Assembly: GCF_037042905.1 (NCBI RefSeq)
Contig: NC_087257.1
Coordinates: 21,762,001 to 21,826,000, forward strand
DNA length: 64,000 bases
Direction: 5' to 3'
Origin: Lytechinus pictus
Lineage: Eukaryota
A model generated the notes under the pieces. The model worked only from the letters and a program-made list of their open reading frames with translations. It did no database searches and was not told the DNA's origin. Position numbers and translations under genes: made by a program. Shown one piece after another: positions 1 through 64,000 of the stretch. How positions within the stretch are numbered: position 1 is the first letter of the stretch; the number at the start of each line of letters is the position of its first letter.

Positions 1-249
1 CGACAACTTGTCGGATGAAAATGTTCATGAACGTTCCCCGGGTGAGGTCCAAATGGTGTCATCTTTTACATCTCTGTGTTGACAATGCAGTGAGTGATGT
101 CGGAATAACTCCATTTACGGGAAATGCAGGGATTTTCTAAGAAGTTCTGATCTATAAAAAATAATCTCAACCTGAATTAAGTTGTATTCAGGCTCAGTGT
201 AGTTTGAGTTCTCAACCGAAGGTGTTGTAATAACACACATAGATGTTGA

Positions 250-533
250 CATGGCCCTGGGAAGCTGGAGTTAAGGGGGTTCTGAAGCATCCCATCCCCC
301 CAAAAAAAAAAATCCTTGAGGGTTATGTGTGTAATATTCTCTATAGGCAGCACCCCCAGGTATTTGGGAGATGTGTAAAAAAAAAATTACCAAAATGACC
401 TTCATTTTGCAGTGAAACACTTTTTCTTTAAATTTATCGGGACTAATTTGAACTCCATTTTGCAGTGAAAATCTTCTTTTTCCAAATTTACATTAAGCAC
501 TCCGAGTTAAAAAAAATCGTTCCCAAGGCCCTG
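250..533. mobile_element. hAT-type non-autonomous element (MITE)
   Basis: Termini CATGGCCCTGGGA / TCCCAAGGCCCTG; perfect 8-bp TSD GATGTTGA at 242-249 and 534-541. Confidence 0.8.
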
Positions 534-622
534 GATGTTGAACAGTGTTGATTTAACACCATAGTAAAATTGCCGGTGTCGTACACAGGTTAGTAACCAC
601 AGTTATTGCTGTGTACAGGTAT

Positions 623-3600
623 TTAAATATCAGAAGGTTGGAGGTTCAAATCTCTGGCGGGAGTAGAGGACACGATAGGCTGCCATTCCGACTGGATGTC
701 ATCAGGTCGCTTCCAAGGGGCAAAGGTCACAACGAAGGTCACGACTGCTGCCAGAAAGAGGATGACCAAACCTAGGAAGTTGGCCACATAGGCTTCTGGT
801 GGACGCGAGGAATACGTTGTTGATCTGGTTTGGGAATGAAAATGGATAGGGATGGTAAAATAATGATGAAAGGGACTGGAAAGGTGGACGAGATGTTTCA
901 AACGACAATTTGTTTTGCTTTGTTTCTTGTTGGTTGTTTGTTAGGACAATCAACTACATATTCCAGAAAAGTATACGTATTATACTTTGTCAGGAATCCC
1001 TTATGATATGAAGATAAGAAGACAAGTACTTATGTTTATCATGGATCATTAAAGATAACGGTTAATGTTTTGTTTTTACCGAAACATCAACAAGATATTA
1101 CAACAATCAACTTTTAAATTACTGTTTCTCATCAGACAATGTCCAATTAAGATCTACAAACATAAAATGGAAAGAGTACCAGTTGGATTTTGAACTTGGT
1201 GCCTCATATAAACTGTCGAATGCTTTAGAATTATAAAGGTTAAAATTATGATGTTTCAATGTTAGAATTTAAATGATTATGTATAACGTCTTGAAAAAAA
1301 TGATTTTCTTTTCCACGGGCCACTTCACTTACATTGCCAGCATCAGTTTGTCTTCAATGCCGATGAGGGCAGTAGCACACGCACCGCCGAACAGAAAGAC
1401 ACCAAAGAATACATGGAGAGGCTTGTACCTATCTCGATGCTGTAGACTTGCACATGGAAATGCGAATATGGATAGCCCGATGAACCACTGCATCAAAGAT
1501 GTGAAAAAATAGTAATCATAATTCATCATACATTCTGAGCGACTACAGACTGACATAGCACCAATCCACATTCCCCTATACATTCTGAACAAATCCCTCG
1601 ACATTTTACCGATCCATACTGTCTTCACACTGACATAGCACCAATCCACAGTGCCTCGATTCTGAATGACTCCACACTGACATAGGACCGATCCACAATG
1701 GCTCCATACATTCTGAATAACTCCACACTGACATAGCACTGATCCACACTGCCATCATACATTCTGAATATCGCCACACTGACATAGCACTGATCCAAAC
1801 TGCCTTCATACATTCTGTATGACTCCACACTGAGATAGCAACGATCCACACTGCATACATACATTCTGAATGACTCCACACTGACATTGCACCGATCCAC
1901 ACTGCCTTCATACATTCTGAATGACTCCACACTGACATTGCACCGATCCACACTGCCTTCATACATTCTGAATGACGCCACGCTGACATTGCACAGATCC
2001 ACACTGCCTTCATACATTCTGAATGACTCCACACTGACATTGCACCGATCCACACTGCCTTCATACATTCTGAATGACTCCACACTGATATTGCACCGAT
2101 CCACACTGCCTTCATACATTCTGAATATCGCCACACTGACATTGCACCGATCCACACTGCCTTCATACATTCTGAATGACTCCACACTGACATTGCACCG
2201 ATCCACACTGCCTTCATACATTCTGAATGACGCCACTCTGACATTGCACCGATCCTCACTGCCATCATACATTCTGACTGACTCCACACTGACATTGCAC
2301 CGATCCACACTGCCTTCATACATTCTGACTGACGCCACACTGACATTGCACCGATCCACACTGCCTTCATACATTCTGAATGACGCCACACTGACATTGC
2401 ACCGATCCACACTGCCTCCATACATTCTGAATAATTCCACACTGACATTGCACCGATCCACACTGCCTTCATACATTCTGAATGACGCCACACTGACATT
2501 GCACCGATCCACACTGCCTCCATACATTCTGAATAATTCCACACTGACATAGCACCGATCCTCACTGCCATCATACATTCTGACTGACTCCACACTGATA
2601 TAGCACCGATCCACGCTGCCTTCATACATTCTGAATGACTCCACACTGACATAGCACCGAGCGATCCACACTGCCTTCATACATGCTGAATGACTCCACT
2701 ATCATATTGAACCGACTTGCCTCCACACCATTCTGAATGACTCCATACTGATATAGCACCAATCCACACTGTCTCCACACCATTCAAAATGACTCCACAC
2801 TGACATAGCACCGATCCACACTGCCTTCATACATTCTAAACAAGAATGATTCATCGTGCTTACCTGAATGACGTACATTATGAAGACCGTTATCCCGATC
2901 CAGCTATGGATGGAGTAAACGTTCGGTATACCATTGGCGTTGTGGTACTGCCATACCGCCACCAGGGCCAGGCATGCGCAGAAAAGGGCCAGACAGTGAA
3001 AGATTACATGAGCCGCTTTGACCCACGCTTTTGGCGTTTCCCGACAGGCACGGTAGAGCATCAGAGCTAATGGGGAGAAATAATGANNNNNNNNNNNNNN
3101 NNNNNNNNNNNNNNNNNNNNNNNNNNNNNNNNNNNNNNNNNNNNNNNNNNNNNNNNNNNNNNNNNNNNNNNNNNNNNNNNNNNNNNNNNNNNNNNNNNNN
3201 NNNNNNNNNNNNNNNNNNNNNNNNNNNNNNNNNNNNNNNNNNNNNNNNNNNNNNNNNNNNNNNNNNNNNNNTAAAGAGTGGAGTGCATCAGAAAACGTCT
3301 CTATGCGCTTGGCATATACATTGGAAGGATATTTTTTACAGGGGTTTCCATACTAGTTATATAAAAATACTAATAAAAAAGAATATTTTTACGGTCTCCT
3401 GGTAAAGACTTTTATGATTCTCAACATTATATCTCCGAATCATTACAAAGGAAGTAAATAAAATTATCTAGAAAGGGGAGCAGGATAAATAATACATCAG
3501 TTTGCAAAAAATAACTTAATAAATATTAAATCTGTTTTGGGGTGATCTGGGGACGGACAATAAACTATTCATTTCATCTTTTCGTTGAACTTAGTCGGTT

Positions 3601-3836
3601 AACATATTAATGAGTTTTATTCATTATGATACGTTCATGAAAAGGCATCATTAATGAATCTTACCGTTGCCATTGAAGACAATGAGACCGAGCGTCATCA
3701 TGATTGGATGAAGGTTGAATTCGGAGGTGGTACCGTCCCAAGCCACGCCCCCTCGGTACACGCCCATCCAGACACCGACCAATACCACGGCTAGTACGCA
3801 TAACACCTCAGCAATAACAATTAGTACGAAAATCAT
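623..3836 (-). CDS. Cytochrome b561 family transmembrane ascorbate-dependent reductase (CYB561/CYBRD1/CYB561A3-like), 243 aa; coding exons 3665-3836, 2864-3066, 1333-1487, 623-824
   Basis: GT-AG junctions in consistent phases (1,0,2) give 732 nt. Motifs: FNLHPIMM, ALMLYRACR (ascorbate-site-like), KAAH, YSIHSWIG, YKPLHVFFG, WKRP. Multiple hydrophobic helices and conserved His ligands. Paralog not assignable by eye. Confidence 0.93.
1525..2837. repeat. 51-bp minisatellite, ~25 copies, inside a cytochrome b561 intron
   Basis: Unit CATTCTGAATGACTCCACACTGACATTGCACCGATCCACACTGCCTTCATA; the 17-aa periodicity is visible in three ORFs of the track. Confidence 0.97.
3087..3271. other. Assembly gap (185 N)
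   Basis: Run of N. Confidence 1.
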
Positions 3837-5112
3837 GCTTGGAACAGGAAACTGAAATTAAGTATCATCAGTAACATTATTAATCAGTAAATCGGTTGAT
3901 TTTTTTAAAATAAAATATCTACATGACTACATGGATTTGAAATCAACATCAATACGACTAAATAATAAAGGCTAAATTTTGCTATACTAGTACTTGAAAA
4001 TCGATAGGTTGGTAGGTAAGATATTCATAAATATGAAATAAAACATCTATTCTCTTCTAATCTATTCATATTTAAATTAGGGGGTCGGGTGATTGATATG
4101 TAATCCGTTTTCTTTTTTTAATGAACGATTTCTTGTCAAAGTAAAAAAAATCTTGTAAGTTTGTAATTGCGAAATTATATTAAGTGTCCGTCTTACAATG
4201 TATCATTTCAAATTTGAATAGATTCTTGGTGTAGAATGAATAGAGGTGAAAGATAGATTAAGAGGAATTGTTCGTGTAGGATTCATGTTTATATTTTATG
4301 ACAATTAGCAGTCTAGTTCTGTAAGGGCAATTCAAAATTGATACTACTCGCACGGTTGTAATTGGTTCTCTTAATGTTAATCTTTAAATAAATTATTGTA
4401 TTATATACAATCTCACGTTCATTTATTTTACACCTTTAAAAAAATATTGTTGCAAAAATAAATATTAAGAAACCAGATATGGAATGCATTCTTACAATCA
4501 CCAACTAAGGACCTAACCTGAATTCAAAATACAATATTCAAACGGTATAAACAAAGCATCGGTATTGAACAAGATGGTTCATGCATTGAGTAAAAATATT
4601 TCTTCCTTAAGTGCTGGTGCTTTTTATAGGCTGGTGTATTTGAGAAAAGGACAATGAAATTAAGTTAAAAAAACATAAGACAATGCACTTTAAAACAGAA
4701 CGTAGCAAAGCGATTAACAGAAAACACAAAAACAAAAATAAGAGCGATAAGAATGGAAATGCAAATGTCATTATTATTTGTTATTTGTTAAACTGTATTT
4801 TAATGTTAGTGTTCTTTTTTAGCAAAAGCTAATGAGGAGAGTCTTTTGACAAAAACTTGATTTCTTTTGATAATCCTAAGGCATTAGCTGGTGTTCTTTC
4901 CTCTTTTTTTTAGTGTTTTTTTTACATTTGATATTGTATATTGTATGATGATTATTTTCAATGTAATGAATTTGACTATTGTTACGAGTAAAATGTGTAC
5001 CTGGAAATGAAAAAAAAAAGAAATATACTCAACAGCCATGAAATATTAAGCTCTGACGGTGTCTCTTGCAAGCAAAGTCAGAGAAAATGAAATTATATGA
5101 ATTCACACTTAC

Positions 5113-5190
5113 CAACCGTCTAAAGATAATTAGATCTCTCCAGAATTAGTCCGATTGTGGTATACCTCTGTCAAAGAATGTTATCGCCAC
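5113..5190 (-). other. Possible non-coding first exon of the cytochrome b561 gene
   Basis: Donor G|GTAAGT at 5112 on the minus strand; acceptor TTTCAG at 3852 just upstream of the ATG; TATA-like and CCAAT-like motifs at ~5237-5316. The 5' boundary is a guess. Confidence 0.35.
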
Positions 5191-5766
5191 AGTGCCCTTG
5201 TTAGCTGGATGACTCTGCATTTAATATCATCTTGTAATATTATAGTATGTATCGGTATCAAGTTATCAAATGGGAAATGGCTGTTTAATATTACTCCAAC
5301 CAGACTCGGCAATTGGGGCGTCTTCCTCATATTGATAGGTAGGAGAGTGCTTCGTTATGGTTTCAAATGTAATATTAAGAAAAATGAGTACAAACCGTAA
5401 AATGTTCGTGAATAATAAATGAAATTAACTGTTTTGTAGTAACAGGATTTAAGAGATTTCAAGGTGTCAAAATCTTCCGCTTGCATTTTTGGAGGGGGGG
5501 GGGGGAACATCCCCTCCCTCCCTCATCCCCCTCTCCGGGATGAGTGATAAAGTCAGTTGAACATCACCGGTTTGTGTCTATTTTCATTATTGTATAACTT
5601 TGCTGGTACATGACATGCAACTTATCCTTTTCCTAAAAATATGTGCTGGTACAAAATTGATGTAATTACACACTTAAAAACATTCATAGGGCTCACGAAA
5701 CGCGATTGTTTTATGGATGTAGGCATGATGGAATATTAAACACAACCTTGAGGAATAATAATGACA

Positions 5767-6222
5767 AGAAGAAGAAGAGGAAGAAGAAGAAGAAGGAGGA
5801 GGAGGAGGAGAAGGAGGAGAAGAAAAAGAAGGAGGAGGAGAAGATGATGTGTGAGTAGAGTAAGAGGAGGAGGAAGAAGAATTATGGAGCAAGTATGAAG
5901 AAGGCACCAAAAAAAAAAAAAAAAAAAGGATGCAAGAAAGAAAAAAGAGGAAAAAGTTAGACAAAAATAAAACAAGAAAGATGAGAAGGAAAAGCAGAAG
6001 TGGACGAAGAGGAAGGAGGAAGGGGAAAAAAGAAGGATGAAGGAAGAAGAGGAAGGGTGAGGAGGAAGAAGAAGTGTGAGGAGGTAGAAGAATGCGCTAT
6101 ATCACTGAACCTATTTACGGAAGAAGGAGGAGGAGGAGGATGAAGATGAGAAGAAGAAGACGAAGAAGGAGTATGAGGAGAAGAGGGGGAAAACATAAAG
6201 AGAGGGGGAGGGGGAGGAAGCA
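5767..6222. repeat. Purine-rich (GAA/GGA)n low-complexity tract
   Basis: Direct inspection. Confidence 0.9.
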
Positions 6223-7924
6223 GCAATAGTAAACCATAATTGCTTCATATTAAGGTGGTGCTCAAGCCTCAGGGCCTACAATAATATAATTTAATTGAGT
6301 TAAATTACAAGAGTAAAACGCTGAAACTCAAAAAGAAAAAAGTCATCGACTGTAAAAGTTCTCCATTATTCAGTTAGACAGCTATGCATGTCATTAGGAA
6401 TATTATGCAATGAGCGAGCTCAGGATGTTCTGTACCCACGTTGGTTATTTAATGCTCATTATTATTATGATGTTTTTTAACCAGCCTGTTTCCATGACTA
6501 CCATAATCATGAATGCATCTATCCTTTCAATAACTTTTCAATGTGAGTATCGTATCCCTGATGAAAAGATGCGAGGTTTGCATAAAAAAATTGGATAATA
6601 CTTGGAAATAAACTTTTAGTTGGAACTGAATGCATTACCTTGTATTGTTATATACATGTATGTATAACTTGCTACTAACAAACGTTAATGATCTCACACA
6701 TTGAATCAGAGCTTAATCTTATTTGTACATTCTTGGAGCAGAAAATTGGAATAGTCAAAATTTCTTACAATACAACAAAGTGGAGATACGATATCATTGG
6801 CTTGCTCATTCCAAATTCATATAAAATCGAAGAACTGTTTTAACCCCAAAATGCAAAAACTGGTAATGTCACAAGTCTTATTTTTCATCCGATTTTGATG
6901 AATTTTCATAATTTTGCGTGTTCAATCTGATTCTACTTATTCAAACCCCATTTTTTTTCAACCTGGAGTACCCTTTTATCAAAGCTCTGCACGACTGTAC
7001 AAATAACTGGGATGTGTTATTCAATGCTAAGTCGTATTCACACTAACTTAATCGGAAAGGATTGGATTTCAACTTAAGCCGGTGGAATTCTTCACAACTA
7101 CTTAATACAGATTCATAAAACATTACCAAGTAGTTAAAAATTTGTTCATTAAAGCTCTGTCACATCATTCCGTGCAAGCCTTGCATTTGATTTGTAGACA
7201 ACTCTTTTTTTCTTTCAGCAGGTTGGTTACATTGACAGTATCTCGCACGTATCTCACACACAGTTGCACACAGAAAAGTTTAGAACATGCTCAAATCTTT
7301 GTTGAGGGTGAGTTGCAGTTTATTCCCCACAATTCACCCACAAGGCTGTGCACGGAAAGACATGACAGAGCCTTTATGAACTGCTCGACACAGCCCCATG
7401 TAATATTACAATGACAGCATTTCTGAATAAGGAATACGAATACTCATGAAAATCTTTACTACATAAGAAGTTTTACTGATTATCTCTTATTATAAGATAC
7501 TGGCATAAATTCATTCATGACATACAAAACATTTCTAAAAATTCATGATACAAGAAAAACCTGGCAAGGAAGGTATTCAGGAATATACAGAGAAACAAAT
7601 AATGATGAATGTGTATAGGATTATTTGAGTTATCACATTGTCACTTTTTTATGCGGATAGCTGGAGTATATGAAGGGGGTAATATCTTTTTTATTTTACT
7701 TTTACATCTTTCACTCCAGAATAAAAATAAATGATTCCTGATTAGTTGGCAAATGGCTTTCCATTATAAAGAGTGGTCAAGGTTAACCTACTACTACATG
7801 TTAATGGCATTTGTGGTACATGTAATAGGGACTCTTGTAAGTGCAACAGGAACATTGTGGTCATAGGGACTTTCAAAACTGCAATAGGGACAGGCATAAG
7901 AACACATCAAATGTATTGAAAATA

Positions 7925-8100
7925 CCCATCAAAGAACAATAAACAGCTGGGAGGTCTTTGTCGAAAACTAGCGAACCAGAGCAGCAGTTTTCGTCGTAGG
8001 TTTCTGAGCTGACGAAAATGTACAAATATGTCGTTCGTCCAGAGTCACGGCCGAAACTATTGCTCTAACTCACTAACTATCGACAAAGACTTCACTCCCA
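7925..8100. mobile_element. Small MITE; a matching terminus recurs at ~51915-51935
   Basis: Inverted ends GGGAGGTCTTTGTCGA / TCGACAAAGACTTCACTCCC. Confidence 0.5.
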
Positions 8101-8777
8101 TGAAGTGCATTCGACAATAATATAAAAACAGGGCAGTCCAACACCATCAGAGACCCAAGGCCTGGGATGCCCTGTTAATTGGCCTTGATGCTTCTCCCTC
8201 ATTGACCCGTACAAAATCAGGTGAACACACTATTACTGTTACCGCATCTTAAGAACGGAACAACATCCCTTCTTTCATTAAATCGTCAAACACTGCAAAT
8301 GTGTAATTTTGTATTGTATTTATGTAGATTGATATGTTTGTAAATGCTGTGATATAGTTTTACTATGGAGATCGTATTAAATGCTAATTATTATCATTAT
8401 TATCATTATTGGCCTTAGGGATTTGTTGTGCCCTTCTTATTTTTCCCATTCATGCTGTAATAAGAGGAACGTTCCTTGTGGAAGAGTGGCCTCGCTTTCA
8501 AAATATTGAAATTTTAGGCCTGCAAAATTAATATGAAGTATGAAGAGAATACAATCAAATGACCACCTTAAAGTGTTTTCAAGTATGAATTGAATATATC
8601 ATGTATCAGCAAGTGATTCTGGTAGATAGTGTATAATTGGTCATAAATTTACATATTAACATACATAACATATAAGCAAGGCATTACTGTTGGGTAAAAG
8701 GTCTTTTTCCAAAAATAATAATCTTTGAATTATCAAGATACTGAAGAGAGAGTAAAAAACATGATTTTCCAGACAAA

Positions 8778-8783
8778 TTTATT
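8778..8783 (-). terminator. Candidate polyadenylation signal (AATAAA) of the AT-hook gene
   Basis: AATAAA on the minus strand ~1.56 kb past the stop, followed by a T-rich downstream stretch. Confidence 0.35.
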
Positions 8784-9334
8784 AAACTTTTGTATCCTAG
8801 AATAATAAATACAATTATAATCGATGAATACATACCAATCTCATTAATGGGAAAATTGTAGCCTCACAAATAGAAATCTATTAACAATTAATGGCAAGTT
8901 TCAATCATAAATTTTGAGTTGACTGATAGATCTGAACTTAAGCATATACAATTATTACATTCTGTTGGAGGAAGCAGCACAACATTAATAAATAATTATT
9001 AATATTGGGACCTAACATTAGACTTGCAGTGGAGTGCAGTTCTTGGCAATGCCCCCTTTTTAATAGTCAAAGAAACCAAGTAAACACTATTTAGGCCTAT
9101 ACATAACGATCATCTGGGATAATGGAATAATGCAATGTATAAATGAAAACTGTAGATGTAGGTCATGATTTCACATTTTACATGATCTCTAGATAAATAA
9201 TATACATGTAAAGAGAAATGTAAGGCAAGGTAAGTTTATGAAATGTTTGGTTAGACCATATTAAATTTCAGGCTTAAGCTATACAAGCCTTCACTAATAC
9301 AGTAGATCTTTTACGGAACATGTTGAAATAAAAG

Positions 9335-10430
9335 TTTTCTAGTCCTTAGTTAATATGACCTCTTTTAATCTCATCAGGTCTAGATTCTTCATCTTGATCA
9401 CCTTGCAAAGTGGGAAAGATCAAGTTAAGTTCAGGGGGATGTTTCACAAAGATTTAAGTATGACTTAGCGTCGAACTTAAATGCCTAGTTGCATGTGGTA
9501 TAAAAGGCTTAACCGCATTGGTCGGATCATGCAATGAGGACGCACACTACTGCGTATCAATCAATAAGATCGCGCGTTGCACATCATGTACGTGTCGGCA
9601 TTTAAGCGCGACTCTAAGTCATACTTAAATCTTTGTGAAACACCCCCCAGTTTTGCATTAGTTCTGAAGTGACAGCTCACATTTTAAGCTAATTTATAGG
9701 ACCTCCAATAATCTTGTCACATGTAGATCCATATAGTACATCCTATACTTCAGCACTTCCTTTATACATGTAACAAGGACAAGTGAAACTTCAGTTCAGA
9801 GTTGCATTGGTTCTGTAGTCATAGCCCACATTTTTAAAGACTTCTTATAATCTCACCAGGTCTATACCTCTATGGTATATGGTGATTCTTAACCTTGGGC
9901 TACTCCTGTTAAAACAAGGCCAAGTGCAAGTTCAATTCTGACTTGCATTGGTTCTGCAGTCATGGCTCATACTTCTCAAAGTCATCTTATAGTCCTAATG
10001 GGTCTACACCTCTCTAACAGATCTTTACACTTGAGCACCCCATTTAAAACAAGGGCAAGTAGAAGTTTAGTTCTGACTCACATTGGTTCTTCTACAGTCA
10101 TGCCTCAGCCTTTTAAGCCCTCTTATAGTCCCACCTGGTCTAGACCTCTACAGTTTATGGTGATCCTTAACCTTGCGCTACTTCCTAAAACAAGGCCATA
10201 TATAAGTTCGATTCAGCCTTCAGTTGGTTCTGCAGTCATGGCCCATATTTTTCAAAGACCTCTTATAGTTCCATTATAGGGTCAAGCCCTATGGATCAAA
10301 TCCTAAACATGGACCATCTTGAAAACAATGTCAAAACTTCAGGTCAATCTTGCGTTGATTCCGCTGTAATGGCCCTCTTTTTCAGTCTGTTCAAGAGTCC
10401 TCCCGTTATCTGATCGAGTCTAGACCGACG
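9335..10430. repeat. Degenerate ~140-bp tandem array (~7 units) overlapping the CDS end and 3' UTR of the AT-hook gene
   Basis: Anchor TTGGTTCT-like motif at 9658, 9807, 9948, 10083, 10224, 10355; shared GGTCTAGAC and AAAACAAGG blocks. Confidence 0.8.
9435..9647. mobile_element. PIF/Harbinger-like MITE inserted in the 3' UTR array
   Basis: ~50-bp TIRs (GGGGATGTTTCACAAAGATTTAAGTATGACTTAG... / ...CTAAGTCATACTTAAATCTTTGTGAAACACCCCC); 3-bp TSD CAG. Confidence 0.85.
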
Positions 10431-13400
10431 GGCGGGATCAGGAACTTTAACACCTTTGGAATCATTCATCCCAATTTGGGCTAGTTTGACGGATCCTTCC
10501 CTGATTCCTTCACTTGGTATGAGATTCACATCCGGTTCCAATGCTAGATGGCTACTATCGTTTGTCTCCACCTGAATCACAGACTGAATAAGAACGAGAC
10601 ATTAACTTTCACAGGGAATTGGACGCCTGAAGGGTGTGTCCCAATAACAGTTATTGTCTAATACCCAGAGTGGTATCAAGTTTCATTATGTCATTGGATG
10701 GGCGATTATCACATGTGAGATATCCCCCTTAAATAAAGCCCTTCCTCAGTGTTTGCACAAGAAAAATATAGGCCTATGCTTTTTTTATTCAGGAAGTAAA
10801 TAAAATGTTGACACTTATTCATTTAATAAGATATAACTACATGTATGCATTGTAAGCCAAATTTTGACATATCATGTAAATAACATTTTCTATTAAAGTG
10901 ACAAATTTCACAACATCATTGCTCATATCAGCTACCAACTTGCAACAAAAAAGCCCCATGCCTTTGCAACTCTTTACTTTCGCCTCATACCCCATACATT
11001 TGTACACAATAGATGCTGAAGCACTACTTACACCCGGGTCTGCGCTATCTGATGGGGGTGATTCTGGTTGATTCTGTATCGTCTGGACCCTCTCATCATT
11101 GAGCATCACCTCCCCATACAGAACAGATGAATGTGGATAAGAACCCTTCTCTGGAGTGTGTGGGTAGACCACTGTCTCAAGGTCACCTTCTCCAACTACC
11201 GGTAAAAACCTGTCCGACGGTTCAAGCAAACCATCATCCTGCATAGTGGCCATAGGTGCGTTACCGATCACCGACATTTGACTGAAGTTTGATAGTCTAC
11301 AAGATGGAACTATTAAGCTCTCCGGTTGGGATGGCTGAAAGTAAACACCATCGTTTGGAGTTTCTATTCTTTCGTCGGAACTAGAGGCAATGTCTTGAAG
11401 ATCGCTCCTCACTGACAGTGACTGGTCGGGCGAGGTTATGGCATTGAAGGATTGTGCAAGGGCTCTGGAGAATGCTAACCGTGCTGATCTAACAGACGGT
11501 GAGAGATGAGAGAGGTCTTCATCAGGTATGGGTAGCCTCCCAGGGGGACTTTCAGGCATGGCTCTAGGTATCTGAGGTGATGCAACGCTAGTTATTCTTG
11601 TGGGGTATTGGACAGCAGGTGCGATAGGTACTGTTCTCTGGACCTTCCTGGAATTGAGTCTGCCAGGTGGACGACCTCGCTGTAAATACAAAAACAAAAC
11701 AAATTACCTTATTCAAAAGGATCTTTTTAAAGACGCCTTCTCTCCTCAACTTGCATCTTCCATATTATCTTCGGCTGTCCCCTACTCCTCAAACAACCCA
11801 ACTCTAACTCAAAACAAAAAGTCCTACTTAAAACATGCCCTCAGCACTTGCCCACACCACTGCATCAACTGGTACATCACTTCTTCCAAACCTAATACCT
11901 GCATCTAATCTTCCATCCTCTTCTTGTCTATCAACTTCTTGCCACATCACTCTCACCATTGCTCTCTCTCTCTCTGCACTCCTCAAAGTCCCTATCTCAT
12001 TTTCTCTCAAACATGTCTCACTCCCATAGTATACACCATCTTCAAGCTTACACAACATCTTACACACCATCCCTTGATCATAAAAGAAAATATTTCCCCC
12101 AAAACAACCTCCCTAAACTGTACATATATTGTATTCAGAATATATATTAACAAAATGAAATCAAATGAATTGAATATAAAAGCATATTAATTCATAGAGT
12201 AGGCTCACCTTTCGTTTTGGTTTCTCCTCATAAACTTGTACCACTTGTAGTTTAACAGGTTCTCTGCAGGAAAGAGAAAAAAAATCAAAAGTGGTATCAT
12301 TTAGGACATGTCCAAGTGAAAAGTGCATACAATAACTCTTAAAGACTACTGACATGATTGTTGCAGTTACTGGACTGTTACCCACAGATTTAGCTGCTAT
12401 GCAATTTGAATTACTGTATCACAGAATAGTGATATTCCCATTAGCTATGTGTACATGAGAATTGCCTGCCACAGTAATAGAAATGGCCTTCTATGTGATC
12501 CTGACGAGTACTACATTGAGAATTTATCATTTTGTCGCTGAGGTGTTAAAATCTTGTATCTCAAAATGGGAAAAATTGCAGAAAGCATCTAAAAAGATGT
12601 ATTTAAGATATGACATTGTTAGTAACAGCCTTCTTTTACCTAGAGAGAATTTTCTAAAGGAATCAGGAGACCACTTTCAGACATGAAGTTGCATCCACTG
12701 CCCAATGTCTTTAAAGGGATGCTCTGGGCTGAAGATATTTTATCTCAATAAATAAAGTAAAATTCACAGAGCAAAATGCTGAAAATTTCATCAAAATCGG
12801 ATAACAAATAACAAAGTTATTGAATTTTAAAGATATGCATTATTTCGGTGAAACAGTTCTAAGCATGTCTTCATGAATATTCATTGGGTGGGCTGATGAT
12901 ATCATATCCCCACTTGTTCTTTTTGTATTTTATTATAAGAAATTAAGTTTATTAAAAAATTTTCTATGAAGAACTAAAACAATTGGATTGACAACTGATT
13001 TAGTGCATTAGTTATTTCTTGCTGCAACGTAATTTCATCATAATGGAGATGCATCATTTACACATTTATGAAAAAATTAAATAATTATGATTTCATGTAA
13101 TGACATAAGAAAAAGGAAAATGGGGATGTGACATCATCAGCCCACCTAATGAAAAATTCATGAAGACATACCTAGAACTGTTTCATTGTAATAATGCAAT
13201 TTTTTTAAATTCAATAACTTTGTTATTTGTTAATCCGATTTTGATGAAATTTTCAGCATTTTGCTCTGTGAATTTTACTCTACTAATTTAATACCTTCAG
13301 CCTGGAATACCTGTATCCCTTTAACCCATTGCCTAGTGGAAATAATGATCCCTTTACAAAGCCTCTATGAATCACATAATTCAGTAGTAAACAGGTAAAC

Positions 13401-16400
13401 AAAGTTTTTATCTGAGCTGCCCTTGATTTTTTTATTTATTTATTTGACAAGTTTGAACAACCCAGTGGCAGTGATGACAAACTTTACATTATTTCTAACC
13501 TGTAAAGGTGGTCATTTCTTTGATCAAGTAATTCCAAGGACAAGGGTGTTTGGAAAGGAGCAAGCACACTCTCATCTTGATACTCATCTGCATGATCACT
13601 GAAACTGAAAAAAAGGAAAAACAAGAACATTTAATATCTGATACACAATAATAAAGAAATTTAATCAAAGGCACGTCAAGGTCATGGCCTTAATGCCCTG
13701 CTCACTTGACTCGAGATATTTTGATACCCTTCTCAATTTTCCCCCAACTGTGCTGTTATTAAAAAAAGTGCCAAACTATATGTGCCCTTGCCCTAAAATA
13801 AGCAAAGTTTAGGGCCTATAAGAACAACAAGTGGAACGCCTCTGGTAGTCTCGCCTGCATTACGCGATTTAATATAGCAGCAGTGCTAACTTTGAGAACT
13901 ACTATAAAATAATCATTCACAAAAACACCATTCATATAATGACATAATACCACATTCATTGACCATAAATGACATTTGAACGGTGACTTAAGACTTGTCA
14001 ACTACACCCATGTCCACATTTCATTCACTCTATCCATAAACTTTCAAAGTTATGATGGCAATTCAACAATTACCCCAACATAGCCTAAGTTTATTGACCT
14101 TAACTGACCTTTGACCTTGTTTTGGGACCTTAAACTCACAGGGGATGTTCAGTGATACTTGATTACTCTTATGTCCAAGTTTTATGAAGTAGATCCATAA
14201 ACTTTCAGAGTTAGGATGGTAATTTAACAAATACCCCCAACACGGAGTTCATTGACCTTAAATGACCATTGACCATGGTCATGTGACCTGAAACTCGCAC
14301 AGGATATTCAGTGGTACTTGATTAACCTAATGTCCAAATTTCATGAACTAGATCCGTAAATTTTCAAAGTTATGATGGTAATTCAACAAATACACCCAAC
14401 TTGGCCAAAGTTCATTGACCTTAAATGACCTTTGACCTTGGTAATGTGACCTGAAACTCGGGCAGGATGTTCACTAATACTTGATTAACCTTATGTCTAA
14501 GTTTCATGAACTAGATCCATAAATTTTCAAAGTTATGATAGTAATTCAACAAATACCCCCAACTTGACCAAAGTTCATTGACCCTAAATGACCTTTGACT
14601 TTGATCACGTGAAACTCAAGCAGGATGTTCACTAATACTCGATTAACCTTATGCTTAAGTTTCATGAACTAGGTCCATATACTTTCTAAGTTATGATGTC
14701 ATTTCAAAAACTTAACCTTCGGTTAAGATTTTGAAAATAATTCTCCTAACATGGTCTAAGTTCATTGACCCTAAATGACCTTTGACCTTGGTCATGTGAC
14801 CTGAAACTCAGGCAGGATATTAAGTAATACTTGATTAATCTTATGTTAAAGTTTCATGAACTAGGTCGATATACTTTCTAAGTTATGATGTAATTTCAAA
14901 AACTTAACCTTAGGTTAAGATTTGATGTTGACGCCGCCGCCGTCGGAAAAGCGGCGCCTATAGTCTCGCTCTGCTATGCAGGCGAGACAAAAACAACAAT
15001 TTTTAACAAGTGGAATATGTTTGGCAGTCTTGCCTGTATTGTATGTAAAATGTCTGATTTTGCTGTCCGCAATTCTTACTTGTTCACTAGTTGCAGGGAG
15101 TCCTGACATGGTAGCCATGCATATTCCCCAAAATGTTTTCATAAGGGTTTGATTTCCAACCATAAGGCAGTGTCAACATTTGTTGGAAAAGGGTGTTTTG
15201 TTTTTAAGAAAAGAGGTGAGGGCCTACTGTTTAGCAGGTCCTTCAATGTTTACAACATTTAGGGGTAGATATTTTACATACTCTTTACGCCATTTATGCT
15301 GTTTATGGGTAAATTTGACACCAAGGATATATTTTGGGGTACCCTGGAGTAAAGCCTTACCTTAGACATAAATGAAAAATTGTGAAGATAGGACTTTGTC
15401 TAAAATTGAATTAACTCTAGGTCTCTACTCAATAAATCTATCCATCTAAATAACAAACATGCCAATGAGTCTCACAGGGTACTCCGAGCTGAAATATATT
15501 TATACCTAAATAAATAGAATAAAATCAACAAAGCCAAGTGCTGAAAATTTCATCAAAATCTGATAACAAATAACAAAGTAATTGAGATTAAAAGTTTAGC
15601 AATATTTGTGAAAACAGTTATACAGTGCGTCCCAGAAAAATCAAAACCGAGATTCATCGATGATTTATCATAACTTATTCTTTATCAAATTCATAAATGA
15701 CCTATTATTTTAAAGCTTAGAATCTCCTCTTTCATTTAATGAAATCAATATGACCAAGATGTTACGCATGAATGAGTAAAAACAATTTGAAAAGAGAAAA
15801 ACAAAAAGTCGTTTGGCGGGCGGTATCTGAATTTTTTCTTTTAAATCTACATTTTTCAAAAGTCCATCTTTTGCCCTTTAAGATGACACCAAAACCAACA
15901 AAATTGCTTCACAAATAAAAAAGTTATGCTAATTTGAAATAGTGCTCGCATTTCAATAATTTCACCCAATAAATTTGTTCAACTATTGCCCGTCCTAGCA
16001 CTAGACAAAGGTAACAAAAGAAATTATGCTTGGGTGATTTCCAGTGAAAGTAACTGGCTAGTCAGTGTTAATTAAGCGAGCTGAGAATTATTATCGTTAT
16101 CACCTTCTGTTTTAACATGCAATTAACTACAGACGAACTAGTATTTCTTGTAACAGAGTGGGGACAATCTGAGAGCCTTCAGCAAGTTGCTGAGGCTTTT
16201 CGATGTTGCTTCCCCGGTCAACAGGTACCAGCCAAGTCAACTATTTGGCGCAACAGAAGAAAATACCAAGAAGAGGGTATGAGTCTGAACTTGAACAAGG
16301 GTAGGTCGGGTCGGAGGAGAACGGTTAGGTCTGCTGACAACATCGATCGTGTAAGGCGCACTCTGGAGCAGAACCCACACCTATCTGCAAGAAGGAATGG

Positions 16401-19400
16401 AATGGGAATATCCAAGTTGTCATTCTAACAAATCGTCAGGACCGACATCAAGTGGTACCCATTTCGCATGATATGCCGTCATCAACTTTTACCTGGTGAC
16501 CTACCAAGGAGACGAGTGGCTGCTGGCGAGAGGCCCACGGTTCATTACAAATATTGTGATAGGAGATGAAGCATCTTTCTTCATGAATGGGCGAGTAAAC
16601 AGTCAGAACGTGGTGGTGAATCACCACCATTCCACTTTGATTGCAATATCTCACGAGAAAAGCTATCGGTCTGGATGGGAATGTGTGGGAATGGAGTGCT
16701 GATTGGCCCTATTTTCTTCAATAACAACCTCGACGGAAACGGCTATCTTCGCATCATCAACGAAAAGAGATCGTTCCTCACTTGGAAGCACTTTTCCCGC
16801 GCCAGGAAGATGGTAGCTTCAGTGAGATATGGTGGATTCAAGATGGGGCTCCAGCTCATCGCAGAAACCTCGTGACGGAACGGTTGGCTGAGCTCTTCAA
16901 TGAGAGGGTGGTCGCAACTCATCATCCTGTGGAGTGGCCTCCTAGATCCCCCGACCTCACGCCATGCGACTTCTTCTTGTGGGGCTACCTAAAGAACAAG
17001 GTGTTCATGAGCCCACCGTTTGACCTAGCAGACCTTCGGAGGAGAATCGTTGCTGAAGTCGAGTCTCTACGACAGCATCCTCGCACGATCTGCCATGCCA
17101 TGAGAGCCATGGTATCCCATGCAGAACTATGTGTTGAAAGGAACGGCGGCCACGTTGAAACACGATGAATAAAATAAGGAAAGAACTTACTTATGAACCA
17201 CATACGTTAATAAAGTGAAAAAATGTGTGTTTATGAATCTCTTTTTGGTCACCATCTTTTTTTTAAACAAGCAAAAGTGAGAGAGGTCGATTGAAAATGT
17301 TTGTGGAAAAATTCAGAGGGGGGGGGGGTTGAGAAAAATGGGATAAGAGTGAATTGAGTTAATTTACCGTGATTGGGAAGGGCAAAGGGATGAACAGAGA
17401 AAATAACAATCGGAGTTGAAGGAAAAAAGATCGATTATTTGATCATGATAATCATAATAACAAAGAAAAGCTCACTGAGTGGCAGATCCATGGGGGGTAG
17501 ATGATCAAAACCCTTCCCCCGTCCCTTTAGCTGCCAAGTAAAAGTAACTACATACATATTGGAGCCAACCCCAAATTACCTCTTTTTTTTTGGGGGGGGG
17601 GGGGCTTGTGAAATTGTCGGTCAATTCCCCTCCTTGGAAAAAAGCTAGATCCAACTCTGAAAGTCATTTAGTTTTCTGTAAATTACACAGCTTAAATAGG
17701 GTCAAAATTATATCACAATCAGAAAGAGAGCTTAATAAATATTATTCTGATATTTCATTGGTAATCATCCATGCATTAATTCTTTTCTTACCTTTGTCTC
17801 TTGCTAGTATGTGCAACAGTTGAAAATAATTATTGAGTGAAATTATTGAAATGCAAGTACTATTTTAAATGAACATAACTTTTTTATTTGTGAAGCAATT
17901 TTGTTGGTTTGGTGTCATATTGAAGTGCAGAAAATGGACTTTTATAAAATGTAGATTTCAGAGAGAATTTCAGATACCGCCCGCCAAACGACTTTTTGGT
18001 CTCCTCTCTTCAAATTGTTTTTACTCATTCATCCGTGACACATTGGTCATATTGATTTCATTAAATGAAAGAGGAGATTATAAGCTTTAAAATGGTGGGT
18101 CATTTGTGAATTTTGATAAAGAATAAGTTATGATAAATCATCAATCAATCTCGGTTTTGTTTTTTCTGGGACGCACTGTATGCACATTATCATGAATATT
18201 AATTAATTAGGTGGGCTGATGATGTCATATCCCAACTTTCCTTTTTCTTATGTGATTACATGAAATCATAATTATTTCACTTTTTTCATACAAATTTGAA
18301 TGATATCTCTCCCTTATGATAAAATAAGTTGCAGGATTGAATATCTAGATTCTAACGCACTAACATTAGATCTAAATCAGTTGTACATTAAATTTTTTTT
18401 AGTTTTGGGCGAAAAAATTAATAAACCTAATTTCATATAATAAAATACAAAACAAGCGGGGATATGACACCATCAGTTTGCCAATTGAATATTCATGAAG
18501 ACAGGCACAGAACTATTTGACAGAAATTATGCAAATCTAGGCCTAGTTAAAAATGTCAATTTGTCATAACTTTGTTATTTCTTAATAATAATCATTGTCT
18601 GATTTCGATCAAATTTTCAGTATTTTGTTTGTCTGATAACTTTATTTTCATCTAGGAGTATACATGTAGTCACGTATTACCGGACACTATCATGATTCCG
18701 GACGTGCATATTCCTGCGTACGAAAACAATTTCGTACCGTAAGACTTCCGCAATTCAATTTCACAGAGCAATACATAGAACAAGATTGCAAAAACAAGGA
18801 GGAAAAAATCAAACTTTTACCTTACTTATTTCTAAAAATGATAGAAAATGCTTATATGTGCAGTGTTTTGCATGAACAATTATTGATGTATTTTTTTATG
18901 GAAATATGGGCCTGATTTGCCGAATTTCAATCTCGTCCGCTCCTTCAATCGAAAGTTCAGGTATGGTGTAATGTGGGTGATCGTCGACGGCTAGCTAAGG
19001 TATTCCTGTGTGCAAGGTTTACCGCGATTATTAGAGCTGTCGACGATCGACAGCGCATCGATAGAACTTAAGTTGATGAGCGTCATGATACAAACGAGCA
19101 TAACATTGGAAAGTGCCATTGATCATGGAGCTAACAAGAAAAAATAAAATCAGTTAGCAAACAAAATTTTATTACCAACATCTGCTCAGATTCGGTATGA
19201 AAAAAGCAAACAAAAACTTAAAATTTACGCATGATATGATGTATGAAGAAAAAAATCACACAAATTCTTTCTTGCATTATGATAATGAAGAATATCTTTA
19301 CCTGTCTGGAATCATGATGTAATTTGTCACACAGGAAAATAATTATTTTTTTATGGAGGGGTATGCGGCAAGTGCTATGCAAAGAAAACGGTTGGTTAAT

Positions 19401-20426
19401 ATAAAATAATTTTATCATATTCATAATTTTCATATTTGGAATAGTAAGTGCAAAAGTGTCCGGTAATAGGATACACTGCCATTACTTTTTAGACCAAAAG
19501 CTTCGGACTCTGTTGATATGTTGGTTGTTCCGCTGAACCCGGTTGGCTCCACTCACCAAATACAGAGACCGAAGTTCTAGCGCGATTTGTACAGGGGACT
19601 CAGTCAATGGCCATATGTTTATGTATTAAGTTCGGATAAAACAGGGAAGTGAAGTTGCGCGACAGCCGAACTGCCCGAAGTAAGTCACTGTTTTTTCCCC
19701 CTTTAAAGTTTATTTTTCCCCGTTTTGGTGCATTTCAGGCCATTTCAGGAATAATCTTTATTTTGGTACGGTACAGTTCTTTTTATATATTTTCATGAAA
19801 TAAAGACAAAAATCTACGAGCCCCGACGGGGGGATTTTGCATTGTAAGTCCCCTAATGCCAGTAATGGTAGCTGCACAATAGCGAGCCGTTTGTGTGAGG
19901 AGAAATTAAAAAAATAAAAAAATGTTTAAAAAACTCCTCGAAACAGACGGCTGCCAGCTGTCTACGGCTATACCCTTTAATATTTCTGAATCAATGACAT
20001 CACAATCACATGACTGAATTTACGAAAAACATGCAACTTTGACTCAACGAAAACACGTCAACGACATTGCAAATGCAGCTGTGCAAGGGAAAAAAGACAA
20101 AGCCCGCGCCGAAGCGGAATCAACACCGCAATCTCAACCGGAGCACCGGGGTAGGTGGCAAACCAATTTCCGTACACTTACCATTTCATTAACAACCTTG
20201 CAAAACCATCGTCGCTGTTTACGGTCGCTTTTTCCCTCAGTTTCCTCCATTGTTGGAAAGTTTTCACATGAAGTCGAATTCTTCTTCTGTCTTGTTCAAC
20301 ATCGACCCTTTCTCTATACCTCGCCCGTGCTCTAGCCTGGGAAACTTTCCTTTCCTCGTCTGAAATTCTAGGTCGTCCACGTCCTCTTTTCTTTGGGACC
20401 TCCATTTTTACAAACAATGGCCTCAT
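10344..20426 (-). CDS. Uncharacterised AT-hook protein with ZNF653-like N-terminus, ~430 aa (423 aa from Met at 20405); coding exons 20182-20426, 13500-13604, 12209-12263, 11032-11679, 10344-10583
   Basis: All junctions GT-AG with matching phases (2,2,0,0), total 1293 nt open. AT-hooks KKRGRGRPR and KRK|RGRPPG (spliced across an intron). N-terminal RRIRLHVKTFQQWRKLREK..SDDGFARLL motif; S/P-rich middle. Confidence 0.8.
12715..13320. mobile_element. Kolobok-like palindromic non-autonomous element
   Basis: TTAA TSD at 12711-14 and 13321-24; termini AGGGAT / ATCCCT; >200-bp inverted arms (GCTGAAAATTTCATCAAAATCGGA..., GTGGGCTGATGA...). Confidence 0.85.
13826..14993 (+). mobile_element. Helentron-associated / Pearl-type non-autonomous element with internal ~160-bp tandem array
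   Basis: Subterminal inverted repeat GTCTCGCCTGCAT (13848-60) / ATGCAGGCGAGAC (14976-88); 3' hairpin GTCTCGC..GCGAGAC; ~5.5 internal units; a second truncated start at ~15005. Confidence 0.7.
15623..18178 (+). mobile_element. Tc1/mariner DD41D (rosa/Visitor-group) transposon with ~430-bp long TIRs
   Basis: TA TSD at 15621-22 and 18179-80; TIRs CAGTGCGTCCCAGAAAAA... / ...TTTTTCTGGGACGCACTG extending to ~16049 and from ~17753. Confidence 0.93.
16117..17168 (+). pseudogene. Disrupted DD41D transposase
   Basis: N-terminal HTH-like region (GRSGRRRTVRS), IVIGDEASF, QDGAPAH, WPPRSPDLTPCDFFLWGYLK, NGGHVE. 41 residues between the 2nd and 3rd catalytic D. In-frame stop at 16426-28 plus frameshifts. 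Confidence 0.92.
18668..19478. mobile_element. Non-autonomous TIR element
   Basis: Inverted ends TATTACCGGACACT / AGTGTCCGGTAATA. Confidence 0.55.
19480..19980 (+). repeat. ~500-bp dispersed repeat, copy 1 (Kolobok-like CCCTTTAA end)
   Basis: Closely similar to 37795-38300. Confidence 0.85.
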
Positions 20427-20535
20427 AGTCTACCTTCAAGCCGCGCTCAATCACGTTTGTTTGCATCAATAAATTGGAGAATGACAGAAAATTTTTACTA
20501 TTACCCTTACATTGCATTTTAGAATAGTGCTGCGA

Positions 20536-20706
20536 GTCATCATCATCAACATCATTATCATCATCACCACCATCGCCATCATTCATTTCCATCACAGTTA
20601 TCATCATCATCATCACCATCCACATCATCATCAATTCATCATCACCATATTTTCTTCATTATTATATCGTCACCATCATCATCATCATTTTATATCATCA
20701 CCATCA
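20536..20706. repeat. (CAT/CAC)n microsatellite upstream of the AT-hook gene
   Basis: Direct inspection. Confidence 0.9.
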
Positions 20707-20919
20707 GAGATAATAAATAGTAAATACACAAAAAAAATTACATTTCAAATAACTTCTTTAATTTCAATCCAAAAATGAATCAGGAATCTATACTCATTTG
20801 CAAACAATTCAATCGTTCTTTCAAAAGGAAATGATTTTGTTAACCATTGTTATCATGGAGTAGAGTAATAAAAGATGATTTTGTATTCTTACTGCAACTT
20901 TTCTGGTAAATTGGTTTAC

Positions 20920-21330
20920 ATCCAGTCTCTACTTTCAATTTGGTCTCATCCCACGCGATCTAATCCCAGTTCATAGACGTCCAGTTTTTCTAGTAAATAT
21001 TTGGCCTAATTACAATCTCAATCAGGCCGTTCACCATTTTGTCTGATTTCCATATAGTTTTTACCCGTTTTGTCAAATATCCAATTGGTCTAACACCATA
21101 TGATTAGGTGAACTGAATCAAATTTCCACTTGGCAACTTAAAGCAAATAAAAGACAATGTGAAAATTGGCCATGAGGCTAAATAATAAATAGACCAATTG
21201 TCAATTAGACGAAGTAATGGGTGGACTACACATTTTAGTAGGCTTAACTGATAGAAGTCCAAATATTTTTTAGCTACAATGGCATAGACAATCTGAGGAT
21301 TAGACCATCTGCTAGTAGACCAAATCGATA
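20920..21330. repeat. Degenerate foldback built of short TTGGTCTA / TAGACCAA motifs
   Basis: TTGGTCT-type motifs in the left half and TAGACCA-type motifs in the right half. Confidence 0.45.
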
Positions 21331-22603
21331 CTAACCTCTTTTCTCACATAGACATAAATTGCACAATCTTTGCCAAAAATAGCCTTCTTTTATATACAAA
21401 CCATATCATAGAACGAGAACCTACACTTGTGCTACACAATCGACATTCAGAATGTGATGCTACACAGGCAGAGAATATCTAGGACAGAAATGTCTAAGTG
21501 ATTATTCATACTCAACAAGAAATGTAAATTCTGTACATATTTCACTTTAAAGGCTTCGAAAATGAGGAAAATTTTTGAAAGATGAAAGAAAAGGATGGAA
21601 AAAATACAATCGAGTTAAGAATTGAAAGATAAATAATCAAATCATATCTTTTTAATAATGATATTTCTTGTAGCACATAATATTTCAAAAAAGGGAATAA
21701 TGATTCATCATAACAGATATTTCCCATACATATGAATAAATTTCCAGTTGTTTTTTTCCCCAATCAAGAAGAAAGGTAATAAGTAAGAGGGATATGACAT
21801 AAGTGACCCCATCCCCTATCCAATGATTTGCAATCTACGTTATCATGATAAAATCATATCACCCTTTTCATTAAAAAAAACATCATTGCTTTACTTATAA
21901 ACACTGATCTTTACCAAATTGAAATAATTCATTTCCTTTTCATTGATGATTACTTTGCCAATAATATTAACTAGGACAGGACTCCAGAGCCAATCAAAGC
22001 CAGGATTAGGTTTCATAAAACTTGTTACCAATAATAAATGCTTGAAATCAACAAGACTTGACCAGTCAAATTGCATGATTTAAGAAGCCTGTAGCAATAG
22101 CTGGTAATGAGTGATAAAGAATTTTAAAACTCCATTGACATTAAATCTGTTTTTACCAACCAGTCAATTTTTTTTTTATATGTCTGTTAGAAAATTCATT
22201 ATCATTTCAATGCAATTTTGTAGCTTTTGCTGGAAAAAAAAAAAATCCATCAACAATTAAGTGCATTAATGACAAAATAATTATCATTGGTTGTTAAGTG
22301 TTAAACAGAGACAAAACATAATACAACATACTAACTATACAACCCACAACTTACATTCCTACTACAATACCCTATCTTGGATCCCCCTCTCTCATCTGAA
22401 TATATTTGAGCTACAATAATACATAAAATAAACTAGTATTGATGAGCATAGCTCTATGAAACCATATATACTGTATTAATAAGACAGTGGTGCCAGACCA
22501 TCTCAAACAGAAGACTGAAGGGGCAGACCATTGTGTGTTAACATGGCTTGCCGTAACTTCTGAAGGTTTCCATGGCAAAGAGTGTACTGGTAGTGGTCTT
22601 AGG

Positions 22604-22778
22604 GGTACACCATGTATTTATTTGTGGGCATATGCTGGTCTTAAAAAGGACCACCCAAACTCGATGTTTAGACAAATGTGTTCTTGTCATCTTCAGAAGA
22701 ACACACTTGTCGAAACATCGAGTTTGGGTGGTCCTTTTCAGGACCAGCATATGCCCACAAAAGAATACATGGTGTACC
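22604..22778. repeat. Near-perfect palindrome / foldback MITE (~82-bp arms)
   Basis: GGTACACCATGTATT...ACCACCCAAACTCGATGTTT / AAACATCGAGTTTGGGTGGT...AATACATGGTGTACC. Confidence 0.9.
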
Positions 22779-23953
22779 ATGAAATCACCACACTAAGGCT
22801 TACCCCTTCAATCCCTTGATCAGGATAATCTCAGTACACAAAAGAACGGAATGGTAGACCACTGTGAGGAACAGGGCTTGCCCCTTTAATTTTTGTTTGA
22901 TCAGAAAACTTGGCCACTCTTTCAGCGAAGAGTAACTGATGCTCTTTAAAACACAACTGTCCACTTATAAAGTAAGGCAAATATGAACGTGCTTGTAATA
23001 AACTCCACCAAAACAAAAAATATTATCAAGATATTCTGTGAACTTTGTTTTCTACTTTTGGTGATTGTGAACATCATCGGGACAGACCATGTCTGTGGAT
23101 GTAAATTAAAGAGATACAACTGGTATACACAATTGATTATAACTTTAATTTACAATCAATTACATGGTTCACCATACATTTTATTGTACATTAGATTGTC
23201 AAACAATTGATTGCAAAACAATTAGTTGCATCTCTTAACCGTAACAAGACCCTTGGCCCTGTAACTTGAAGGAGATGCAGTTGATATTTGCGCTTTACAA
23301 TTGATTGCACCTTCTATGCTACAGGGCCCAGTTGAATGTTTTCATGAAAACTTGTAACTAATACACCTTTCAGTAACTCGCTGGTCCGGACAAGGCCCAG
23401 GCTATTTTGGAGCTGCTTTCATCAGCACCAGACCAGCGCCAGGCCCACACTAGGTACCAACCAAAGAGATTATGAATGATAGCAGCACCAGGGCCAAAAT
23501 TCCTCACACAAAGGTAACGATACGGAGCACGGAAACTCTGTATTATGGCGTGTTCAGTTACCATGACAATTATCCCTTTTGTACTAGAGTTTTTGAATTT
23601 GTGATCATAAAAGTAGCACGGCTCTGCTATAGTTGCTGAGCGCAATTTGTATTGTGTGGTGATTTTAGTGCTGGCCTTGTGCGGACCAAAAAATCATGAG
23701 TTAGTGAAAACGGTACCAGGTACCTTGTCAAAGGTCGAAGCAGCGTCCTTCATGCAGGAATCCCGCAACCAACCTTTCATTACAGATTCTCACACTTCAT
23801 CACAGACAAAATGATGGGGAGTGCAGGCAAGCCGCTATAAAAGATGCGTAGTGCCTTAATAGCTGGATTCCCGCAAGAAAAAGAGACATTTTGACAGGAT
23901 ACCTAATTGGCATTGACAAATTATCCAATCAAACATGAGGATTTCAGTCGCTT

Positions 23954-24351
23954 ATAGAGTAATGAAGTGTGATGTCATCAATTGTCACTTTTGCATTTCA
24001 GCATTTTTTATACCATATTCTGGTAGAGCATGATGGAAAACCCCCACAACACAAATGTTGTGGGAATCAGTCCGTGGGGACCCAAGATATGACCTCATGA
24101 ATACCTAATTAGCCCCATTGACATCAATGTATTATTGGCCTGTTTCTAAATGTTAGGAACCAGGCCAATAATATATTGACTTCAATAGGGCTAATTATGT
24201 ATTCCTGGGGTCATATCTCAGGCCCCCATGGACCGATTTTCACAAAATTTCCGAAGTGGGGGCTTTTCATCATGCTCTACGGGAATATGGTATCAAAACA
24301 TGCTGAAATGCAAAAAATGTTTTTTGTGACATCTTCACTTTGGTACTCTAT
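23954..24351. mobile_element. ~400-bp foldback element just downstream of the CCDC47 stop
   Basis: ~195-bp inverted arms centred on TATTATTGGCCTGTTTCTAA..TTAGGAACCAGGCCAATAATA; ends ATAGAGTA / TACTCTAT. Confidence 0.85.
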
Positions 24352-24494
24352 TACAATTCATTGAAAATCATTGACAAGATCGACATTAGACGCTCCACTA
24401 AGCCTACTTGTATCAGAGAAATATGGATGTGAACTAGAATTGACGGGTGATATGGTGCTAAAGTCTTGGCTGAGAGAGGGATCCTAGTAGCTCT

Positions 24495-27400
24495 CTATGT
24501 ACCTCGGACCTTGATCTGCTTCATGTTGGGGTTCATACGTTTACGCATGTCCTTCTTGTATTGCTTATCCTGTTAACGGGGATAGAGGAAGAAAGAGGGG
24601 AAGAAAAAAAATAACAAGGAGTTAGGGTTAGGGATTGCTGTGAGAAACGTATTAACAAATTTCAATTACAAATTTGCACTTAATAATAGATCAATTTCAT
24701 GTACGACAAATGGATTTATACTGTACTTTGTGTTGCAAACATGACAACAATCACTTGCAACTTCAAGTGCAACTGTTGAATTATTTAGGGATCTGAAGTT
24801 GATTTGCATTTTTACTGAAACACCCCTAAGACATTACATCACAGGGAGGACAAAGTCAGGTTATATGTTGCATGATAAAAGAAGATGTAACTTAATGAAA
24901 AGGGTTGATTACTCACAAACACTTGCATACTAGAAGTGTGAATGTGGGGAAGAGGGGTGAGGTTTGAGTCCCATCTCTATACCCCTCTCGCTTTTATTTC
25001 TCAAATGTATTCAATTATTATTTTACAATATACAAATAGCGAATAGGCATGAGTGCGATGGTGCGAGATTTTGCATGAGGTGAAAGAAAGATGCTCTATT
25101 CAACGAGGCGTTAGCCAAATTGAATAGAGTGTCTCTTTCTTTCACCGAATGCGAAATCTCGCACCATTGCACGAATAAGAATATTCGCTATTTGTGTTGT
25201 ACAACGCCTCAGAATTTAGCGAAAATATATTTAAAAAAAAACATGAGTTTTTAGCTGCAGTAATCTATGAATAGGGAGCAAAAAAAATGAAAGCGAAAAG
25301 CAAAATTCCACAAGCGCACATGACCTTGGGCCGCATTGCGCATTTTGCCAGCAGGTTTATACGCGTATTGCATCTTCATTTTTACTGAGCGCAATGAATT
25401 AGATCGTATTGTGACGTCACCTCCTAAAGCCGTACAAAGGTATATTTTGGACGGTATGTATTGTGTGCAACGATACAAATGTTTGACATTCAGCCTCCCA
25501 TTTGCTCGCATACAACAAGCTAAGTAGGCGTTGTACAACATTAAAAATCTAATTGAATTTGTTTGTATATCTGAGACCCCTTTACACACAACATAGTGCT
25601 TGATCATTGGGATGATTTTTACAATTTCAATTTGTGCAATCAAGTGTACACATCAACTTTATTATCAATCTCAAACCTTTGTGTTTATAAAGACACCTGT
25701 TGGCTTTTATGTTCTACACAGTATGCCAAATATACATATAGAAATCCCTATGAGGTGTACAGTATATATCCCACTAATATAAAAACATTTAAAATGCTGA
25801 CTGACCTCAAGGCGGCGGGCCTTGTCAGGATCATCCTCGTTGAGAAGACGTTCCTTCTCGGCGCGACGTTTGTCTTCACGACGCTGCTGGGCAAGCTCCT
25901 GCCTCTGGGCGTGGGCAAGCTTGACGTAAGATTCGGAAACTTTGGCACGGATCCTCTCGGCTTTCATCTTGCCCTGGATCAGTATCAATGAATATTATAA
26001 AACATTATCAATGTTAGCTCCCTGGTTTCAGCTTGGATACTTCTTTATCCAAAGGATGCTTCAAATAGATGACTTAAAATCACACCGAGGCACAATGTGC
26101 CCATATCAATAAACATGTAATTTTATTGATGGATTCCAACTTGCATGCCTTCCCTGTGCCAAAGAATACTAGTGGGATCCAAACACATGACCTCCTGATT
26201 AAAAAGCAAGAGTCAGAACTGTTACGACATAAAGCCTAACTCTCCAGTCAATGGAGTATTATGATGGTTTGAAATTACTGATTCTTTTAAAAAATTTATA
26301 AATAGAATGTACGTATAGATAATTCAAGTCTTGACCTAGTACAATGTTCGAGAGGGACCGGCAGAGTTTTACAAAGCAGTTTGTACAGTTATGCACAGCC
26401 ACATAAACAACTGGAATATGAAGTGCAAAAGTGTGCACTAAAAATATTTGATTTGATTTGATTTGATTTGATTTTTATTCACCAACGATAACAACATATT
26501 TACAGATGTTTACATATTACATTATTATGTCATGCATATAAATATTACAGAAATGAAACATACATGTATATGTTAAGAGCTGATAATATTTCATGACATC
26601 TTAACGTTTGACTATGAATGATTTCATGCAAACTAAACAAATTATGCAGTTTCAATATTCTATCAACATCTGCATATTTCAAATCCAGCTAAAGCAAAAA
26701 TAGAAATAATCAAAGATCTCTTACACGATGCTTAGAATCTGAACAAATTTTCACAAATTGATTGCATCGACACACTTTACAATCAATAATAAAATAAATT
26801 GTTAAGCATCATGTTCCAGGACCCAGGAAACCCTTTGTGGCTTGCCATATTTCTGTCATTCGCAAAATCCTTTGCAATTCTGAGGACAGCTTTGTGAAAC
26901 AGACCCCAAGGAATGTACTGACCTCCTTAGAAAGACGGAACCTCTTGATCTTATCAACAAGGTAGATAACCATCTTCATCATAGGTAGCATGTCTTCGAT
27001 GTCGCTCTTAGCGCTTCGTCCATTACCGGGGACTGGTGATGAAAGAACGAAATATACAAATATGTTTACATGTTGCTTGTACCTTTTTCATTTTTGTTTG
27101 TTTTGGTTTTCGAAAGGAGAGAACTAATTAATACCGCCCAATTGATCAATATTAATAACTTCCTTTATGTTTAAAGAGGATTGCCACCAAATCACAATAC
27201 ATAACAATAATGATTTCATAATTTCAATGAGGGATAAAACATGTTTTTAGATTATCATTATAGGAGTTGAAACATTTTTATATAAATAAAAAACATAAGA
27301 AAAGGTGAATGTGTTAGGTCATCACTCTCTCATTTGCATAGTACCGCCCATAATGCATTTATTAATATTTTTAGAATTTAAGCAGAAATCAAAAGTATCA

Positions 27401-30400
27401 TTAAAGTTAGCATTTAAACTTTATTTTACGTCTGGTTTGGAAGACATTTACAGTGTTCTGCTCCCAGACTATTAAAAAAAACGTTGTCTTGGAGTGGGGC
27501 TGGCCGTTACAAATTAATGACACTCATGATGGTGTAGCCTTTTAAAATAAACATACATGTATATCTCACCTTTGAAGTTACAAATGAGCACCTTTTCAGT
27601 GGGAGGCATTGTAGTTGGCTGTTCATCCCTGCAGTGAATATATATAAAATGTACAATCAATTATAATTACTGATCATGAACAATACCATTATCATTGTGT
27701 ATTCTTCTTCTACTACTAATGCTACTGCTGCTACTACTTCTACCGCTACTACTAGTAGCAGTAATATTTACAAGTAGCAGTAGTAGTTTCATCATTATCA
27801 CTATTATCATCATTATCATCAGTGATATCGATATTATACAGTCATCAACAACATCTCCCTCATTATCATCATTATTATAAACCAAAGGAACAGTAATCTA
27901 CTTACTCAGCCGCAGGTTTTGGGCCAGAAAATTGGTCCGAGATATGCATATAATCAAACATTTCTGGATGGCTGTTCAAACAGTTCAGAACCTGTAACAA
28001 AGATTTAAAACCATGAAAGAATGAAATACAGACAAGTTTCAATAATGGTATAGAGATATTAATTAAGGACCTCAAAAATAATTTGTTCACGGTTCTTCTT
28101 GATAATTATTCTATAGCAAAATTTGCAAATCGCGAACAGTTTGTTGGAGCACACTGTGGCTTCAACATTTTTCTTCAATATAATGATTCAAATAGGGCTC
28201 ATTTGATCAGCTTCAATTCTTTAGATTTGGAATTGGTCATGTTTATTTCGGTTTTTAATTTATTTATTCATTTACTACATTTTTCTCTTTTTTGGAGGGG
28301 GCTGCATTGTTTCTTTTATTGCTCATGCATGAAAAAACAAGGAAATAAAAGACATAAAGAAAGTCTACAGAAGCTGGAATTTCCCATTTTCCTTTGAAAA
28401 AAAAAACAGCAACGTTTTACATTTCCATTTTTGCTAATTAACAGATTTAACTGAATATCTTTCATCAATTTTTCTTTTAGCATAAAATGAAAAATTTGGT
28501 GTTGATCAATGAAAAAAAAGACTTGTTGCCGGGACAGTGTCAAAGGAAATGTATTTTTATGTGATTTTTATTTTTTACATTTTTTTTTAATTTTACAAAC
28601 TTAGAATAGGGTATTCGTGCTATGTAACACAATCTTAAATTGTATGTCCAACATCAAGATCTTTAGCAGCACCAATAATAAACTTGAAATCACCCATCAC
28701 ATCCAGATTTTTTTTCTTCTGATAGATTTTGCAAGATTTTCAAGACCACATCAACAATCCATGCATTTCATAATGCAGGCCATTATTGTGAGGTCCTTCA
28801 TATGCACTAATCCTGAGAGACTGTTCAACCAAAGTGTACTCGACACCTTGCATTTATCACGTTTCTCTTTAAAAGTGATTATTAACAATGCCATTTTGAT
28901 TCAGGGACCTTATTGTTTGCTATAATGTTTCTTAAATGTTCTTTATTCTTTCCTGCACCTGGAATTCATCTTGAGGTTAATTACTTCTTAAATTTCTCAA
29001 AACCCACTCGTGGCACATGCTATATTATCTATGTCCAGGGAAAAGTGGTCGACTCAATAGCCTCTCTCTCGCTGGTGGCACATGTGTTAAGAAAGCGACA
29101 AATTATCGGGCAAAACCACAAAATGTTGTGAATTTATCTAAAATTAAGGGGGGCGTTTCATCAACATTTTTGTCCGAGAAGGCAGATCCGTCGACTTTCC
29201 ATGCTTTTAATTGGCTGAGCACTGTCACTTTATTCACTGTCACTTTGTTCACTGTCAGATAAAATGGGACTTGTCTGATAAAATGTCCGACAAGTCCTTT
29301 CGTGTAACACTCTCCAAGCTTCTGACTTACCTTAGTGTCCAGAACCCCATTGACAACCTCTCCTAATTCAGCTAGTACTACTGTGCTTGCAGGTAACCCA
29401 AATTTATCACCACTCCTCTTATCGCCACAATACTGACCCTGAATAGCAGAAGAAAGGTATTAAACATAATAATGCTAATAATAATAATATGCAACATTTA
29501 TATTGTGGCATTTCAAGGAATAAATTCCTGCCAGGTACCCATTTATCTCACCTCGGTTGAGTGCAGCATAATGTGGATGAATTTCTTGCTGAAGGAAATT
29601 ATGCCATGGCTGGGATTCGAACCCACGACCCTCTGTTTCAAAGTCAGAAGACTAATCCACTGGGCCACAATGCTCCATAGGTAGCAGTAGAAGTAGCTGT
29701 ATGTATTCTTTAAGTTGGCATTTGCATAGTTGTGATTGATGTCTCCTGCCTCTGCGACCTGTCTATACTGTGTCAAATCCCATTGACTTGGTACACAGAA
29801 AGTTGCTGAGCTATGCCGCACCACGTCTATACTCTGTACAAGCCTTTACAAAGAATCTTACCACCAGCAAATAAATATGCAGGGGCTAAGGCTGATTTAG
29901 TCTCTGAAACACAAAAACGTCCCACTCCCCCTAAATTACCACTGCATTCAATATAAAAGGTGACTTGGGGTAAACAGGGCCCCAGTACATAAAACCTTCT
30001 ATTATGGTAGCTTTGTACCCCAACGGTAACTACCATGGTTACAATGTTCATCCAATCCTATCAAAGATTTCATGGAAGTTACCCTTTGATGTCAAAGTTA
30101 CCATGTAAGGGAGCCTTGGTGAAACAAGCATTACCCCTATACAGAATCTGATAGTCCCCCCTCCCCCCTGCTTACCAGATCCTGCATCTCCTTCAGCATG
30201 CGGTTGGCGATCTTCTTGTTCCCAAAGAACAGGACAAAGCTATCCATAGCATCAGAATCCAAGGTCACCGTCACTTTCTGTGTAATGCAAGTGTAATCAG
30301 AGTAATACATTTAGGGTGTATTCAATGTTGATTTTTAAATTTAAACAACATGAATCATGACTGAAAACTCAATTACAAAAGACGGAGCACAAACACAATG

Positions 30401-33400
30401 ATTGATGCACAGTTCAGTGTTGAAAATATAAAGCTGATTACTTTTCAATCATCTTAAAATTTCCCGCTTTCGTTAACCGCAGCTTTAGTGCGCAGTGTGA
30501 CCCATCACAAGAAAGGTCAATTCTGGCACCCGTTTCTGTAGGCTTCCACTGTGAGAGCAAATTTAAAGACATGTCAAAACTCAATTGTGTTAAATGTCGC
30601 ATTCGCGATGACGAAAGTCGTAAAATCTAGGCTGATCGCGTTTACAAACGCATTTTTTTCAACGTTTAAATTCTTTCTCCAAATCATGATTTCAAAGATG
30701 TTTACTTTTGCGGCCGGGAATGGAGGACATTGAACACATCCTTTGTGTCTCATTATATCCACGTTTTGTAATCACATTTTCAATCATGATTCATGTTGCC
30801 ATTTAAAATTCGAAACCGACATTGAACACACCCTAAGAAAGCAATTCAAAGTTACAATCTATATCATTCATCACAGATGGTTCCCCACAGTCAGTCCAAT
30901 TATTTTACTCCTATCATAATTTTTTTCCTGAAGAGAATGGTCACTATTCTGAAATCTAGCTTGAAAATAGAGCATTAGCTTCCCCATAGTGATTATCTTG
31001 TTTCTTTATAAAGGCATTTGTTTTCTGCATTTATCTTTGTCGTTGTCCCTATTTATAATTGTCATTCTATTTGTCGTCATGCTCTATTTTTCCCAGTATT
31101 CCCAGAACATTGGTTGGTTGGGCAGAGGGACCATCTGGGTCCCGTAACACAAAGGTTAGCGATTGATTGTATGCTTGATTTTTACGATTGATTGTACATT
31201 GAAGTCAATGGAATCAATCGTAGAAAAAATGTTCTACGATCATTGCTAAGTTTTGTGTTACGGGCCCCAGGTTACAGTGATTATTAAAGTTTCCTCTCCT
31301 CTTTCCCGGCTTCCAACTGATGCACTGGGCAAAGTGCTACAAAATATTGCATTTTTAGGATATTCTATGTAATTTTATATTGTTGTTGTAAATTGAATGT
31401 GTTTGATGTGCTGAAATGAATAATCACACTTTACAAGGGCACTGCACAAAATGAACAATATGTTTACACATGCTAGCTTCAATAATCTATTCGAAGCACA
31501 TGTCAGTAATTAAGTGATTGGTTCAATCACAGAGAGGCTATAGCCCCTCTCACCAATTGGTTTCAGAATCCAAAGTGACACAATGAAAGACCAATGAAAA
31601 TGAGGTGGGATTAAACAAACTTTCCATTTTATCACACATGTCCTTCACAGGAATGCTTTTAGCAACTGACTTGATCACAAAAAAGCTACAGTAAGTTGAA
31701 ATCAAAATTTTAAATGACTGGAATAATCTAACACCCACACACAGATTCCACGGGGATATCCAGGCAAGTGGTGGATAATCTGAACATGGCACACATGGAA
31801 AACACCGTGTTCATATTATCTCATCTCAAATTTTTGCCCACGCCCAGATTGTGCTTGTTTAAAGGGCACTATTCTTGTTTGCAAACCAGGTATTCCGGAA
31901 AGCGAAGAGAATGGTGTATTCCAATAGGAAGCTGGAAGCAAGAGGATGTCAGAGTGCGTCTTGCTATCAAACAATCCCTTGAAACAAATGACAGGTAATA
32001 ATACTCACTATTTCATCTGCCGCTGGATGCATGGTACGTGATATTGCACTCAGGAGATCTTGTCTCTTTAAAAACTGACAAAGATAAAGGGAAAAACAAA
32101 TTGAAATTTTGTCATTTGTATCTTCAGGCTATAACCACTCTCCCTTATTCTAGTAATTAAAAGGTGGTTTACGAGCCATGGGTCTCACTTGATTTTGCGA
32201 CCAATAAAACATACATGATGACATTTGTCCCTTGTTTAAACACAATTGATGCAGAAATAAGGAAAAGGCTTATAATTAAACTTTTTGACCCCTCGGTGAC
32301 CTTTAACCTCACCATTGTTATAATATAAGTCACAATTGTGGTATTATCCAAGGATGATTTGTACGTGTGCACACAATTGACTCAGAAATAAAGAAATGGG
32401 AGCAAGTTAAACAAGCACTTGCAACATTTTCGTAACAAGAAAAATGACGCACATGGCCTCCCAATATTTGATCTTTTGACCCCTAGATCACCATCATTTC
32501 CTCAAATTTCAAGGGTAAATGTTTATTCCTTATACTCATCAACATAATGGAGCATCACTGGCAACAAATAAAGAAAAGTATGCCTTGGGGGTAAAGCAAA
32601 AACTAATAATAAGTTCATAATTCAGCTTTACTTGCATGTATGGAAGAGGAAAATCCTGCCTGGGTGTGTCCTAGTTCTGACTTACCTTTAGTTCGACAAG
32701 CATTCCTTCACAGAACACTCTCCCTGAACACCAGAGACAGTATCTGTTCTCGCTTTGCTTTAACAGGTTCACCGATGTAGGCATCTCCTTTGAGCCATCA
32801 TCACCTTAAAAAACAGAACATTGATGTTTTATTAGTGTCAGGGGTCTGTACTTGAAAGGGACTAGAAAATCTTAGTTATGTGTGCACCAAAATATACTGT
32901 CCTCAAAGTCCAATCTATCCATCCCTCAATCTATCTATCTATCTACCCACCCATCCTTCCATCTATCCTCCCATCCATCCATCCATCCTCCCTCCATCTA
33001 TCCTCCCTCCATCTATCCACCCATCCATTCATCTGCCCACTCATTCATTCTTACCCACAAGAGCAAAGTTGGCTTCCAGGAGTTCCTTGTGGCAGTTGAG
33101 CCAAGCTGTGGCAAGTCTTTGGTTCTTTGACTTGCCATTCATGTAGTTTAGAAGGTAAGCTGCTACACCAGCCAACATCAACAGCTCCAAGTAGTAGCTG
33201 TCCCAGCTGTTTCGCAGATGAAGGGGGACCTGTGAGGAATGAAAACATACAGATAATATTAAAAGTCAAATTCACTCTGAGGCAAACATATATGCAAATT
33301 TTAAACTGCTTGATAAAATGAACAAATGCTAATCAAGCATATTCTGTTGCAAGAAACAATCTACATTAATTTATGATTTCGAGTAACGATATTAGGAGCT

Positions 33401-34855
33401 AAAATAAAGTTAACTTGCACATATTTCCTATAATGCGCAAAAAGACAATGAGCAACCAAAACATTAAAAACACCTAAAAAACTCTGCCCAAGTCTCTCTG
33501 ACAAAAACGGTCCAATGAAAATGAAGTTCAAAAGTTCAAAGTTGGCCTCTCCAGAATATTACTGTACCTTGGTGATTTCAAGATCAGGAGACTCTTTCCC
33601 TTTTCCCTTGGCAGGTCGCTCCTCAAAGTTCTCAAATTCTTCTGTATCCTGGAAGTGGTCAAATTCATCTTCATCCTAACAAGAGAAAAGAGAAACAAAT
33701 TCTTGATATACATTACCTGCACAAAAGATTCTATGACACTGAGTAGTTAAAAGGCCAAGTAACAGAAACAATCATTTACCTGGCAGTATAGCTGTTTTAC
33801 ACATATATATATATATATTCACAGGTTTGCACATAAACATACATGTACGCACATCAACATGCATGAGAACGTCTACAGAAAATTATGTTGACTTTACATA
33901 TATATTACCAAGATTATTTTCAATCAAGTGTAGTTATTCATTAGATGGAAACCAGGGGCCTGAAACACATACCTTAGAGATTAATTCTACAGATTATTAG
34001 TATGCTTGATTCAAGGTAATCAAGGAAATGCATTAGCCATATGATCAACGCTAAGTTATGTGTTCAATTTAATAATTTAATCAGCCAACAGGCAGATAAT
34101 TCAATATGTTCACAATGAAACAATATATAAAGGTCTTGGAGTTAAGCTCAGAAGTTAGTGAACACCACCACAAAATGCACTCCTTCATACTGAGTGCTGA
34201 ATGTTAACAGCATTACAATTTTTGACAAGCCCAGATTAACAAACTTTATTGAATGTAATTCACCGAACTTGCCCGGTAGAGACACCTAGCTGACCGGCGA
34301 ATCCAAAAGATTGCATGATCTTTGATGTCAATGATGGAACAATGCAATATTCCATCAATGACATTAGGGAATAGTAAACTTTCTTCAGTGGGCATTTTGT
34401 CTCAACAGCGAAGCTAGAATATATTTGATCATGTGATGCTATTTGAACCAATCACTATACAGGATTTAATTTATGTAGGATATAAATTATCATATTAATG
34501 GAGATGAAGGATTGTTAATTCTTTTGCATTAGATCTGGGACTTGTAAAATAAAAGTTAAGATATAAAAAAAATTCTTACTTCCAGCATATCCTCATCATC
34601 ATCACCAAATTCATCTCTATCGATGACATCCTCCCCATCTTCAGTCATCATATCATCAAACTCCCTGTCATCCTCCTCTTCCTCTTCAGTCTCCACGGCG
34701 ATGAAGTCTTCATCCTCATCTTCATCCAAGTCTTCAAACTCTGCAAATTCATTGTCTTCAATCTCAGCCTTGTGGGGTGCCCCCTTGGACTGGACCAGGG
34801 CCGGGAGACTTATTCCAAGAATAAGTAAAACCAGGAGAAATTTTAAGAGATGCAT
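24495..34855 (-). CDS. CCDC47: PAT complex subunit CCDC47 (calumin), 483 aa; coding exons 34580-34855, 33568-33675, 33055-33229, 32686-32804, 32009-32074, 30176-30277, 29331-29438, 27906-27991, 27570-27628, 26923-27032, 25806-25973, 24495-24569
   Basis: Signal peptide; acidic lumenal region ([10 protein letters not shown]); [19 protein letters not shown] transmembrane segment; [33 protein letters not shown]; C-terminal coiled coil ([37 protein letters not shown]). All 11 junctions GT-AG and in phase; 1452 nt. Confidence 0.97.
25024..25541. mobile_element. Foldback element with a central GAGGCG..GCC hairpin (Crypton-like non-autonomous type, tentative)
   Basis: Hairpin 25024-25201, plus a second IR pair TGTTGTACAACGCCT (25195) / AGGCGTTGTACAACA (25527). 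Confidence 0.55.
27700..27880. repeat. Compound trinucleotide microsatellite (CTA/CTG/TAG/CAT)
   Basis: Direct inspection. Confidence 0.85.
29148..29315. mobile_element. Short MITE family (related copies at 1-40 and ~47810-47940)
   Basis: Shared CGTTTCAT..CAT..TCCGAC/TGTCGGA..ATGAAACG terminal motifs. Confidence 0.55.
29468..29676 (-). mobile_element. tRNA-derived SINE (A/B boxes, conserved core, (ATT)n tail)
   Basis: Head GGAGCATTGTGGCCCAGTGG (A box)...GGTTCGAATCCC (B box); core CTGCACTCAACCGAGGTGAGATAAATGGGTACC; tail ATTATTATT. Confidence 0.88.
30314..30833. mobile_element. Harbinger-like MITE
   Basis: ~50-bp imperfect TIRs GGGTGTATTCAATGT...CAACATGAATCATGA / TCATGATTCATGTTG...ACATTGAACACACCC; TTA/TAA flanks. 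Confidence 0.75.
31135..31270. mobile_element. Short palindromic MITE
   Basis: GGTCCCGTAACACAAA / TTTTGTGTTACGGGCCC with CTG/CAG flanks. Confidence 0.75.
32914..33049. repeat. (CCAT/CTAT)n tetranucleotide repeat abutting a CCDC47 donor site
   Basis: Direct inspection. Confidence 0.9.
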
Positions 34856-36298
34856 TTTCCCCTTTCTCTTCTCACGAGTAGCCGAACTAATTATTGCTCA
34901 ATTGACAGCCCTGTAGAAAAAAGAGATATAAGTACATAAATCATGGATCTAATATTGGTACAAAATATGAATAAAATGAAAATATTGCAACTATTCATGT
35001 GCCCTTAATTTGACATTTTTCACACAAAAGAAATTTAGGAAATCATATTCTGGGATTTTAATTAAGGTTCTTTTTCTTCTTCACGTAACAGTACAGGCGA
35101 CTGTCTGGTGTATTATCTATGGTTACGGAAAAGGTTAGATGCAGGATCCTCTGTTCACTGATCTAGCTGAAGAGTTACTAGCTAGACAATTGAAACCACG
35201 CTGTGTTGGCGTTCTGATCGTCCAGCTGAGATATCAGGCCATTGACATTTCGTAACTCCTTTCCACGACAAAAGCCAAGCCAAGATTCGTGTTTCCATTG
35301 TCAAAAGGGTAACACGAATGTGATTGGCTGGCACGTCCGTACTCTCCCCGGTATTACAAACATGATGGCGAACGATCGAAGAAGAGCCTGATCCTGAATG
35401 TTAGTCATAAATATTTGGTATTTTCCAGCTTATATTTCGGAAAGGTGGTAAGCTGATTATAGCCCATTTCCTCTATATTATTGCACCCCTTTTCATCCAT
35501 CAAAAGCAAGAATTACGCAGTAATCCTAGCGCACCCTTTCTTCAGGCATAGACGCTGTGGTTAAGCGTTGGTCCAACCTCCACCATTACGAGCCCAATAA
35601 CCATTATCAGTCTATTGACAGAGCAGAGGGGATACATGTATGTAGATCTACATATACATGTACCGTGGAGCCAGACAAAGTCTCAGCGGAGCATATCCCT
35701 GACAGAAATAGACCTAGGCCTTATTCGCTATAATCAGTCTATATCAGGAGTTGCGTTGTATTCTAAAACTAAAAGTAGATCTAACCTAAGCCTTAGCTGT
35801 CTTTTTGGGTGCAAATAATGTAGTCCCCTAAAACCCAAGATTACCCTTGTCTTGAAAAGCTTGTCATGTGTGCATAACCCCTTGGCCTTGTCTTGGGTTG
35901 TGTTGGTTGGTATAAAATTGTATTGTAGACATGCAGACATGCTTGGGGCAACACCGTGGCATGCACTGTCTCCAGTCTTCCCGAAAATTGGGAAATTCGA
36001 CTTTTTCCAGGAAAGGTTCGGGAAATGAAAAAATTCCAGGAAATTCCGGGGAATCCGAAAATTTTGTTCCAATTTTTCAAAGACATGTCATGAAGACATA
36101 TGAACATGAAAGATAAGAGCAGTTAATAGATCTAGGCCCTAAGTCTTTTTAACTTAATTTTACTTTTAGAGCCAGAGGGCGTGATTACGATTTATACATG
36201 AAAAAAAAAAATTAAAAATCAAATTCCTTGTCTTGATTTTGGTCACTTAACTTTAGTTCCAACATGTTAGACCAAATTTAGGCTATTGTAACTCATAT

Positions 36299-37798
36299 GA
36301 TGGTGGGCCCCAAGTCTGCGCACCTAACAATTTGAGTTAAGATTGAACATGAATTTCTTATTTCACGAAATCTTTCAGTTAATAATGTTCCTTATATAAG
36401 TGTACCAAATTTCTCATTAAAAAAATGAAAGGAAATATACCATTTTCTTGAAAAAACATCGGGCTGTCATTTTCAGATTGAAAAAAAAATGGTACCCAAT
36501 GTCTGCGCACCCATTCACTTTGCACAAGATTCAGGGATTTTGATGAGAAAGGCTGCATTTTGAGGCCGTCACACGAAATGTCCTAAATTCATTATTTTTC
36601 CATCATTTTGAGTTGGATTTTTTAATGAATACCTGTGTAAAGTTTGTGCTCGTTGTAGTGCTGTTGTCGGGAACAAAAATCCATGTCAACATGTCGCTTA
36701 AAAATTAATCCCGACATCGACAATGTCGACATGAAAAAGGGACCGTAATTTAGCCTAGGCTCCCTAACATAAAAAAAAATCATTCGATCGTGGAACATAA
36801 CACTCTCAATCAAATGTATTCACCTTGACACGAGTGATATCCCATGCACACTAGATCTAGATCTATGATACAGGCTCAGTTCGGGAAAACATGTTTTCAC
36901 TAAGCTAGAGTGAATTCACTTTTTCTGGAGAATCAAGTTTTTGTACCACGATCCGGTGACCGGTCTCGAAGGCATTGCGCAATAACACTCGGAGCCAATT
37001 TGAGAATCATCAATTACAACAGTGATCATTGCGTATTTTACGCTGGTACACATGTGCTGCAAATGCAAACTCCTCAAATTGACAATAAAAAATAATGAAA
37101 TTGACCGATAATTTTAGTATCACTTCCGCGGCGATCCGTGCAACGATCTCCAAACAAAGGAAGGGAAGTTTACTGTGACTTCGTGATATGAAGTAAGCGC
37201 TCAATTGCGGCGGTCACAACTTTGAAAAAAACACGTGTTCGCTGCTGCTCACGTTTATGTGAAAAGTAATGCATTGAGGAGCAACGTATTATCGAGCACA
37301 GTGAATAGTGATGGGTACATATTTCCGTGGATGGGTAAGGTGAATGCTATTACGCTACGCTCGCTATAGCGCTAGATATAGATCTAGAGCGATCGTCGGG
37401 ATCGACGAGGGCGGCTCGATCGGGCAGGCCGGCCGGCCCCGCACTGACGCATTTCTGCAGCCGCGCAGCTCGCAGGTATTCTTTTTTCATTTAATGCGCT
37501 GCTAAGCTGAATAAACCTTTTAATCGCGCCAATTACTGTGGATAAATGCTTCTAACTTTTCAGCTAAGCTTTACACTCGTGACTTTAGGCTAGACCCCTT
37601 TATGTTTACATGTCGATGTGGGTGCGTGCATGTCGACATGTCGGAAACATTGAAAATCCTTCGTATGTCGACATCAATGTCGATATGAGGCCTATCGACA
37701 ACAGCACTAGCTCGTTGCGTATCTTCTTTTACTAGAATCGCGCACATACTCGTGTGCGCAGACAAGGGGGACTGCGCAGACTTGGGGGAACTTGCCAT
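36299..37798. mobile_element. Non-autonomous TIR element hosting a nested hAT element
   Basis: CCCCAAGTCTGCGCA / TGCGCAGACTTGGGG inverted ends with repeated GTCTGCGCAC submotif. Confidence 0.65.
36656..37709. mobile_element. hAT-type non-autonomous element
   Basis: TIR TAGTGCTGTTGTCG / CGACAACAGCACTA; perfect 8-bp TSD GCTCGTTG (36648-55, 37710-17); subterminal TGTCGACA repeats. Confidence 0.9.
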
Positions 37799-38300
37799 AC
37801 TTATTGCTAGACCAAAAGCTTCGGTCTCTGTTATGTTGGTTGTTCCGCTGAACTCCGTTGGCTCCACTCACCAAAATACAGAGACCGAAGTTCTAGCTGG
37901 ATCTGTACAGGGGACTCGATGGCCCTATGTTCATGTATTAAGTTCGGTTAAAACAGGGAAGTGAAGTTGCGCGACAGCCGAAGTACATTGTAAGTCACTG
38001 TTTTTTCACCTTTTTAAGTTTATTATTCCGCGTTTTGCCTTTTGGTGCATTTCAGGCCAAAACAGAATAATAATCTTTATTTTGGTAGGCCTACACTACA
38101 GCCCCGGCTACATTTCTTTTTATATATTTTTATGAAACAACAAAAATCGATGAGCCCCGTCGGGTGGATTTTGCATTGTTAACCCCCTAAATTGCCCTAA
38201 TGGTGGCTGCACGATAGCGAGCCGTCTGTGTACAAGGAGAAATTAAAAAATAAAAATAAAAAATGTTTAAAAAATAACTCTTCGAAACAGACGGCTGCCA
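37795..38300 (+). repeat. ~500-bp dispersed repeat, copy 2
   Basis: Closely similar to 19480-19980. Confidence 0.85.
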
Positions 38301-41300
38301 GACATGCCAGATGTTCAACTTATTGCCAAATTTTTGTTAAAATAAAACTTGAAAATTCCAGGAAATATCTAAACTTCTATGAATTTCGGGAAATTTGGGA
38401 TTCACTTTCGGGAAATTGATAGGGTCTTTCTGACAAAATTCTGAGGCTGAGCTGTGGAAACACTGACTCACTCACTGAGACTGAGTGACACCGCCCCGCG
38501 GCACCGCGTTCCGTCCGTCCGACTCGAACTCAGCTCAGTCAGAGTCATGACTCGGACAGTCGGAGTTCGACGGACGAACGCAAAGTCGAGGAGAGACTAG
38601 TTAAGCAGATGCTACATTACCCCAAAGTCAAAGATTTGAATGAAAATTCATATAAGATACATTTATTTGGAATAGTACATTTGAAAATGACGCAAGAAAG
38701 CACATTATTTTACCTTAATCAGTGGCGGAACCAGCGCTTGAATGAGTTCTCTTCCACGCTAAATTGTTATTTAAATTTCAGTCTAAATATTTACGTTGTC
38801 TTTAAACTCTTCAAATTATCGCAAGGAAACGTATAATATCGATGGTTAAATGTTGATACAGATATATACCGTATATATGTGTGTATATATATAACTTATA
38901 ATGAAATAAAATGGGAACAAAAATGCAATATTATTTCATATTTTTTTCGAGAACAAATCTAAAACAAATTGAAAATAGACTATCAAACAGTAATCGGTTT
39001 TTATTTTTAACGGTTCAAGAATAACCGGAGTTCTGATTTGAGATCCGGAAAAAGATGGGTGGTAGCGCCAACGCCACAACAAATTCAATTCAATTCATGA
39101 ACAATTAAATTCAATTTAAGTTGCATAAGGCCTATTTGTTATTTTCATTATCGGGGTAATTAAAAAAGGGAATTAAGAGAGTGTGTGCAAGAGAGACAGA
39201 GTAATATTTACAAGAGGAATATTCTACCAGTGGCAGATACAGGGGGTGTAGTTCCTTATGTAGCCAATTTCAGGGTTTCGTGAGGCACACCCCCCATCCC
39301 GGCCCCCATCAAAAGAAAAAGAAGGAAATGTGAGAGAGAATAGGAAGAAAAAAACTTTCAGGTCATATATAAATAAAAATTTCCCTCATATTTCTGCTGC
39401 TATAGCTGTTGGGTGAGATAATGGGGGTGGGGAGTTAGGGGCCTCCATGCCTCCATGAGGGAGTGGGGATCATTGTCATTTTGGTCCAAGGGTGATGGAA
39501 TGGGGGGCGGAGGGGCCCCAAATAAAATTGGGAGTGGGGCAAAACAAGTTTTGACCCCATTTACCCCGGGCATTTACCCCACGGTTGTTCAAATGTTGTG
39601 CTGGGATCGGTAATTATAATTTAGAAGGGAAGCGTAATGAAGAAACTTTGGAGAAAGTTATACAGTTCAAATCACTCTGGTATTTAATCATCAGTTACAG
39701 TTTACAATTCGAAGTACATGAAGATTCAGGTATAACAGGAGACGATGAATATAATTATTTCGAAGTATAAGATTAAGAGTCGGAGTGAAGTTAAAATAAT
39801 ATTCGATGGACGTCTAAGTCTTGAAGTCAGTCAGTCTACTCTATATCTGGATGAATGTGGGTCTAGTATTCTACTGTATATATTATATATCTCTAATAAT
39901 CAAGAAGTCTTATTTATATCATTAGTTTTGGGGGTGTAACAATTTACGGTGGGAGTGATCTAAACTTGATCTGATTGGTCTAACTGTCTTATCAAACTTT
40001 TTCTGGTATAAGGGGTGTGGTGATGCTCTGTGCAAGTGACTGGGGCTGGAAGTGTGAGTCATACTTCTTCCTTGAAGTTAGCTGACGTCACTGAGGGTTG
40101 GTCTTTTTATGGTCAAGGTTTAGGAGTTAAATGGTATTGGGGGTTTGTGAATTCTTAGATGACATTGGGGGAGTTTGTAAACAAGTTAAGGTGAATGACT
40201 TAAAGGATAACAGGAAGTTAAATACATACTACATAACACAAATACAAAGAATAAACAATAAATTTAAGGCACTTTTCTTGTCTAAAAATGATTTATCATC
40301 TCTGATGGGGCACTGCAAAGTATTAGTATAAGTTGTAGCTTGCATCCTCCGACAAGTGAAACAATTATGATTCCCTTGGTAGACCCTTTCATTTTCTCCT
40401 AAATGTTTCTAGCAATATATGAATATTTTTAATTGCTCGATCGAACAATGTATTTAATAAGGGGTGGCAATCCTGTGGCCGGGGCCAGGGGCGATATATA
40501 AAATGATGTACATAATAGTGCCCTTAGTTTTTTTAAGCACAAAAACTGCCCTTTTACCCAAGAAAAATGCCCCCTTAAAAACGTGTTAGGTGCCCATTTC
40601 ATCTTAGAAGAAACAGTTTTGTTAACGAGTACACCTTGGTTTCTTTAAGTGCCAATTCTCGCATCGGATAAATTACCTTTTTTAAATCTCTCTTTTGGTT
40701 CCAAATCAGTGCCTGTTCTGCTTTGCAAGTGCATGATCCCTTCCGAAATGTGTTTTTTTTTTGCCCGACCTTATTATTAATGAAATTCCTCTTCTGCACT
40801 GAGCTTCCCCTTTCACCTTTTACTCAACAGCCTTATTTTTACTCAAAAGCCTTATTTTCTTTCTAGATTTGTCAAAAGTTTAATTCTTTTGAATGTAAGG
40901 TATATAGTTGCAAGTTGCCCCCTTCTCTAAAATTTCCCAAAGCCCGTAGGGGGAAAATGTTTTACTTACAAATATAAATGTGCCCCTTGGGAGGTCAATA
41001 TGATCGTTATAATTTGTGCATTTTCATCCGCGTATTTGATACTCTTCTATTTTATGCATCATTGTGTAATATTTTTTCCATCTTTTATTCACTAAACATT
41101 ATTCTCATAGAGGGCATCTGGCTTCTCACTTTTGGCAGTGCAATCTGAGAGGCATATAAATCGCCTCTCTCGATCCCATTCGGTGATAAAATGGCCCATG
41201 TTTATGTTTTCTTCAAGCAATTAAAAGTGTCTTTCTTGAGGGAATTTACCGTCATATACTTCCTCTTCAACAAACAAAACTCATTTCAAAGGCAATATTT

Positions 41301-42397
41301 TTCAAACACACAAGAAAAAATTCATAGTAAGAAAAAATCACATACAAATTTTCCCTTTTTTCAAAAATAATTTAGCTAATCAGAAATCCTCTTCAAAAGA
41401 TTTTCGCGCAACTCAACTGATTGTAAAATATCTACATCTACTTCCCCCTTTTGACATAGGATAAGAGTAATTTTTACTTTGCCCTGCCCAAAAAACTAAA
41501 ATACGTCCCATAACCCCTGATCCCGAGTGCTGCACGTAATTCCATTAACACTTAAGCGTTCTATCATATAAGTTAGGGTGGATGCTTTTTGTTTGTTTTA
41601 AGAAAGTGCCCTTGCCAACAAAGAAGTGTTCACCAGTGTCCCCCCCCCCCCCCATTAATTTTATTAACCGCCCTTGAGACATGTTTAACCTTTTAATGAT
41701 TACATTTCAGACTAAAACATGTATAAATAGGCGATTCTAAAAGGATATTGCATGACAAATGTCACTTCGGAATTGTTTTTGAGTTGACAAAAGCACAAAA
41801 AAATTTGATTGATCATAATACGTGAAAACCTATATTATGCTCACACTGTGCATACTTAGTAAAATGAATAGTTGTCGCAAGAAAGTCACAGTTCTTCGCA
41901 TTGAATTTTTATTGTTTTCACATCCCCTATTTTTTTAATGCTCACAGTTAAAGTTATAAACGCGAGTCCTATATACTCTGTTTTTACACAAAGTCACTTT
42001 GATCTCTCGCCATCGATCACACCATGGACCTAATAGGTCCATGATCACACACTCGCAAAATTGTCTCCCTTAAAGATTTGCCCTTACCCCTCCCCCAAAT
42101 TTTTTAAAATAAAAATACAAGTGCACCAACGCACCTAATTTGATTTGACCACCTGGTCAAACCCCCTCTAATTAGCGAAAAAAATGCATAAAATTTAGCA
42201 AGCTTTTAATAGACTTCATAATGTTATATACCGATCATCTTTTTTCTTCAATCCTCGCCAGCCCGGTCTTGAAATGTTGTTTTTTTTTTGTCCTTTTTCT
42301 TCATTTTTCCAATTTAACCTTTGGCTCATTCTACCTTCATTTCCTGATTTTGTTTGCCATTTTATTGTAATTCATTTCCCTTTTTAGCTGATCATGT

Positions 42398-42564
42398 CAT
42401 GGGCGGAAATCTGTCCCCATAGGTAGGGGGGACCACGGGCTGGAAAACTTGACAAGCCGAAAAATAAAAGGTCTTCACCCAAAATGTAAGGTCATATAGT
42501 CGAAAATACATGTATTATTTCGAATGTGAATGATATTGTGTCCCCCTGTGATTTGGCGCCCATG
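42398..42564. mobile_element. hAT-type MITE
   Basis: CATGGGCG / CGCCCATG termini; TSD GATCATGT / AATCATGT (7 of 8). Confidence 0.7.
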
Positions 42565-44361
42565 AATCATGTTAATGTATTAGTATTTCAAAATGATACG
42601 TTTTTTCTCCCATGTTCTTCTTTCCTTTCTTTTACCCTTTTTCATGTTTATTCTTTTCACTTTTCCCTTTCTCCTTTTCTTTCCCTTTCCCTTTCTTTCT
42701 TTCTCCCCTTTTTCTTTTCCAGTTTTTTTACTAATCCGCCAGGGGGTAGCTTGCCCCCCCGCCTGTTACGCCACTGTTCCTTTGTCAGTTTAGACGTTGA
42801 AAGAGTTTACTGTTCTGTTTTCTAGAAACGTATTCAAACTATGCTTGATATAGCAACAACTTGAAATTTAAATTTTCAATTGAATTTAATGACAAAAGCT
42901 TCTGCGTCATAAATTGACAATATTTTTATTAACTCATAAATTATACTTCAGATGTGGAAAGTGGCATCATTTACTTAAATGTTTCAGATTGGTTTCCATG
43001 CAAAATTGGTCTTCATGCAAAAGGACCTAAATTCCCCAAATAGAAGAGTCATATAAAGTAAAGGTCATCTGCAAGATTTTTTTATTGTCATTTTTGTTAC
43101 CGATAATGATGAAGCTCAAACCTCTAGAAAGAACTTCAATGGAAACGTAGATATGGATGGAATAAATAAGAAAATATTGATTCATGAAGAATGAAGAATA
43201 ATAAAAAATGGATTTACTCCGTTCTGCACGTTCATGCAAGTTCTTCATAATAAATTATAAAGAAACAATCGGTGGCTTTTACATAAGAAATTAACATCTA
43301 ACAATATACAAGTAGGTCTAAATATAGACCAATATAACAACTTACTCATTGAAAATATGTGATATATATAAAAAATATATAAATTTAATGAGGAGTTGTG
43401 TAAGCACTATTGTGTGAATAAAACAAGTGGCTCGTCGCGAACTTGGCCCCCCGGAAAAAAGACTATATACGTTTTGCTACATTCGTAACGCCATATCATG
43501 CATATTGAGGTTGTCAAAAACGATGTAAACCAAATGTCTATTGCACACTCTCACTTTTCTCTTTCTCCTTTTGTTTTATTCATTTGTTTTAATTGCTTCA
43601 CAATCGAAGGGGAAGTCACGAATTCTCATTGCGATATCACCCAAGAATGCTCATGATGCTAGACAAAGCTTGATTCTACACCAGTAAAAATATATTGTTG
43701 ATCGAATATTTGAAAATGCCTGTTGGTCGCTAGCCCTCGGTATTTTTTTTAAATTGTCATTTAATATGCACAGTGATTCATACCTGTATTGTAGAAGAGT
43801 GTTCCTCGTGACGTCGTTTATGACGTAATAGAGCACTGGGAACGATTTTTTTTTAACAGGAGTTGCTGATATAAATTTGACAAGCAAAAGGGTGTCTCTA
43901 CAAAATAAGTTCATATTTGGTCCCCAGAAGTTTGATTAGCAGAAAAGGGTTTAACTACAAAATGTAGGTCTTTTTTTTGCTTGTAAAAATTGTATTGGAA
44001 CAAACCACCTTTATTCTTAGCGAAAGCCCCCCTTTTTTCTTGTGAAATTTCTCCTGGCCAAAATACCTCATTTTGTAGTGACCCCCTTTTTTTCTTGTCA
44101 AATCTTAATCAGCACCCCTGTTAAAAAGCACTCCCAGGACCTTGGCATTGCACGTCATAAAAATACTATTTTACCAACAAAATGAAGCAGGCTTTTTTCA
44201 AACAAGCTTTATGATAAAAAAGGAAACAATGCGAGCGCAAAGGGCCACCCGAGACCTCTTGATAATTATACTAACTTGAAAACAACACATTTTAGAAAAC
44301 TCATTGCCGGTACAAATCAAGAGCATAAGTAGGCCTATTTCACTAACGAAAGTAGTTCGTA

Positions 44362-44608
44362 CACTGTAAAAAAAATATTGGGTAAAATTTTAACCAGAAC
44401 GAGGGTAATTATTGTGTCCAACCAATTTTGGGCAGTATTTTACCCAATGCGGTAAGCATATTGTCCAGTAAGGTTAAAAATAAGCAGCAATTACTTTAGA
44501 ATGGGCAAAATTTTCATCAGACTGGATAAATAAAGAAGAAATGCCCAATGTTGGTTGGACACATATTTACCCCCATGGTGCACTTCAACCCAATATCTTT
44601 TTAGATTG
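44362..44608. mobile_element. Palindromic MITE with CACTGTAAAA-type terminus
   Basis: Inverted arms ATATTGGGT..TGTGTCCAACCAA..TTGGGCA / TGCCCAA..TTGGTTGGACACA..ACCCAATAT. Confidence 0.65.
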
Positions 44609-44769
44609 TAAGCACGAAGCGCGATGTAAAAAAAAAAATGGTATCGACACCTGAAATACGGACATTTTGAGCATGTTAGTGGTACTAGACAAGATATTAT
44701 CTCAATAAAAAAATACACGTAATACCGACCCCCCCAAAAAAAAATGAATTGAGCAGTTTCAGTTATATT

Positions 44770-46505
44770 TTTTCTCATTTCCAACAAAACAGACAAAATC
44801 CATGATAAATGCATGTTTATAACCATTGAAATGTAATAAAGAAACATGTAACACAATATATATATATTCATCTAAATTATATATTTGAAACTTAATATGG
44901 ATCACGAAATATTTGTGGCTGAAAATAACATGCTGGAAATAGAGAGGTCCACTGTGAAGCTGTGCTTGTAAATCGTGGACCCCTCAAATCAAATTATTCA
45001 TTAATATTAAATTACATAATTAAAATAATGATAGTGGCCAAAAGAGGGGGGAAAATGTGAAATAAACAATAGCATGATGCATGAAATGAGTACTTTACGA
45101 AGAATAACGAGGAGAGAAGATGAGTAGAACTAAAATAAGAAAAAGTTTCACAGGTGATGTATAACGAGTATGAAATAAACGCGCAAAGGAAACGGATCAA
45201 AGTGTATGCCTGGTTGAGCAGTGGTGACGAGTTCTTCGGATACCAACAATAATAACAATGACAGTAATAATAGAGATAATAATAATGTTAATGATGTTGA
45301 TAATCATAATAATAATAGTAATCATGATACTAATAACAAAAATAATCATGATAATAGTGATAATATTGACAATACAAGAAGGGACAATAAGTACAACAAG
45401 GAGAGCTAGGTTTTATACGAAACCAATAAAAATGTCTTCAGTTTTCTTTTGAAGACTGCGAGTGAAGGGGAGTTTTTCAAATCTATGCGCAAAGTATTCC
45501 AAAATTTAAGACCTTCAAAAATGAATGTATTTTGTGCTGAAAGTGTTTTTAGTAAAGGTAAATGAAATTCTTCAGACTGTCTAGTGGGATATTTATGAAT
45601 AGTTTGATTCTTTATAAACATGTCACGAAAAACTAAGGGAAGAGCACCAGAATTGAATTTATACATAAATTCTCCAAGATGAAACAAGTAGAGATCGTTT
45701 ACTTTGAGAATATTATCTTCTAGGAAAAGTGGATCCGAGTGGGCACGAAACGGAGCATTGCAGATTATACGAATTACTTTTTTTTGTAACAATATAATTT
45801 TTTCTAACAGAGTTTGATGAGTGTTTCCCCAAAGCAAAAGTCCATAATTTAGGCAGGGTAAAACAAGAGAATAATAAAGAATAAGCAAAGATGGTTGTGG
45901 AAGATGTGATTTTAGTCTATTAATGATACCAATATTTCGAGAGATTGTTTTGCAAATATTTTCGATATGTAATTTCCAGGAGAGCTTGCTATCAACCAAA
46001 ACACCTTAAATTTTTGTATGAGAAACTTGCTTAAATTGGGTATTGTCACACATATTTTGAGTTGGTAATGAAGCTAAGGAGTTACTAAATAATATGTAAT
46101 TCGTCTGCAAAAGATTTAATGATAGTTTATTGGTCCTTATCCATTCTAAAACATTTCGCAACTCTGCATTGACGACATCAACAAGAACATTTGGACGATT
46201 TATGAAAATCATTTATATAAAGAATAAACAACAAAGGGCCTAAAAGACTCCCTTGTGGAACACCACAAGTAATATTTCTAAAATCAAATTCTTGCTCATT
46301 TAAATAAACAAATTGTTTTCTGTTAGAGAGGTAAACTCCTGAACCACTCCAAGGCCTTTCCACGGACACCGATATGATTGAGTTTATAAAGTAAAATGTC
46401 ATGATTTATCGCATCGAAGGCCTTGGAGAAGTCCAGGAATATACCAACTGTGTGAGAAGAAGAGTCAATTGAATGGGCAACCTTTTCTACAAAAGTCATT
46501 AACCA
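44770..46505 (-). mobile_element. 5'-truncated, decayed CR1/L2-group LINE (RT C-terminal half plus 3' UTR)
   Basis: GIFLDFSKAFDAINHDILL, CGVPQGSLLGPLLFILYIND, WIRTNKLSLN, HKYPTR, FKRKLK across frameshifted ORFs 45406-46553; (F/Y)ADD segment missing; 3' UTR stem-loop at ~44943-44985. Confidence 0.9.
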
Positions 46506-47410
46506 AGGTTGATTTTTTTTTTTAATTTCAAAACTTTGAAAGTGTGCATGCATGAATCTAGATCATGAAACTTGGACATATAAGAGTAATGGAGTATCCG
46601 TGAACATCCTACATGAGTTTCACGTCTCATGACCAAGATAGGCTTAGAAACATTATCCAAGTAATACTTTTGCTAAAATCAATCTATGGCGCTATTTCAA
46701 GTACACGTACACTTTTATTTAGTCAAACACAGAAAGTTGTGAACTAGGATTGTTTTTTTTTTATTGTAAGCTAATGGGGAAGAATTATTCAAAATAATTT
46801 GCGAACATGATAAAAACAACTTCATTGTCGTAAAATTTTTAACAATCGTGTTAACAGTTTCTTATATCAAGGTGACATTATGAGAAAGGTTCGTCAAATC
46901 AGCTCGTATGGAAGTCAAATAATGAATGCAAACTTTCATTAGTGTGATCAATAACTCTAGAGAATTCATGACATACAGAATCACTTCAAAGATTGGCGAT
47001 ATAAATTTACAGTTTACACTTCCAAATACCCTGTACATTTTACAAAATATTTCATAAATATTACAAAAAATGCTGAGATTTTTGGGAGCATCAGAGATAT
47101 TCACCAGTTGTTACCGATATACTCAGAGGTTTTTTTTTTTCCAGATGCCTGACAATGCCTGGGTTAACGAAGGGGTTTACTACTTTTTTTCAAAAAGAAA
47201 AGTATGCGTTATATCATTTGAGCCTATAATCTTAGCTTTATCAAAGTCATAAGCGACCATAACTTTGATCTCTTAGTTTAATTTGCGGGTTTTGTTTACA
47301 TTCTTAGACGAATAGCGGGGTTTACCGAACTAATTCATAAGGGAGAACATTCCCTGGCTGGATAGATAACACCCTTGTTATATTATATGCGCTTAATAAT
47401 AGGGATTCAT

Positions 47411-50400
47411 TTATACAAGGTCTTCGTTGGATTTGGGCCTATCTTTCTCCTCATCGTTATGATTATCATCCGCGACGGTGATCTTGATCTTATGGTTTAA
47501 GAAGAGCTGGACCCACTTCAACTTCCGGAGCTTCTTGGGTATCTTGAGCTGGGCAGCCGATGCCGATGAGGTCTCCAGTAGAAGTCCCCTGAAGTTGGAG
47601 AAGGCGTATTGATCGAGGAAGATGACCCGAGGAGGGCCCAGCTTGCTTTTCTCCCTGCACCTGTCGTAAGACTCCGAGAAGGTTTTCAGATTGGCGTCAA
47701 ATTCGGCCTCAAACTGCGAGTAAAAAGAATTGAATTCATGTATTTGGTTCTGTATTTAATGCAATTTTCATCATTTAGTGGCATGGAAAAAATCATTCTT
47801 TAAAGATCAGGAGAAAGTTTCATGAAAAGACTATCCGACAAGTCCCATGCTATCCGACAGTGCTTCTCAGCCAATCAAAATCAAGGAAAGATGACAGATC
47901 TGACAACTTGTCGGAATAAAATATTGATGAAACGCCGCTCCAGAATGAGCTATATAACTGGCTTTCAGTTCCCTTGGCAGGTAGTGACGCAAATGATCAC
48001 TCCAATTTGGAGTGGAATAAGAGGGAACGTATACAAGAAAGAAAATTTCAAACGGATTGTTAAATGGATAAAATTAACTCGACTACAAGAGAAAGTCATG
48101 CAAAGTGCCGCCCCCCCCCCATTCGGCTGGCTAAAAAAGTGACTCAAAGCTGCTGGTGCCCCCCCCCCCTCCCCAATGCCGTGACCCAAGGTACGCCACT
48201 GATTCATCCTTTTAAGAGTTGTGGTGTCTCTTGCTTATGATGCTCGGCAAATCGTTGTATTAAACTCGTACACGTAAAGCTCCTATAATAATGACCACGA
48301 TATATCTGTTGATAGAGCATTTGTTCCAATGGAAATGCCACCTAAGTCCTATGGGAGCGCATATTTGGACGTTATCATAATGTGATATGCGCAATTTTGT
48401 GTTATTATTGGTGTTATTAAAAAAAGGAATATCATTATACCTTCATGTGTTCAGTGATGTCTGATGCCAGCTTTGTGTCTTTGGCAGCTGAAAGCTCAAC
48501 AAAGATGACGTAATAAAGAATGTCCGTTGACAAGTCATCATTGGCACCTTAGAGAATAGGGGAAGAGATTGATGAAGAAATTCTGATTTATGGGATGTAC
48601 AAGAGTATTATTATGCGTCTCTGACACTAGCAGATGATAATGAAAAAGACCAATATTTCCAGAGCGAGAGGACAATATTGAGGTTTTCTAGCATAATATA
48701 AAAAGGGGTCCTTTTATGTCGGATGGTTATGGTTTAATGATGAGACATAATTAGTGAGAAATACAAAATGTTAATCATTCAAAGCAGATGAAATCGCGTT
48801 TTGAATGGCCATTGTTTTGACAGATGCACAGATTCGATCTTGCAATTGTCTCCTTGTTCCTCTCGATCAATTTCTCCCACCCCCTCTCTCTCTCTCTACC
48901 CCCCCCTCCGATCTATCAACAATCTCTCTTTCTTACTGTCTCACTCAGGCACCCCCACTTTTTTTTTTTTTTGTAAACGTGGATGCCTACAAACGTGAAA
49001 AATAAACATCCAATTGTAATTTTTTGCATGCTGAGCCCCCACACTTTAAAAATCGTTCTGCGACCCCCTGTCACCACTGGGTGCTGTACATACCTCTTGC
49101 TTCATCATACAGGGGGCTCTCCGCACACACGTAGTGGGCGATGCCGACGTCGTCCCATTTCTCTGCTGTTTCATTCAAAGCTTTGGTCACTGCTATTTCA
49201 GATGTTTTCTCCGCACAAAGACTCAACAGTTCTCCGTTCCTGTTTTTTAAGTATATAATTAATATCAACATCATTTACGTTTGGATATATGAATAACAGT
49301 AGAATGTTAAGCAATTATGAAGTCAAGTAATCTGCCCCTAATAATAATAATAATGCTAAAAAAATAATCATATAAAATTGGATGTGGGGGGGGGGGGCCT
49401 CGTTTACCATATCGTTCTTTTTTTATCCTTCCTCTGCCTGGATGACTTCACTATCCACTTTTACCGCATCTTTTTTTATTTCTTAAATTGCCGCATTTGC
49501 TACGTTTGATCCCCTCAAATTTTTTGGCTCATTATGATTATACGCCACTATGAGTTCAAGTGACCCGAGCTGATGAAACAACCATGAGATAATGATCATG
49601 AAAGGGAACGATGTCTGGAATAACTTTCAGTTCTTTCCGATGATAGCCTTGTTATTTCCTTGGTTGTAAAGATCAGGGGCGGGTCCGGGATTTTCCAAGG
49701 AAGGAGGAGGCACATTTTCCCGAGGAAAAAATTGACAAGCAGTGCCCAGCAAAAAGAAAAAAACATCACTTTCAAAAGGGTGGGCACAATTCTGTTTTAA
49801 CGGCATTTTTACATTACAAATTTTAATTGTGCCTCTCAAGGGGGGGGGGGGGGCATGGGCCGGCTGTGCCCCTCCCCCGGATCCGCCAGTGGTAAAGATT
49901 TCATTGACAACATGATCTACTTTACTTGTACTATTATTAGTGGCATAATGATGAACCAAAATGCTGAGTGAGTGCAATATTATTTTTCGTACTCTGAAAA
50001 CCCATGATAATTTTCGAGCGAGATTACATTATTCATTCTGTCATAGATTTGAAAGGTAAAAATAATTACAATTTGCCCCTTTTCACTCGCAAAATGAAAG
50101 CATTTATTAAATGGTATCTAAACGGGCCAGATAATCAAGAAAATTTAATTTCATTTGAAACTTCAATGGAAATCTTTATATTCAATATAGAGCAGGTGTA
50201 AATGATTAGGAATTTAGGTTAACAAATCAATTACATTTATTACCTGTATTGAAATTGGAAGATGGGTGTGGTGTTGAAGAATCCAGTGATAAGGACGACA
50301 TCACCCATTCTGTATCTATAGAGACCGTCTGTGTTAGTAATGACGAGCTCATAGCTTTCTCCGACTCGAACCTCATCCATGAGTAGAGTACCCGGATTTT

Positions 50401-53400
50401 CATCATCGCTTGAAAGTCGAAAATTGTCAGTGATTATAACCAAAGCATGAAAAGGTTAGCATAAATATGAGTTGTTCATGAAAATCATTAGGTTACTCCT
50501 TAATGTTTCAATGAGAGAAGATGCGTGTGATGGATCAGAAAGAGAGGGAAGGAGAGAGAGGGAGGGGGATGAGGGAGGTGAAAGAATTGTATGGTCAATC
50601 ATAGCAATAAAAGTTTGTTTTTTGTTGAACTGAATTTTTATTCATAGTTAAAAACAAAATATAACAGTTGCCCGCAATCAGCACAGTAGCTGTTTTTTTT
50701 CAGTGCGGCCGTTACTAAAAGATATAATTCAACATTACAAGAATAAAAGAAAGTTATAAAGAAACAAAAACATTCAAATATAACCAAACAAAATGTTTCA
50801 ATTTCTTAAGTATTTCGGCGTACATTCGTGTTATTATAATTATTTTTAATTCTCCTCCTTTGTTAATGATTTTTGATGTTTACATCAGATCGATTTTCCA
50901 CTAACACTATTACACTAACCAATAAGCAGCCGGTATAAATTCACAGAATATACCGCTTGCTGCGCACACGTATTTCGTTTGTCCGTCATCCGGGAACTCA
51001 CAAGCGTATCCGATAAGCCCCTCAGTTGAAATATAGAAACCCGACAGTATTTTTAGATCTGCAAATGAATCGAAGTGGAAATGAAGTTATGACATAGTAA
51101 TGCAGTTTGAAAAGCATTATAATTACTAACATGCCGCTATGATCAAATAAATTAGTAGGGTGTACTAACTTGCTTATAATTTGTGGGTTAAATACAAAAT
51201 GAATAAATATTTGGGGGTAATATTCATACACTTTTATAGGGGAGTACATCGTATGGATTTATTTATTTATTTTTTAATGAACACGATAATTCACAGAACA
51301 TGGTTTTAACAATCTATACCAACCAAATAACGGGCAAATAATCCCCTTATCATTTTATCAAAACAACGTCCAAATCTACAAATTAAAAGGATCTGTTTAA
51401 AGGGAAAAACTATTGAATTGTGAGACCTGACAGTCGTTCAAAACAGCCATTCAATGTATTTTGAAATTACCATAGAGTATAAGGGATTGAAAAATAAAGA
51501 GATAAATATGGGCAAGTGCATGCGATTCTGGTATTGTCAGATTCACAATATGTTAGGAGTATAGCAGATGGACGCGTCATATGGACCTACTACTCTAGGT
51601 TCATGGTCATACTAACGAAACCGATACCAAACCGACCAACATGACCAATGGTATGTCATTGGTAATAACAAATTAGATTTGGTCGGTCTGTATTCGATTT
51701 ATCCGATGAGACTGTGACAATAGGGATTTTTTGCGATGCGACGCAGAACGAATTCAAGAACATAGAAATGCATTGTCAAATTAATGCCCTTCCTGTCTTC
51801 ATGACAACGAGACACCAAGGAATCTTTCGTCATGGACTCGGGAGAAACGACATATTTGCTTTTTTTCTTCAGCTCTGAAACTTAGGACAACACAGCTCTT
51901 ACGGTTCACAAACTTTCGACAAAGACCTCCCAGCTATCCTTTGTCATTTGAAGGGCATATTTAAAAAATTTACTACTTTTTTTATCCGTTCTGCGTCGCG
52001 GTATGAAAACTTCCAATTAGGAACTCACCTCCGCAATACTTCTTGAGCCGTGAAACAAATGGTTGCATAGAACCAGACGTAACACCATACAGCACAGGCA
52101 TTCTTGGCCATAACCTTCTAACAATGTTATCGAATCCCTTGCGGAACTGTCTCTCTATCTCATAGGCTCTCATGGGCATTGGGTAGAGGAATCTGTTGAG
52201 TTCTTCCCGGTCCCTGGAAGATAGGGCCTTCAGCTTGTCAGATATGGAACCATTCCGGATATCTTGGACCAGCATATTCCAGGAGACCTCTAGGAAACGG
52301 AAGAAGATGAAGAGCGAGGAGGCGAACGGGGCCCAGATGCTTCCAAGGTCTTCATCTCGAAGCGCGAAAAGGGCGTGAATGTACATAGAAGTTGGCTCGT
52401 GTACGATGCTGGATCCAAGCGATGGTGTGCAGAATAGTATCTCCCGCATGGCATCGGACATCATGAACCGGGTCACCGACCCGACAGGGGTGCCCCCTTC
52501 TGAGAAACCGATCGCACCATGGGCTAAAAGCGAACATGTCATTTGTAAGGGTCCTGGATCCGGAATGCCAGCGCGATTCCGAAGGGTTGACGTGATCGCA
52601 TTCCCCTTCCTAGTGATGGCTTTCATGTATTCCTCGGTAACCGGAAACACTTTGGCCAGACCTGTAGTGCCCGAGGTCTTGCCAAGGACACTGGGCTTTT
52701 GATGGAACATGATTCCTTGCTCCCCCTTGGCTACCCGCTTGATGTAACTTCGATAATGGTTGTAGGTTGTCAAGGGATGTGTCTTGATGAAATCTTCTAC
52801 GGTAGTGATGTCCTTCAGGTTGAAATCTTTGCCATACTCGGTGTCCTTGTGCGTCCGGATTGTCCTCAAGAGGAACTCTGTCTGGGCCTTTGTACAGTCC
52901 TCATTGCTCTTTTGGAAAGCATTGAAGTGTTTTCGCTTCATCAGCCACAGCATCCAATAAAAAGCATACTTGAGAATGAATATTTGGATAGAGATGAAGG
53001 GACTGCAGTACTGGATGCACATGTTGAATGTTAATAAAGATCCACATATCGACATTCCGATCCCCAAACCTACATAAATCAGTGAATGAATGCAAGAGGG
53101 AAAGTATAGAGAATGATAATGAAATATATGTATCAAGGCCTTTCACGAATGTCACATGAAAAAAAATCTAGGGAATAAACGTAAACTATAACTGACTCCT
53201 GTCATTTTTTGTATTTTACTATAGGGTTGCCTTATTTCTATACCAGGTGGGTGTTTCATAAAGCTGTTCGTAAGTTAAGAGCGACTTTAAGAACGACTGT
53301 TGAACCTTTCTTATGCGCTAAATAATTACCATTGAACATGGTGAATATCATTTACCACACAAGAAAGGATCACCAGTCGTTCTTAAAGTCACTCTCACGA

Positions 53401-55228
53401 TATTCTGCATGCATGCATGAATGCACATTATTTTGGTGTTAATTTGATATTTTATTAGACAAGTACGATTAAAACATCATGCAAAGACGGGGAATAGACC
53501 AGGGTGCCAGTGGGTTCTTTTTAGGGGATAGCAAATGGGGATATCATTTTCAGTTGAAAGACAGGCCGCTTACACAACTCAGACCTATTCCTCCCCTTCT
53601 CCTTTTTTTCGACTTGATAAAACGATGGCGAGGTCGACGGTCACCCTAATATACTAATATTGTAGAAGCTTAAAATATGATGCCAGTGAGTTCATAAATT
53701 AAATGAAATAATGTACAGTGCAACTTGCGTGTTTCCCTACAGCAAGAAATTTACCCACATGGTGCTGCACACAACCCAGGTGAGGTAAATGGGTACCCGG
53801 CCGACAGGAAGTAATTCCTCAAAAAGTTGTGCGCACAGGAATCGGTAGCATAGCTTAAAATATAGCCGGGGCAATATAGGAGCACCTAGCAAGGTGGATA
53901 CGTGCGCTATACAAATCCTATTATTATTATTATGATCAACAGCACTGCTAGGGATTTACAATCGTAACCCAGGGTACTGTCTTTAAAAGAGTTGTGATTA
54001 GTCCGATCAACCACAAGTACATGAAAATCCATCATTGTCATTTTATTTTTGCTATATATGTGCACAATATCCTCTTGTAAACGAAGTGGAGAACATTGAA
54101 TAGTCAAGACAACAATCAGTGACGGGTCCAGATAGGGGCACGTCCGGTCCGTGCTCCCCCCCCCCCCCACCTTGAGAGCAATAACACATATTTGTTAGGG
54201 GAATAATTTGTCGTGCATAATTATATTCACAAGTGGGGACCTTTTTTTGCTCATCTAATTTTTCTGACATGAATCACCATTAATTGGGAGTGATCATAGG
54301 AAGCGGGGGGAGGGGGGGGGGGCGGGGGACGTGTCCCCCCTAAATTTGAGGTGGGGGCGATCCCCCCTAAATTTTTTGTTGATGACCTTTTTTTTTTTTG
54401 CTTGTCAAAAAATTTCGGTAGTCCCTCTCTGAAATTTTTTTTATTTTGTTTTTTGCTTGTCAATTTTGTTTCCTGCGTCCCCCCTAAAATTTTTTGGCGT
54501 CCGCCGCCAATGGGAGTGATCAATAATAATTAATAATAATAGAACATTTTCTGTATAGCGCATTACACCTTACAAAGGTCTCAATGCGGGTAAGGAAAAA
54601 GAAGAAAAGATGAGGGAAAGCTGCTGGTAATGTTTTGATATTATTTTCCTTTAAATAAATATGTTTTCAAAGCAGATTTAAATTGCCAAATCGTATCAAC
54701 TTGCCTTAAATTGTGTGGGATACTGAAGACCCTTTTTTTTGGGGGGGGGGGGGGTGGGGAGGCTTGTTATTTTTTCCCTACAAAACTGTCCCCCCCCCCC
54801 CCCATCGATGAAGGTATGAATATACATCATTATCTAGAACACATTTGAAACACTCTTGTATTTTAGATTTTGATGTTGCTGGTTTTCCAAAGTTTTGGTT
54901 GATCGGATCAAACGATGAACTTTTTGTAAGACGGAGCACTTTGAAACATGGGGGAGGGGAAACGTTCTTCCCGGGAAGTATATTCATCCATATACGCTTC
55001 CCCGTCACCCCTCCCCCCCCCCCCCCACTCCTGGACCACCGTCCATGGTGTATATTAGGCAATACCCCATCCCTTTACCAGGATACGAATAAATTAAAAT
55101 ATCTTACCAAGATAGACTTGAAGATTGTGGCTGTACGTATGGCCTCTTGATATCAACAAGACTAATTGCACAAGAGCCAAAATGCTGCAAGTAATACAGA
55201 ATACTTTGAATTTTTGCTGAGCCGTCAT
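47411..55228 (-). CDS. GHDC: GH3 domain-containing protein (GHDC-like acyl-adenylate/amido synthetase), 673 aa; coding exons 55108-55228, 52029-53069, 50920-51058, 50244-50408, 49094-49239, 48441-48547, 47411-47713
   Basis: GH3 motifs KDTEYG, HPLTTY, KTSGTTG, YISTEG, YELVITNTDGLYRYRMGD, EKTSE, QLKIPK. Six GT-AG introns in consistent phases (1,1,2,2,1,0); 2022 nt. Orthology versus paralogy to GHDC is not established. Confidence 0.9.
49674..49891. mobile_element. hAT-type MITE
   Basis: CAGGGGCGG / CCGCCAGTG termini; perfect TSD GTAAAGAT. Confidence 0.85.
51721..52016. mobile_element. MITE next to the GHDC exon 2 donor
   Basis: GCGACGCAGAACG / CGTTCTGCGTCGC inverted repeat near both ends. Confidence 0.55.
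53725..53935 (+). mobile_element. Headless copy of the tRNA-SINE family
   Basis: Core GTGCTGCACACAACCCAGGTGAGGTAAATGGGTACC and tail GCGCTATACAAATCCTATTATTATT, related to 29468-29676. Confidence 0.8.
54295..54512. mobile_element. hAT-type MITE
   Basis: CATAGG..GCGG / CCGCCAATG termini; perfect TSD GGAGTGAT. Confidence 0.8.
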
Positions 55229-57477
55229 TGTTTCTCGATCTTTGTAGGTTGCACTTCAGTTGCACATCGATGAAAACTAGGGGTTGGTTTCGATGAGGTC
55301 TATGTAAAACTCCGTTGTCGGGAAAAGCAATTATCTAAGCTTGCTTTATTTTACATTGATATACACGTTATTTCACAGAAGAAGTTAGAAAACTGACTAC
55401 GCCCTAAGTTACTCGTGTAATTGTTCGACTGTCGAATGAACCAGAGACAGAACGATTTGGCCTTTTCATAAAAAAGAAAGATATCACGACTGTTGTTTAC
55501 CTCACAGACATTATTTTGTGTTTTTTTATGACACTGTGACGGTGAACTTGGACTTTGGACCTAAAATCTTCGAACCCACCTCTCTCTTCTTTCTCTCTCT
55601 CTTAGTTTCTCATCAGGATTTTCCGTGTCACGTACTCTCTCAATTCTTCCCTAATGCCCCACTCTCTTTCTATCTATCCTTCTTTCCCCTTCTTTCTCTC
55701 TATCCCTCTCCTCTCCCATCCCTTACAGTTACCCCCGGTACCCATTTTCTAGCACTCTTTTACTCGCCTTTCTTTCTTGTCTCACGCACTCTTCTCTGAA
55801 GCTCTGAACTATCAAACTCTCCCCCGCTACCTCCCCGTCTCTTTTGTTAATGAATTGATCTGTATAAATATATAAATTAGGTTAGTCAAACAGTGATAAA
55901 TCGTATTTGCTTTAAAATAACATGAATATGATTAAAATAGAACCGTAAATTAGATGGCAGAGTACAAGAATCGCAATGAGTATTCATGATTGTTTCAGTA
56001 AGTCATTCTCTAGCTCCCCCGTTCTCTCCCCAGGACCCACATCACTTCAACTAGTCTTTCGACTTTGTTCCTACTTAGTATTCTTATCTGCAAATGTAAC
56101 ACTCATTTTTCTTGTCAATGTGAATATTATTTTGCATGGAGAAGAAATCAAACAGACTCAATCAAACTCAATGAACTTGCGCAATAAATAAGCAAAATGT
56201 TATGATAATATTCAATGTATCTGTGTAGGCGTGTACACTTCACTGATAAAATTACAGATATGCAATGGTATTCTAATACCTATAAATCTAGGTTTTCAAC
56301 CCTATACTCCAAACCAGACTTTCATATCACATTTCTTCAATATGTTGCTTGGGCAAAGATAATCATTTAATTCATTAAAATTCGATTTTTTTTTTCGAAT
56401 GTTCTCATCCTGCTCATTTCACGACACCATTACTTTTTTGACAACTATTTCCAGGATGATCAACTTTTTTAGAATAATTTTATTGGTGTGCATGTGAGTT
56501 GACGACATCTGGGACTCCATAAAGGTGATGTTTGAGTTAACCGGTAAGCTCGTTAATCCAGCGTTTATCAGAATGTAACCTCATTGTATAATTATGAAAT
56601 GATAAAAATAAAATATTGTAAGGAGTAGAAATGATATAAGTTCAAAGCAGCAAACTCAAATCATCCAAACAATTAGCCAAAGAGAAAATAAGTGAAACTA
56701 TAATGAGACGCAAATAAATCGAACAGAAACAGAAGAAATCTGGTAGTGCACTGATTTTAGTAGAGGGCTGCTTTGCCTAACTAAAATTCATATCAAAATT
56801 ACATAATTGACATAATTACATTAAATCAACCAATCAGAATAAAAAATAAAATAAAGGAGCCAGCTAAAAGTGTAGGAGTCCAGTTCATAAAAAATAACCA
56901 ATATGGGATAAGGAGATGATGAAGATGTCTGGATGATTACGTAATAATGGGAATAGAAACTAAGGAGTCAGGTGAGCGATAGAATGAGTGGGAAGCCCGA
57001 GAGGAATGAAGATGACAACAGGGAATAAGAGGAAAGGAATGCAGAGTGGAAATCGGGATGAATGACAACTGAATAACATTAAACTCACATAACCTAAGTT
57101 TAGACTGCAAGGGCAGTGCTGAAAAGAAATGGAAATGAAATCAAATCTAGACTAAACAGAAATGTAAAACAGCTGAAGAAAACACAAGTTAAAGGAAATA
57201 AACAAAATAACCATCCTATAACAATATATTACTCGTTCTGCTGCTAACGTGTACCGGCCATGCATCCACCTCTAATGAGAGTAGGTCAGCCCACCATGTA
57301 CAAAAAGACCACCTATTTTCTGTATTAAGGTCAAGTTAACACAAACGAAATATTGATTTGCTGCCAATAGGGCCTGAAGAAATGTCAAACGCAACGCTGT
57401 AAACATTTCATCAAAACTTAATTGATGAAGATAAGAGAGTTTAAATTGTTCTCATGGTAGTGCATGTGTGGTTCATA

Positions 57478-57630
57478 ATGCCATTTTTACCTCTGCCATT
57501 TACCTCTACCATTTTTACCTCTGCCATTTTGCCTCAGTCATTTTAGGCCTACCTCCACCATTTTAATCTGTCATTTTTACCTCTGCCATATTACCCTCGC
57601 CATTTTTGCCTCTGCCATTTTTACCTCCGT
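57478..57630. repeat. ~15-bp tandem repeat (CCATTTTTACCTCTG)n
   Basis: Direct inspection. Confidence 0.8.
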
Positions 57631-57941
57631 CCGCCTCTTTTACCTGATGGCACCGATAAATTCTTTTGAATAATATTGTGCTTTTCATTAGTACAACAAT
57701 GCGTCCACTATAATAGCGTCTGGTGCCATGAACCCAATATCTGTGCATCCACTGGAGTGCCAAGAACACATTTTCGTGCAATGGTCATACAACTATTGTT
57801 ATGCCTATTGCATTTTGAGGAGTGCATTGCATGCATGAGTGATTCCATTGTTCAGTTCAGCTTATGGTCAAGAGGTTTAACATTATTGTCTCAGGAGTGA
57901 TTCCCTTTTTTTATATAAATAAAACAATTAAATATAGACTC

Positions 57942-58480
57942 AGGACAAGTCCACCCCAACAAAAAGTTGATTTGAATAAAAATGAGAGAAAAATCCAAAT
58001 CCAATTAGTATAACACTGAAAATTTAATCACAATCGGATGTAAATCGCTCAATTTCTCAAAAGTTGTATGCACATCCTGGTCGGTATGCAAATGAGGAGA
58101 CTGATAACATCATGCACTCACTATTTCTTTTGTATTTTATTATGAAATATGAAATATTCTAATTTTCTCCACATTGACAAGTAAAACAACGATTAATTTC
58201 TCCGTGAAATGTGGAATTAGCATATGCTTCTGTCAAGCTGGTCCTTATGATCATCTGTAAAAAATGAAATATTGTATAATTCCAACACTAAAAAAACATA
58301 AGAAATAGTGACTGAGGGACATCATCGACTGTCTCATTTGCATGTCACTGAGTTGTGCATATCACTGTTTTGTGAAAATAAGCGAATTAACTTTAATATG
58401 TTATAACTTTTTTTATTTTTCATCCGATTTTGATGAAATTTTCAGCGTTATGCTATATTTTTTTAGGGTGGACTTGACCA
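57942..58480. mobile_element. Kolobok-like palindromic element related to 12715-13320
   Basis: GGACAAGTCCACCC / GGGTGGACTTGACC-ATTAA; shared CATCCGATTTTGATGAAATTTTCAGC block. Confidence 0.7.
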
Positions 58481-59226
58481 TTAATAGTTTACCAAGTTGG
58501 CCTCTAGGCCTACATGTATAGCAACATGCTCATGCATTCAAAGTTGAAATGCAAAATGCCTAAAGAGTTCATTGACGTGCTATTCTAGTCACCTGCACGC
58601 AATTTCCGAATCTTTCTATGTCTGGCATGATTACATATCTTTTAAATTTGCCTATATATCAATATGAAAGGAAGCAAAAGTCATTGAACAAAGACCTTTA
58701 CGAACTGGTCTAGTTTTTTTTTTAATTATAAATGAATAATCTTCACCCGCGACATTTATTTATATAGATAGCAATAATAATTGATATAATACTGTAGGCC
58801 CCTTACTTCATATAAAGTAGGCCTGCATTATTCACGTTTCCATTATTTATGATAATGACATAAATAAAATACTAGTAGTCGATGGCCATTAACCTCGAGA
58901 CCAATGATCAAAGAGAACCTACAACTTAAATGTAGCAACCTAATTATTAATTCATAAAAATAACTAATGAGAAAGAAAAGGATGCCAAATGGCATGATCG
59001 GAGAACCAGATATGAGGATGCATGAATGAGCACATATATAAATACTGGGGGGCACTGTCCTGTACAATCAATGACCTGGGGTATATGTGCGGCCCTTAAG
59101 ACATTTTTTTTTTACCACATGCCAGCCGTTCCCAAGCAGAACATTTTCACCCAGTTGGCCTTTCAGCCACTCTTTTCAGGCGTCAGTTCGCAAAGATGAA
59201 TTCCCAAATTCCAGTTCCCATGCAAG

Positions 59227-59523
59227 AAGTGGCGTACCTAGGATTTTCCACAGGGGGGGGGGGGGGGGCAAAACCGTCCGCCAAAATATTTGACAAGCAA
59301 AAAAAAATAAATAAATAAAGGTCTTCAATCACAAATAAAGGATTTTGTACCAGAAAAAAAAATCAAGCTCGTCAGGGGGGCAATAAAGGTCTTCAAGCTC
59401 GTCAGGGGGGGGGGGCAAAAAAGGTATTTCAAGCTCGTCAGGGGGGCACGGATACGTCCTTTGCATGGGTTTTGACTCGTCAGGGGGGCAGACTGCCCCC
59501 CCCCCCCCGTAGGTACGCTAGTG
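59227..59523. mobile_element. hAT-type MITE with internal CTCGTCAGGGGG repeats
   Basis: AGTGGCGTACCTA / TAGGTACGCTAGTG termini; perfect TSD CATGCAAG. Confidence 0.85.
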
Positions 59524-60867
59524 CATGCAAGCACCCCCATATTTAAGGGTAACTTTTTTAGTCCTTTAATATTAGCTCCTCATTTCATAACAAGCTTTAT
59601 TTAAGATTTTGGGGCCTCACGCCCCTACTCTGTACTGGCCCGTTCCAAATCCGAGTATGTGGGAATGTCACGGTGGAATTTAAATAAACTTGAGTGAACC
59701 CCCCCCCCCCCCCACCCCCCGGCTATATGAATTAGAGCACCATCCACTGAGAGCTAGAGAGGAGTGACTTGATGCGATGAATTAAGATAAGAAAATCAGT
59801 AATGTATCTATTGAAACTGAACTGAAGAATAAATACCAAACTGAACATAATTGAATATATACCTACGTGCCTAACTCCGGGGGGGGGGGGGCACCAGGGC
59901 CTACCTAAACTGAACAGACCCCGGGGACAAAAGCAAACCCAAATTCCTCCAGCCCCCATCACGATCTTCCATTCATCCGATCCTGGAAGATTTTTTAAGT
60001 GGCGCGCCATGCGCCGCTGTGGTAGAAAATTTGGACCGGCTCCTTGCATCCATCGATCCGCCCAGCTCCTCCGGCCGGCGCGCTCCGAGCTCGGCTCGAG
60101 TACTCCGATCCACTAAAGACGAGCTGGCTACGCCATTGGCGCTACATACGAATCGAACCTCTCCTAATTTTCTCGATATGAGTTTCTCTGACATTCAATT
60201 CAAGCATGATATTAAGGAGTACTTATCTGAAAGATTTACCAGAATCATGGTAGGAATCAATATGCTGCTGTTTTCTTAAGTCTTTATTAATTGAAAAAAA
60301 AAACCAGAGTTTCGCCTAGCTGTATCTATCACTCACTATCAGTGAGTGGGTGTGTACGCCCAGAGAGCTCGCGGGCGCGGCCGGAGCTCCCTGGGTTTAT
60401 AATAGGTGTGTTAGACGTGTGACTGTCTGTGAGTGACCGGTAATTTCCTCTTTTCTCTTTTCCCTTTTTTTTTCTTTCTTTCCCCTTTTTTCTTTTTTTT
60501 TGCTGTGCCCCTCGCCCACCCAGGATCCGCCTATGCAGAGCATCACCAATTCAGAAAGCAATAGAAATTCCTTCTAATCCTATTTTTCCCGTTCCGGAGA
60601 CCCAGGCTCAAATTTGTGATTTCTCATTCCAAAGTATGCCCTTTATGAACTACTCGGCCAGTCGGCTCAGAGCCATAGCACTGGTCCCACCGAAGCTCCC
60701 ACACCCGCAGCTATAGCTTGCGTTATATTTGCATAATAATCTAGACTGGTGAATTGGTCTAAACCCCGTCATGTGACTAAAGATAGTTCCAACCAATATC
60801 ACAAAATTGGCAAAAATGCCATGAATCCAGGTATCTGACGTCAACCCCGGAATAGTACCCCGAGCCG

Positions 60868-60918
60868 TGACGTCTGATGTAAATAGTTCAAAAGCTATTC
60901 ATTGGTGGGCGGGGCTTA
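60868..60918. promoter_or_regulatory. Clustered CRE-like, CCAAT and GC-box motifs
   Basis: GTGACGTC, ATTGG and GGGCGGGGC within 50 bp; could lie inside a transposon. Confidence 0.3.
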
Positions 60919-61081
60919 ACCCAAACTCCTGTGCACGTAAATGTGCATATATGTGATCAAGCCAGGGGCCACACAAAAGCTACGGTAATAAAAAGAATTA
61001 AGGAATTCCCAAAGATTGCTTTTCATTTAGTTATATCTACATTCCTATTTGATGTATTTAATTCCAATGATGGATATAAAT

Positions 61082-61249
61082 CAAATATGTATGGCCTTCG
61101 ATCAGAGGCTTGGTGAAACTATGATCCCCTAGGTGATGCAAATTTGCGACCATTTTCCCTCGGGGCTGCGCCCCTCAGAAAAATAGTCGCATTCCGGCCT
61201 CACTTCGGGAACCATAGTTCCAACCACCTCTGGTGGCCGTACATATTTG
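61082..61249. repeat. Foldback with central CTCGGGGCTGCGCCCCTC hairpin
   Basis: CAAATATGTATGGCC / GGCCGTACATATTTG ends; AACTATG / CATAGTT and GCGAC / GTCGC inner arms. Confidence 0.65.
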
Positions 61250-62980
61250 TTCACAAGCTCGATATGAATCTAGCAAAACGCTCACGCGTTTTTTTTCCAT
61301 AGCCGCCACCAATTATGCCTACGATCTAATGAGTTCCGGAGACCCCCTTTTGTGATGTGGTCAGTTCCAGAGCATTGTATTTTTAACAATCGTTGATCCA
61401 AGAGCCTTTCCGGAGACCCCTGTTTTAAGACCAGGATTTAGTTCCAGAGCCCCTTATTTTTTTGTTTTTGGTGCAGCACATAGGTATTATGTTATAATTC
61501 GAGTACCCATTTGGGCACGGGCGTAGGACCTGAGAAAATATCGCCATAATCAAGGCATTTTACACTCATTCAATGAACAAGGTTATGATATAACCTTGTT
61601 CTCTGTTGTATCTCCTTGTGTGGCAAAATAAGGGTGGCAATGTTTGGCTTATTTTCTCTTTTTCTTTGGGACAAATGCTTGATTTTTTTACACTGACAGT
61701 TTCCATTACACCTATTTATCTTACAACTTGGCTCTTAAGTAAATTTGATTCTTTAAATTATTTTTTTCTTAATTAAAAATAGAGATTGAAAAATGAAAAT
61801 TTTCTTGTCATACATACTTTCCACCAATAGAGGGCGTACACAAAAATATGCCCAAAATTCAAGTTTTTGAGCGCTCTGGTGAATACAAAAATTATTCTCA
61901 AGTTACTAATGAAAAATAAATTGCAACTGTAAGGAAATTAGTCATTTTGGTCACAAAATTGAAATTTTAATGATTTTTAAAAGTGTGTGCTCTGTACAGC
62001 ATTGGCATACCATACTATGGTCCATAGTCCTACCTGTAGATTCCCCACAGGCAGGATGGTTGCAGTGGACAAGTGGCATTTTATGGAGATGGAGAATCAT
62101 CCAACACATTCCCTTTAATCTAAAAGCCACTTTGATGCCGCTAGGATAAAATATGTTAGACATGTTTTTCATTTGATTTGTCTTGCAGATTTTAGACAAA
62201 AGATTCCTACCTAACTACAGATCAACTTACTGGCCAGATACAATAGGAAATATGCTTTTGTAATGATAATTACTTATTGCTTCCTCTTGTTGGATACTCT
62301 GAGTAGACACATGGCTAATTTTTTGACAGGGGAAAGCAAAAAATTAATGTTGCAATGTTTATTGAAATGTGATTTGAAATTACTCGCTGTCAAATGGCCG
62401 CAACTGTGACACGTAACATCACAAATAAATAATATTCTCTGAGGCTAATCTTAATTTTTTTGTCATTTGGGTGTGTATGGAAATTTGTAAAAATAATGTT
62501 CATTTCAAAATTGTCTAATTCTGATGGTTTTTCACATTTTGAAATTGTTATACAATATTTCACCCCACTTAAAGGCATAATAAGGCTTTGAGATATTTTG
62601 TCATATGTGTTTGATATCCACATTTTATGATCAAAGGAAATTTGAATATTCGCAAAATCTATTTTAAACTTTAATTGCTTTTCAGTTTTCCCATGAATTT
62701 GGCGGCATTACAGGTCACCACCAAAGGCTTCATAAATTAATTTGCATTTCTTTGTCATTCCATCTTTTTAACCTCCATGCCTTAACCATGATAAACCAGG
62801 TAGTGCATTAAATTCAATTGAACTTTGAAGCAGCACTTAACTTTTGGAAGAAGAAGAAATTTGAATATTGTTCTTGGGATTTACTTTCTCCTACATACAG
62901 GCTACACTTGTTTTTTTCTTTCAATGGAATTTGTATTTGCTAACTTTCTTTACTAGAATCCAAGTTCCAACTATTAACTA

Positions 62981-63372
62981 AGGGCGTTTTCACATGTGAA
63001 TAATGATTGCGATTGTAATCTTGACTGTGATTTATTAGCATTCATGATTCTAATCATGTTCTAGTTTGGTTTCACACGTGCTGAATATTATTAGCCTTAT
63101 TTTTCACCGGAATCATCATTCAAATAACTACCGTGTGAAAGGGCAGTAAGTAAAATCAAATTTCTCTTACTTTCTTCCTTCCTTCCGTCCTTCCATCCAT
63201 TCATTTCTATGATAAACCCTTTCCTTTTTTCTTTCTAACTCTTCCTTTTCTTTCTGCCTATTTTCATTTCTCTCACCACCCTTTCACACGGTGAAAAAAA
63301 AATTGTAATTTGAATGATTCCAGTGAAAAATAAGGCTAATGACAAATTTTTAGCAAGTGTGAAACCAAACTA
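62981..63372. mobile_element. Harbinger-like MITE plus an inverted partial copy (63280-63372)
   Basis: GGGCGTTTTCACA / TGTGAAAGGG; 63280-63372 is the reverse complement of ~63060-63143. Confidence 0.55.
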
Positions 63373-64000
63373 CAGTGTGTATAAAAAGAACAGGACAGAT
63401 TTGAAAAGTCTATAAAATTTTTGTTTCAAATTATGTCTATATTTGGGTGTTAATAGGTGCTCTGAACTCTTATCTTTCAAATGCCATTAAAAAATTTAGT
63501 TTTGTTCATGCTTGAGCGAACACGGAATGTTTTTGTCTGGGGTTTAAAAGGAGACTTGCGCCAGAATGGCATAAAATAATAAATATGATGATCAGACTTC
63601 TTGCTAATCAGCAGACTTCCTCTTAACCTTTTCATTATCTTTGCCGTAATTTTCAAATTATGCAGTCAAAATTCATTTTCAAATCTATTTATTTGCTTGA
63701 ATTTTTCTGATTCTTTTTAATATGCTCTCTTTTAGCTTTGAATATTCTCCTCAAGCAAAAACAAAGTATAGGAGAGCATGTATTTTTTTTTCTCAAATCC
63801 TTTCATTGTGTGCTCCAAAGGTTATGGTGCCTTTTGAACAGTGCCATACAGATGGGTGGGGGCTCAGGGATGCTCCCCCCTCAATTTAAAAAAAAAAGTG
63901 GAAAGGAAAGATAGAAAGTAAAATATGATATCATTTCCTGAATATTATGTCAAAATCTATTACAAAATTTGATATTGCAATAAAAAAGTGGGAATATTTG

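Follow-up and report, generated by a model that had tools for sequence, protein, structure and literature searches.

A tandem array behind the stop codon of a sea urchin AT-hook gene, probably derived from the coding end of that gene

The window considered here is a stretch of 64,000 nucleotides from Lytechinus pictus (assembly GCF_037042905.1, contig NC_087257.1, positions 21,762,001 to 21,826,000 of the forward strand), numbered from its first base; a run of 185 N occupies 3087-3271. On its minus strand lies an AT-hook gene, LOC129275291, whose translation equals the 430-aa RefSeq protein XP_063964657.1 in the C-terminal part, the residues SVIQ included. RefSeq also lists a 426-aa form without SVIQ. 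The difference lies in a pair of acceptors at the last coding exon, 12 nt apart (ttattcag, then TCTGTGATTCAG, then GTGGAG), which add or omit these residues. Comparisons at the protein level were made with the annotated RefSeq proteins. Five annotated proteins, from three species, all stop at the identical residue. The L. pictus assembly holds a single copy of the gene, at 10344-20426; NCBI lists two entries, LOC129275290 and LOC129275291, with proteins 97% identical, which may be the two haplotypes of one gene.

The protein has few recognizable relatives. Pfam returned no family for three exons of the gene, a protein atlas search gave a match at chance level only, and protein searches by word and by exhaustive HMMER comparison found the gene in Lytechinus and Strongylocentrotus only, with no outgroup among them that lacks the array described below. 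A word search with the last exon by itself (81 aa) had no match, an outcome that its length filter and the scarcity of short ORFs account for. Identity between the L. pictus and S. purpuratus proteins is 52-57% over the query regions. No other part of the protein is as well conserved as the C-terminal tail, where 34 of 39 residues are identical.

That tail opens a repeat. Read on the minus strand, the DNA from 10464 to ~9339 is a diverged tandem array with a period of ~137 bp, six units followed by a partial seventh, arranged head-to-tail at a single locus of ~0.9 kb, with unit lengths of 132-143 bp (Table 1). A sequence-only reading of the window had proposed a tandem array of ~140 bp, and self-comparison bears it out: blastn of the minus strand aligns 10384..9648 with itself at offsets of 130, 272, 407 and 548, with 64-73% identity and E values from 1e-63 to 4e-5, and nhmmer with a unit profile recovers the six units and the partial one, its matches to U1, U3 and U5 ending at 10161, 9884 and 9382. 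With the MITE that interrupts U5 excised, spacings between successive occurrences of the anchor GGTCTAGAC are 137, 143, 136, 142, ~135 and 136; at the anchor chosen in the sequence-only reading they are 131, 138, 138, 141 and 149. Tandem Repeats Finder reported no repeat for the region. As the copies are merely 52-80% alike in pairwise comparison, that blank result is no argument against the array.

Table 1. The gene, the array and its Strongylocentrotus counterpart. Coordinates are those of the window, except where prefixed L007 (the S. purpuratus locus).
Feature	Coordinates	Strand	Remarks
Last coding exon	10583 or 10571 to 10344	-	TGA stop 10346-10344; acceptors 12 nt apart
Upstream exons	~20426-20185, 13618-13490, near 12240-12184, 11679-11032	-	
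U0, cross-species phase	10328..10464	-	last 39 codons (DSKGVKVPDPARRSRLDQITGGLLNRLKKRAITAESTQD) + TGA + 16 nt; putative founder segment of the array
U0, phase of the GGTCTAGAC anchor	10291..10427	-	27 codons + stop + 53 nt; used for statistics; nhmmer E = 5e-28
U1, non-coding	10148..10290	-	92% identity to L. variegatus U1
U2, non-coding	10012..10147	-	from nhmmer, unit alignment and unit tree
U3, non-coding	9870..10011	-	nearest kin U1 (80%); ATCACC indel common to both
U4, non-coding	9732..9869	-	from nhmmer and pairwise identity
U5, MITE-interrupted	9385..9731	-	parts 9731-9648 and 9434-9385; retains ~9-nt segment gone from U1-U4
U6, partial final unit	9339..9384	-	nhmmer E = 2e-8; contains first ATTAAA past the stop (9369-9364)
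MITE, 213 bp, within U5	9435..9647		terminal inverted repeats ~50 bp; target-site duplication probably 3 bp (CTG)
S. purpuratus U0	L007:16627-16762		last 39 codons + TGA + 15 nt
S. purpuratus U1	L007:16763-16898		intact frame + stop; 8/149 aligned nt differ from U0 (94.6% identity)

The first unit of this array is the end of the gene itself, as the sequence-only reading had claimed. Local alignment scores of the last 38 coding bases against the other units stand far above those of shuffled sequence (z = 10.4, equalled in 0/1000 shuffles), and those of the stop codon with the 54 bases after it (57 in all) stand clearly above it too (z = 4.2, 3/1000 shuffles). The 44 coding bases from GGTCTAGAC onward match the units collinearly, to a degree equalled by 0/5000 shuffles and by 0/902 natural 44-mers. 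The outcome that would have told against the claim, failure of the coding end to align with the downstream units, is thus not what these tests gave. The limit of the homology extends further upstream. Coding bases 10464-10428 (37 nt), compared with the 3' ends of units in L. pictus alone, gave a score that was not significant (z = 1.8); compared by way of S. purpuratus, the same bases show clear homology to the array, which carries the limit to 10464. About 89% of the unit is then coding-derived (39 codons and the stop in ~136 nt).

The array is also present at the orthologs in L. variegatus (locus L006) and S. purpuratus (locus L007), each with CCDC47 upstream, and in both it begins inside the last exon. 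The interval that contains the gene is bounded by CCDC47 and the cytochrome b561 gene. In L. variegatus it runs from L006 position 20065 to ~20910 and keeps extra distal remnants; in S. purpuratus it runs from L007 position 16627 to ~17270, with a period of 136, a self-BLAST E value of 2e-89 and offsets of 136, 272, 385 and 518. A single BLAST segment between L. pictus and S. purpuratus, collinear throughout, leaves the last exon, crosses the stop and enters the units that follow, and window 10464-10213 aligns with S. purpuratus U1-U2. The 53 nt after the stop align collinearly between the two species (1/5000 shuffles); the distal 37 of the L. pictus bases also match S. purpuratus coding DNA at 16627-16664, which encodes DSKGVKVPDPTRR (0/5000 shuffles). 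Both species share the junction at which one unit gives way to the next: the stop, ~15 nt, then TGATTYCAAGG. The first duplication is therefore older than the split between the two families, which is itself tens of millions of years old. At sites where the Lytechinus and S. purpuratus coding units disagree, the Lytechinus non-coding units mostly show the S. purpuratus state, as judged by eye from the alignment, and this too fits an old origin.

In S. purpuratus one copy is much fresher than the rest. U1 there retains an intact frame and stop (Table 1), whereas the three further units past it are 74-79% identical to U0. Five of the eight differences between U0 and U1 are non-synonymous. All five changes lie on U1, U0 retaining the Lytechinus residue at each of the sites; that is, the coding unit is constrained while its copy drifts. 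Short-read contigs from two other strongylocentrotid samples (L005 and L008) terminate at an identical base inside U0, both with the closing letters CAGATTACAGGGGGA. Assemblers end contigs in this way at near-identical repeats, which suggests that U0 and U1 are near-identical in those samples also.

The contrast between the coding unit and its copies holds across the array. U0 is under purifying selection: of the codon changes that separate L. pictus from S. purpuratus in its 39 coding codons, 14 are synonymous and 5 non-synonymous, and pN/pS for the 27 codons counted from the anchor is 0.21. The downstream units show no clear constraint and drift near-neutrally at about the rate of the intron. 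Between L. pictus and L. variegatus the non-coding part of U0 is 96% identical, U1 92% and U2 86%, as against 88% for the last intron and 89% for the downstream flank. The reading frames of the older units are broken by stops or frameshifts. In S. purpuratus U3 and U4, 27-codon frames remain open, with pN/pS of ~0.35 relative to U0; with at most 18 differences to count, this is not significantly off what constraint on just one of the two branches would give.

Turnover within the array can be followed through a tree of the units. The non-coding units of Lytechinus fall into one clade (support 90/83). Within it the U1 units of L. pictus and L. variegatus pair up (97/93), with L. pictus U3 next to them (90/94), and the U2 units of the two species form a second pair (93/94). 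The duplication that produced U3, and probably U4, therefore predates the split of L. pictus from L. variegatus. A 9-nt deletion is common to Lytechinus U1-U4 and absent from U5 and from every S. purpuratus unit. The sequence-only reading had also seen a dimeric, higher-order expansion, with alternate units resembling each other more than neighbours do. This stands in part: U1 and U3 are the closest pair of all (80%), share an 8-nt indel and group in the tree, but U2 and U4 are 69% identical, no more than adjacent pairs.

The unit belongs to this locus and to no other in the genome. A 25-nt core of the unit, with up to 3 mismatches allowed, has three matches in the 811-Mb L. pictus genome, all within the array, and a 555-nt query of units returned its own match only. 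A satellite DNA family would occupy many loci or form long arrays, and here the core is confined to one; the array shares with such families the tandem layout and some sign of a higher-order step of two units, and differs from their dispersed or very long arrays in being a single locus of ~0.9 kb. What is seen is what defines a minisatellite, or VNTR: a unit repeated head-to-tail, at one locus, in a copy number that differs between genomes. L. pictus has six copies and a partial one, L. variegatus ~2.7 and the distal remnants after a rearrangement, and S. purpuratus ~5, the variation being that among the three species compared.

Minisatellites in such a position are familiar. The 3' UTR of SLC6A3/DAT1 carries a 40-bp repeat (PMC13064044), and human minisatellite VNTRs have been surveyed genome-wide (PMC8096271). 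With the SLC6A3/DAT1 type the urchin array shares a locus-specific, head-to-tail arrangement past the stop codon and a unit of tens to ~140 bp; with that type and with human VNTRs in general it shares variation of copy number and sequence between related genomes. It differs in that the unit probably comes from the gene's own last 39 codons and stop, with the first unit still serving as the functional coding end, and in that the copies are old and diverged (52-80%) instead of near-identical; the comparison is one between species. A literature search turned up general VNTR papers only, none of which describes this locus. The array looks like an old and ordinary locus-specific minisatellite, not a new kind of element or a new mechanism.

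How the unit came to be shared between a coding tail and the DNA behind it admits of more than one answer. We think it probable, with some room for doubt, that the array is a locus-specific minisatellite that began with the tail of the gene, first duplicated before Lytechinus and Strongylocentrotus parted, and whose later copies have been decaying since. In outline, tandem duplication of a ~136-bp segment (the last 39 codons, the TGA and ~15-16 nt) would have preceded that parting; copies past the first, sitting behind the stop, would go untranslated and decay, leaving the first copy alone under selection at the protein level. Turnover by unequal exchange or slippage would then have proceeded lineage by lineage. 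In Lytechinus a decayed unit with the 9-nt deletion may have been re-amplified to give U1-U4, with a step from U1 (and U2) to U3 (and U4) older than the split of L. pictus from L. variegatus. Transposable elements would have come after: a MITE in L. pictus, and in L. variegatus another dispersed repeat, accompanied by the disappearance of about three units. The S. purpuratus coding unit would have been recopied recently, or would have converted the unit next to it.

The sequence-only reading had left two origins side by side, serial duplication of the C-terminal and stop segment, or a protein that gained its C-terminus by running into a satellite already present. The evidence favours the first, in that ~89% of the unit is coding-derived, the locus is unique, S. 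purpuratus holds a fresh copy at 94.6% identity whose intact frame is drifting, and conservation along the protein is highest in the C-terminal peptide. If this direction is right, the locus offers a clean and datable case of post-stop sequence built from a gene's own coding tail, in which three genomes between them display the founder unit, the common junction, turnover peculiar to each lineage and a fresh re-duplication. It also bears on annotation: arrays of this sort yield spurious small ORFs, false 'alternative C-termini' and breaks in short-read contigs.

The opposite direction, that of a satellite present first, supposes an older non-coding array into whose first unit the reading frame ran for 39 codons, through loss of a stop, a frameshift or a new splice site, the extension then coming under selection. 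We hold this to be unlikely. Homology between the units and the coding tail holds in either direction, and it takes no great luck for a random unit to stay open over 39 codons (a chance of ~0.15, by our own arithmetic as (61/64)^39); a lineage-restricted gene, evolving as fast as the 52-57% identity implies, could conceivably have a young C-terminus. Yet the tail is the slowest part of the protein, not the fastest, with changes mostly synonymous; no reservoir of the unit lies elsewhere in the genome; and the sole event that can be dated, the copying of S. purpuratus U0 to U1, moves coding sequence into a non-coding position. The array moreover begins exactly at a unit boundary within the exon, and in S. 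purpuratus it stops after about five units.

A different kind of question is what the array does once made. Its position past the stop makes it a candidate 3' UTR, and a scan for polyadenylation hexamers is consistent with this. Past the stop, neither AATAAA nor ATTAAA occurs in L. pictus and L. variegatus until the last partial unit, and in S. purpuratus the first of them comes ~190 nt beyond the array; L. pictus has further ones at 9064 (ATTAAA) and 8783 (AATAAA). With no earlier hexamer, a canonically processed transcript would contain nearly the whole array. On these signals in the DNA we take the array for a putative 3' UTR, which the transcript would include. The want of the two hexamers over ~800 nt of such composition is not statistically unusual in itself, having a probability of ~0.3 by chance on our own estimate.

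Two observations could be taken to mean that such a UTR is functional: the array has persisted in two families, and one part of the unit is better kept than the remainder. This core, GCCATGACTGCAGAACCAA, is 16-25 nt long and is 72-84% kept among the non-coding units of both lineages, as against 58% overall (2-8/5000 column shuffles). It is identical in L. pictus U1 (10239-10261) and U3 (9963-9985) and in S. purpuratus U2 (L007:16985-17010), and the non-coding units keep it better than the coding copy of L. pictus itself does. This is not what plain neutral decay would give, though it could come from the common ancestry of the units and from anchoring of the alignment. On the functional reading, units are retained as cis-elements, centred on the core, for an RNA-binding protein or a small RNA, with copy number tuning the stability or translation of the mRNA. 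We find this rather improbable. Against it are the drift of U1 and U2 at about the pace of intron and flank, the transposon-linked rearrangement that cost L. variegatus about three units, the toleration of a MITE in an L. pictus unit, the absence of the core from the rest of the genome, and the fair chance that both hexamers are absent at random. Nor do the units show a signal of RNA structure (z from -0.7 to +1.5) or match any Rfam family, and the suggestion in the sequence-only reading that the array multiplies RNA-binding or miRNA sites finds no support in units that have diverged as intron and flank have.

A bolder form of the same idea can be put forward as a long shot. Two families would have retained the array, over tens of millions of years, by way of a core of ~20 nt acting as a multi-copy 3' UTR cis-element, and the coding unit would periodically re-seed it, as in S. 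purpuratus. If true, the gene builds and renews its own regulatory UTR out of its coding tail.

It is very hard to credit that the downstream units are alternative C-terminal cassettes, used as terminal exons or as a pool of variants which, by exchange with the coding unit, would diversify the tail: S. purpuratus U1 does have an intact frame (DFKVIRVPDP...NAEPTQD*), preceded by tttcaag and GTG in phase with the upstream donor, and the differences in the open frames of U3 and U4 lean synonymous, but the lean is expected when one branch is a selected copy, every amino-acid change between S. purpuratus U0 and U1 falls on U1, stops, frameshifts or the 9-nt deletion mark S. purpuratus U2 and all the Lytechinus units, and every annotated isoform ends in U0. 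As candidate terminal exons, then, only U1, U3 and U4 of S. purpuratus are open at all, the first with its five non-synonymous changes.

On the origin from the coding tail, which we prefer, the insertions are late additions to an array already old. The element inside U5 has what defines a MITE: it is short and non-coding, has inverted ends and a high copy number, and is precisely inserted, with an empty site in a relative. The L. pictus genome holds at least 2026 candidate copies, matching in both orientations across the terminal ~50 bp; the 40 that were scored are full length, 89-91% identical and spread over many chromosomes. In L. variegatus the site is uninterrupted, at L006 ~20572-20590. 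The proposal in the sequence-only reading that a MITE later split one unit is confirmed by these dispersed full-length copies and this empty site. L. variegatus has its own disturbance, in which the DNA from the middle of U2 to the middle of U5, about three units, is lost and a dispersed repeat occupies L006 ~20354-20571. That repeat is unlike the MITE; it is ~190-220 bp long and at times tandem itself, and the L. pictus genome contains at least 2218 candidate copies of it.

Transposable sequences lie elsewhere around the gene as well. The L. variegatus locus contains two further copies of the MITE, at L006:4444-4661 and 16046-16291. In L. pictus, intronic DNA of the plus strand at 16117-17168 holds two open frames, one of which contains WWIQDGAPAHRRNLV, that look by eye like remnants of a Tc1/mariner-type transposase.
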